Assembly (NCBI GenBank): GCA_964106645.2
Contig: OZ067045.1
DNA: 64,000 nucleotides
Reading direction: 5' to 3' (one strand)
From: Podarcis pityusensis
Lineage: Eukaryota
In this document: piece by piece, positions 1 through 64,000 of the stretch
Layout of the letters: every line of letters starts with the position of its first letter
Numbering within the stretch: position 1 is the first letter of the stretch
The notes under the pieces: generated by a model
Database searches by the model: none
What the model was told of the DNA's origin: nothing
What the model saw: only the letters and a program-made list of their open reading frames with translations
Translations under genes and position numbers: made by a program

Positions 1-3000
1 ACTTACAATTCTTGTCAGAAGAGGAAAATCTTCAGTAGGTGCAGAAGAGACAACAGGGACTTTGCCAGTCTATTATTCAAGGGGAAAGGATTCCAGAGGG
101 CAGGTGCCACAACACTAAAGGCCCAATTCCTACATTCTACAGAATGGACTTCCTAAGAAGATGGTATCTGCAAAAGGTATCTGCAGCATGCAGTGATTGG
201 TTGGTTGTATAAAGGCTGAGACAATCTAAAGAAGTGGGGTCTGACCCATAGAAACTGATGCCACAATAAGCCTGCTAAGTCTTCAAGGTGCCACACATTT
301 TGTTGTGTTGCAGGGAAACTACTAGAGAAACTACAACAGCCTTCTCCAACCTGGTCCTTTCCAGCTCCTTAGAACTATGACACAGGCATGTTGGCTGGGG
401 CTGAGGGAAACTGCAGCCCCCAAAACATCTGGAGGGTACAAGAGGGGCTTGAACAGCTCTAGAATGACTCTGAGATCAAGAGAATCCCTGATGACAATTA
501 GTGATAGTATTATACAAGTGACTTTTTGCAACTACGCTTATCTGACTGTTGTTGACAAGCCCTGTTGAGAGACAGTGAAAAGCCTGCAGTAATTAGCAGA
601 CACCATTAACAACTGTGAGGCTCTGAAGAGCAGAAGGGCTCATGAGTCATGCCCCATCAGTGAGAGTATCTAAAGCCACAACTGAAATGAGACCCTAAAT
701 GAAACAATTCCTTTCTTTATTGAACTAGAGAAAGCCATTAATATTCCAAGAGAGCTTTCAAACCACTGATGGCAACAGCTAGGACTGGCCCTACTGTTAG
801 GCAGAGGGAAACAGTCATCTCAGGCGGTAAATGCTGAGGGGTGCAGAGCTGTGTGCTCTATGAGGTTGCCACTACATTGCCTCGGCTAGCCTCCTGCCTT
901 CAACTGCAGTAATATAATAATAATTTATTATTTATATGCCACCCATCTGACATGGTTGCCCCAGCCAATCTGAGCAGGTCAATAGAGAACGTGGCCCCAT
1001 TGCTCTTGCTGAAGTAAGATTCAAGTGTCCATCTGGTTGGTTCCGGCACCTGGAATGAGAGGAGGCACCATCTTGTCCTTTGACTCAGGCAGCAAACTGT
1101 TTTGGGGCCAGCCCCGGAGGCAACACTGCACAAAACACAAGAGAACCCACAGAGCCGTGCAATGATGCCATCAGCAACTGCGTGTGAAACCCATGAACAG
1201 AAATACCAAGTTCCAGAAAGGTAGCAGCTGTGTGTCAAGCCTGCTGCAGCAAGAACAAGTAGTGTTGTGGCACCTTAGTCACTTATGGCAGAAGTGCTTG
1301 AGGATCAGAATTCAATAAATCAGATGCAAAATGTGCACGACAGCACATCCATGCATCTGACCAAGCAGACTTTCCTCCATGCAAACCTATGCCATAACAA
1401 GCCTGGAAACACAAATACCATCTATTACTCAACAGTCTGAAGGCCTCCAGGTCCTTGCATGTTTTATAAACAGCAACTGAACTTGAGTCAGCAAACTGGA
1501 CATTGGAATGAGATGTACTGAGCTATATGTGTAAAGATAGATGAATGTATGATGGTTCTTGTATTGTCAACATGAGCCGCCTTTTTTGTTTGCTGTTGTT
1601 CCCCCCTTAACCCCCCTTCCACTTTTTCTTTTATCTTCATTAATAAATTTGCACACACCAAAAAAAATGTATGCCATAGCAAATTTGCTTATCTTTTAAA
1701 AGTACCTCAAGACATCAAAATCACCCTGTACTGGTCCTAAAATGCAGAGGAAAGACCCATTGCCAACAGTGACATTCAGGACTATGAGTTGCATTCAGCT
1801 AAGTCCTACTCAGAGGAGACCAACTGAAATCAATGAGCCTGCCTAAGTTGCTTGCATCCACTAACTTCAAAGGGTCCACTCAGAGTAGGACTAGTGTGGA
1901 ATACCAGTGGGTAATTCCCACTGCAGTTCCTCCTCCCAGCTTGGAGATTTGTGACTGCAGAGATGCGCCTGCTTAGCCGCGACCTCTCTGGAACAAGCAC
2001 CGGAATTTATGCTGGGAAAGAACAGACTCTTCCGACTCTGTGCACATCAGGCATGGAAAGGTTTGGAGGTCAAAGCCATCTCAGTCCATCTCTGAGCTCT
2101 CATCACTTAGTGGAATCTGACGCGCCCCAAAGCCATTAGCAGAGACCCCTCCGTATGCCATTACTGGAAATAGCTTCCTTCTTCCCTTCCCCAAGAGGCT
2201 TTGGCAGCAGCAGAGGAGAGCAAGTGGGTTTGCCATGCCTCCTTCCACAAGCAAGGCAGCTCCTAATGGTCACGTGCGCATGCAGGGCTGGAATCAAAAG
2301 GTCTGCTGGGGCCTCTTAAGAGCGCACAGCAGGGGCTGAAGAGGCAGGCAGGGCCCCATCACATCCTGCAACCTACCCCTGAAGCCTTAACTCAGCCTTT
2401 GAGTCAGTGCAGTCACTGGAGCAGTTAATCCCCGGCCAGCCACACCTCAACAAGAACGAAGGAGTTAGCAATTAACCTCTTATATTTCACTCGGCTCTGG
2501 ACTGGGGCTCCAACTCCAGCCCTCCATTGAGTGGGCAGCAGGGGCAGAAGCTTGTTCTGCCTCTGAGGGACAGGGGCACAGGAAGCCCTTGGTGCTGCTG
2601 CTGAGCCCAACAGGAGAAAGAAGAGATGGCACAGGGGCTGCTCCTGTGCCCACATGGGGAAGCAGTTTTCGGCCCACTTCACAGCAGGTAACAGGGGAAC
2701 AAGCTTACAGTGCAGCCCTGCCCCCCACCATGACCTCCCCCTTTCTCCAGCATGCATGGAATTCGCTCCCCCCTCTCTCCCTCTGCGCTCTTATCTCAAG
2801 GCCCCTCCATTATGGAGGTCAAGCTGTGCAAAGAGGTGAGGAGAGCTGCAGCTACAGCAGATTAAACCCTCCTTCAGCAACTCAGTAAACACCAGGCAAA
2901 TTCTGGAAGGGGCAGGGAATACAGCCAGGAACCCACCAAGGTTCCTTGTCCTATGGAGGACAAGGCTGAACAGAGCCACCTTCGAAGGAAGGTTTGCTTT

Positions 3001-5949
3001 CTGTTGCAGAAAGCAAATCGGCATAACAGCTTTGATAAAACTGGGGGGCGGGGGCGGGCGGAGAGATGCTACAGTAATTTCAGCTAATCCACTCGCAACT
3101 GCCAAAGTGTTCTGATGAGTTTCCGTCAGGTATCAGTTTACCCTGGCCCTTGACATCATACACACACATTCCAGGACCAACTTGGTAGTTCGTTTAAAAG
3201 TTTTTACTGAATACTGAAGTGCTGTAACCCACCCTGGGAGCCTACGGTGAAGGAGCAGGTAAGATATCATCACCAGTATACAAAAGAAGACTTTAAGAGT
3301 GCAAAAGCATAAAGAGGAATCTGTAGCAGAAACATACAGATTGCACAGCAGCTACACTGACCGGCCAGGAAGTCTTGCTACTGAGTCTCAAATATACATG
3401 CTGCAATTATTTAGCTGAAATTAAAATGTACTCTGCACATGAACAAAAGCTCTAATTACTTTGTATGCATCATAGCCAAGCCCTGGCTTTAAGTTACACC
3501 TTGGGCATGGATAAGGAGGTATTCCTGCCCTATATGACTGGAAGTTGCACTCTGGAGAGTAACAGACACTTTCAGGAGCTGCAAACTTCCTCCTCCTCCA
3601 AGATCCAGAGGCTACCATGAGCAACAAACAATGAAATCATAATGCTATACAACTTGGACCATCTCCCTGGGGTAGCAGAGAAACAGAGGCCAATCTATAG
3701 AGATTAAGTCAGCCAGGATTTCCTCGTTGTGCTCTAGCACTGAGCTGGCACATACCGGTAATCGGGCAAATCGAGAATTCCCCACCATACAGAGGGGAAA
3801 TCAGATGAAAGTTTTGTGAACTCGAAACTGGGGCTACAGAGCCTCCCACCAAACTATGCAGGGAGCCCAGGTTCTGACCTAAAGGACACAAACATTTGCA
3901 TTGCAAGGCCTTTTAATTGGCTTTGGGTGCCAGCCAGCAAACTGTGTGCAGGTTGGATTAGGCCACGGCTGGGTGAACAGGTCACTTTCGAACACTGGAA
4001 GGTCTTGCTGAGCGAGGACGGCCAGCTCCAGTGTGCCAGTACTCTCTCACTGCTCATGCCACTGCCTTTCATTCCCAACCCCAAGGCAGGTGGAAGGAAT
4101 TCTGTTTGGGGAGGCGGAGGCAGGGAGAGCTGGTTGCTTGCAGCAGAAGGGGCAGTTTCGGTCTCTGGGAGAGTTAAGTCACTGGCACAGAGAGAGTTAA
4201 ACGGATTCCTGCTCCTGGCAGGGGTGACCGAGAAAAGGAGACAGACCAGCCTCTGTTCCATGCACAATGTCCCTGTTTCACAAAACAACTAGACACACAT
4301 TTGCTGGCAATTAGGATGCCATGCCGAACAGCTAGGCCAGCCTGCCTGCCCCCCCGCCGCCCCCATCAACATCATCTGGAGCAGCAGACCTCAAGAAAGA
4401 TGGAGGAGGATGGAGAGAACTTCAATGGCATCACGCAGCAGGTGCCTGGGGGGGGGTCTATCACGAAATTTAGGTAGCACCCACCTTCAGGAAAGAACAC
4501 AACATTCTCATCCATCAGTGAGTGGAACAGAGGAAGCCATAATGTAGGACATCAGCCAAGCCCAGTTCTGTTGGTCCAAAGGCTGCAAAGGCCCATCTGC
4601 TCCTTGTTACAGGAATTCAAGTGGGGCTCAGGGAGATCAGCCTTGAGGGCACAACAACCTCCTCTGGAAAAGCTGCCGGAGAAGCAGGAATGGTGCCGTG
4701 ATGACTGGGGAATCCTGGGTTCAAATCCCCATTCAGCAGCCAAGCTCATTAGGTGAGCTTGGACTTTTCACTCTCTCAATCAACCTAGCCAATCAACCTC
4801 ACAGAGGTGTTGAGAGGATAAAATAGGGGGCAAGTGGCCAGGACAACTTATTTGGAGGAAGACAGGATAATTACAATATCAGTAACTATTATTAACGATA
4901 GCAATAAGTATGAAGAGTAATGATAAGCCTCAGTCCCTATAGAAGCAAATTCCATCTTGTCCCACTGTAAGCTTATACCAAGAGGCAAAACTTGGCTGAA
5001 GCTTATTCAGGCAATGGATTTGGTGGTGCCTATGGAAACAGTAAAACAGTAAAACAATTTAACTGTAGAATGATGGAGCTTCGTTTCATTTACAATTCTT
5101 CAGAAAACCAAATAACAGTTCCAAAGATCTATACTGATTTGTGGATCATGTAATAATGTGTTCTATAGATGTATAAGTTGTGGGTATGAGAATACAAGTT
5201 TTCATAATGTATTGGGGGCGGAATCCCTGGGGAAATAAACAATTGATTTTTTAAAAAAAATTAATGTAATTATTGTTTTTGCTGCGTACAAACAACATTG
5301 GGGATTTCTCCCTCAGATGTCAGAATTGCAAACCCTTTGGGCCAACTTCCACCAAAGCACCTCCAACTTTTTTGAGGTTAACTGGCAGCGGGGGGTGTGT
5401 GTGTGTGTGCATTTCATGAGCAACCTTTGGGGGCCTTAAGCACAGAAGGAAGAAAAAGATGGGACTAGAGAGAGAAAGTTGGGCAAATGAGAGAGACTAT
5501 GCTAATGCCAAAGCAACCAATTTGTGGTTATGCTGGGATTTGAATTGCAAAAAGGCAAGACAAGGGAGGGGGGTTATCAGAAGATGGGCTAGGTAATGAG
5601 GGTCGCAAGAGTTATGGGAATCAACCCACAACAACTGAAGTTCCTTTATTGCCTTGCCAGGAATTCCATTCCTTTGAGTTGGTCATTTCCAAGCCACACC
5701 TTGTGGAAAACCAACTCATCACCGACCCCCTCCGACAGCACAGCTTCACAAGCACCTGGCGGGGGAGGGGAGAGCACATGGCTGCGCAGGAATAAGCCCT
5801 ACCCCGCCCCCCAGGCCCAACCAGGTACCCATCAAGGGCCATCAGCCCAGGATTATCATGCACAATGGCTGGGGACAAAGCATCTCACCAGGAGTAAGCC
5901 GGAAGGAAGCAGACCCCCCCCCCATTCCAGGACACTTCAAACAGTACTG

Positions 5950-7260
5950 CCACGCCAGGCGGAACGCGGCCACCTCAAGGGCCAGAGGCCACGGGCGAGT
6001 GACGCTTGCCAACCCCACTCGTAGCTCTCAGAAACGGCGGGATCGGAGAGGCAGTGGTCAGCCCGCAGTCCAGTTTGTAAGAGTAGGAAAAAAGACTAAT
6101 CCAGTGGATTAGAAAAGCAGCGCCCGGGGCTGCAGGAGGAGCCCGTCGCAGCCGTCGCCCTGTCGCAATCTTCGAACCGGAGCCCTCGAGGCGCTCTGCC
6201 GAGATGGATCTCACCCCCGCCCCACCCCATAAACGATACTACGGGAAATCGAAATAACACCAGCACAGGGAAAAGATCTGCCAGGAGACCTCGGGGGGCA
6301 ACAAAGCCGGAGGAAGAGCAGAAGAAGGGACAGCCAAAAAAAGACGCGAGCGCGCCCAGACGCCACAGAGAGGGGCTCACTTCAGACAAAATACTCGAAA
6401 TCGTGCAATCGCCTCCCCTGGCCCAGCACGCAAAGCCCCCAGTCCTCTTCCAGGTCCGGCAAAGTCATCAGACGGTATCCCCCTCTACCCGCGCGCGCCG
6501 CCGCCTTCTCACCTTGGCCCAAAACGTGTCCCCGGGGCAGGTCTCCGTCCGGCACCTCGAAGGTGAAGACTTTGGAGGTGAAGCCAGCGGAGCAAGGTTG
6601 CGTCGGGTCCGCTAGCAGAGTCCCCACCTGAGAGGGGTAAACGGAGGGACAGTCAGGCACCTGAAGCCTCAGGGAAGCGGGAAAGGGAAACGTGACCCTG
6701 TGCCCCCCTCCCCTCGAGGAACAACATCTCGCCCAAGGCACCGATGCGCCCCTCCGCTCTCCTTCCCCGGGATCTGCTGTTTACCGACACCGCCCTTCGG
6801 GGACCCGCTTAGTTAGGTACTCACCTCGAGGAGGAGAAACAAGAGGGGCCGCAGGCAGCTCCGCGGGAGCCCCATCGCCGCGACCCGAAGCTAAAGCGCC
6901 GCCGTCGGCAAAGAGAAACCTCGTCGGAGCTCCGGGCGCGTCCCGCGTTGCGTCGCCTGGAGCTGCCTGGGCTGAAGGAGGCCCCCTCGCGTCGCCCGCC
7001 TGCTTCGCCTGCTACTACCACTGCGGGGCTCCGCCCGGCCTGCCCGGCGCCTTTAAAGCCGCCGCGCCAGGTGAGGCTCCGCGGGCGGGGCTCCCGCTGC
7101 CACCGCCCCGGCCCCTCCCCGCTCGCCCGGGTCTTGCAAAGGCGGCCAGGGGGCGAGACCGGCTCCATCCCGAACGCTGCAAGGGGAGGGGGCTCTTCCC
7201 TCTCTCACACACACACATGAAACTTGGTGTCGACAGCTGTTTCGGTTACGCGGGGGGCGC
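5950..7260. promoter_or_regulatory. CpG island / promoter of the cadherin gene
   Basis: Dense CpG and high GC around exons 1-2. Upstream of the ATG lie TTTAAA (7052-7057), E-box CAGGTG (7068-7073, the Snail/ZEB-type motif known from CDH1 promoters) and GC-box-like runs (~7081-7120). Confidence 0.75.
6513..6875 (-). CDS. CDH3: Classical type-I cadherin (P/B-cadherin-like, CDH3/CDH1 clade), coding exons 1-2; rest of gene lies left of the window
   Basis: Exon 1 6875-6825 (51 nt, MGLPRSCLRPLLFLLLE, donor GTGAGT). Exon 2 6627-6513 (115 nt, VGTLLADPTQPCSAGFTSKVFTFEVPDGDLPRGHVLGQ, CAG acceptor, GTGAG donor). This matches the signal peptide and prodomain start and the 115-nt exon 2 of CDH1/CDH3. The MGLPR start and ~200-nt intron 1 favour CDH3, but CDH1 is not excluded. 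No exon 3 found in 1-6512, consistent with the known large intron 2. Confidence 0.75.
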
Positions 7261-9629
7261 TTTTCTGGCAGGGGGAGCCTCCTTCTTTATTCAGCACCCG
7301 CTCCCAAATTGCTTTCACCTCCCTACATCGCTTAACGCGATTTTAGCTTTCTGCATGTTTAACGAGGGTTCAGCTGGAGGCTGCATTTTTCAAAATAAAA
7401 AGTACCCAAAGAAGGAAATAAAACTTTTACAGTGATATGCTCAAAAAGGGATTGTCCAAATCTCTCTTTGGTTTCTCGCTCCCACTTTTGAGTCCCACGC
7501 CTTTGAGTCCCGTCCCGTCCCCCCCACGTTGTTGCAACTCTCCATGGGGCTCGATCCTGGCCATCCCTTCCTCAAGGCCACGTGGCTTCTCCCGCTAGGA
7601 GCCCCGGACCCCAAGGCACGAGCTCTCCCAGGTTGTGGGAGCTAAGATTTGCAAGGACCTGGATGTAGAGCACCAGTGGGGGAGCCCCCAGTCCAGGGAC
7701 CATCATTGCCCGAGTGGTAGAAGATCCTGGTAGGACTTTGTGGCAATTTGGGAGAGAGCGAAATGGGAGAGATGCTGGAAAGCGTCTCCAGCAGAGAGGC
7801 GCTGGGGTTTGAGCTTCCATAAACTGTGCCCTCCTTGAAGCTGGGACCCCGTGTTCTCATTCCTGTTTGAAGGTACCTGTGGACAGCTTCACAACAGTCA
7901 GAAAAGGCCCTTTTGCCATGCTCAGAGGCATAGCTTCCTTCACCTGTCGGGCTTTCCCAGCTAGAAATGAGTCCCCACATGCTAAGGTTTTAGACTACTT
8001 TTAAATTTATTTGTGTTTTTGTGTGGTTTTAACTCACTTTTAATTATCTTATGTGTAAATTACCTTGAGGTGGGGATTTATAACATGATTAATAAATCAG
8101 TGATGATGGTATTAATAATAAAGACACAAAACCCTAATCAAATCAGAAGATCCACAGACATTTTTTTAATATAAAAAACCAAAATGCCAAAAACATTATT
8201 TAAAGGTCACTTGTATTTCTTCTTAAAATATTAATGCTCTTTAATCAGTTTTCCAATGAATAGGCTAAAAACAGGTACTTGGGTAATATGAAACCACAGC
8301 TATAATATATGCAGGTAAGTGTGTTATGGAATCAATAGTTGGCAAAAGGCTGAAGGACTTTGTGTCCAGTTTGGGCCATGAAAATGGGCTCTTAGCAGGC
8401 TCAAGGCCTTTACAAGAATCATATGAGGGATGAGGAACATTGTGGCCCTTTGGGTGCTCTTGGACTTCCAGCTCCCATCAGCCTCCCAGTGCAATCAATG
8501 ACCTGGGCTGTTGATCTACATCTGGAGAAAGCCCACAGTCTCCCCAAGCCTTGGATTAGACAAATTCATGGAGGAAGAGCTACCTGCCTGTGACTGTTGT
8601 TGGCCACAATCACTACATGAAAACCTCCATGTGCAAAGGTAGTCTGCCTCTGAATATTGGTTGCTAGGGGGGCAAGCAACTGGGGTGAGTGCAGGGAATG
8701 GCCCATTGCTTTCTGCCTCACTTATCTGCTTGGGAATCAGGAAACAGGAAACTGTTCTAGAATGACAGAACCATTTAAACAAATCACACCAGGGAGAGAG
8801 CAGGTGACACCACCACTATGCCAAGAGAATGGCCTGCATATCATATACTCAGCCAGGTGTGAGGCAAACCACACACACAAGAAAGCATGAATGATAGCCA
8901 GATCATCCTGTGGCACAGTCAGCAATGACCCAGGCAACAGCAGGAGTGGTTAAGATTTTAGTGTTTTACTGTATTTGTATGCTGCTTGGAACACCCAGCA
9001 TGAGTGGAAGAGGCTGGATATCAATAAAAATAAACAAATATTTAACTGTGAGCCCGGCTAGTTTAGCACTGTCTACTCCTCTCCAGGATTTCAGAGAGAA
9101 ATCTCTCCCAAGCCCTTCCTAGAGATGGTGGGGACCATCTGAATGGAAAGCAGCTGCTGTGCCACTAAGCCATGGCCTTTCCCTTGTTCTTACACACTTA
9201 AAAAAAAAATCTCAACACTTGGAGGGAAAGCAGATGAAGCCACCAGGACACACAGCCCCATTAGGAGAAGAGGAGATACAGGCATTCCTGGAGGAAGGGT
9301 TCAAGGCCCACTGGGGAAGGAGAATCCAGCAGGGAAAGAGAGGTTCATTCAGGGCAGGCTATGAGGGAAGCCAGAGACACCTGTTTGACAGAACCAGCTT
9401 CCAGTAACAACCTGCATCTAGCACTTGGGTCTGGCAAGTTCAAGCCCACTTGGGACTATGGATTATCCTCCTACTCTAACATTTTCCATGTCTGGCCAAC
9501 ATCAGATTGTATTAGAGGAGGCAAAAGAGAGGATGTTCCTGGGAGCCACTGCAAGCTAAACAGGGCATCTCTCTAACCACCAAGCCACAGCACCAACAGC
9601 TGGCAATGGCACCATGGAGTATAGTCAAT

Positions 9630-10020
9630 AATAAGAATAAGAATAATAAATAATTTATTATTTATACCCCACCCATCTGGCTGGGTTTCCCCAGCCACAC
9701 TGGGTGGCTTCCAACAAAATATTAAAATACAATAGTCCATCAAACATTAAAAGCTTCCCTAAACAGGGCTGCCTTCAGATGTCTTCTGAAAGTCTGGTAG
9801 TTGTTTTTCTCTTTGACATCTGGTGGGAGGGCATTCCACAGGGCAGGTGCCACTACCGAGAAGGTCCTCTGCCTGGTTCCCTGTAACTTGGTGCCTCACA
9901 GTGAGGGAACTGCCGGAAGGCCCTCGGTGCTGGATCTCGGTGTTTGGGCAGAACGATGGGGGTGGAGACACTCCTTCGGGTATACTAGACCAAGGCCGTT
10001 TTGGGCTTTAAAGGTCAGCA
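9630..10020 (-). mobile_element. L2-like LINE 3' fragment
   Basis: AAT-rich tail followed by sequence (…ggagggcattccacagggcaggtgccactaccgagaagg…) resembling squamate L2 3' ends. Related shorter fragments at ~1-200 and ~915-975. Family call from memory. Confidence 0.55.
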
Positions 10021-11499
10021 AATCAAATCTGCTACATATCTATTGCTGAAAAATTACCGTAATTCAATCATTAAGTGATACTAGAGGACAAGCAAAAAAA
10101 GATTCATTTTCAAAGCATGCGGCAAAAATATATTGCTTATATTAATAATGATAACAGTGTTCAAATGCCCCCTGTGAAATATGCTACTATTTGGAATTAG
10201 TAGTAATGTTTCACTTTTAAGTGAGAATATCATAAGGCCTTGAGGTGAATATCGTGATCTTTTAAAAAAAATTGTTACTACTACCACCACCACCCCAACA
10301 CAAGTAAAGATAATTATTTTTCCCAGAAAATGTGAACAAAACAACCCAAATTTGGTAGTGTCTCTTTCTCTGTGTGTTTAATTTTTATTCAGTTCTGTTA
10401 CCTTTCTTTTTTCTTATATGTTATTGAATTATTTGTTCTTGCTTCAATAAAGGGGGGGGGGCAGCTAGCACAGTTAAAAGGATTCTATTTCCCATTAGTT
10501 CCTGAGTGCTGCTGAATGCCAGTTAATATGGCAGATGGATTTATTTTTTTTTGTTCCTGTAGGACTGTGCAAGCTTTAAAGTTACACAGAACAGTTCATC
10601 AAGATGGATAGGAAGGTAAGTGACTCTCAGGGCTGTGCAAAGAACAAGGCTGTTGCTCCTATAATGTTCACATTGCCTCAGTTGCCTTATGTTTAGCCTG
10701 GGGAGATTACACCCTCCAAGTGGGCAGGAATGGGCTGAAGAGAGAGTGTGTAGAAACTAGCTTTCTGCATGAAACTCATTGCACCGCCCACTTTTGCCTC
10801 AGACCCCACCCACCCCTAGCATGTGGCCCTTGGAAAGTTCCCCACAAGGGCATGCGGCCCTCAGGCTAAGAGAGGTTCCCAATGCCTGCTTTAAAGGTCT
10901 CTAAGGAGATCCTGACAGGAGAACCAGGAGGGTGCCTTTTCATGGCAGGCTGAGCTTTCCTTATTTGGGCACAGACGTGACACCTGAGGCCTCTCTGTGG
11001 CACAATATCCTGATGGAGCTCAGCTTTCATCAAGTTGCCACCTGCCAACTATATTTCCAGAGAAAGCATCCGACTTCCTCTCCCACACCTTCTGATCTGC
11101 ATTTCCTCGTCCATGAAAGCAGGGTAGACCGGCCGGAATGCAAACAGAAGGTGCTTCTCTCTCCCCTCAGCAGGCCAGAGGGAGCGGTTTCGGTTGTTTT
11201 GTATGCAATCCCTCCCTTCCCCCACCCAGGGCCTGTCCGTTGGTTCATGAGTGATTCCATCCCTTTGGCATTTGCAAACGCAGCCTTGATCTCCTTTTGC
11301 TCACAGCCCACGAGTCGGCTGTTCGTTCCAGCTCATCCATGCATGGCTGGCAGGATAAGCTGGGAGGTTTCCAGGTCCCTTTCCTCCCAACCCCCACCGG
11401 GCCACTGCAAGGCCTCCATGCAGCCATTGCCAACTAGGTGTCCTTCAGGTGCTTCGGACTACAACTCCCATCAGCCCCAGCCAGTATGGCCACATGATG

Positions 11500-11923
11500 C
11501 AGCGGCGTAGCGTGGGTTGTCAGCACCCGGGGCAAGGCAAGTAATTTGCGCCCCCTAACCCGGGGCAAGGCAAGTAATTTGCGCCCCCTAACCCCTAACC
11601 TGCCGCCGCTGCCAGCTTCTTCTTGCTGCTGCCTGGTCTGGTCTGGTGTGGTTCTCTCCCGCGCTCAGCGCTGCGCTGGGCGGCCGCTGCACTGTCCCTC
11701 CCCCAGATAGTCCCTCGCTCTCTCTCCGCACCGCACGCCTGGCACCCACCCCCTCCACAGTGGGCAGCGACCCAGCGGCTCGGATCGGATTCGCACAGCC
11801 AGCACTGCAGTGGGAAAAAGTGAGTGAGCCAGGTAGGGGCAGAGAGCTGCGAGTGCGAGCGCCCCCCCCCGATGTTGCGCCCGGTGCGGCCGGCCCCCCT
11901 GCACCCCCCACGCTACGCCACTG
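11500..11923. mobile_element. Non-autonomous hAT-type DNA transposon, GC-rich
   Basis: TIRs cagcggcgtagcgtggg / cccacgctacgccactg (1 mismatch). Perfect 8-bp TSD acatgatg (11492-11499, 11924-11931). Internal 33-bp tandem duplication at 11526-11591. Confidence 0.85.
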
Positions 11924-12041
11924 ACATGATGCTAATGGAAACAGCTGCATTGGCAGGGGCTGGTGGGAGTTGTAGTCCAAAACATCTGGAGGGAAAGGCT
12001 GCTTTGATGACAGGGTTGAACTGCAGTCTCAACATGAAGGT

Positions 12042-12150
12042 GGGAGCCAGTGTGTAGTGGTTAGAGCATTGGATTAGGACTTGGGAGACCGGGGTTCAAA
12101 TCTCCACTTGGCCATGAAGCTTACCATGTGACCTTGGGCCAGTCCTTGCT
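12042..12150 (+). mobile_element. tRNA-derived (MIR-like) SINE fragment
   Basis: A-box-like tgtagtggttagagc and B-box-like ggttcaaatc, followed by a core-like gtgaccttgggc segment. Confidence 0.5.
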
Positions 12151-12603
12151 ACAGACATCCTTCTTTCAACCAACCTTTCAAAAATCCTTATCCCAGTGGT
12201 TATCTGTCCTCGATCTGAACTGATGCTGTTATTTTAAACTGCATAGTTATTTTTGCTTTTAAAAATTGTTTTAATATGCAATTGTTTTTGACTGTCAATT
12301 CACCCTGGAAATAGCAATGAGGTCCTTACCCTTGGACGTGCCTGGTTATTATCATTTGCAGTAGTAGTATTAAAATTATTTATTTTCTTATTACCCACCC
12401 TTCACCAGCACTGTCAGATGTTTTAGTTATGTCCAGCAGCTTGGAGAAGACACTCTGAAGCTTCCCATTCTCCCTGCTCTCTCCCCCAGCCTTGCTCTGT
12501 ATAGTGACTAAGGCAGCTTGCACTTAAAGCTAATTATTATAAAAATCATAGAATTGTTAAGTTGGAAGGGTTCCTGAGGATCATCTAGTCCAACCCCCTG
12601 CAA

Positions 12604-12733
12604 NNNNNNNNNNNNNNNNNNNNNNNNNNNNNNNNNNNNNNNNNNNNNNNNNNNNNNNNNNNNNNNNNNNNNNNNNNNNNNNNNNNNNNNNNNNNNNNNN
12701 NNNNNNNNNNNNNNNNNNNNNNNNNNNNNNNNN
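12604..12733. other. Assembly gap (130 N)
   Basis: Run of N, flanked on the left by a CR1-type 3' tail (12547-12603, - strand). Confidence 0.99.
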
Positions 12734-12754
12734 CATGATATTCCAGGAGGGTTA

Positions 12755-13106
12755 AAGGTAAAGGTAAAGGGACCCCTGACCATTAGGTCCAGTCGTGGCT
12801 GACTCTGGGATTGCAGCGCTCATCTTGCTTTACTGGCCGAGGGAGCCGGCGTACAGCTGGTCATGTGGCCAGCGTGACTAAGCCGCTTCCGGCAAACCAG
12901 AGCAGTGCATGGAAACGCCGTTTACCTTCCCACCGGAGCGGTACCTATTTATCTACTTGCACTTGACGTGCTTTCGAACTGCTAGGTTGGCAGGAGCAGG
13001 AACCAAGCAACTGGAGCTCACCCCGTCGCGGGGATTCAAACCGCCGACCTTCTGATCGGCAAGTCCTAGGCTCTGTGGTTTAACCCACAGCGCCACCCGC
13101 GTCCCT
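12755..13106 (-). mobile_element. Sauria SINE, near full length
   Basis: (AAAGGT)n tail on + strand and typical Sauria SINE body (gggacccctgaccattaggtccagtc…gcgccacccgcgtccc). 14-bp TSD ttccaggagggtta at 12741-12754 and 13107-13120. Confidence 0.88.
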
Positions 13107-14173
13107 TTCCAGGAGGGTTACAACAACTTAAAATAAGTTAAGGCAACTGAGCTCAAGAGACTAAGGTTGGTCCTAAAACTTATATCCTCAACCAGTAGCT
13201 TGGCCAGTGAGTTACATCTTCAGTACAGGAAGAAAGCTGCATAAAGGTAGTGCCAGGTGGGGAGGGAATTCCACAGTTTTGGGCTGCCATAGAGAACTGG
13301 GCGGGTGGTGGAACTACCAAGAGGGCCCCCCTGCCAATCTTAATGTCCAAGAGGGTGCAAATATAAGGTGGCTGTGCTTCAGATACTGGAGCCTAAGTTG
13401 CTGTTGCTGAGGGTTAAATAAGGGAACTGCTTCCACATAATGGCATTAGCAGGTAAATGGATCAGGCAGACCTGGAACTGCAATTTCATTTGTGCAAAGC
13501 CAAACCCTCCTTGCCCCTCCTGGTATCATGCATGGTGAATAGAGAGTGGGGTCACTCACTGCCCCCATCTCCCTCTTTTTTCACAAGCGCATTTTCAGCC
13601 TCTGTGATATGTTCTGACAGAGTGAGGTCTGTGGCAAGTCTTTGCGCAGCCAAGCCATCTGCTTCCCATCCTGGAGAGCAACTGGGCTCCAAAGGACAGT
13701 AAGTGGGGTTTTTTTAATTTTAAAAAACACCAAAAACTTATTGTATTTATATCTCACCTATTTCTCTAGGGAGCTTAAGGTAGCATAAACCTTTTAAGTG
13801 GGGATCTTTATCACAGTCTGCATCTCTACTGGAACTATTTTTAAACACGGAATTGTGTTGTTGTTTTTTAAATGTGCATTGTTTTATGTAGGGAACTGTT
13901 CTGTTTGTTTTGTAATTGTATGTTTTATTGTTGCGAGGCAACCTGGAGCCTTGTGGTAAAGGACAGTCCAGAAATCGAATTAATTAATTAAATATGCTTT
14001 GGCATTGGACTTTGATCCATAAAACAAAAACCAACACCCCCCACCCTTACATAGAGATACTAGGTTGTCGCAGGAGACTCCAAGGCCCAGCAGGCCTTCT
14101 GAGGAAGAGCAGACTGATAGAATAACTCTTTGACATACTCTGTCTTTTCATGTTTAATGTTCCTAGGAATAGT

Positions 14174-15100
14174 AGAAAGATAAGAAATGAGGGTTTGGGG
14201 AACAGATATCACGAATGGAGAGAGATCTGTTGGAATGTAATGTTAAAGTGTTGTCTAAAAGGTATAAGTTATTATTGGACTGGGAAACAAAGGATGAGCA
14301 AGTAAAATCTTCAGTGATACATTGGGCAATAGATATTGGTTATAATATAGATATGGAAGCATGGGAACAATTGTGGAACATGGATATAAAATTTACAGCA
14401 TGCTATGGTTTAAGAGAAAACAATATGAAAATGTTACATAGATGATATCTAACACTGAGTAAACTGGCAAAAATGTATAAATCAAAATCAAGTGTTGGAA
14501 ATGCAAAGAGAAAGAAGGTACTTTCTCTCATATATAGTGGTCCTGGTTAAAGCATACTGGGAAATGATATATAATGAATTGAAAAAGATGTTTAAAATAA
14601 CATTTGTAAAAATAAAATAAAAACAGAAGCTTTTCTTCTGGGAATTAAAGGGGTCGAACTACCTAAACAGTATAGAAATTTATTTATGCATGCGACTGCA
14701 GCGGCAAGAATGTTATTAGCCCAAAAATGGAAAGAAGTCCCAACGAAAGACGACTGGATACAAAAACTCATGGGCTATGCAGAAATGGCAAAACTTACTG
14801 GAAAAATAAGAAACCAAGACAACAAACTTCTTATAAAAGAATGGAAATGGTTTACTGAATATGTACAAATAAATTGCAAACAAATAAGGACATTGGAAGG
14901 ATTATTGTAATGACCTGCAATTTCATAAGAGTAAATAATTAAAGGAGATGAATAAAAGAATAAGTTAATTCAGAATATGCAGGAAATAATAAATAGAAAT
15001 TTAAGGAACCGTAGAAAGAGGAGGAAGTCGAGTTTTGAAATGTTAAAATGCTTGTAAAACTATTGAAATGTATATAACTGAAAATTACAATTTTATTTTT
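14174..15100 (+). mobile_element. 5'-truncated L1-clade LINE (degenerate ORF2 C-terminus + 3' UTR)
   Basis: A-rich, broken ORF2-like peptides (WEQLW…, CWKCKEKEGT…H cysteine knuckle, AARMLLAQKWK). ~21-bp TSD tttaatgttcct(a/g)ggaatagt at 14153-14173 and 15101-15121. Confidence 0.75.
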
Positions 15101-15902
15101 TTTAATGTTCCTGGGAATAGTGTGGAATCATCCCCTGTTCAACCTGCCTCATCTGTGACTCAACAAAGGAGTCACAGGAGAAGCTGTTGAACTGAATAGA
15201 GTTGTCCTTCCCTCTCCTTCCCTTCCTTCCTCTCTGCCTCTCCTCCTTCCTCCTCTATCTTCTTCCAAATTTGATGCCCGACCTGGATTTCCTCTCTGGT
15301 CAGGGTAAAGAAACTTCCAGGAACAAAGAAGTCTAATAAAAGGATGTACCCACATTTTTTGTATGGTATAATTTATAGAATATAATTTATTCAATTTACA
15401 GTATATGGGATTTTTTTTTTACCTCATATATCTGAAATTTGTCCTACAGTGTGGAATGGGTTTCCGTTGCTTAAGCTTAATTTGTTCCCGCATATCGTAA
15501 CACATTATTAGTAACTTCTTAGGATTAGCTCCAAGACTCTCTATTTCCCTCCCAAATTTATCTAATGCTAATTTAAGCATTGATAAAGCTTTCCATGAAT
15601 TAGATTACATGCATACCATATAACCAGCACAGATGCTTAATAAATGTTATTCTCCCCATCCCCAGTAACCCTTCATACGTGGGCTTAGATGTAGTGCAAT
15701 TGCTAATGGTTACAGGGAAAGGGCGGAGAATGGGGGGAACAAGAGGCAACCTCGATTTGCTCCCCTATGAATGTGAATAGGGTTTTAATTCATGTCGTTT
15801 GTGCGGACAGAGGCCTGATGAAAGGCGATGACAGGCACAGCATCTCTTCCTGGTTTGGGTATAACAATTATTTCTGATGTGGACCAAGCACTTTGGGAGG
15901 AT

Positions 15903-16388
15903 TTGTTGTTGTTGTTTAGTCATTTAGTCGTGTCCGACTCTTCATGACCCCCTGGACCAGAGCACGCCAGGCACTTCTGTCTTCCACTGCCTCCCGCAGT
16001 TTGGCCAAACTCATGCTGGTAGCTTCGCGAACACTATCCAACCATCTCATCCTCTGTCATCCCCTTCTCCTTGTGCCCTCCATCTTTCCCAACATCAGGG
16101 TCTTTTCCAGGGAGTCGTCGTTTCTCATGATTTGGCCAAAGTATAGGAGCCTCAGCTTCACGATCTGTCCTTCCAGTGAGCACTCAGGGCTGATTTCCTT
16201 AAGAATGGATAGGTTTGATCTTCTTGCAGTCCATGGGACTCTCAAGAGTCTCCTCCAGCACCATAATTCAAAAGCATCAATTTTCGGCAATCAGCCTTCT
16301 TTATGGTCCAGCTTTCACTTCCATACATCACTACTGGGAAAACCATAGCTTTTACTATACGGACCTTTGTTGGCAAGGTGATGTCTCT
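15903..16388 (-). mobile_element. BovB (RTE-clade) LINE 3' fragment
   Basis: - strand peptide KIDAFELWCWRRLLRVPWTARRSNLSILKEISPECSLEG…LEKTLMLGK is characteristic of the BovB/RTE ORF end; (CAA)n tail at ~15903-15915. Confidence 0.9.
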
Positions 16389-18495
16389 ACTCAAAACGTC
16401 ATCTACTCAAAACATCATTTAACAGCAAAATTAAAGAAGGCATTAAAGTCTCCTGAAAAGCTTTATCAAAAGCGCTACCAAAGACGTCTGGTCCTGGTGC
16501 CGCCTTATGCCCCATTCGAATTCCTGAGCGATGTTGGGTCTGAGTGTACGTACCAGCTTATTTTTGCTAATGGCACGTCTTCATTGGCAGACATTGCTTG
16601 GCATATTTCGTCAGTGGCGTATCTCAAGTTCCACTGGCCTTGGGGGGCTTCTGACAAATCCTATGGCCACTTGGCCAGCAAAACCAAAGTAAACGATTTG
16701 GAATTTTGCTTGTTCTTCTACTTCCTCTTTCCTTTCATGCATCTTAACTTATAAGCCTGAGAGAAGTGACTGCTCCTTCTAAAATCTTCATAAAAATGCG
16801 GAGAAAATTGAAGGTCCAATAAATAATAACAACAATTTAATCTTTATTACACTTACACCCTGCCTTTCTTTCAATTCTTCTTCTTTATTCCATTACTATT
16901 TAAAATTATGATGACAGGAATAATAATAATACCTTACCTGTTTTGCATTGGCCTGGAGAAGTGCTTCCACCAGATCACACAGTCTGGGGTCTTTTACTTA
17001 AATACCACTCTGGTGGTCGAGGGGGGTGAATAAGTGGAGGCTGAAACCTTCCTGTATACTCACAGTGCCCTCTTGTGGTAGCCAAGGGCAGCGCTTTTGC
17101 CAACCATGTTAGCTTGAAACCAGTTTAAAGCAACAAACCTCGTTCACGAGTTGAATGGTGGGCAGCCGTTTTTTTTTGTACCGATGTGGAAAACCTCCGC
17201 TGCTGCTATCTGCACACCAGCTTGCTGTTAACAACTTCATGGAGAAATCTCTGCTATGGGGATTTAAAGAGAACGTCAAGACAAATGAGGACCAGATCCT
17301 GGTTAGTCTTTTGATATAATACAGTGGTGACCATGTGTGAGGGTCTGCTTACTCTTGCAGCACTTTCTCATGCTCCAGGAGAGCACCTTCCTCGAGGGCT
17401 GGGGTCTCGGTCACAGGAGGGTAAAAAGCCTTTACCAAGACACTTAGCCAAGAGGGCAGAGTTCCATAGGTCCAGCAGACAGAATCTGTCTAGGTCCAAC
17501 ATGCGATGCAGAAGCAAAGTCAGGAAATGGTCCACAGTCGATCACACAGGGAGTTCAGGGGAGTGGGGGCGCCAAAGGCAGGAACAAGGAGCCAGAGATT
17601 TGTGTTATTTCTGGCAACTGAAAGGCTCAAAGGGTGTATATAAGGGTCTTATATACTCTAGCCTCCTAAACCACTCTCTAACCACAAATGCTGGCAGTGA
17701 AGGAGCATCAAGGCTTTCACATTCACAAGTAGACTGGGGGCTCTGGTTCTATAAAGGCAAGCTGTATCGTTGCTCTTCAATCTGGACCAAAAGTTTTTGG
17801 CACCGGTGCTCTTGAGGACTGGGGCGGGGCAGGGGGCACTTTCACCTCCTCTGACGGCTCCAAGGGTTCTTAAGCAGGTATCTTACCAGGAGCCTCTGCC
17901 TGCTCCTCAAGGCCCTCAACCTGTGAAGCACCTGGTTTGCCTTCTGAGGAATCTATGTATGCCACAAGGTCAGGACTAGGCATGGCACTCTCCTGCTACT
18001 GTGAAAGGCGGAGTGGACAGATCCTCCTCTGTTTCTGCACAAGGAAAGTGGCTTCCTCTGTTTTCATAACAACACCCTCCTCCGCTCCATGTTTTATTGC
18101 AAATTTCTGCTCTGAATCAAAACAAAGGGGGGAAAGCCATAAAACTGAGCTCTGATATTCGAAAGAGCTTCAGAGGGTCAAGTCCTGAGAATACCTGCTC
18201 CCGAATGAACCCTTACCCTGCCAGAATAAATGAGACTTGCACAATGGAGGGCAGTGCCACCTGCAAGATATCTTCCTAGGGCACAAGCACACGCCCTTCA
18301 CTTGGTCCCACATGCTGAATCAACCGTGGCCTGCTTCCATGTGGTGTGTCAAAATACCCCAGGCCTGCCCATTTGCCCTTAACCCTTCCCCCAAAGGGAC
18401 TTGCCAGGCAGACTTTGCTCTAGCTTAGTCACCTGGGTTGCCATCCCTTTGCCAGAGTGTTGCAGAAGGCAAGGAGCAAGAGCTGAAGCAGGACA

Positions 18496-21400
18496 ATGTG
18501 CTTCTTTAGGGTCAGCCTCCTGCTCTTCCTGGTTCTTCACTCTCAGGTAGGATTGTCCTCCAAAGAGCAAGCAAAGCGGGGCAAGTATCTTTGGTGTTGT
18601 AGAAGGATCTTCTTGGCATTAATGGTGGAGGGGCTGGGTTAAGGGTTTTGTAGGTGCAGAAGAGGTACCAACACATGAACCAATTTTATCACAGCAGGCC
18701 AGGCTCTTCGTCCAACTAGTGTTTATTAGTAGCAATTCCCCAAGGCCCCAGGCAGTGATTTTGCTGTGCTGCTGAAACCAGAAATCCTTAAGGATGGCAG
18801 CGGCTGGGTTTGAATCTGGGAATTCCTGCATGCAAAGTACAGGTGCTGTCCCCCAGCTGTGTTGCCATGGCCTTGTGGAAGAGCTGGGGTGTGGGGATAA
18901 AGATGAAGAGGAGCATGAACAGAGTGTGGGGGAGATGTGACCACCGAGTGAGCATGGGAATGTTACTGGGCTGAGGAAGGTTTCATAATATTGGGCTTGT
19001 GTCTCTCTACACTGTACTCTACTGGCAGCATAGTTGTTCAAAGCAAATAGGTTTCGAGAAGATAAGAGCAGTTGCCAGTGTTCCAAACTAATGTTGAATC
19101 AGCAAACATGCATTTCCTTTAAAAACAACCACCAGGGAGCACCAACCTTTAAACTGTAAACAGGGACCTTGAATCTTCCATGGGCTGCAAAGCATCTAGC
19201 CTTGCAGAGGGATCAGATAACACAAATAAGGCTAGCCCAAGGGGTCAACAAGATGGTGGCCATGGGTGTGGGAGCTGTGGCAAGGCCTCTTGGCCCATCT
19301 CCACTCTCATCAGCTCAGCCCTTAACTACTGCTCAATAGAGGCTGCAAAACAGACTGGTTGCTACCTGCGGCAAGTCCATAGATGAAGTGAAAGGACTTC
19401 AGGTAAATAACAATAATGCAAACCCAATACTGACATTTAAGATAGAAGGAAGATACTCTTGACATAGAGGTGTGTCCAGATTCTGGGATGTGTCTTCTTT
19501 CACATGTTCCAGGATGGAATCCTAAGGTCCAGCACTGTCCTGTCCCGAGATCCCTACAAATCTTAAGGAGTGCCAAACTTGTCTTCACATAGAAGATGCC
19601 ATGGGATTGGGCTCTGAATGAGGGTTTTAAAAAAAATAATGCAACTCTCTTTCCCCCTTGTAGGTCTCCTTCCTATTTGCTTGGGCAGACGTGCTGACCT
19701 TTCCAGAATCCAGACTTGATCTGAAGAGGCAGAAAAGGGATTTGCAACTTCTGCCTCCAATATTGGTCATGGAGAATGGTATCGGTCCCTACCCCAAGCG
19801 TCTGCTGCAGGTATAGACAGAGAGGGCAACTGCCTCTTTCTCTTCATGTGCCTTGAACAGCTCAGAACCACTATGCTTGGAGGACTTCTTTTCCTCCTAT
19901 GAACCTGCTCAGAATCCCTGTGTTCTACCTCTGAGGGAGGCATAGAGGGAGGCAACAAGAAAACAGACCTTCTCAGTTTTGACATGTTCATTTGCTACCA
20001 GGTAGGTAAAGATGGCATGACTTTCTACAGTGTCACTGGGACTGGTGCAGACAGACCTCCTCAAGGCATCTTCATCTTTGAAAGAGAGACAGGCTGGCTG
20101 ATGGTGACCATGCCATTGGACAGAGAGACCAAAGACAAATACATTGTAAGTCCCTTTGTGCTAGCTTCTGCCACCCTGGAACCTCCCAGCACTTCTTAAA
20201 ACTGCCTTTGCCAACCTGGTGCCTTCCAGATCCTTTGGACTACTGCTGCCATCAGCCCAAGCATCATATAGCTGTGCTGGCTGGAGCTGATGGGACTCTT
20301 AGTTCAAAACTGCTGGAGAGCACCAGGCTGAGGAAGGCTGCTACGTGTTATGGGGCAGGGAAAGAGTGGAAATCACATGTTTGCTGCTGCTTTATGTCAG
20401 TTTTTGGGGAATCCCTGGGAAGCAATAGTATTAGCAACCATTATTTATGGGAAGGAGGAGAAAGTTCAGATTAGTTTCATTTTTGAATTCTCAGCATACA
20501 GTATCTAAATACTTTTTAGCCCCTAATGTAAATTCCTGGGTGCTCTCGGTGTGAAGAGAAGGGCAGCTCTACACTCTTGTGGGAAGGTGTCTGGGAGGGT
20601 GAGAGGCAGATTTGGGGAGTGTCTCAATTGCTACCCTGCTTGCTCTGCAGCTCTTTCTTCACGCTGTAAGTGCAACTGGGCAGCCTGTGGGGAACCGCAC
20701 AGAGATTGTCATCAAGGTGCTTGATCAGAATGACAACAAGCCCCGTTTTACCCAGAGCATCTTCCATGGCTCCGTAGCAGAAGGAGCCCCGCCAGGTACG
20801 TGTCTGTCTGTCTGGTTGCACATGCATGAACGAACTGACTGTATGGAAACCCCTAATATTTGCCTCTGAATGCCCATATCCTTTGCCCATTCTTTATGGA
20901 AGGAGAACCCACAGGGGGAGGGGGTATAATATTGTGTGCAAAACCCAGGCCCCTAACTGTGCTTCTTTCTACCTGTATGGCCTGGGCAGTCACTACTGAG
21001 CCCACCATAACTTGCAGACTGGCATAAGGGCAGTGCAGATCGCACCCAGCTGCTGCACAGTTTGCAGAGGCTAAGAGGTAATTTTGGAGCTGTCTGGGGC
21101 AGAGTCAATTTGACCTCCAAGCTGGGATGATCTGGCTATGTTGCGGGTATGTGTGTGATGCACTTCAGAAGCTGAACTTTGGACTTTTGTGGCACACACA
21201 CCCAGGTACCTTTGTGACACAAGTATCAGCCACTGACATGGATGACGCTGTGAATTCCTACAATGGGGTAATCACCTACTCCCTCGCTATCCAGACCCCC
21301 ACAAAGCCACAGAGCCAAATGTTTGCCATTGATAATAAAACAGGGGTCATCAGCTTGAACAAACCAGGACTTGACAGAACGGTAAGTGGCTGGGTCCTGG

Positions 21401-22282
21401 CTGTGTAGGGAGAGGGCATGATTAATGATGCTAAATTTCCCCTTTGAGGCAACCCTTGGCTCTGCTGCTGCGCTTTACTCCTAGTGGAAACACGGGGCCA
21501 TAAGGCACTGGTGGATTAGAGGCCAGCTGGGGGGGGGGGGGACCAAGCAGGATGGGGAGGGGCTTGCAAGGGATTTCTGAAAGAGAAGAGGGAAGGCTTT
21601 GAGTCTGGAGCAGATGAACAGCATGACTGCCGCCTTCCAGTATCTGGAGGGCTGCCCTACAGAAGATGAAGTGGACATAAGCTGTACACATTTAAAGCAC
21701 ATGGCTTCCTCCAAAGAATCCTAGGAACTGCAAGTTTGTCAAGGGTGCTGGGAATTGTAGCTCTGTGAGGGGCAAACTACATTTGCCCAAATCCTTTGGG
21801 GGAAGTCATGTGCTTTAATGGTATGGTTTGCAAGAATTAAGCATTTTCTTTTCACATTTTCCTAATAATAAGGGTGGTCTACCACAGGCATAGGCAAACT
21901 TGGCCCTCCAGATGTTTTTGGTCTACAACTCCCATGATCCCTAGCTAGCAGGACCAGTGGTCAGGGATGATGGGAACTGTAGTCCCAAAACATCTGGAGG
22001 GCCGAGTTTGCCTGTGCCTGGTCTAGCATAACAGCTGTGTCCCATTTCAGTTTGCTGTATCTGGAAGTACCCTAGTGAGTTTAAAGTTTCCTCAAGTTAC
22101 TTGGCCAGTGGGGCTCTCAGGATCTTATACAACACTGCTTTGCCATGTGGTGCTTTGATCCCCTTTGCCCAAATGCTAATGGAATTATTTGTTTACAGGT
22201 AACCCCCCAATACACTCTGATCCTGCAGGCTACAGACTGCTTAGGAGAAGGTCTTAGCGCTACAGCAACAGCAGTGATCCAA
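18496..22282 (+). CDS. Truncated E/P-cadherin-like module (signal peptide, RQKR site, EC1 and EC2 only)
   Basis: Exons equivalent to CDH1 exons 1 and 4-8: [17 protein letters not shown] / [49 protein letters not shown] / ...[35 protein letters not shown]... / LFLHAVS...[11 protein letters not shown]... (145 nt) / [14 protein letters not shown]...GLDRT (176 nt) / [28 protein letters not shown]. The 145- and 176-nt exons match the sizes and phases of CDH1 exons 6 and 7. No EC3-5, transmembrane or cytoplasmic exons found. Confidence 0.9.
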
Positions 22283-23342
22283 GTAAGGACTGGGAACTCA
22301 CAAATACTCCCGGGTAACCATGTGACTGCTCCTATATCTTCATTTTTGCTCTTGCTGAGGCATGACAGTATTGCCTATTCTCCCACAAAATGCTTGCTGC
22401 ATTTTACTCCAGTGAGAAGTCCCAAGAACTTCAAATGCATATTTTACAGGCTGAGTAGAGATGGAGATGGAACCCTCCCCCCTTGCCCTGAAATGAATTG
22501 GGCCCCTTTCTCATGTTTTCAGGGGGCACCCGGTTGAGCCTGCCCTCGTGGCACCAAAAGGGTTAAGACTTTCTGCTGAGTCATGACAGGCAGGCAGCCT
22601 GCCAGTGGAAGGCAAGAAGGAAGTGGAGTTAGAAGGGGCTGCATCAGAAATGCCCCAGAATGGATGAGAGAAACCAACTACCACAGAGGGATGGAGGAGG
22701 GAGACCCCAGGTGGTGAGAGATCCTAGGATGGTGGGTGGGCTCAGCCCAAGAGAAGGGAAAGCCTTCCTGCTTTGATGTTTCATTGGGAAACTTGGCAAG
22801 GGGGTGGGAATGTATATTTCTGGCAGCTCAAGAAAAACAAGAAGGTTGAATGCCACACTCTTGATTGTCTTGGGGAGTTTCCTGGCATGTGCCAGAAAGT
22901 AAAGGAACTCTGTGGCCAGGGATCAAATGTTTAAGAAGGCAGTGAAATAATACATGGGGCAGGAAGGAGAGCTGCCACTGTTCAGTCCCACCTTCTGGGT
23001 GGAGAGGGGTCATAACTCAGTGTTCTTAGGTTCATCCCCAACATCTCCAGATAGGGCTAGGAAGGACCTCTGTTTGAAACCCAGGAGTACTGCTCTGCCA
23101 TGCTGAAGAGCAGAGGAATGCACTTGTCAGGCAGGGCTTCTGTCAAGAGGCTGGTGTTGTAAGGCACCTGCCCAGGCCCATCCTGACACAGCCAGTGGGG
23201 ACCACTGCTGACCTTCACTGCCCCTGAACCTCCTCTGCACCTTCATTACTTGCTCACCTGCCCTCTCTGTACAAACAGTGGCAGGCACTATGTCAAGCTG
23301 CAGGGCTACAATTTGGGCAAATGAATGGGCAGTGTGGACAGC

Positions 23343-23375
<33 letters not shown>

Positions 23376-24654
23376 GGTCTGCCGAGGGCATCTTGTCTTT
23401 AACCCTCCCCCCAACAAAACCTCTCACCCAGGAGCCAGCAGAGTTTGTATTTGAACACACAGCTGGTGGATGGGTGAGAAGTGGGTGGGGTGGGGTCCGC
23501 CCTCTCTCCCCACAACCGCAACACCTCACAGAAAGCCCCCGTGCACACAGCACCTGGGAGAAAAAGCAAACATTTAAAAACAGGAAAAACTGCTGAGGGC
23601 AGCAAGAAAGAGCTTGGAAAATAAGGGCCTGCTGCTGAGGGTGGCAAGGACATCTTCCTTTGGGAATCGATGGACCTAGGAAACTGGGAGGGGGAGGAAC
23701 TCATACAGAGGCTTTTGCTCCACCCGGCTCTCCATTCTGAATCCCAGGTGGCTAGTTCAGATGAGGTCCACCACGCTTTCCTGACTGTCCACGCACTGAA
23801 CGTGCTCACCGGCCTCCCTGCCCAAGGCCTGGCCATGCACTTCTCTAAGCTGGAGGATCCCCAACGTCCGTGGGCAGAGCTCATGAGGAGGTAGGAGGGG
23901 ATGAAGGGGGACAATCTCCCTCCCTCGGTAGGGCTGGGGCCATTGCAGTTTCAGCCTCATTTATTCCGTTCCAGCAAGACAAACCCTGATGGGCGCTTGG
24001 ACAGAAACAGCCCAATGCCCAGGGAGCTGAAACCTGGCACCTATAAGCTGCGCTTTGAGACGAGGGAGTACTGGGAGCAACAAGGATACAGCAGCTTCTA
24101 CCCTTATGTGGAAGTAAGTTTGGTTCCCAGATGAAACTCACAACTGGGGGGGGGGGAGGCTCCTTCCTACAGGACTGATGATGGCAGGGACCACCACTCA
24201 CTGCCCTTTGAGGGATGTAATTCTTGGCAGGAGAAGCACAACATTGGAAAACGGGAGAAATCAGCATAAACTTCACATTATGAAGGCTGCACGCCGTGAA
24301 GTCCCTCAGAAACCTGCAGGAAGAGGCCTAGGTGGTTGGTAGGAGAGCTAGATGTTGTGCTATGGGACATCCCTGAAAGAGCACAAAGCCAGAAGTGTGC
24401 CAGAACTGGGCACTCCGGACCAGGCATTTGTGCCCCTGACAAATGTCTTCTCATGGGCTAGGCCCAGTGCAGCGAAGAAAGGATCTCAGACCAAAGAGCA
24501 CTACCAACCTCCTGCTATTCCCCCCTCCCTTGTCTTTACACATCCTCTTGCTTGTCTCTCTCTTTAGATTGTCTTCACCATCACAGAGGAAGAAAAAGTG
24601 CACATTCCCTTGCTGCTCAGCCCTTATTCCTACACCACCTACAGGGGAAGCTAG
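18496..24654 (+). CDS. Predicted chimeric secreted protein: signal peptide + short propeptide + cadherin EC1-EC2 + 5-hydroxyisourate hydrolase (transthyretin-like) domain, 371 aa
   Basis: Nine GT-AG exons join without stop or frameshift: 18496-18546, 19664-19810, 20002-20145, 20651-20795, 21206-21381, 22199-22282, 23748-23890, 23975-24113, 24568-24654 (1116 nt). The fusion junction CAA|gtaagg ... cccag|GTG is phase 0 on both sides. The junction is inferred, not transcript-proven. Confidence 0.72.
21885..22020. mobile_element. Palindromic hAT-type MITE in intron 5 of the chimeric gene
   Basis: TIRs caggcataggcaaact / agtttgcctgtgcctg; 8-bp TSD gtctacca/gtctagca. Degenerate members of the same ctccagatgttttggactacaactcccat family occur throughout the window (e.g. 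~337-440, ~20200-20340, ~34790-34925, ~45100-45225). Confidence 0.8.
23748..24654 (+). CDS. URAH: 5-hydroxyisourate hydrolase (HIUase/transthyretin-related) coding exons
   Basis: Exons 23748-23890 (…[17 protein letters not shown]…), 23975-24113 (KTNPDGRL…[10 protein letters not shown]…YW…FYPYVE) and 24568-24654 (IVFTI…[18 protein letters not shown]). The C-terminal YRGS is the HIUase signature. Lies tail-to-tail with GAS8, as URAH/URAHP does in mammals. Confidence 0.95.
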
Positions 24655-25450
24655 TGGGAGACCGGCCAGCAGGAGGGGCTGCTTCAGCAAACCGGGGTGC
24701 CTGTTCTGAGAGAGCTGGCACAGTCCAGCGGATGGAGAGCTGTGGTTACATCCACGGCCACCTCTGGCCCAAGCCTCAGGCTGGGGGCTTGGCCATGAGC
24801 AGCTGCCTCGTAGTAAATGTGAGAGTAATCTAAAGACTGATACTTGTAAGCCTCTTCTTTTAAATTGGAGATGCCATGAATTGTGTCTGGGTCCTTGACA
24901 CACGTGTGCTCTACTGATTAGGTAGGGCTCCCTCAGTTGCTGGGGAACATGAGTGGGGAGAGGGCTGCTGCACTCACATCCTGATTGTGGGCTTCCCAGA
25001 GGTATCTGCTTGGCCACTGTGGGGAACAGGATGCTGGACTAGGTAGTCCTTTAGCTTGGATCCAGAAGTCAGGCTCTTCAGAGGTTCTCACATTGGATGG
25101 TGCTTGAGTGGACACAACATGGGTGTGGAGGACTTTGGAGGCTCTAGATAAGGTGGGATTAAGTAGTTCAGGGGCTCATTAATCAAGAGGAGGATGCTTT
25201 TCAAGTCCGCAAGCTCTGCCTTGACGTGGGTGGGAAAGAAAAAGGGAGGCTTTGCAGAGACTGAAGACTGAATAGCCCACCACAGGGCCTCTTTAATACA
25301 AATGAGGGCTGGAGCAGACACAATCTCATTCCAGGGGGCTGCTCTCTCCCTCCCTCCGTCCCCTCTACGGCCACAGCAGGAGCGGGACAGAGGCTTGCTT
25401 GCACACAAGGCTTAGGCTGAAGGCATTCCAAAGTATGATGTCAGGCTGTG

Positions 25451-28400
25451 CTACGTGGGGGTTGAGACAAACCCAGCAGGGCCCTGGCCCAGCGTGTGGC
25501 CGATCACGGAGGTCTCCAGGGGCTTGAAGCCCAAATTGTCCAAAGGGATCCCAAAGGCTGTGAGCTTGGCCTCATACGTCCGCAACAAGTCATTGTGGGC
25601 CTGCAGTGGGAGGCAATTGCAGGTTGAGGAGAGGGATCAAACATCACATGCCATAACACAGCCACCTAAGGCAACTTCTCTTGTCTATGGGTAATAGCCA
25701 ACCCAATGCACCCATGGCAGTCGCGGCTGCATCCATATTTCTCCAAAAGGATGCAAGAGAGCAGGAAAAGGCCAACTAAAATGGTTGCAGGCTAGACCAT
25801 TTCAAGGAACAAATGCTTAGAACAAACTTGTTAACTTAGAAAAATGGGGCTGAAGGTGAATATGATGCAACTTGGTAGGTCAGATGGAGCAGTGGCTAGT
25901 ACAACACTTGTCAAACCCATCAGCTGTTCACTGAAATGGGTAGGCAGTGGGCATTAGAAATGACAGAGGAAGTACTTATTCACACTTCTTAGCATTAACC
26001 TATGGAACTCACTGCCACAGGACAGTGAATTCCTGCTAGCATAAATGGCTTTCAAACAAGGCATAAGTAAAAGCCAACTGCTAGGGAAAATATATTTCTT
26101 TCCTGGGTTGTGTCTAAAGAGACCTGCTCTCTACATTTTGCTCCAACAGACATTCAAGTACAATTACAGGGTTCTCCTCAGCTGGAGCTCTTACCTTGCA
26201 CACTCTGGCTAGCTCATACTGCAGATCCTTGATGGCATTGTTTTTCGAATCCAGCACATCCTGTGAAGGAAGGTTGTTCAGGTGTTAACACATCAGGCAA
26301 GTGAACTGGCCCACAAGGGGACTAGTCAAGGCCCAGCCAGAGCTTCTGGCCATTTCTTAATGGGCCACGGCAGGCCTATGAAAAGTTAGGTGCCCTTCTG
26401 CAGCACAGTCTTGTGCTTGGCTCTTTCCTTTCTCCAAATTCTGCATGCTGAAAGTCCTAATCTGTCTGTGGTTGGCTTCCGTGATTTCATTAGGCAGTGC
26501 CAACGTATTTCCAAGCCTCTCTACGGCCATGAGGTTTAGAAACCTGCTTTTACAAAATCAGGTAAAACCCGAGATTCTCATGGGTGCTGAATTTTGTATA
26601 CAGTACTGCATACCATACTTGGCATAGCAATCACAGTGGAGCACTCCATCTACAAACAGGAGCTAATGCGCCTCTTGCCTCCCTGCACAATTTCCTCTTT
26701 GTGACTCAAATTAAGGCTCATCCGCGCTGCCCGCCAGTAATGGGAGATGAGAGCTGTGGGCTGGCATTTCTGCCACCAAGCCATTTTTTGCCCTATTTGG
26801 CACAGGATCTGGTGCTACAATACCCAGGGAATCCCCTGTGGATGTGCCTCCTGCGCAAGCAGCAGCTGAAGGTAGGAATGTGGGAGGCCTGGTGGAAGGA
26901 GCAGCTGCCCCTGGGAAGAATCTCCAGTTACTGGCGCCAGCCGTGCTTGGAATGTGGAAGCCGCTAACTAAGCCCCCTTCCCAGGCAGGCCAAGTCATGG
27001 GAGATAACTCTGTTTCCATACCATCAGGCATTTCAGAGACTGGACAGGACAGGAAGCCTGAAGAGTGAGAAGGCCACAGAGGTCCCTATGATGGAGAACC
27101 TCCCTTGGCTCTTGGGCTGGAAACACAGAGAGGAGGGGCCCTGACAGTGTGATGGGCAGCCCCTGCTCCCCAGAAACAACTTGATGTGCCAGGGGAATGC
27201 TTTGAAAGCGTAGATCGCCTTGCTGTGTACCAGGGCGCTGTTAGAGAGAACCCAACCATAGCAAAGAAAGCGGGCAGCTAGGAAATCTGCAACCAGGGAA
27301 ACCCCGTGGAGTGGAACGAGTTGAGAGAAAGTTGTGTGGCAAGCAGTCCCCAAGCCACGCTTGTGTGGCTAGAAGATACTGACAGTTCCAAGTGGCCGCA
27401 GGGAGAGGAGGAGGAAGGCAAGGAACCGAGAAGGCAGCCAGGAGCTCATTTTCTCTCTCCCTTTCCATCTCCACTGGAGACTGAGCAGCAGAGCAGGAAA
27501 CACCGCCCTGGCACCAAGGGCACATTGCCGCTTCAGTTCGCACAGTTCTCATGCTGCAAAGGGGCATATGTGCTCTGTGTACTGAACGGATTCTGGGACC
27601 AGAATAAATGGCACATAGGTTCGGCAGATTTGCATGTAGAATCTCTTCCAACTCCACCAGCCAGAGGGAAAAGAAACCGAAGTCTCTGACCACTGGAACG
27701 TCCCCTTTCAATCAGGCTCCTGCAGATTTCCCCAGGCACAGCACCCTCATGCCAAGTGTATTCTCACAGCCAGAAGCACAACAGACACTTGCTGACTGCT
27801 TGTGCATTCTATGTCCCAAGAAAGCACCAAAGAGGCTCAGGTCAGATAGGAAGGAAAAGCATTCCCCAGTGGAGCAATTCACCCCACCACTGGTTCAGTC
27901 ACTGCTGAGAGGGTCCCTTCTGCCCACGGTACTGCCCATGTGACTGACTTATATAGCTGCTGCTGGAAACAAACACCTCCCAGCAGCTTCTAGTCAACCC
28001 GCGGCAACTAGAGGCCAGTTGTGTGTGTGTGCATTCAGAGCCTGCTTGGCAAATGGAAATGTTGGTACAGTGGTACCTTGGGTTATGAAAATTCGTTCCA
28101 GAGGTCCGTTCTTAACCCAAAACCGTTCTTAACCTGAGGCGCGCTTTCGCTAATGGGGCCTCCCGCTGCTGCTGTGCCGCCGGCGTGTGATTTCCATTCT
28201 CATCCTGGGGCAAAGTTCTCAACCCAAGGTACTACTTCCAGGTTAGCAGAGTTTGTAACCCAAAGCATTTGTAACCCGAGGTACTACTGTACATGCTCTG
28301 ATTGCTTGGAGGGCTGAGGCAAAGGCTTTTCATGCTTGTGGGCCTCTTGTGCACAACTAAGGGCAGCTCCTCTGAAATACTGCGCAGGCTACATTTATTA

Positions 28401-31400
28401 ATTGCCCCTGAATGAGGGGGAGTGCTCAGAGAAAAGCTAACTTCCCCTTGTCAGGTTGGGCAGAGTCTCTTATTATAGGATGGCTCCCTGCACTTGCCCA
28501 CACTTTGAGTCCCTGGCAGCTCCCTTTTAGCCAGTGCACCTTTTTCCTGTGCATTGCAAGGTTTTACCTAGATCTTGCCTAATCCATCTTGGTAATATGA
28601 AACCCAGGGACAAACGCCATCTGAAACACCAGCAAGAAGGAATCTGACCAATTGTTCTCATCTGGCTTGGGAGCTGTTTGTTTAACTGAAGGGTATTAGA
28701 AAAATATCTATAAACTTTCTCTATAATCCCCAGGGTGATTAGAAGCACAGTACCTCCAGCTTGCGGGTGACCACACTGAGAGCACCGGGATCAAGGTTGG
28801 TGGCAGCCAGGACCTCGTTGAGCTGCACCTCCTTCTTCTCCAGGATGTTGGAGAGGCCGAGAAGCTTCCGCTCCAGCAACAAGTTCTTAAAGCCAGTTTT
28901 CTGCTGCACCTCGTTAATGGCTTTGGTAAATTTCTGGTACAGGTCATCTCGCTCGTCCTGCACCTGTGCAGACAACCATCAACCCCAGAGTCAAAGAGAG
29001 CACTGCTCTGAGCCTTGGCACAGACTGGTGCTACATGAAGCCCCTAAACCAGGTATTCTGTCTGTTAATAAGGCTCTTTGGGTTTTGGTGTGTTTTGCTT
29101 GTCCACTGTGAGCACATTGGAAAGGGCTGGAGATCAGTGGTGGAGCACATGCTTGGCATACAGAATGTCCAAAGTTGCATCCCGCACATCTCCAGGGAGG
29201 GCTGGGAAAGGTGAAGCCTTGAGAGCCACTGCCAGTCAGTGCATAGACAAGACGGAGCTGCATGGACCAAGGGTCTGGCTGTGTATTTAGGCAACTGCCT
29301 ATAGTCCTAACATTCATGCGTAAAAGTCTTCTTCCAAAAATAAAAAGCCAGCTACCCAATGACAACAGCTGCCCACCCCCTCTGTCACAAACCAACACAG
29401 ATGAAAATATGTTGCAATGATTCCAAAAGTTGGGACTTTAGTGAGTCACAGAGGGAGGAGCAATGCAGAGCTCTGAGGCAGCCCCTCAGGCTGTTAGGGA
29501 AGGCAGTGGGAGCTGGAAGACAGGGCTGGTGGTGATTAGGTTTTTATCAGTTAAAATCATCCTCTTGCATTGTGCTATATGTGCATTTGTGTGTGTGCAT
29601 GTGTGTGTGTGCCATGCAAATGCCCACCCACTGCCTTGCTGTGCTCCCATATGCTGACCTTTATCAGGAAGAGTTAAGCCCCTGTTTTCAACCCCCGGCC
29701 TTGCAGCAGTCATAGAGGGCAGCTCCACAGAAGCCCCCAGCACGCTTGCTTGCCTCCTCCTCAGGAGCCAGAGAACTGAGGAATCTGCAGCAACCTCTTT
29801 CCCCCATTTCAGGAACAGAAACCGACCACCCAGCAAGGCATGGCAGAGTAGGCCATGGGCTTTAAGCAGCCTCAGGAGAGCAAGAGAATGATGCCTTTGG
29901 GGACAGAAAGGCCTCCTTTCTCTCCCAATGCACTTTGCAAGGATCTGTGGGGGAGGAGGGATGGGAGGCAGCCTGACCCAATTCTTGTTAGTAAGAGACC
30001 CCTCATTAAGATAGGACCACTGCAGCCAGTTTTCAAAGGCAGCTAATGAGGTCTCAGATCAATGCTGAATGGCACGCAAACCTGTCCCCATGTCTTAATG
30101 AGTTATACTGAAGAGAGCCCCTCCCTTCCATCCCCCTCTCTGATGGGAGCTGCCCCTATCCAGTATCGCAGTCCCCACTTCTTTAAGTCATACTGATGAC
30201 TAGACCAGCCCAGCAGTAGACATGCCGCTGTTCAGACAAACACAAAGTCCAGCTGCTCAAGCAATCCAAAAGAACCACAAAAAAATTACACAGCTAATTT
30301 GGAGATGACAGGGAATGCCCATTGCAGGCAGTTTTGGCTCAGACTTGTCCATCTGCTCTAAAGGTCTCATCAAGAAACAACCAGGACCACAGAATTCTCA
30401 AGGCCCAATGGATGGTGGGTGGGTATATAGACCTCTCTACTGGATATCTGCAGAAAATGGGCCCATACTTTTCATCCTGTCCCACAGCCCACCCATCAAA
30501 TCCAACCCTCTCCCAACTCTAAGTTCAGCCACAGCACAACAGTGATTCTTGATCCCTACCCTGATGAACCTTTGCTGCAGCACTTCATGTTCCCACTGGA
30601 GATCCTTTAATTCCTTCTCGGTGACTTTCAAACGGGCATGTGTGTGCTGGAAAGGGAAGAGAAGGAGGTTAAAGCAGCCACACACAGTTCCTAGGGCACA
30701 GAAGGGACTGATGGGTTTTGACCTCCAAACCAGACAGTGCAAAGGAGAAACTGTAAGAGTGGGAAAGTACTATGTTCCTCTATCTGCTCCACAGGGACTG
30801 GGCATCATTCAAGTCCCTCATCCTGGAAACATCAGCTCGGGGGTCTCTTGCCCCCAACTTCCAGCATGTTTCATGATCCTTATGGCCCCCTGCCTTCCTC
30901 TTCACATAGTAACTCAATTGCTCTGCAGTTGTATTTTGAATGTAGTTGAGTCTGTTTTCGATTATGGCAAAACTGTTGTGCATTCAGACACACCAACAAC
31001 TTTGGTGGAGTGTGCAGCATCAAAAAGGAACAAAACCTAAAAAGAGATCTCTGGTCGTGAGTACGTGGCTGCATGTAAAATCACGAAACTCTCATCTTGA
31101 AACACTGACAAAAATAAAAAGCAAAGTGCTGGACAACAACTAGAATGGAAGGAGCGGTAACATTTGTCTAGATTCTAAATGACCACTGTTAGCACTGAAG
31201 GACATCACAGAAAGGGTGGTGCCTGTTTCACACAGTACAAATTTCCAAACTCTGGAAATAAAGGGCACATGAGAATAGAGACAATGCAAACTGCTACCAA
31301 AAGTGGAAATAAAAATCTGTGGCATGAAAGTGGGCTGGTGCAGAAATAGCCCAGTGCTGTTCACACCAAACTAGCAGAGAGTCAGTCCTACTAAGTAACC

Positions 31401-34400
31401 CAGAGTTCATTGGCCAGGACACTCAGGAAGCAAAGGTGAATGCAGAGCCCTGGGACTCACATGCAACATGGCCTTGTCCTTTTCATAGTGCGCCAGTTTC
31501 TTCTGCAGCTCTGCCACCTCTTCACGGGCTCGTTGCAGTGGCTCCACCAGCTTTTTGTTCTGCAGCAGCACTTCAGCCATCTCCTTCTCCAGATGGTCCT
31601 CCTTCTTCTTCATCTCCTCCATCTGCTCCTGTACTCCAAGACACACACAGAGAAAGGAGGCTGTGTGTGCCTCAGGTCCTCAAAAACAGGCAGCAAGCCC
31701 CATCCCACCAGTCCTGACCACCTGTCTGGAACATGCTTCCTCAAACCTCCCATGGGACCCACCACCACCAAGGCAAAGAGAAACAACAGCTCTGAATCAC
31801 CTGAGGATAACCAAGGCTGCACCTTGACTCATTTGACCGGCCCACTGAAGTGAACAGAACAAATTTCCAAACAAACAAGGTTGCGGTTGACATATAAAAT
31901 ATAGAAACAGACTTTCTCCCCAAACCAGAATGGTTCGTTTCCCCAAATGGGAAACACATGACCTTCAACTACAACAGGGGTTGGTCCATAGTGAGATGCA
32001 CAAGAGAGGAGCTCCAGGGCTCAAGGTATCCACAATGGCAGAGCAAACAAATGCAACATGTAGTGGCTCTAAAGCAATGGCAGTACAGAAATCAGCCAAA
32101 GCAGAACAAAAAACAAAACACAGAAAGCCCAATGAACACCATCCACTTTGACCTTCCACTACCTGAATCTGGCAACAGGCTGATTTGGGGATGGTGTCGT
32201 GTGGTGCATGTCTTTTACCTTGAGGGTGTTGATAAGTGCCAGGTTATTAAGAGTGACATCGTTGTAGTAGTTCTTGATGTCGCTGAAAGCCTTCTCGTGA
32301 TTCTTCATCAGTGTGTTGATCTGTCCATTCTTTCTCTCCTCAATCTCATGGATTTCAGTCTTCCTGCGCAAGTCTAGCTCGTCGCGTAGAACCCGCATCT
32401 TCTTCTCATACTTGGCCTCGATCTCTGGGGAAGCAGCACCCAGGGCAGACTGAGTGCTCTACTAGGCAAAAAAGTGACAAGGCTATGCATGCCTCTATCT
32501 GTGGGCTGTTTCTCTATGCTGTGTGGAAGAGGAGATGGGGCAAAGTGTTCTCCAGCTCCAACAAGAGGGCGAAGCAAGACTCTAGGCTGACTGGAAAATG
32601 TTGCCACCCAAAGGTACTGGAAGTGCTCAGACTATATATAAACAACTCTGAGCAAAGGATGGGCCCATGGAGCCTGGCTTTCTAGAAAGCTCCCAGCAGA
32701 GATGGAATTCATAGAAGGCCTAGCAAATGGCACTCCTGTGCCTAGCTATTTTGACACATTTAATTTGATGAGGAGCTTAGAACTGCTGTCAAGTTCCACC
32801 TTATAATGCATGTGGCATTTCAAGGAAGCCTCAGGCCCCTCCCTCGGAATGACTGCAAAACAGACAGGAGCTGGTCTGCAAGACAGGCCCTACGCAAATC
32901 TGTGCTCCCTATCAAGCTGCTACTTAGCCTCAATTACACACAACATAGGGCGGACTCATGAGATGGGCCTTACACACCATGGCTACAAAGTCACACACAT
33001 ACACCTTCCAGAAGAGTGAGACTGTGCCATAAGGAAGCAGCTCCCTTGTCACTGCATGTGTGCAAGAAAGGGCGCCCAAGGGATGAAGTGACACTGTGGC
33101 CCACTGATCCTTGCCTGGGCACAAAGATAGCCTTCCCTTCCGAACCCAGACCCCACAGTTTTTGGTGGCGAGCCCCAGAACTGACCTTTCACCTGCCTCT
33201 CAAAGTCATTGCGCAATCGTGTTATGTCTTCTTGTTGTTTCTGCCAAGATGATGATACTGGTTAGTGACAGATGTTGCAAATACAAAGGCCTACTCCTCC
33301 TAGCTCAAAAGCAAAGCCAAGGCTGGTTTGCTCTGGAGGAACAACTGAGGTTTAAGAACCACCACTCCTCTCCTTCCCACCCGCACACCATGCACTCAAC
33401 GAAAGTTGGCCTGAGCCCAGCCCAAGAGCCAAGTCCGGCATCACTTCAGACATACCAGCCGAAGGTTCTTCACCACCATCTCATTGGACAGCTCCTGCTC
33501 CTTCAGCTCCACCTTCAAGGTGCGCATGTCCTTCCGCAGCTCCATCTCCTGGGACCGGTGATCCTTCTGGGCCAGCTTCATAGACACTGTGCTCTCTGCC
33601 TTCAGCTCTGTGATGTTGTTCTGGTGCTCGTACAGCAGGTGCTTCACCTTCTGCTTGTAAACCTGAGACAAAAGGAAGACGAGGCAGGCGTTGGCCCTCA
33701 TCGGCCAAGGTACTCTCTTTTGCAGAGGCCTGAGTAAATGAGAGGCACTTGTGGCTACTCAGGGGAAGGGGATGGAAGTCGGTTGAGGTGCCCAGCCAGG
33801 GGTGCCAGACCAACCAAGCTGGTGACCAACTCTGTCTGCAGCGCCGTGGCTCCAAGTTCATGAAGTACCAGGAACTGAAGAAGATTCAGGAACATGTGAG
33901 CCTCTATGTCTTTATGCCAAAAGAATAGACCCTTCCAATGCCGTAGCCATTTCCCCACTTTCCATCCACAACATTGTGGGGCTGGCCAAGCCAATATCTA
34001 GCTGCTCAACCACAAGTGGAGGCACCATGGGTAAATGGTTGCAGAGAGCATGTTTCACAGGCAAAAGGTCCCTAGTAAAAGGTTGTTGGGTTAGTACCAC
34101 TGGGAAATGTTTTATTTTACTTAAATACATACTCCATACAAAGCAGCTCATGTTTTTATCACTCACCTGTCAGGGATGCTTTAGCTGTGATTCCTGCACT
34201 GCAGGGGGTTGGACTATATAACCCTTGGGATTCCTTCCAGCTCTTACGATTCTGTGATCTGTGAAGTCCACAGGCTCTTACCTTGATCTCCACCTGGTGA
34301 CGCTCTTCGGCTTCCTCCATCTCACGGTCCTTGTTGCGCAGTTCAGCTTTCTTCTCATCCAGCTGCCGCCGAGTGATCTCCCAGAAGGTGTGGATCTTGT

Positions 34401-36143
34401 CTCGCTCCAGCTGGAAGTAGTTGCGTTCTTCCCGCTCACGGTCCAGCTCCTCCCGAATGCGGCCCATGTGTTCCTCCAGCTGCAAAGCCAAGAAGAGGGT
34501 CAGCCAATAGTCGGGCTGGAGCCGAGAGGAAGGACTGGGAGCCCACCATCGCCACTACTAGCATTGTGACTTTTCTGACTCAGTGAATTCCAAAGCTTTT
34601 TCTTTTTCTTTTCAAGCCAAGGCTTTCCTGTGAACTGGCATGGGAAGCATGGCTAATTCCAGAAAGGGTGCAACTGTTTCATTTCAGAATGCACGATAAA
34701 TAGGTGAATGAATTATCTGGTTAGAGAGAAGCTTGGCTCCATGAGTCTGTTGCTCTCTGGAAGTGGATAAATCAGCTTAGAATGTTTAGGGCAGTCTTTG
34801 CCAACCTGGTACCTTCCAGATGTGCTGGTTGTCATTAACCATCAGCTACACTGATGGGTTTGCTAGCTGGGGTTAATGGGAGATGCAGCCCAAAACACCT
34901 GGAAGGCATCAGGATGGTGAAGGCTGTTCCTGTGCAATATTCTCACAATACTTGTACCCAAACTGTAAAATGGAACTGTGAGCTTAGCTATACTGAAGAG
35001 GTGCCTAGTTTTGCTACCCTATGGAATGCAGAAGGGTATAGTAAGGAACAACATGGACCCCTGGCAAAATAGTGGCTTCTCCCAATGCTGGTCCTCAGTT
35101 CTGTACTGAAGTGTCAGAGGGATGGAAAGAATGGACTCTGCAACAAGCCAGCTGAAGGACTGCATGACTCACACTTGGTCTTACTCCTAGCCAGGAAGGT
35201 TGGAGATAATGAGGGTAGGCCAAGCACCCCATACATCACTCCACCCCAAAATGAGAGACACCTTGACCATTCTCTAATGTGATACAGGCCAGGGGTGGGA
35301 AACATGGGTGGCCTGCAGGGTGTTGCTGGACTACAACTCCCATCATCGTGGGGTTGCTAGGAAATGGAGTCCCCTAAATAACTCTAGGTAGATTGGTTTC
35401 CCTCTTGTTGGCAAGAAACCACTTTGCATTGTAGTTTCTATTTCCCATCCACACATTTTTAAGAATGTACCCTCTCTGTTGCCACTGCAAAGTGACCCCC
35501 TTCTCACCTGCTCTTTGGTCATGCCCTCCGGGGAGACAGCATCCACCACAGGGCTTTTTGCACCTTTCTTCTTGCCACCTTTCTTTTCTCCTTTCTTTTT
35601 GGGAGCCTGAACAAATGTGGTAGTGGGGGAGAGGACAAGAGAGGAGAAGAGAGCATCTTCAGTGTGATGGATGAAGTGGGGAGCCAAAGGAAGGAAAGAG
35701 GCTGTGAATTCATGCTCATAACCCCTTTGGGCTATGATGAAGTGCCGTTTTCTCTAGGAAGGGGATCCACGCATCCCTCCCTCTCTCCAAAGAACAAATG
35801 GGTTCTGGCTGCCTGTACCTACTTGCCTGTGCAATTGCTCCATGGCGTTGAAGAGGCACACTTGTAAAATAGGGGTTGGTGGTGGTGGTGAGAGCAGTGC
35901 TTACCAGGGCTCAAGGCTTATATCAGGGCTTACTCTTGGCACGCGTAAGGAAGAGTGACGAAGGAATGAGTGCCCCTGAGCATGTGCAGAGTTCGGTCTG
36001 TCGCTGAGCATGTCCAGCCCCCGCGCTTCCGGGGTGGAGGGTCGGGGCCTCTTGGCGGGCAGGAGCCCCAGCACCGCCCCGGTTTTGGGGGAGCCCCCCG
36101 GGGCCCCCTCATCGCAAGCGCGCCCCACTTCCGGCCTCACCAT
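25451..36143 (-). CDS. GAS8: Growth arrest-specific 8 / dynein regulatory complex subunit 4, 482 aa
   Basis: 11 coding exons with GT-AG boundaries: 36143-36141 (gccaccATG|gt), 35606-35508, 34479-34282, 33662-33456, 33240-33186, 32424-32219, 31628-31461, 30646-30560, 28963-28754, 26260-26195, 25600-25451. Motifs include [34 protein letters not shown] and [14 protein letters not shown]. Confidence 0.97.
28068..28289. mobile_element. Tc1/mariner (Tigger-like) MITE in a GAS8 intron
   Basis: TIRs cagtggtaccttgggtta / taacccgaggtactactg flanked by a TA duplication. Confidence 0.8.
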
Positions 36144-36330
36144 GGTGGCGACTGAGTCCCCTCTCCGGCTGCTGCCCAGGCTCGGAGTCGCCGCGTCTCC
36201 GAGCAACCGCCGCCCCGGCCTCGCGAGAGTTCCGGCTCCGCCGCGCCCGCCCCTGGCAACGGGCCCCAGCCCTAGCAACGGAGGCCCAGAAGCCCCACCC
36301 CTTGCCCGTTGTCAGCCTCATCCTCGCTTG
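36000..36330 (-). promoter_or_regulatory. GAS8 CpG-rich promoter with RFX X-box motifs
   Basis: CpG-rich segment with X-box GTCTCCGAGCAAC (36195-36207) and half-sites TGGCAAC (36254-36260) and TAGCAAC (36273-36279). RFX control is typical of motile-cilia genes. Confidence 0.65.
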
Positions 36331-39039
36331 CAGCCCTTGGAAGATGAACTGCTCCTTCTTCTGACTTGGGAGTAAGCCCTATGGGACTCTATGGGACTTC
36401 TAGGGCTGGGAAATGGTGGAGGCAGACCTTCCCAGTGATGCAGCAAAACAAGGAAGGTTTATGACTCAATTGGCTACGATGACGACAATAGCAATAAGAA
36501 TTCATTGAGGTCTAGTAAGCGCAGCTGCCCACCGCCGCCGCCACCTCTGCAGGTTTCCTTGCAGTTTCAGGTGGTGAGCTCTGTGGGAGCAGGGAAGCTG
36601 CCTCGCCGCCTGTGCAACCCTACAAGGCACCATGGAAGATGGCACAGTATGCATAAATGTATAAACAAGCAAGCAACCAAGTCGTTTTTATTGCTTTTAA
36701 TCACAGTCCATTGCAACGAAATAAAGTGACAGGAATAGGACAAGTATCAAAACACTAGAGGTTTAGATCAAGGAATTACCTGAACCATTTGCAGATGCTT
36801 ATTGAAAATATTTGCCCATTGCTGATTTTGCTGCAACTGTACTTTAGAACTAGGGGACCTCCTGGTATTGTTGTCTCCTTCTTGCGTTGCCTTTATCCAC
36901 TGACTATGTGTGACTGGGGCTGATGGGAGCTAGAATCCTGAAACATTTGGAGGGCCACATATTCCTCATCCCTGCCTTATGCCCTCACACCCTCTTGAGT
37001 AACCACCAATTTGAGTCTGGGATGCTAGAGCTCAGCCCAGAAAAATGTCCACTGAGAACAAGGAAAATGCCTCTGGGTATGTGCAGAGCACATTTCTTTA
37101 ACCACTAGTTAACCTGTTTCTCAATTGCAATCTGAGATTAGGAGGGGCTATCACCAAGGTGGTGGTAGGGGGAATCAGGAGGAGGAGCAGAAAGTGTCTG
37201 AGCCAGGAAACAGGATGAGGAGTGATTTAGGCAGAGGCAATGAGAGGAGAGGCAGGTGGAGTCCAATTACAGGCCTCCTCAGCTTTGCCTGCTGAGCTCT
37301 TGAAGTTTGTTTTAATCTCCAAGGCTGAAACAATGGCCTCACATTTAGCCTTGACCCCAATCGCCTTGTGTTAATTACCCAGAAGCCCCATCCTCTAGCT
37401 AAATTGCTTGGTTGCCCAGGCTAAGAGGCTTCCCTTCATCAGCTCTGTCCACCTGTGCACCCTTAGCCCACTGGGGGGGTCGTCTGTCATGGCATTGTTC
37501 CCTCTGGTACTGATGGTAGAAGCTATTTGTGTACTGTACCCAGGATGGACCACTTGGACCTCCCCAGAGAGGCCAGGGACATGCAGCTCCTGCATTAGCC
37601 AACCTTTCCAAACCTGGATTAAAGCTCCCATCACCTCCAGCCAGCAGAGCTGCAGGATGCTGGGGGCTGATGGGAGCACAGCTGTGCTGGCTGGAGTTGA
37701 CAGGAGTTGCAAGTCAAAATATCTAGAGGATCCAAGCTGGGGAAGGCTGGTCTTGACCCTAAGTGAGTAACATTTGTTGAGATTCATGTGGTGAGAAGGA
37801 AGGAAACGGGTAAGCAAGCAAAGTGACCCCACCAGTGAAAAAGGGTGACCTACTGCTTCACACAGCTATGTGGAGAGCACTTCTGACAGTGTGAAGAGTG
37901 CACTTGCAGGGTCAACTAATCAACCAGTATTTTATTGAGTTATTTGATTTGTATTTATTCTATGGTGGAACTAAAGGATTTCTGACAGTGGCTGGATTCC
38001 AGGAAACATTGGGACCCAGTTGCCTAGCTTAGGATGCTATGCATTGCCTATGGCACATTGATTCCCACTATTCGCTTTCACCCTGAGCCTGCTAGAGCAG
38101 TGTTTAGACTTCTGCCTTCTGCTTCAGTCCTGCACAGATACCTTGTTCCAGGAAGACAACAGCCAGGGGGTTTCTCCTGTTGGCATTGCTTAATTGGGGC
38201 TTTCCGCTTGGATTTGCGCCTGGATCTGTTTTTAGAAGCTCTTGCTTGGGGGTGGGGTGGAGTAGAGTGGGGTGGGATAAAGAAAATGGAGGTTTTGTAG
38301 CCAGAGACTGGAATAAAAGCCTAGTGCAGCTCAGCTGGCAGAGATGCCAGCTTCCCTCCACTCCCCGCTGGGGACATGGGAGGTGCAAAGCACGACTGCT
38401 GAGAAAGAAGCTTCTCTGTGGCTCTTCCAGAAAAAAAAGAAAAGCAAATTTCCATCTGGGCTTGCTGGTTCCCCAGGGATACTGAGCCTGGTGGGAGACA
38501 GACGGTTCTTAATGTCTACACAGAGAAGTGGTGCTGTCCTAGGGAGCCCAAAAATTTATTGGGGGTGCAGTAAATTCGTAATAGGAGCCTTGCTGGATGA
38601 GATCAAATGCCCATCTACTTCCACATTCTGTTCCCACAGTGGCCAGCCACGTGCCCCAATGGGAAGCCCAGAAGTGGAACATAAGTACAACAGGAGCTGT
38701 TTCCCCACCTGTGACTCCTATCAGCTGCATCTGATCCTGTACACGGCCATCATGATCAGCAGTCCTGGGCAGCCTTATTCTCTATGAATTTCTTGCAGTG
38801 CTCAGTCTGATGCCCACAGGCATCATCTTCGTTCCACCCTCAAACCCACAACTCCCAGCCCTCCCTTCTGTTGCCCCACCCAGCAACTGAAATGCTCTGG
38901 TAGACTGTCCCTGAAACTGGAGGTTTTTCGTTCTTAGCAACAGACTTCCCCATAAGAATGTCAAAACAAGGCTAAGCTTCTGGGTCAGACCAAGGGCTGT
39001 CTTCACCCAGTGCTGTCTCCGGGGTCCTCACAAGAAAAG

Positions 39040-40760
39040 AGTGAAGGCCGCGCAGCGCCCTCGCCCCGCCTCTCTGAAGGAGGCCTCTGTCTCTGCTCCT
39101 CCCTGGCCATGGGTCCAAGTGCCCCGCTGCAAGCCTGCCACCCAGAAGGTCTCTTCCCTTGACTTCAGCGGGATTGCGCCGGGAACTCTGCACGTGCTCA
39201 GAGGCGCTCGCCTTTTCGACGTTCCAGGGTTTCGCGAGGCGGTCGGGGAAGGTTCCGGAGGGAGCCGAACGCCCAAGTCAGCCCAGCAGCCCGCTGGGTG
39301 AGCCGGTGGTGCGGACCGGCGGGCGGGCCATTCGCTCGCTGGCGCGGCCGCCTCCCGCGCACCCCGCCCCCGTCCCCTCCCCTCGCCCAGTGCCTAGCGG
39401 CGCTCCTCGACGGCCGAGGTGGGGGGCTGCCGCCGCGGCCGCCGCTGCTCTGCTGCGCCTGCCTTCCTGCCTCGCCCCCCGCCCGAACCGGCCGGCCGGG
39501 CCCGCTCCTGCTCCTCCCCGGCGATGAGCGCTCGGGCTGCTGGCGCGGCTGGTGCAGTGACCAGAGCGGCGCGCACGGAGGCGGCGACGGCTCGTCAGGC
39601 GGAGGAGCGCACGAGCGCAGCGGCTGCAGCAGCCCGGACGCATGGAGGGGCCGGGAGGGGCCGCCACCCCGGGTAAGTGCGCCGCTCGCGACGGAGGACG
39701 CAGCCCCAGCGGGCGCCCTCGCTCCCTCCCTTGGTGGATCGCTGGAGCAAGTGGGGCCGCCGCCCCGCTGCCGCGGTGAGGGGCTCCGTCTCGCCTGCAG
39801 CGGGCGCTGCTGCGCAGGAGCTGCCCGAACGGGCAGGAGGGCGCCTCGGACGCTCCGAGGGGGCAGTTGGACGGGGCCGCTAGCCTCTCCCTCCCCGCGC
39901 TGGCCAGGAAGGGTCCCCAAGTGGATTGACCAGTCCCCGGCCGCGAATCATAGGGATCACCCGGCCGGTGGCTAGTTGGTGGTGACTCGGGCGAAGGGCG
40001 CCTTGGGGATCCCCAGCGCGCGCACCCAACTTAGGCGAGGAGCCGCGGAGTGTGTCCGCCGAGGATGGATGGGGCGCGCAGTGGGGTGTGACCGGAATGC
40101 TCCCGGAGTGGAGTCTGGACCTCTGGGCCGGGGAGGGTGTGGCTGCCTTGGGCGCGGTGCGGAGGTCGCGTTTGGGCACGTTTGTCCATTGCCGCTTTGC
40201 AAGAGGCTCCGAGGTGATGCTTGCTTGGAGGGCACGGCGGAGCTGGCTGCCTTGCGGGGCGCCTGCTTGGCACTTGGGGCTGCAAGTAGCCTGGCCGGCT
40301 GCTTTAAGTGGAGCGGGAGGGAGGCAGCAGTACCAGGGGTCTTGCCCATGGCAAGTAGGCTGCGCGCTCTCCACTTTGCTCTAGGCTGGAGAAAGATCTC
40401 TTCCCTATCCCTCCTAGAAGCAGGCAGAAGGTCTCTCAGCTGCCCCAGCTGTGACAGCTCTCGAGGGTATCGTCCTGTGCCACATCTGGAGCCCAGCAGG
40501 CGAGGAAAGGCAGCCCAGCAGCCCGATGCCCTGGCCAGCTTCCCCTGACTGGTTCTCCGCTGCTGGAGGGAAGCGCCTCCTCGCTGCTGCCCTGCCGCTG
40601 CTGCCCTGCCGCTGGGAAGATGCTGAGATAGGCCCAGCATCGGAACCCGCAACGAGGGCCCCCTTGTGCTTCACAAGGGCTCAGGATGGGGCGAGTTGGC
40701 CCAGGACCCCGCCGGGCTTTGCTTGTTTTTAATTATAGGCCTCGCGCAAGAGCGCCCTTG
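39040..40760. promoter_or_regulatory. CpG island of DBNDD1 (divergent from GAS8)
   Basis: Very GC/CpG-rich stretch spanning DBNDD1 exon 1. Confidence 0.8.
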
Positions 40761-43700
40761 AGCATGTGCAGAGTTCCTGCCACTTTTCGCTGAATAAACT
40801 CAATCAGCACCCTCCCCAAGGCTTGAGCTGCTGATTGATGCGTGTCTTGCCCTTTTACCCCAACTCTCTTAGCCACTAGCAGGGGGCGGGAAGGGGTACT
40901 GAATAATATTGGAGAGACAAAGCGCGAATTTCATTCAGGCCCCTGCTACCTTCCTCCTCCCCTCACTCCACTCCATACACATTTATGGAAAGGCTTCCAT
41001 CTCTGACTGGCCTGATTCCTGGCAGCTCTTGCTTTGAGTATCCGCAGCCAGCCATCCTCGTACCAAACGCGCAGCTACCATCAGTCCAGGCCCGGTGACC
41101 TGGAGCGCCTTTCACGTAATATGAGTCAGCAGCAGTTGTGAGAATCTCCACACGCCCCCCCTCCTCCAAGCCCCCTTCCTTCAGCTGGAGGGGGCAGGCT
41201 GGGAGAGGAGCTGAGATGATGGGAGTTGAGAGAAGCAGGTAGGCTCCCTCCTTTTGGGGGGGAGGATGTAGATTGGGGAGGGGGCTGCAGGGGGAAGGGG
41301 CAGCCAGCGCAGAGCAGCTGGGGTGATTTCCCCAGACAGCTCCAGTCCTTCCAACTCAACAGTCACCAGCAAATTCTCCTAATTGGATTCCCTCTCAACA
41401 TTCTCCGTTAGGGATGTTGTCAGATTTAGGAGCCTCAGAAGAAAGATGCAATTTCTGAATCTGGCAAGCAGATGCTTAACATTAATGCCTTATAATGCAT
41501 CGGCATGATTTTAACAGTTAAAGGCGCACACATTTTCAAACCTGATTCCAAGATCTGGCCAGAGGCATTTCATCAGACACCCAGGGATGGCTCTAGTATA
41601 GTTGGAGTTAGCAGAACCTCTCCTGCTGGAGTCCAGCCCTGGGGTGCCACTTTACATACACAAGGGCTGGCGCAGACCAGCCTCCTATTGGCACAGATAG
41701 GTGAGGAATATATTGAGCAGGAGGAGTCCAGGCATTCATTGGCAGGAGCAGCAAGGAACTTTTTTCTCTCTCTCAAGGCAGGGGCCTCCTTCCCTAGGGT
41801 GATCTGTGGGGTCTATATACTGTTGGTTGGCAAAACAGATAACAGCAGTGGGTGGGGCCAGGGTCAAAAATGGGCAGTGACATCTCCTTTTCTTTCTCTC
41901 CTTGCTATCTATTTCCCCCACTGCTGCCTATTTTCTCTCTCACTTTTAGGCACCCCTTCTTCTCCACCTCTCTCTATCTCCAGCAGCCCCTTCTCCCCTC
42001 TCCCCTGCCTACCACTGTCTCTTTCTGGCACCCTTTGTTCTCTCTGTCTTTTTGACATCCTCCCCCCCCCCCCGTCTTTTTCTGACACCCTTCCTCTCTC
42101 TTTCTGACACCCCTCTTCTTGCTTCCTCTCCCTCTCCACCCAGCAGACTGGGTGGAGGAACAGATCCCTCTTGTCAGAGGCCTGAACTGATGGCTTGCAG
42201 AGTGTTTTTGCAATGAGCCTGAGAGCCACAGGTTTTCCCTGCCCCTGCTTTGCAGCCTACATTTCTGACACAGAAGAGGCAACAGAGGGAGGGAAGGGAG
42301 ATGGAGACTGGTGGGGTAGATGGAGAAGGATATGCATTCATTTCAGAGGAAGCAGAAGAGATCATAAAAGCAGCAGGCACATGAGAATACAAAACCTTAT
42401 CTAAAACTCTTTTGTTAGAGATAGAAACGCGCTATGAAGGAATGATTTTTGCATTATGGTGCTCCATTGGGGAGCAAGCAGAAATAAGATCCTTTAACAC
42501 AGCATCTCCCTTCTTTCCTGCCCCCCCACCCCCAGCAGCAGGAATGACCCAAAAATTTCCTTATTAACAGTGCATATCCTCCTTTAGAGAAATAAATCTG
42601 ACATTTAGATGTGGCTGTTACTAGTGACCTCCTGAGTCTGGGCTACTGTGTTTGTTTTGAGCCACTCAAAAGCATGTCAGTGATATTTCAAAAAGGAACC
42701 AAGGCTTAAGGATGTCATTACTGTAAAGAAGAAAAGAGGATCCTGGCTCAGACTGGCAACTTCTGCTCAGCAAGAAGAGTTGCGGGGAATTGTTGTCCTT
42801 TCCCCTAGACTGGAATAACATGTGAATCTATATAATAATACACATACACAAGCCAAGAGTTGGCAACTTGGCACCCATGAGCACAATGGCACCCTTGAGG
42901 TCTTGCTTGGGTGTCCACAAAGGCTTTTGGCCTACCCACCCACATTCACTGTCTTATTGCCTGTGAAGTTGTGAGGGGGGTGGTCCTACTTTCTCCCCCT
43001 TGAAAAGTGTATAGCTATAGCACTAAAGGAGGAAGTTGGAAGAATGTTGCTCTTTCCCACATCCTCTTTCACTTCTATGTGTTTTTCAAGGCTCAGATTA
43101 CGTATTTTATTTAGATCCTTTGGAAAAGCAGAACGCATATGTGTGTGTGTGAGCATTTCCACTCTTTCTGTCTCTCGGGATGGGGGCTGTTCTAGGGAGA
43201 GACGGGATAAGAGGCATTGGCACGCCCTCAAAATTCCAGATGTGCCCAGAAAATGGTTCCTATGCCAGGTTTCAGCTGCAGAATGAGGAACATGTTCAGC
43301 ACCTCTGAACATGTGCAGAGAATATTTTGTTTACCACTGGGATGCAGCAAATCCCCAAATACTTAGCTGGTTAAACATCTGTCTTAATTTTGTTTAGATT
43401 GGTTTTTATTGGTTATTAAGATGATTTTAAATGGTTGCATTGGTGGCCACTTTACCAGGAAAGCAGACTACATATGTACGCAGAAAATTAACCAGCAAAA
43501 TCAACAAACCAATGGGGGTGAGTTTCAAGACAAACCGTAGCCCTGGTACTTCTCTTTTCTGGAGGAAAAAAGCACTCCCTACTGGAGCTGTTTGTAAGGT
43601 GGAATCTGCTGATCACCACGAGCTGCTGCAGGTTAAACAGGCAATTCTGACTCAGCAAGGAGTTCTGCAACCTGTAGAATGGGTTGGATGAAATGCAAAG

Positions 43701-43994
43701 AGTTTGGACAGAATCCAGACACAGTTAAATAAACAGCTCTGTTTGGGCTAGGAGAAAAGCGTGTTTGTTCTGTCTCTACTGTTGGAAAAGGACAGTGGAT
43801 GCTCTTGGATGTTGGGGGCCTCCTTTGAAATGAGCATCACCTCTGCTGGCAGTGCTGCACCCCCAAAGCCCCTTCATGACTCTTAGGTTAAAAAACAACC
43901 AGATTGTTACCCGCACTAGTCCATGTATTCCCCAGGGCCCCATCATCCCAATCAAATAGATCAGAGCATGCTGACTGCAGAACTGGCAAAGAAG

Positions 43995-44025
<31 letters not shown>

Positions 44026-46842
44026 TTTGGATCCATGGCTTGATTGCTCACAAGTAGTTTGGGAGGCATTCTCAAACCCCAAATGTTGTCAGCAGCTCAG
44101 GAAAAGAAGATGTTGCTCTCACTGAAATTCCCCCTTTCACTGCCCTTGCTTTGAGCTGGCTAAATGGAGACTTCTTGTTCTCTCTGCTCAATGCTAATAG
44201 TTTCATTGCCCCTGGAGCAAGCAAGGGCTGTGGGCTCCCTTTCCCCTTAGCTCCAGTCCATTAGGGAATATTGCCCCTCGCTTCATTCAGTGCTGCTAGT
44301 ACATCTCTATTGGGAATCAATGCCCAACTCCCCCACCCTCCTCCTGCTGGGCACATTGCGCTGCTGCTGCACATCTGTGGATGAGAGGAGGAGGCATGGA
44401 AATTAAAGAGCACTTTGTTTTTCCAGCGTGATGTGCAGGGATGCTATAGCAAAATTCTGTAAGTGCACATATACACGCACACTTGCAATCATGTAAGGGT
44501 ACGTTGGAGGACTCAAATTCAGGACACAAGTGCTGGAGGAGGGTAGTTTTGTGGGGGAGAGTGAAGTAAAAAACGAGAGCAGCGTTGACCATGGATCTTC
44601 CCAGCACATCAACATGCATGCTTAGCTAGCTGGGATTTGCATTTATGTTCTGGGTAACAGCACCAACATCCTGCCTGTTAATGAGCGGGTAGGACCCAGC
44701 CTGCCAATCATTTGTGGCACAAACCTCATGTGCCCCTGTTGTAGGGTGCCAGTTGCCTGATAGCTGGCACGGTGCTGGGGCAGTGCCTGTGTGTGGCCTT
44801 GGCACAATGGATGAGGCGGAGAGTGATTTCCCAAGCTCAGAGGTTCTGCTTTTCTGTGTCTCTCTAGCTGAGCCCTTTATATGAGTGTACTGTGCAGACA
44901 CAGCCTTTCTGGCACCAGCCATGATGTAAAGAGGGAGAGGGGGCACACATGCAAAGTCCTGGCACCTGGGGAGGGTCATGTGTACCACAACAAGCCCCTG
45001 ACTTAGCTGCCAACACTGGGCAAAGTGAACGTCTCATCAGAGCATCTGGGGAGACCTGAGCTATGACCTGCAGGGAACACCAAAGAATAGGATTTACTAC
45101 AGGAGCCTTCCCCAACCTGGTGCCCTCCAGCTGTTTTGGACCACAATTCTCATCATCCCCAGCCAGTGCTGCTGATGGGAATCATACACCAAAACAGCTG
45201 GAGGGAATCAGGTTGGGGAAAGCTGCTGGCTCAGAGTCTCTCGTTGTGTGACTGTTCTAGACTCTTGTGCAATTGCATTGCTGGGATTACCTGCACATAC
45301 CGAAGCCAAGGCTGCTGGCATGTCTTCCAACCCTTGGGTACAAAACTGATGGCTATGGAGTAGGGGGTCAGTGGGGAGACATCTGAGCACACACAGCCCA
45401 TGGCTCACAGTCAGGACAGTGGCTCTGGTGGCATCTTCCTTCCTCCTGACAGACCAGCCTTTGTTCTGGGTCTGCCTGCCGGCCTGCTCTCAAACAGACC
45501 AGTCTTTTGTCATTGCAACTCCCAGCAGCAGCTGGTTCCTTAGGAGGAGCCCCAGGTTCTTGGTACCCATCTGTAAATTGCCCTGGGAGAAAGTGCCAAC
45601 CTTTCTTCCTTTGCCACTCTTCAGGCAAAGCCAGCTGCTGCGCTTCCTGTTTTGTCCCACACCTCTCTGGGTAGCTCTAGGAGTCCTTTTAGAGTTATGA
45701 GGCAGGGGGGGCTTAATACTGGGGAAGGGGGAGATAAGGCCCTTCCCCCTTTCCTGGATGAGCTCTTCATCCAAGGCTGAGCAAACAGAAGAAAGGGCAA
45801 GGAGAAGGAAGGAAACAAGGGCTAGGGAGGGGTGTATCAGGTGTCTGCCTACGCAAACACAGCCCCTTTGTTAATAGCCTCACAGCTGCAAAGAGCCTCT
45901 TGCGGCAGATTGTGCAGATTTGCTCATTTACCCCCTTTTTCAGTTTGGGGTGCCCATCCTAGAAGAAAGCTGCACAATGATGCTTTGAAGCCTGGATATC
46001 TCAGTTGGTTAGAGCGTGGTGCTGATAATGCCAAGGCTGCAGGTTCGATCCCTGTATAGGATAAGGTTACGAGATGTCCCCGTTTCCCGGGGACAGTCCC
46101 TGGATTTACAGCTTTCTCAGCATTCACATGTACATAGCAAACAATAAGTGTCCCCGGATTCATTTTAAAAATCTGGTAACCTTAGTATAGGACAGCTGCC
46201 TATTCCTGCATTGCAGGGGGTGGGACTTAGATGATCCTCCGGGTCCCTTCCAACTCTACAATTATATGATTCTAAGACCATGAGCCCGCAGAGGTGCATC
46301 TGTGTGGCTTGGCTTGGCCTGAACGGGAGCCACATAAAGAGGGAAATGGGAAGGGAAGATGAGAGGACAAAGACCACAGGGGTATTGCAGGTTGGCATTC
46401 CAATTACGTAAAAAAGAGGGCACAGATTTCCATATGAAATTTTATATGTATGGATGTACAGCCAGGCGTCCTTTTCTCATAGTAGCTACCCAGATGTCAG
46501 TGGGGAACCCTCAAGCAGAAGCTGAGCCCAAGAGCCCTCTCCTCACTTTGATTCCCAGCAACTGCTGTTCAGAAGCAGGTTGCCTCTGACTGTGGAGGCA
46601 GAGCATGGCCATCGTGGCTAGGAGTCACTGACAGACTTACCATCCATGAATCTGGAAGGCCTTTGGTTGGCAGAGGCTTGGTTAAGGGCTTGGAGCCGAA
46701 CAGAAAGCTATTAAGGAGTGAGGCTGCAGGAGGAACCTGCAGGAAGAGCAACAGCAAATATCTTAAGCTGAAGTTTAAGTGGCAGAACCGTGGGAGACGC
46801 TTTTGACATGGTGCCAGTCTCTGCTAGATGCAAGGAGGGGAT

Positions 46843-46881
<39 letters not shown>

Positions 46882-49800
46882 GGGAGACAGCCAAGTTGCA
46901 GCTAGACATGGTTGACGCGGCAGGCTGGATTAATCCTTGCATCCGAATTCAGCACAGGAGGGTGAAGAAATGCAAAAATGGAGAGCCAAAGAAAAGAGGA
47001 ATGCTGTAGCTCAGCCGAACGGTGATCCAACACCTGAGCTTTGGTAGAAGCGGGAGGTGGAAGTTGTTCCTTGGTTTCTCATCTGCCATGAATAAGTTGC
47101 AGGAGTGGCCTGGATAAGGAGCTGGAGTTTAAGGACAGAGAAGCATTAGAAAAGCCTGTCCATCATCCTGTTCTCACAGTGGCCAATGAGGTGCCTGTGG
47201 GAAACCCTCAAGCAGAACCTGAGTGCAATAGCACCCAGCAAGTGGTCTTCAGAAGCATTACAGCCTCCGACTGTGGAGGCAGAACCATCGTGGCTAGTAG
47301 CCATCCAGGCTGGTGGTCAGTTTAGGGGTCTGTTCCCAGAATTCGCTGCAGAAACAAAGGGCAGTCCCGCTCAGTTTCCTTCCTGCCAATTGGGGGGGGG
47401 GGGCTTGTATGGGAAACAGGCCTCTCCTACCTGTTGGCCACCAAGCCTAACTGTATCCACCTGAACTGAAAAGGGATGCTGATGCCGGGTGGGTCTGATC
47501 AGGCCTGCGTAGTGATTCTCCCTCTGCTCTCCTACCATGTCTCCTGTAAGCAGATGCAATCCTTTGTCGTTTCAGAGCTGATTAAAGGGGCCCAAACGCC
47601 AGAGCGGCTGGCCCCCATTATTGTACCCATACATGGACTGGTGGAAGAGCCCCACAGCCCCCCTGCGGAGGAAGAAGGAGGGATCCCAATCCCCACTTCC
47701 GGGCTGCTGCAGGTTGCGGAGCGCAGGCGTAAGTAAAACCTGGAAGGAAGGAGTTGGCTCTCTGCTGGCTGTAGGAGAAGGCAAAGAGCTTTCTGGGCCC
47801 CTAGCCCAGCTCAGCAACTCCCACTGAGACCCTGGACTCCCTTACAGCTGCATCTCCTGGGAGCTGCAGAAAGGCCCACCTGGGAGCTTACCACAAATAA
47901 GAAGCATACTTTGCATTCATTTAAAGTGCAGAGGCTAAAAGGCTGAGCTACGGAATCAGGAAAGTCCCTGGCTCAAATCTTGCCTCTGCCATTAACTCGC
48001 CAGTGTTCCCTCTCCGGCCTCAGTCTGCAGACCATCTGCAGTGTGGGGAGGGCATGTCCGAGTCCAGGACAACTGACCCTATCATATGTTCCCACACTGC
48101 CTAACTGGTCATGGTTCTCACTGACATCTTGTCTCCACAGAACCTTTGAGCAGCGTCTCCTCCCTCGAGGTGCACTTTGACCTTCTGGACCTAACTGAGC
48201 TTACAGACATGTCTGACCAGGAGCTGGCGGAGGTCTTTGCTGACTCCGATGATGAGAACACAGGCAATGAATCCCCTGCTGGTAAGCGTGCTCTCTTGAT
48301 TGAATCTTAAACCAATTAATTATGCAAGCTTTAAAATGGAGGAACTAATTAGTCAATTCCAACTGCATACATCTGCATAGACCTAAGATAGCTCCAAAGG
48401 CTGGGGGAGAAACATGTTGGGATTCAAAAGAGGGATCAGCAAGCTGTGGCCCTTGAAATGTTGCTGGACTACAACTCCTATCATCCTTGACAAAAGAGTG
48501 CAAGACGAGACTGCTGGGTCGAGCCAACGGCTGTAGATCTAATGATCAATGTGGCACTCATCCTGCTAGGCATGTGGGCAGAGGCAACAGTCATATAAAT
48601 TGGCTTTGCAAAGCAGCTGAGCAAGTGCCTTATCCTGGGGGGGGGGGGTGTCAGCTGACACCTTTCCACCCATCCCACCCTCTAGGAATCTCACTTGCAA
48701 GTGTGAGATTACTTAGGAGAAGCATATCTGGAGAGGCGACTCTGCTCTCCAGTTTTGATCCTAGAAATTTTTCTAACCACAAACAAAGTTGCCGTTTCTG
48801 CAGCTTCGTAGAATGCTTTCCTTTTTATACCATAGTTCCTGCTGGCCAGGATTAATGTTGTTACCCCATTCAGTAGGATTTTATTGATTTCAGTATAATT
48901 CTGGTCTGTTGTTCCCCTCCCCAGGCTTTAAGTTTAACAAGAAGCAGTTCAGACATGATGCCACAAAGGGCCTAAGCATCAGATGTATGCCCTGAGATCT
49001 GTTGCCTTCCAACCTAAAGCATATTCATTTGCAAAATGGCAACTCTGTATGGTGGCTTACGGCTCCGTAAAGTATGTTTCTGTACTCAGGTGCCCTAATT
49101 TCTTTTTTCTTTTTCGTCATGCATCTAATTCTCAAAATTACTTTTTAAAAAACTGTTGATGTGCAGTGCACAAGAGTGAGTCTATGAGGCCCAATTCTTG
49201 CAGCGCAATCTTATCCATCTCTAGCCAGAGGTAAGTCCCACTGAGTTCTATGGTGCTTACTCCCAGTTAAGTGGGAACAGGATTGCAAACAGAGTAAGAT
49301 GTTTTTAATCAGCTAGGCAAGATCTAGGGCACAAAGACTAGGGCAGTGGCGGGGGGAAGAGTGCCTGGCAACTGCCTTGTGGGGCTTGCACATCACCCCA
49401 GGCAGAGCTGCTGCAGCAGAAAGGTCACCTGAGCCAATCAACCCCACCTGTGATGATAAGGAACCTAAGCATGGAGTGACAGTGTGAAATCTGCTTAATC
49501 AAGCATGCCGGTAGGGGTGTGTGTGCGCCTCATTAAGCAGCCCAGCTGTGCCAAGAGTCTCAGAAAACAGATAGCATTTGACAGGTGTCTCAGAAAGGGA
49601 GACACTTTGGCTTAGAGGATGTTCTCTTTGATTGTGGAAAATATCAAGCTTCTCCCTGGGGCAAGCTGGTTCTCCTCTTAGTGATGATGTCCTCATTATC
49701 TGCTCGAGGATGATGCACAAGCTATTGCTCTAGGGAGGGCTTGTGCACTGTGTGTGTAGGGAGGAGGGAGGGCTCCCCCATCCCATGATTCCAGGCCCTC

Positions 49801-51175
49801 TTCTCCTGCCCCTCCCAGAGCAATGGCACGATGAGCAGCTGTGCTGAGAGGGGTATGAAGAGGGTGTCTGCAATGGTGTCTGCGGAGGCAGCAGCTGCAT
49901 CCCAGTGACACAGATGGAGTGGAAATGCAGATCAGCCTCCTTGGTGGGAAAGTGTGAGTGGAATTAATGAGGAGAGTTCCCTGCACTCTCAGCAGACAAG
50001 AAGAGGCAGGGAGGGAAATCCAGGCTGCAGGTCGGCTTTTGGATTTGTTATTATCGGCCATCATGTGCATGGATCACACAGAATGAGGCGAGCAGACTCT
50101 CAAGGGATCTGCCAAAAACACCCAGTGGATCCCACACCTCTGTTCTACTTCTTCACAGAAAATGCGGGGCTCAAAGTCCTCCCTCTTTCACTGGGAGGCT
50201 GCGTCTGGAAAGGGAGCTTATTTGATTTTGAGCAGGCCTTTCAAAATGTATTGGCTGCACAGGCCGCAAGTTCAGCAAGAGAGACCCACGTGAGCTGCTC
50301 ATCAAGGCCCCACGGAACTAGCTGGATGTGTCCTTTGATGTGGGCACAGCTGGGAGCTGGCGTTGCGCATGACTAGTGCCCCTCGCCAGAGTGGGAGGAC
50401 TTTGTGTTTCTCACTGAGAATTTTAAGTTGGCTACTGTTTTAATCTGCCTCTCTTCTGCTCTGTTGTTGTTTTATCTGCTTTGGATATTTGTTTTGTTTT
50501 TATTGTACATTGCTTCAGATAGCTGCCTTTGACACACAGTATGTGGAAAGATGGGTCATAAATTAAGGGCTCGTCCAAACTTGACTTGTATTTTTATTGC
50601 ATTGTGCCCTGATTACCGTACTTTTCCGTCTATAAGACGAGGGTCTTTAATTTAAAAATTAGCTTTAAAATTATCCCTCGTCTTATACTTGGGTAGTGCA
50701 GAGTGGGGTTGGGCGATTGGTTGCAGCTTCGAGCAGGAGATTCTCAGTGGCGATAGTGCTGGTAGTGCTGATGATTGGTGGCTGTGAGAAAGACTGCTGA
50801 CGATTAGCTGCTATTTGCCATTTTCTTAATTTGGAGTCCCCAAAAATAGGGGGCGTCTTATACATGGGGGCGTGTTATACATGGAAAAATATGGTAATTC
50901 CCCAGGGTCCAAGAGGTTTTCTCATTGTTCTGCAGCTGTGCCTTGCGAAAATCAGTTCTTACCCACTGAACTGGATCTTCGTAGATGCATAGAAAATCTG
51001 AAGAGAGATGTTGCTTACTGAGCTATTGAGTCAACGGGTACAATGGATTTTTCTCAAGGCACAGCCACAGAACAATGGGGAAGCTCTTAGACCTGGGGGA
51101 ATTAGTTGGTACACAATGCAATCAGAATACGGGCAGACGAAAGGGTGGCTGAGCCCTGATTTTTGCAAAATCTCC

Positions 51176-51234
<59 letters not shown>

Positions 51235-51668
51235 TTTTGAGCTTTTTAAAATAGGGAATTTGCAAAAAAAAAACAACAACCCAACACTTCCAATGTAGGC
51301 TGTCATATACCTGGATTTTCCCAGGCATTCTAAACGATTTCTGAAAATTCTGCCTGGACGCTATTTTTTGTGGACAAATCCCCGGATATGTCTGGGAAAT
51401 TCCGGACATATGGCAGTCCTAATGAAAGGTCTGTCGGTGTGAGGAAGCAACCAGGTGTGCTGGTCAGTCCCGACCTGCCTTTCTTTCTCTTGGCATAGGT
51501 CTGCACCCCCACCCCCACCCTAACCCCCGGGCTGGCTACCTGCGCTCCCCATCCTGGACAAGGTCAAAAGGTGATCAGGGCCGGGAGAAGAAGCAATTCA
51601 GCGACTCGGAACTCCAGGCCAGCAAAGCAGACACTTTCCTTACTGTGGAGAAGCCGAAAGAAGAATAA
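39642..51668 (+). CDS. DBNDD1: Dysbindin domain-containing protein 1, 164 aa
   Basis: Exons 39642-39672 ([10 protein letters not shown]), 47576-47728 (…[20 protein letters not shown]), 48141-48281 ([40 protein letters not shown]…) and 51499-51668 (…[12 protein letters not shown]…[12 protein letters not shown]). All GT-AG and in frame; syntenic with GAS8. Confidence 0.95.
43997..44024. repeat. (AGC)n microsatellite, DBNDD1 intron 1
   Basis: About 9 tandem trinucleotide units. Confidence 0.9.
45990..46273 (+). mobile_element. tRNA-headed SINE with CR1-type tail, split by a MITE
   Basis: tRNA-like head (tcagttggttagagcgtggtgctgataatgccaagg…ggttcgatccc) and tail ggtcccttccaactct…atgattct. Interrupted at 46062-46184. 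Confidence 0.75.
46062..46184. mobile_element. 123-bp hAT-type MITE nested in a SINE
   Basis: TIRs taaggttacgagat / atctggtaacctta (1 mismatch); perfect 8-bp TSD gtatagga (46054-46061, 46185-46192). Confidence 0.85.
46846..46879. repeat. (AC)n microsatellite
   Basis: About 17 dinucleotide units. Confidence 0.9.
50616..50894. mobile_element. pogo/Tigger-like MITE
   Basis: TA-flanked imperfect TIRs ccgtacttttcc / ggaaaaatatgg with repeated tataagacg/cgtcttata subterminal motifs. Confidence 0.65.
51177..51234. repeat. (AGAA)n microsatellite
   Basis: About 14 tetranucleotide units. Confidence 0.9.
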
Positions 51669-54600
51669 CGAGAGCCAGAAGCCAGACCAAGGTGCCAACA
51701 CTTACTCTTGCACTAACCACAAATTCCAAGCAATTTGTGACCTTAAGAGACATTCATTCTGCCTCCTCCTCTGCCTCCCTTCCTCCCTCCCAGGTCAAGA
51801 CATTTGCCAGTCTTGCTGGTTGTGTAAAAATCATTTCGCTTAGCCCCCGGCCATGAGTCACATTTGCCCATCAGGACCTTCTTTGCATTGCCATCAACAC
51901 CAGGCAGCAGATGCCACGTCTAGGGGAGACGGCTGCGGCCCTGTTTCCTTTAGGCACTTTTGAACCTTCTGCTGCTACCTTCTCAACAAAGCCAGTGGCG
52001 ATGGACACACCAACAAGAGGCTACCTTGATGGGGACGAGTAGAAACGGGAGAGGGAGAGTGGCTTGAAGCACACAGCAATAGAGAAAAAGCTCCCCTTCT
52101 TCAGCCACGTGCCTTGAGCAATGCTGGGGTGATGGGAGGCAGCGTCTCAGCCAGGGAAAGGAACCTTGTTATACCAAAGGAACCCGGGGGAAACTCAGAA
52201 CCATTTCTACAACACTTCCAGGATATGCGGTGAAGCCAAAAGTCCAGCTGCAAGGAGGACCTGCTGGGAAAGGGTGGAACCAGTCCTCACTTCCGAAAGC
52301 ACATTTTCTTCCCAGTGGCCTTAACTCCCAGCTGCTGCTTTGGGGTTTTGGTCTTCTTAGCACACAGCATCCACAGGCTTGGCCTGGCTCGGCATCAGGG
52401 CAGCTGCACGCTTCTCCTCCTGCAACTTTGTGCATTCTCAGGAGGAGGAAGAGCTCCCGCCACAACAACTGCTTTGAAGCCAGAAAGTAGCAGGACCTAA
52501 TTGAGCAGCTAAGCCCATCCTATGGTACGTCCCCTTGTGAACTGGGGAGGCCTCTTTGTGCTGGTGGAAAGGGGCACGCTGCTGAGACTGCTTCTTGCCC
52601 TGTTGTGCATTAAACCAGAAGCTCTCAGCCAAGTGCTGGACCCAGCTTGTGTTTTCCCTAGTGGTGGCACTCTGGTGCCTGAATGCCCTTGTAGCAGTGA
52701 CAGGGAGTTAGTTCAGTCTCTGGGGTCCCCTTCAGCACAGGCTCCTCCCAAGGCTTACACACCCTCTTGTACCCTACTGAGGTTTTTGGACCTCAGAAAC
52801 TTTGGGGGCCCAGTGTCCAGTTTACCGTACCTTCCTCATCATGGCTGGTCAGCCACTTGGTGTTGCTGCTTGGCAGACTGGGCACCTGCTGTTGGCACCC
52901 AGTTAGCTAGACCCAGAGGGTTGCACCCCCTCTCTCCTCCCCCCCCCAAACAGTCTCCCTCTCCTCTCCTTCTCAGAATGGGAAAGCTAGGATGGGGCAG
53001 GAACAGCAGCTTCTCTCTCCCAGCCCGACACCATTCAAATCATGTTGTTCCATTCACTTTGCAAATGTGCCGCAGTCCTTACTGTGTTTGCTCTCGAAAC
53101 ATGCCTGTCAGTGACACTGAACCGGAGGCTGAGAGGTGGCGACTTGCAGCTGAGGCCATTCAGTTAGGTGGGACCACAGGCCAGAGCTCAGCCCAGCCCT
53201 CTAATCCATCAACCACACTGACTCTCCAGACCTCCAACAGAGACGGGGGTACCGCACAAAGCCTACAGAGTAACTGCACAGCCCTGTTCTGGGTGACTGC
53301 ATCTTTCTGGGGGAGGGAGTGGGGGGGGGGTTAGAGGCTCCACAGCCTGAGACACCGCAGTAGCCATGGGCGAAGGGAATGCTGCATTTCTTTACAGCCA
53401 CCAAGAGAGGTGGTCTGGGCCTTAGTTTAAAGCCGGTTTCCTTGCCAAACAGATCAGAGGGCGACAAAATCTTCTCATGCATTCCTGGGATGAGTCTGTA
53501 GCAAGCAGCAGCCTCCATCCTCCGCAGCAAAATGCTGGCATCTTAAGGCAAGAGGGATTTATGTCAAGACAAATGGAGCTGCAGATGCCCTCCTTCCTCC
53601 TCTTTGGGAATTCAAAAATGCACAGCCCTCAGCCCTCTCCACTTTGCCTGCCACGCCAGAGGAGATAAACCTTCAAGCCCCATTGTGGAGCGCAGATGAC
53701 GAGGACTCTGAGGCTTGTCCAGAGTTTCACGGCTTAACAGATAAGCATCTGCTGATTGCAGCACAAGCTGATCTCACAGCCAGCTGAAGTGGAAATGCTG
53801 GTGTATCATGATGCCCAGATGACATACGAGCCACCAGGGAATGTGTGTGTGCGCATGTGCCGAGAGGGGGCTCAGGGAGAACAGCAGCTGCCTGCTTCCC
53901 AAATTGATCCTTTGCTTCCACAGCCAAATTCAGCTGTTTGCAGGGATGCTCTCAAGTGCATCCACACCCTTCCAGTTCACGAAACCCAGTTTGTTGTTTA
54001 TAACACAGGAACCAGAAGCCAATCCTGGAACCCTGAGTCCCTGTGCCAATTTAAGCTGGATCTAACTGGGGCTTGTGGCAGAAGAGGGACATCACCGAAA
54101 AGCAGCCTCTTCTGGAGGACGTGAGGCTGGTTTCATCCTTGCTATGATCTGAGGAACAGTCAGCTTTGTTGGCCAAAGTGGAGGCAGGAAGCTGCAGCAG
54201 GGATACCACCAGATCAGCACAATTACAGAGGCCCAGAGGCAAGGGGAGCAGGGGAGCCAAGGCCACACAGCTCTGCTTGGCCAGGACAGACTTCCCTGGC
54301 GCGCTGCATTTTTCTCACTTGGCACAGCGACAGCATCAAGGCCACTTGAAGGCAAAGGCCACAAAGCTCTTCCAGGTGGCGAGTTCAAGTTTCCATCAAG
54401 TCCAGCCCCTTCATGCTTGGAGACTCGCCTCTGGGTTGCTCACTCTTGTCAAAGCACAATTCCTGTGGCCTTGCATTGTGCGCAGGTGGGAGAAGTCAGC
54501 CTCAATAAGCCTGACAGATCACCCCTGGAGCTGGAGGCTGTCCTTCACAGCAATCAGGGTTTCTTAAAGCCACAGAACCAAATTTTCTAGGAGCAGCAGC

Positions 54601-57574
54601 TAGAATGACCCATACCATTCTCTCGCGCCCTCCTTCCTCATGCCAACAGGTCCAGCCAGTTGCTTGTTTGGGGGCTCCTTTGCTCCCTCTGCAATGCTCA
54701 GCACATGCAACAGTATTTACCTGGGCACAGAGGACCAACCAGAGCTTTTCTGCAGGCACACAATGAACAGGGGTCAGGAAGGCAGGAGGTGGCACTTCCA
54801 GATACTTCTTGCCCAGCTCTTGGCCTCTCATTGGGCAAGGTGTAAGAGCTGGCAAAACAAAGTCTCAGTTGCTCTTACTGAGGCAGAACTACAGCTTTTA
54901 CAGGAGCCAATCAGAAGTGTGCTGGATATCACCTAGCGATGACCCAACATGTCCTTTGCTGTTCTTGGGGCTGGGCTGCAGCTTTGACTGTCACACAATC
55001 CACTTGCCGGTGCCATGAGCAGGAAAACTGCCCAATTGGCCTTGCAGACCCAGGTCTGACCTTGATGATGCCCTGCACACCACTGTCTTGTCATTCACCC
55101 AACAGACATGTGTAATCCAGGTTTCTGCACTTGGGGTTTGAAGTTTGAATGTGCCCAGTTATGATTTATTGCTGTTCCCCCTCTCCAACCCCTGGGGTCA
55201 GACAGCAGTGGCCTCTAAAACTGTGGAACAGACCCAACAATAGATCACAGCGTGTATCCTGTCCTGGCAATGTAGTCTGAACCATTAAAGCAAAATCATT
55301 GCTTTTTCTGTTGTTTTGCTTTGTTCTTATGAAGCAAGGAAACAAACAAACAAACCCACATGCAGAATAAAACAGGCTGTTTATCAAATAAATACACTTG
55401 TATTCCCAAGTCCAATAGATTCCTTCCCTAGTCCTTGCATGGAAGGAAAGGCTGCTGAAGTCAGAATCCACAGCACAATGGAAGTGAGGTGGTGGGGGGT
55501 GCTGTAAGTTTCCAGCTAGAAGCTGCAGAGCCCACAAAATCTGCTTTTTGCAGACTGTGTTTTCTTGCTCCCTACTGATAACACTGAGGCTCAACTGGGG
55601 GTGACTTGTGCCCAACCTGATTTGTTCCCCCTCATCAGTGGCTTCGTCACAATCTGCTAATCCTGCACGCCTCCTTCAGCCTCCATACCTCCCATTTTAC
55701 CTGAGATATATATTCAGTAGTGTCCACACTGACACATCACACCACTGCTATCTGTAATGTTCTTGGTACTTTATCTATTGCTCCTTGTTGCCCTCTCTGC
55801 AGATCTGCTTACCAAGGCTTGCATATCTGCCTTTGTTTACAAAGGATACACGTTTTCCTCTTTAGAAACCTGGTTGTCTTTTGGGGGCTGGCTTTAGCGT
55901 TTCATTTTTAAATTAGGTTACGCTTGCACACACTTCAGCAGCACTCTGTCTCTCCTTCTATACAGGGCTAAATTTAAAGCTGAAGAGGAGAGAAGGGGAA
56001 ACCTACTGAACTGAGTGCAAGCCAAGAGGCGTCTCAGAGGTGCCCACAATCCATATGACCTCTGCTCAAGACCCTGGAGAGTTGCAACAGTCAGGCCAGG
56101 CCGGCCTTCCCCAACCTGGTCCTCTTCAGATGCTCTGAGCTGTTTTATTTATAAGATTTGTGGCCCGCTGTTCAACCCTAAGGTCCCAGGTCAGGTTTTA
56201 ACAACAGAAAAGACTATAGAAACAGACAAAACCATTACAATTGCTACAGCTCCCATCAGCCCGTTCTGAAACATCTGGAGGACCCCTGGTGGGAAAGGCT
56301 GGGGTAAGCAGCATTACTGGGCAAGAAGGACACATAAGTCTGACCTATACCTATATGGTAGATGTGGGGCACCTTTCATGTGAAAATGTGACTCCCTGCA
56401 AAGGTTCTCAAGGACAGGGAAAGAAAAAAGCAACTCATCATGCAGAAGACGGCTCCTATGCTGGACTCCTGGAAGAAGGTGGTGTCCAAACTTATTTTGG
56501 TCTTTGAATGTAGCAAATATGACTTTCAGTAAAGCCAGTTTTGCTGAGCTAATCAGCGTTGTTTCTGCTGAGTCACTTTTTCAGAAGCCGGTCGGTCAAA
56601 CGCTTTGGAACGGCCAGCATTCAAGTGAGTAAACAGCAGAAGCAGCTAGCAGTGGGGGTGGAGTGGAGGCGGGGGGGGGGGGGCAAGGCCGACCCACAGG
56701 TTTTACATGGGAGGCTTTGCCAACGTGGGGCAGGGGGTTCAGGACGACTTCTGCCCAGTGGGCATTACATGGGCAAATGCCAGGTTGATTTGGCATCTGG
56801 CGGAAGGCTGGATGAAGTGGTTCCAAAGGCAGCGGCTACAAGAGAGTTGGCACAACACACCCACATCAAAACCCTCACAGGTACAAATTCTAAGCCTTTT
56901 GGCAACTGAGCACAAGGTGCCAAGAAAGGAGTGCTGGAAGTGGTGGTGGTGGTGGTGGGGTGAGTTGGGCTGCATAGCCTCCTGCCCTGACTGCTCCAAC
57001 AGTGATCTAGGAGACAGAGCCCCGAAGCCACTAAGATGTCTTGCATGGAAGCCCACTGGTTGCCCACCATAGGTGACATTTCCAAGGCAAAAGCAGCAGG
57101 AAGTAAAGGGCCCAAAGGGGCCCTGAGCTGCTCCTTTGCAGGGACTCGAGTGAGACTGAAGTATAAACTGCCTAAACAACCAGGAGGGGGTTCCTGCACT
57201 GCTGCCCTCAAGGCAAAGCCTCCTCTGCAGGGAAGGCATTTGGTGGTGAGAAATAACAGGCACTGTGTAAAGGAAGGAGGTTGCTCCGCAGGCAATGGGA
57301 AAGCAGTTGATGTTGCACACAGGACAGCCATGGTCTGGAGTGGCCCTACTGGATTTGCTTGGGGCTCCTGTCCCCTGGATCCTCTGGGGCCCCTTATGCC
57401 AACAGAGCTAGAAGCTAAGGATTCAAGTAGCACCATTTAAACTAGCACCATGTTCCTATTCAGACCTATTCACTTCCACCCTTAGATAAGTCCACGGGGT
57501 TCTCAAGGTTCACAGAAATTCTTCTGCATGGCCTTCTGCTGTTCACTCTTGCCCATTTGTAAGGCAGGCTGGCA

Positions 57575-57625
57575 GGGGAGGGGAGGGGAGGGGAGGGGAA
57601 GGGAAGGGAAGGGAAGGGAAGGGAA
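57575..57625. repeat. (GGGGA/GGGAA)n pentanucleotide repeat
   Basis: Purine-only tandem run. Confidence 0.85.
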
Positions 57626-58091
57626 AGCAGGGGGGAAGCTGGAGTGAAGGCACTGAGCATAATAAGGCAGCCCTTGGTCCCTTGAGCAGAGCAGTCTCCT
57701 GGAAAGGATACTCCTCGCCTGCTCTTACCTTCCCAGACTGCTGGGTCTGTGTGCGTCAGATGGTCAATGAGTTTACTGGAGGCACAGAGGCTGTTTGTGA
57801 TCAGTTCAGGAGAGGGCACCTGCTTTTCTCTGCTCCAAGCAACCATCCCAGTTCATGTCCTTCGTTGGAGGGGGGAGAACTGAAGAAGGTTGCTTGCTGC
57901 AGACAGTGGTCCTTGAACATTGTTGCTGGTCCTTTGGTGGAAGCGGAGCCTGACAGTGTTCCATGATTCCATGGCAAAGTGAGGCTCAGCTGGTCTCTCG
58001 GCAGTGCTGCCCCCAGCCAAAGAAACAGGCCTTGGTGCTTGACCAATGGACAATGTGCCATGCGTTTCTTTTCAGGCTGGCCCTGCTTTCC

Positions 58092-63739
<5,648 letters not shown>

Positions 63740-63744
63740 CTGGA

Positions 63745-63753
63745 AAAAGAGAC

Positions 63754-63784
<31 letters not shown>
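63745..63784. repeat. (GA)n microsatellite forming the polypyrimidine tract of an AFG3L1 acceptor
   Basis: GA run immediately upstream (on the - strand) of the exon starting at 63739. Confidence 0.85.
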
Positions 63785-64000
63785 TGGTAGTGCAACTGAA
63801 GGAAAAGGGAACTTGGCGTCTTCAGCAACCTTCTGTTTGGCAGAGCTTTAAGAAGGTCTTTGAAATTTATTCCAAGGAAGAGATAGTCCAGATCAGCCTG
63901 AAAGCTCCTTTAAGCACCTTCAGAGCTGGCAAGACATTTATTTATTTATTATTATTCTATTTCCTATATTTACATGCCACCTTTTCCTTCAAGAAGCTCA

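What the first reader, a model, noticed from the sequence alone, without database searches (positions are those of the whole stretch)
18496..24654. Candidate chimeric gene: secreted cadherin EC1-EC2 fused to 5-hydroxyisourate hydrolase (URAH)
Seen: six cadherin-derived exons and three URAH exons lie on the same strand and join by canonical GT-AG sites into one uninterrupted 371-aa ORF: [17 protein letters not shown]|[33 protein letters not shown]…(EC1, EC2)…[12 protein letters not shown]|[22 protein letters not shown]…YSYTTYRGS*. The cadherin part has no EC3-5, transmembrane or tail exons. The URAH part has no in-frame Met within its first exon before the catalytic His. So each half looks incomplete alone, and donor 22283 and acceptor 23747 are both phase 0. 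By eye there is no AATAAA/ATTAAA in the 1.46-kb gap. Established: HIUase is normally a peroxisomal/cytosolic homotetramer acting after uricase; transthyretin arose from it as a secreted paralogue; sauropsids are uricotelic. Inference: a purine-catabolism enzyme was rerouted to the secretory pathway as a tetramer carrying four cadherin arms, acting either as an extracellular HIUase or as a multivalent scaffold. I know of no characterised protein with this architecture but cannot exclude an existing annotation or report.
Basis: partly seen in the sequence, partly recalled or inferred. Interest (0 to 1): 0.93.

Follow-up and report, generated by a model that had tools for sequence, protein, structure and literature searches.

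The report
Ancient secreted cadherin–urate-enzyme fusion gene
This lizard gene splices a signal peptide and two cell-adhesion (cadherin) domains onto the uric-acid-pathway enzyme HIU hydrolase; the same fusion stands, filed as 'cadherin-1-like', in gene annotations from coelacanth to dogs, and I found no paper on what it does.

Summary
The fusion is real. Nine GT-AG exons give an unbroken 371-aa frame: signal peptide, furin site, cadherin EC1-EC2, HIU hydrolase. It matches an annotated Podarcis lilfordi 'cadherin-1-like' protein. RNA-type contigs of a close relative show every junction from E1 to E8, including 22282→23748 (depth 296 against 14 in the intron).

It is neither lizard-specific nor unannotated. 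Cadherin+HIUase models exist in snakes, turtles, birds, carnivores, amphibians and coelacanth ('HIUase B'), next to GAS8 in all six loci fetched.

The catalytic residues and all 12 EC1-EC2 calcium ligands are kept. The EC2-EC3 calcium site has decayed in several lineages. The arms are repeatedly refreshed from each lineage's own E/B-cadherin, and the Podarcis arm has lost Trp2.

Most likely it is a secreted HIUase tetramer with four rigid cadherin arms that clears extracellular hydroxyisourate. The main rival is a non-catalytic tetravalent cadherin ligand. Secretion, assembly and activity are untested. I found no paper describing the architecture; the coelacanth paper was unreadable. This scan had not noted it on other DNA.

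The parts
18496..18546 (+). E1: ATG and hydrophobic signal-peptide exon (17 aa)
   Evidence: hydropathy; spliced to E2 in run X15; a 15-17-aa hydrophobic exon at the same place in snake, pigeon and fox
19340..19402 (+). optional 63-nt cassette exon (21 aa, in frame)
   Evidence: P. muralis isoform X1 maps here; joints in X15 at depth 61
19664..19810 (+). E2: end of signal peptide, short pro-segment, furin site RQKR, start of EC1 (Trp2 absent)
   Evidence: spliced in X15
20002..20145 (+). E3: cadherin EC1
   Evidence: Pfam Cadherin
20651..20795 (+). E4: end of EC1, DQNDN calcium linker, start of EC2
21206..21381 (+). E5: cadherin EC2
   Evidence: Pfam Cadherin
22199..22282 (+). E6: last strands of EC2, cut by an internal phase-0 donor before the EC2-EC3 linker
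   Evidence: donor identical in P. raffonei; joint to 23748 in X15
22559..22584 (.). conserved element upstream of the internal first exon, containing a perfect NRF2/ARE-type motif (22574-22584); candidate internal promoter element
   Evidence: 22 of 25 nt shared with the gopher snake locus; motif kept in P. raffonei and Zootoca, variant in snake; motif is not unique in the window, so a lead only
22660..22713 (+). internal first coding exon of the plain HIUase isoform (donors after 22710, 22713 or 22731; all phase 0; no PTS2)
   Evidence: Lacerta agilis isoforms X1/X2 map here, with viper and Pogona counterparts; 97% identical in Zootoca against 83% for the whole intron; a contig of run X17 covers 22692 and E7-E8 (inferred tables); the fox exon at this position encodes a PTS2
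23748..23890 (+). E7: first HIUase-domain exon, shared by both isoforms; catalytic His264
23975..24113 (+). E8: HIUase, catalytic Arg304
24568..24654 (+). E9: HIUase, His355, C-terminal YRGS and stop
   Evidence: E9 letters follow 24113 in a contig of run X20

Best explanation
This is the single orthologous URAH (HIU hydrolase) gene, with two starts. An internal first exon gives the plain intracellular enzyme, without a peroxisomal signal in squamates. An upstream cadherin-derived start gives signal peptide - furin site - EC1 - EC2 - HIUase. Shown: the exon structure, the spliced fusion transcript in a close relative, conservation across lobe-finned vertebrates, purifying selection on both halves, intact catalytic residues and EC1-EC2 calcium ligands (about 0.93 that this is a selected, expressed isoform). 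Inferred: the protein enters the secretory path, is cut after RQKR, and assembles through the HIUase core into a tetramer with four calcium-stiffened arms. The arms keep it in the extracellular space or at epithelial surfaces; in most lineages they keep Trp2 and could bind the native E/B-cadherin. There it would hydrolyse 5-hydroxyisourate made when peroxidases and oxidants attack urate outside cells.
For: Frame and splice sites. Joints E1 to E8 in X15, fusion joint at depth 296 against 14 in the intron. The same 371-aa model in three Podarcis species. Cadherin+HIUase proteins in snakes, lizards, turtles, birds, carnivores, newt, frog and coelacanth, and a 73-member Atlas cluster. Position next to GAS8 in all six fetched loci. 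The HIUase tree broadly follows the species tree, with short and fused forms intermixed. His264, Arg304, His355 and YRGS align with the conserved sites of zebrafish HIUase. dN/dS of the arm is 0.43 against P. raffonei and 0.21-0.33 at depth; HIUase 0.06 against P. raffonei. 12 of 12 EC1-EC2 ligands are kept in an arm only 63% identical to the native cadherin, while the EC2 DRE motif is intact in only 18 of 33 fusions against 26 of 26 normal cadherins. Extracellular HIU is formed by heme peroxidases and neutrophil-like cells (PMC12107670). N-terminal fusions onto a HIUase tetramer core exist in allantoin synthase (PMC13751858).
Against: There is no protein-level evidence: secretion, cleavage, tetramer and activity are untested. 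The HIUase exons are shared with the short isoform, so their conservation says nothing about catalysis by the fusion. Turtles keep the fusion but change catalytic positions (Arg to His/Asn, YKGS, YRES). The arm is labile among lacertids: it is replaced by a fresh cadherin copy in Zootoca and apparently deleted in organism D and absent from Lacerta agilis models. The Podarcis arm lacks Trp2 and the Lys/Arg14 X-dimer residue. Within Podarcis, constraint on the arm is only borderline significant (p 0.04-0.09). The fusion dominated in one of four runs only, and tissues are unknown.
Confidence: 0.5

Rival explanations
1. The fusion isoform is a non-catalytic scaffold. The HIUase tetramer only multimerises four adhesive EC1-EC2 units into a soluble, high-avidity ligand or decoy for E/B-cadherin (or for microbes and receptors that bind it). 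Enzyme activity matters only for the short isoform.
For: EC1-EC2 is the minimal adhesive unit. Trp2 is kept in most fusions and EC1-EC2 calcium ligands are 98% conserved. The arms are repeatedly homogenised with the lineage's own cadherin, as expected if they must match it. Turtles keep the fusion despite changed catalytic residues.
Against: Podarcis lost Trp2 and residue 14 yet keeps and expresses the fusion. Homogenisation can be a passive result of lying near the donor genes. Lacerta agilis models join the signal exon straight to HIUase, which keeps secretion without arms.
Confidence: 0.28
2. It is a tolerated read-through product. Partial cadherin copies are repeatedly dropped upstream of URAH by the neighbouring cadherin cluster and splice in frame because both sides are phase 0. 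The fused protein has no selected role.
For: The arms are not one clade (at least 14 label changes forced). Several sit almost on top of the same species' normal cadherin. Donor position and arm length vary. The arm is lost or replaced in close relatives. Most homologues are automatic gene models.
Against: The diverged arms of Podarcis (branch 0.7), snakes, Neoaves and carnivores stayed open-frame with dN/dS well below 1. Loss of EC2-EC3 but not EC1-EC2 ligands is selective. A dedicated short signal exon joined straight to the furin-site exon is shared by snake, lizard, turtle and pigeon. The fusion is the major form in X15.
Confidence: 0.12
3. It is a secreted small-molecule carrier in the manner of transthyretin: the former active-site channel binds a ligand rather than hydrolysing HIU.
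For: Transthyretin arose from HIUase by secretion and a few site changes (PMC4324301). Squamate HIUase domains carry lineage-specific changes next to the catalytic Arg, and turtles alter catalytic residues.
Against: The C-terminal YRGS, whose Tyr closes the channel in HIUases, is kept in Podarcis and most fusions, and the best PDB matches are HIUases, not TTR.
Confidence: 0.1

Closest known systems
Vertebrate 5-hydroxyisourate hydrolase (URAH; zebrafish 2h1x)
   Same: Same domain, His/Arg/His/YRGS active-site residues, three-exon layout of the enzyme part, position tail-to-tail with GAS8; the short isoform is an ordinary HIUase.
   Different: An extra upstream start adds signal peptide, furin site and two cadherin domains; the internal first exon has lost the PTS2 that the fox exon still encodes.
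Coelacanth '5-hydroxyisourate hydrolase B' (CCT61362.2; Forconi et al. 2014, PMID 23733620, not readable here)
   Same: Signal peptide + EC1-EC2 + HIUase in one chain.
   Different: Keeps the full cadherin prodomain. It is cited in PMC4764851 as a coelacanth-specific duplication, with tetrapods said to have one plain gene; the data here show the architecture across tetrapods.
RefSeq/GenBank 'cadherin-1-like' models (CAI5782301.1, XP_028595730, XP_053255873, XP_039186952.1, XP_005308254.1, XP_546767.3)
   Same: The Podarcis entries are this protein; the others are its orthologues.
   Different: They are automatic names with no functional work; the name hides the enzyme domain.
Type I classical cadherins (E-, B-, P-cadherin)
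   Same: Furin site, EC1-EC2 fold, EC1-EC2 calcium ligands, HAV, exon borders.
   Different: No EC3-5, transmembrane helix or catenin-binding tail; prodomain reduced to a stub; Trp2 absent in Podarcis.
Transthyretin
   Same: HIUase fold sent to the secretory path by a hydrophobic phase-0 first exon.
   Different: TTR is a separate paralogue without YRGS and without cadherin domains, and carries thyroid hormone.
Allantoin synthase (Urad-Urah fusions of plants, diatoms, bacteria)
   Same: HIUase tetramer core carrying N-terminal partner domains.
   Different: The partner is the next enzyme of the pathway, and the protein is intracellular.

Membership tests
HIUase (URAH) | Pfam HIUase/Transthyretin domain | tested here: met
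   E7, E8, E9 match PF00576
HIUase (URAH) | catalytic His, Arg, His and C-terminal YRGS | tested here: met
   His264, Arg304, His355, YRGS368-371 align with zebrafish 2h1x
HIUase (URAH) | orthologous position and descent (next to GAS8; gene tree follows species) | tested here: met
HIUase (URAH) | PTS2 peroxisomal signal in the first exon (typical of metazoan HIUase) | tested here: not met
   no PTS2-like motif in or near the gene on the + strand; internal exon lacks it while the fox counterpart has it
HIUase (URAH) | homotetramer that hydrolyses HIU | not testable with these tools
   only a monomer model was possible
Type I classical cadherin | EC1-EC2 with calcium ligands and furin-cleaved pro-segment | tested here: met
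   12 of 12 ligands, RQKR; Foldseek best matches are E-cadherin EC1-2
Type I classical cadherin | five EC repeats, transmembrane helix, catenin-binding tail | tested here: not met
   absent from model and window
Type I classical cadherin | Trp2 strand-swap anchor | tested here: not met
   mature N-terminus reads DLQLLPP in Podarcis; most other fusions keep Trp
Transthyretin | loss of YRGS with open hormone channel; separate paralogue | tested here: not met
   YRGS kept; HIUases outscore TTR in the PDB search
Secreted protein | cleavable N-terminal signal peptide, no membrane anchor | tested here: inconclusive
   hydrophobic residues 1-25, helix 4-16 in the model, similar exon in homologues; no signal-peptide predictor or experiment available

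The most novel reading that the evidence does not exclude
Bony vertebrates have kept, for over 400 million years, an overlooked secreted URAH isoform: a HIUase tetramer with cadherin arms that are continually re-copied from the animal's own E/B-cadherin, acting as a surface-tethered scavenger of urate oxidation products. Skipping the arms leaves signal peptide + HIUase (as in Lacerta agilis models), which is the architecture of transthyretin. From my own memory, mammalian TTR lies just downstream of a cadherin gene (DSG2) on the same strand. So TTR may have obtained its secretion signal from such a cadherin read-through. The TTR link was not tested here.
Probability: 0.25. Interest if true: 0.88.

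Novelty: new variant of a known kind. Interest (0 to 1): 0.7.

Why it matters
It adds an unrecognised, probably extracellular product to a well-studied metabolic gene, in species from coelacanth to dog. It contradicts the published view that the second, longer HIUase is coelacanth-specific. It may help explain why reptiles and birds keep URAH with an intact active site although liver uricase is gone. It offers a concrete, testable route by which a HIUase could become secreted, which is the step that gave rise to transthyretin. It is also a clear case of a chimeric gene whose one half evolves in concert with a neighbouring gene family. It also means that 'cadherin-1-like' and 'URAH' expression values in these species mix two different products.

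Tried and rejected
Chance in-frame adjacency of two genes: rejected by the spliced joint in X15 and by conservation.

Lizard- or sauropsid-specific innovation tied to uricotely: rejected.

'URAH half has no start of its own': rejected by the internal exon.

A single old clade of fusion arms: rejected, arms group with each lineage's normal cadherin. A single old origin of the gene arrangement is still the simplest reading, but repeated origins are not excluded.

A near-identical inverted repeat with the head-to-head neighbour: not found; only 67-81% identity in pigeon and snake.

Paper searches for cadherin with HIUase, URAH or hydroxyisourate hydrolase found only incidental co-mentions, judged from titles and abstracts. 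Forconi 2014 was not held. Raw-read run X23 barely covers the gene, so it gave no isoform counts or transcript ends. Loci for coelacanth, frog, ferret, rattlesnake, Lacerta and P. muralis were not on record, so their synteny is untested. My first exon coordinates were off by one and were corrected.
Full report
Observation. The product reads: hydrophobic N-terminus, RQKR at 39-42, cadherin EC1-EC2, then a HIUase domain from residue 250. Pfam finds Cadherin in E3, E5 and E6 and HIUase/Transthyretin in E7-E9. The gap holds no AATAAA or ATTAAA. GAS8 lies downstream on the minus strand, an M41 AAA protease further on, and the first exons of another classical cadherin lie head-to-head at about 6.5-6.9 kb. 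The joined model was translated in scripts only, to check the frame and its motifs, and was never sent to a search. Whole-protein searches and the fold used the database protein P0085. Primate and unknown-origin proteins were left out of the trees.

It is already in annotations. A search with E7 alone returned long proteins carrying cadherin repeats before the HIUase domain. Follow-up searches gave dozens: turtles of both suborders, many birds, snakes, geckos and other lizards, fox, dog, mustelids, meerkat, a newt, a frog and both coelacanths. A doubtful sturgeon model also has both domains. Most are named 'cadherin-1-like'. Podarcis lilfordi CAI5782301.1 is 371 aa and matches the window's exons at 368 of 369 residues compared; P. 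muralis and P. raffonei have 371-aa RefSeq models. The ESM Atlas has a 73-member cluster with both Pfam families. The coelacanth entry CCT61362.2 is named 'HIU hydrolase B'. PMC4764851 cites Forconi 2014 for a coelacanth-specific second HIUase gene with liver and testis isoforms and says tetrapods have a single gene; it does not mention cadherin in that passage, and I could not read the 2014 paper. An October 2026 review of the pathway's gene fusions never uses the word cadherin (PMC13751858), nor does the reptile uricase study, which reports Urah expression in reptile liver (10.1101/2023.06.02.543418).

It is transcribed. Contigs of four public runs were laid on 18400-24390. In X15 (organism C, about 98% identical in the intron; RNA by guess) every joint from E1 to E8 appears at GT..AG borders, including 22282→23748 at depth 296, with E5-E6 at 255 and the intron at 14. 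The fusion is therefore the main form there. The shorter side of that joint is 28 letters. In X17 the HIUase exons are at depth 22 and cadherin exons at about 4. The depth-22 contig has 52 letters upstream of E7 and a variant of that depth is listed at 22692, so I infer it starts in the internal exon; that joint row itself was not printed. In X20 (organism D) HIUase exons are at depth 2719 and E6 at 637, E1-E4 are practically uncovered, and a contig joins 19275 to 21125, which looks like a genomic loss of E2-E4. X23 raw reads barely touch the gene. Tissues and species are coded, so expression sites are unknown.

Two starts. N-termini of short HIUase isoforms annotated in Lacerta agilis map to 22660-22713/22731 in the gap; viper and Pogona have counterparts. 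That stretch is 97% identical in Zootoca, against 83% for the whole intron. A matching exon is readable in the gopher snake intron, and at the same position the fox has the exon with the PTS2 motif. So the lizard keeps the ancestral URAH first exon, minus its peroxisomal signal, and the fusion is an alternative upstream start of the same gene. The HIUase tree broadly follows the species tree with short and fused forms intermixed. A perfect NRF2/ARE-type motif lies 76 nt upstream of the internal ATG and is kept in three lacertids, with a variant in the snake; the 10-mer occurs three times in the window, so this is a lead only.

Age and synteny. Turtle, pigeon, gopher snake, fox, Zootoca and P. 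raffonei all have the fused gene tail-to-tail with GAS8; pigeon and snake also show a head-to-head full cadherin. Snake, turtle and pigeon share the nine-exon plan with a short hydrophobic first exon joined directly to the furin-site exon. The junction is always phase 0, but the donor differs: after VIQ in Podarcis and snakes, two codons later in turtles and most birds, and at the normal exon end in several other lizards and coelacanth. Carnivores and some others carry longer arms. Coelacanth and amphibians keep the prodomain. With coelacanth and tetrapods both carrying it, the arrangement is probably over 400 million years old (date from my own knowledge); coelacanth and amphibian synteny could not be checked.

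Selection and concerted evolution. A tree of EC1-EC2 from 33 fusions and 26 normal cadherins needs at least 14 label changes: Elgaria, Hemicordylus, three geckos, two turtles, and Zootoca each pair with a normal cadherin of the same or a close species; carnivore arms group with mammalian CDH1. In Zootoca the block 17659-21711 is replaced by a fresh copy 96% identical to P. lilfordi cadherin-1, and the old E6 is frameshifted. The Podarcis arm instead sits on a long branch (0.7) with its frame open. dN/dS is 0.43 for the arm and 0.06 for HIUase against P. raffonei, and 0.21-0.33 for arms at depth; the within-Podarcis figure for the arm is borderline (p 0.04-0.09). The sharper signal is positional. 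All 12 EC1-EC2 calcium ligands are kept in an arm only 63% identical to the native cadherin, and they are 98% conserved over all fusions. The EC2 DRE motif, which serves the missing EC2-EC3 site, has decayed separately in Podarcis, Rhineura, Neoaves, carnivores, newt and frog. That is what selection on a two-domain, calcium-stiffened arm would leave. Podarcis has lost Trp2 and the basic residue 14; most other fusions keep both.

Structure. AlphaFold2 on P0085 with 29 sequences gives mean pLDDT 78 and pTM 0.42: three beta domains with uncertain relative positions, and the last EC2 strand (241-251) runs across the junction. Foldseek's best matches are E-cadherin EC1-2 structures. His264, Arg304, His355 and YRGS align with zebrafish HIUase; turtles alter some of these.

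Mechanism. Shown: a two-start URAH gene with an expressed and selected cadherin-fused isoform. Inferred: secretion, furin cleavage and tetramer assembly through the HIUase core, as allantoin synthases show is possible with N-terminal partners (PMC13751858). HIU forms outside cells when heme peroxidases and oxidants act on urate (PMC12107670), which gives a substrate independent of uricase. I put an active extracellular HIUase positioned by its arms at 0.5, a non-catalytic tetravalent cadherin ligand at 0.28, a tolerated by-product at 0.12 and a TTR-like carrier at 0.1.

Verdict. It is a member of the HIUase family by domain, active site and orthology. It is not a classical cadherin and not a transthyretin. 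The architecture is present in public annotation but, as far as this library shows, undescribed as a conserved vertebrate protein. Novelty: new variant of a known kind. Interest 0.7.

Noticed in passing
window 6514-6875, minus strand: Signal exon (ATG 6875) and prodomain exon of a classical cadherin running away head-to-head from the fusion gene; the N-terminus resembles P-cadherin (my recall) and is only about 45% like P. lilfordi cadherin-1.
   Followed up: partly
window about 25400-36000 minus; 58800-62100 minus: GAS8 exons (Pfam GAS) and an M41 AAA-protease gene (AFG3L1-like); DBNDD1 probably lies between, as in the pigeon and snake loci.
   Followed up: partly
L002 10001-24558 (Zootoca vivipara): The cadherin arm is replaced by a recent copy of the normal cadherin (prodomain to EC3), with a 180-bp tandem array at about 18024-19101 and a frameshifted old E6 at 24476-24558.
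   Followed up: partly
window 19275-21125 in run X20; Lacerta agilis proteins P0113, P0118: Apparent genomic loss of E2-E4 in organism D; Lacerta models join the signal exon directly (or via E6) to HIUase, a transthyretin-like layout.
   Followed up: partly
turtle proteins P0016, P0034, P0041, P0042: Catalytic positions changed (Arg to His/Asn, YKGS, YRES), suggesting loss of HIUase activity in turtles while the fusion is kept.
   Followed up: no
window 22574-22584; L003 25332: Perfect ARE-type motif near the internal start in lacertids, and another in the fox URAH intron.
   Followed up: partly
window 21885-22025: A very abundant SINE in the E5-E6 intron dominates read depth in all four runs; a (GCAA)n microsatellite lies at about 23340-23375.
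   Followed up: no
protein P0074 (Leptodactylus) and P0181 (sturgeon): A frog model joins only the cadherin prodomain to HIUase; a sturgeon model flagged as unverified has several cadherin repeats before a degenerate HIUase domain, hinting at an origin before the ray-fin/lobe-fin split.
   Followed up: no
window 12604-12733: 130-base N run; left untouched.
   Followed up: no
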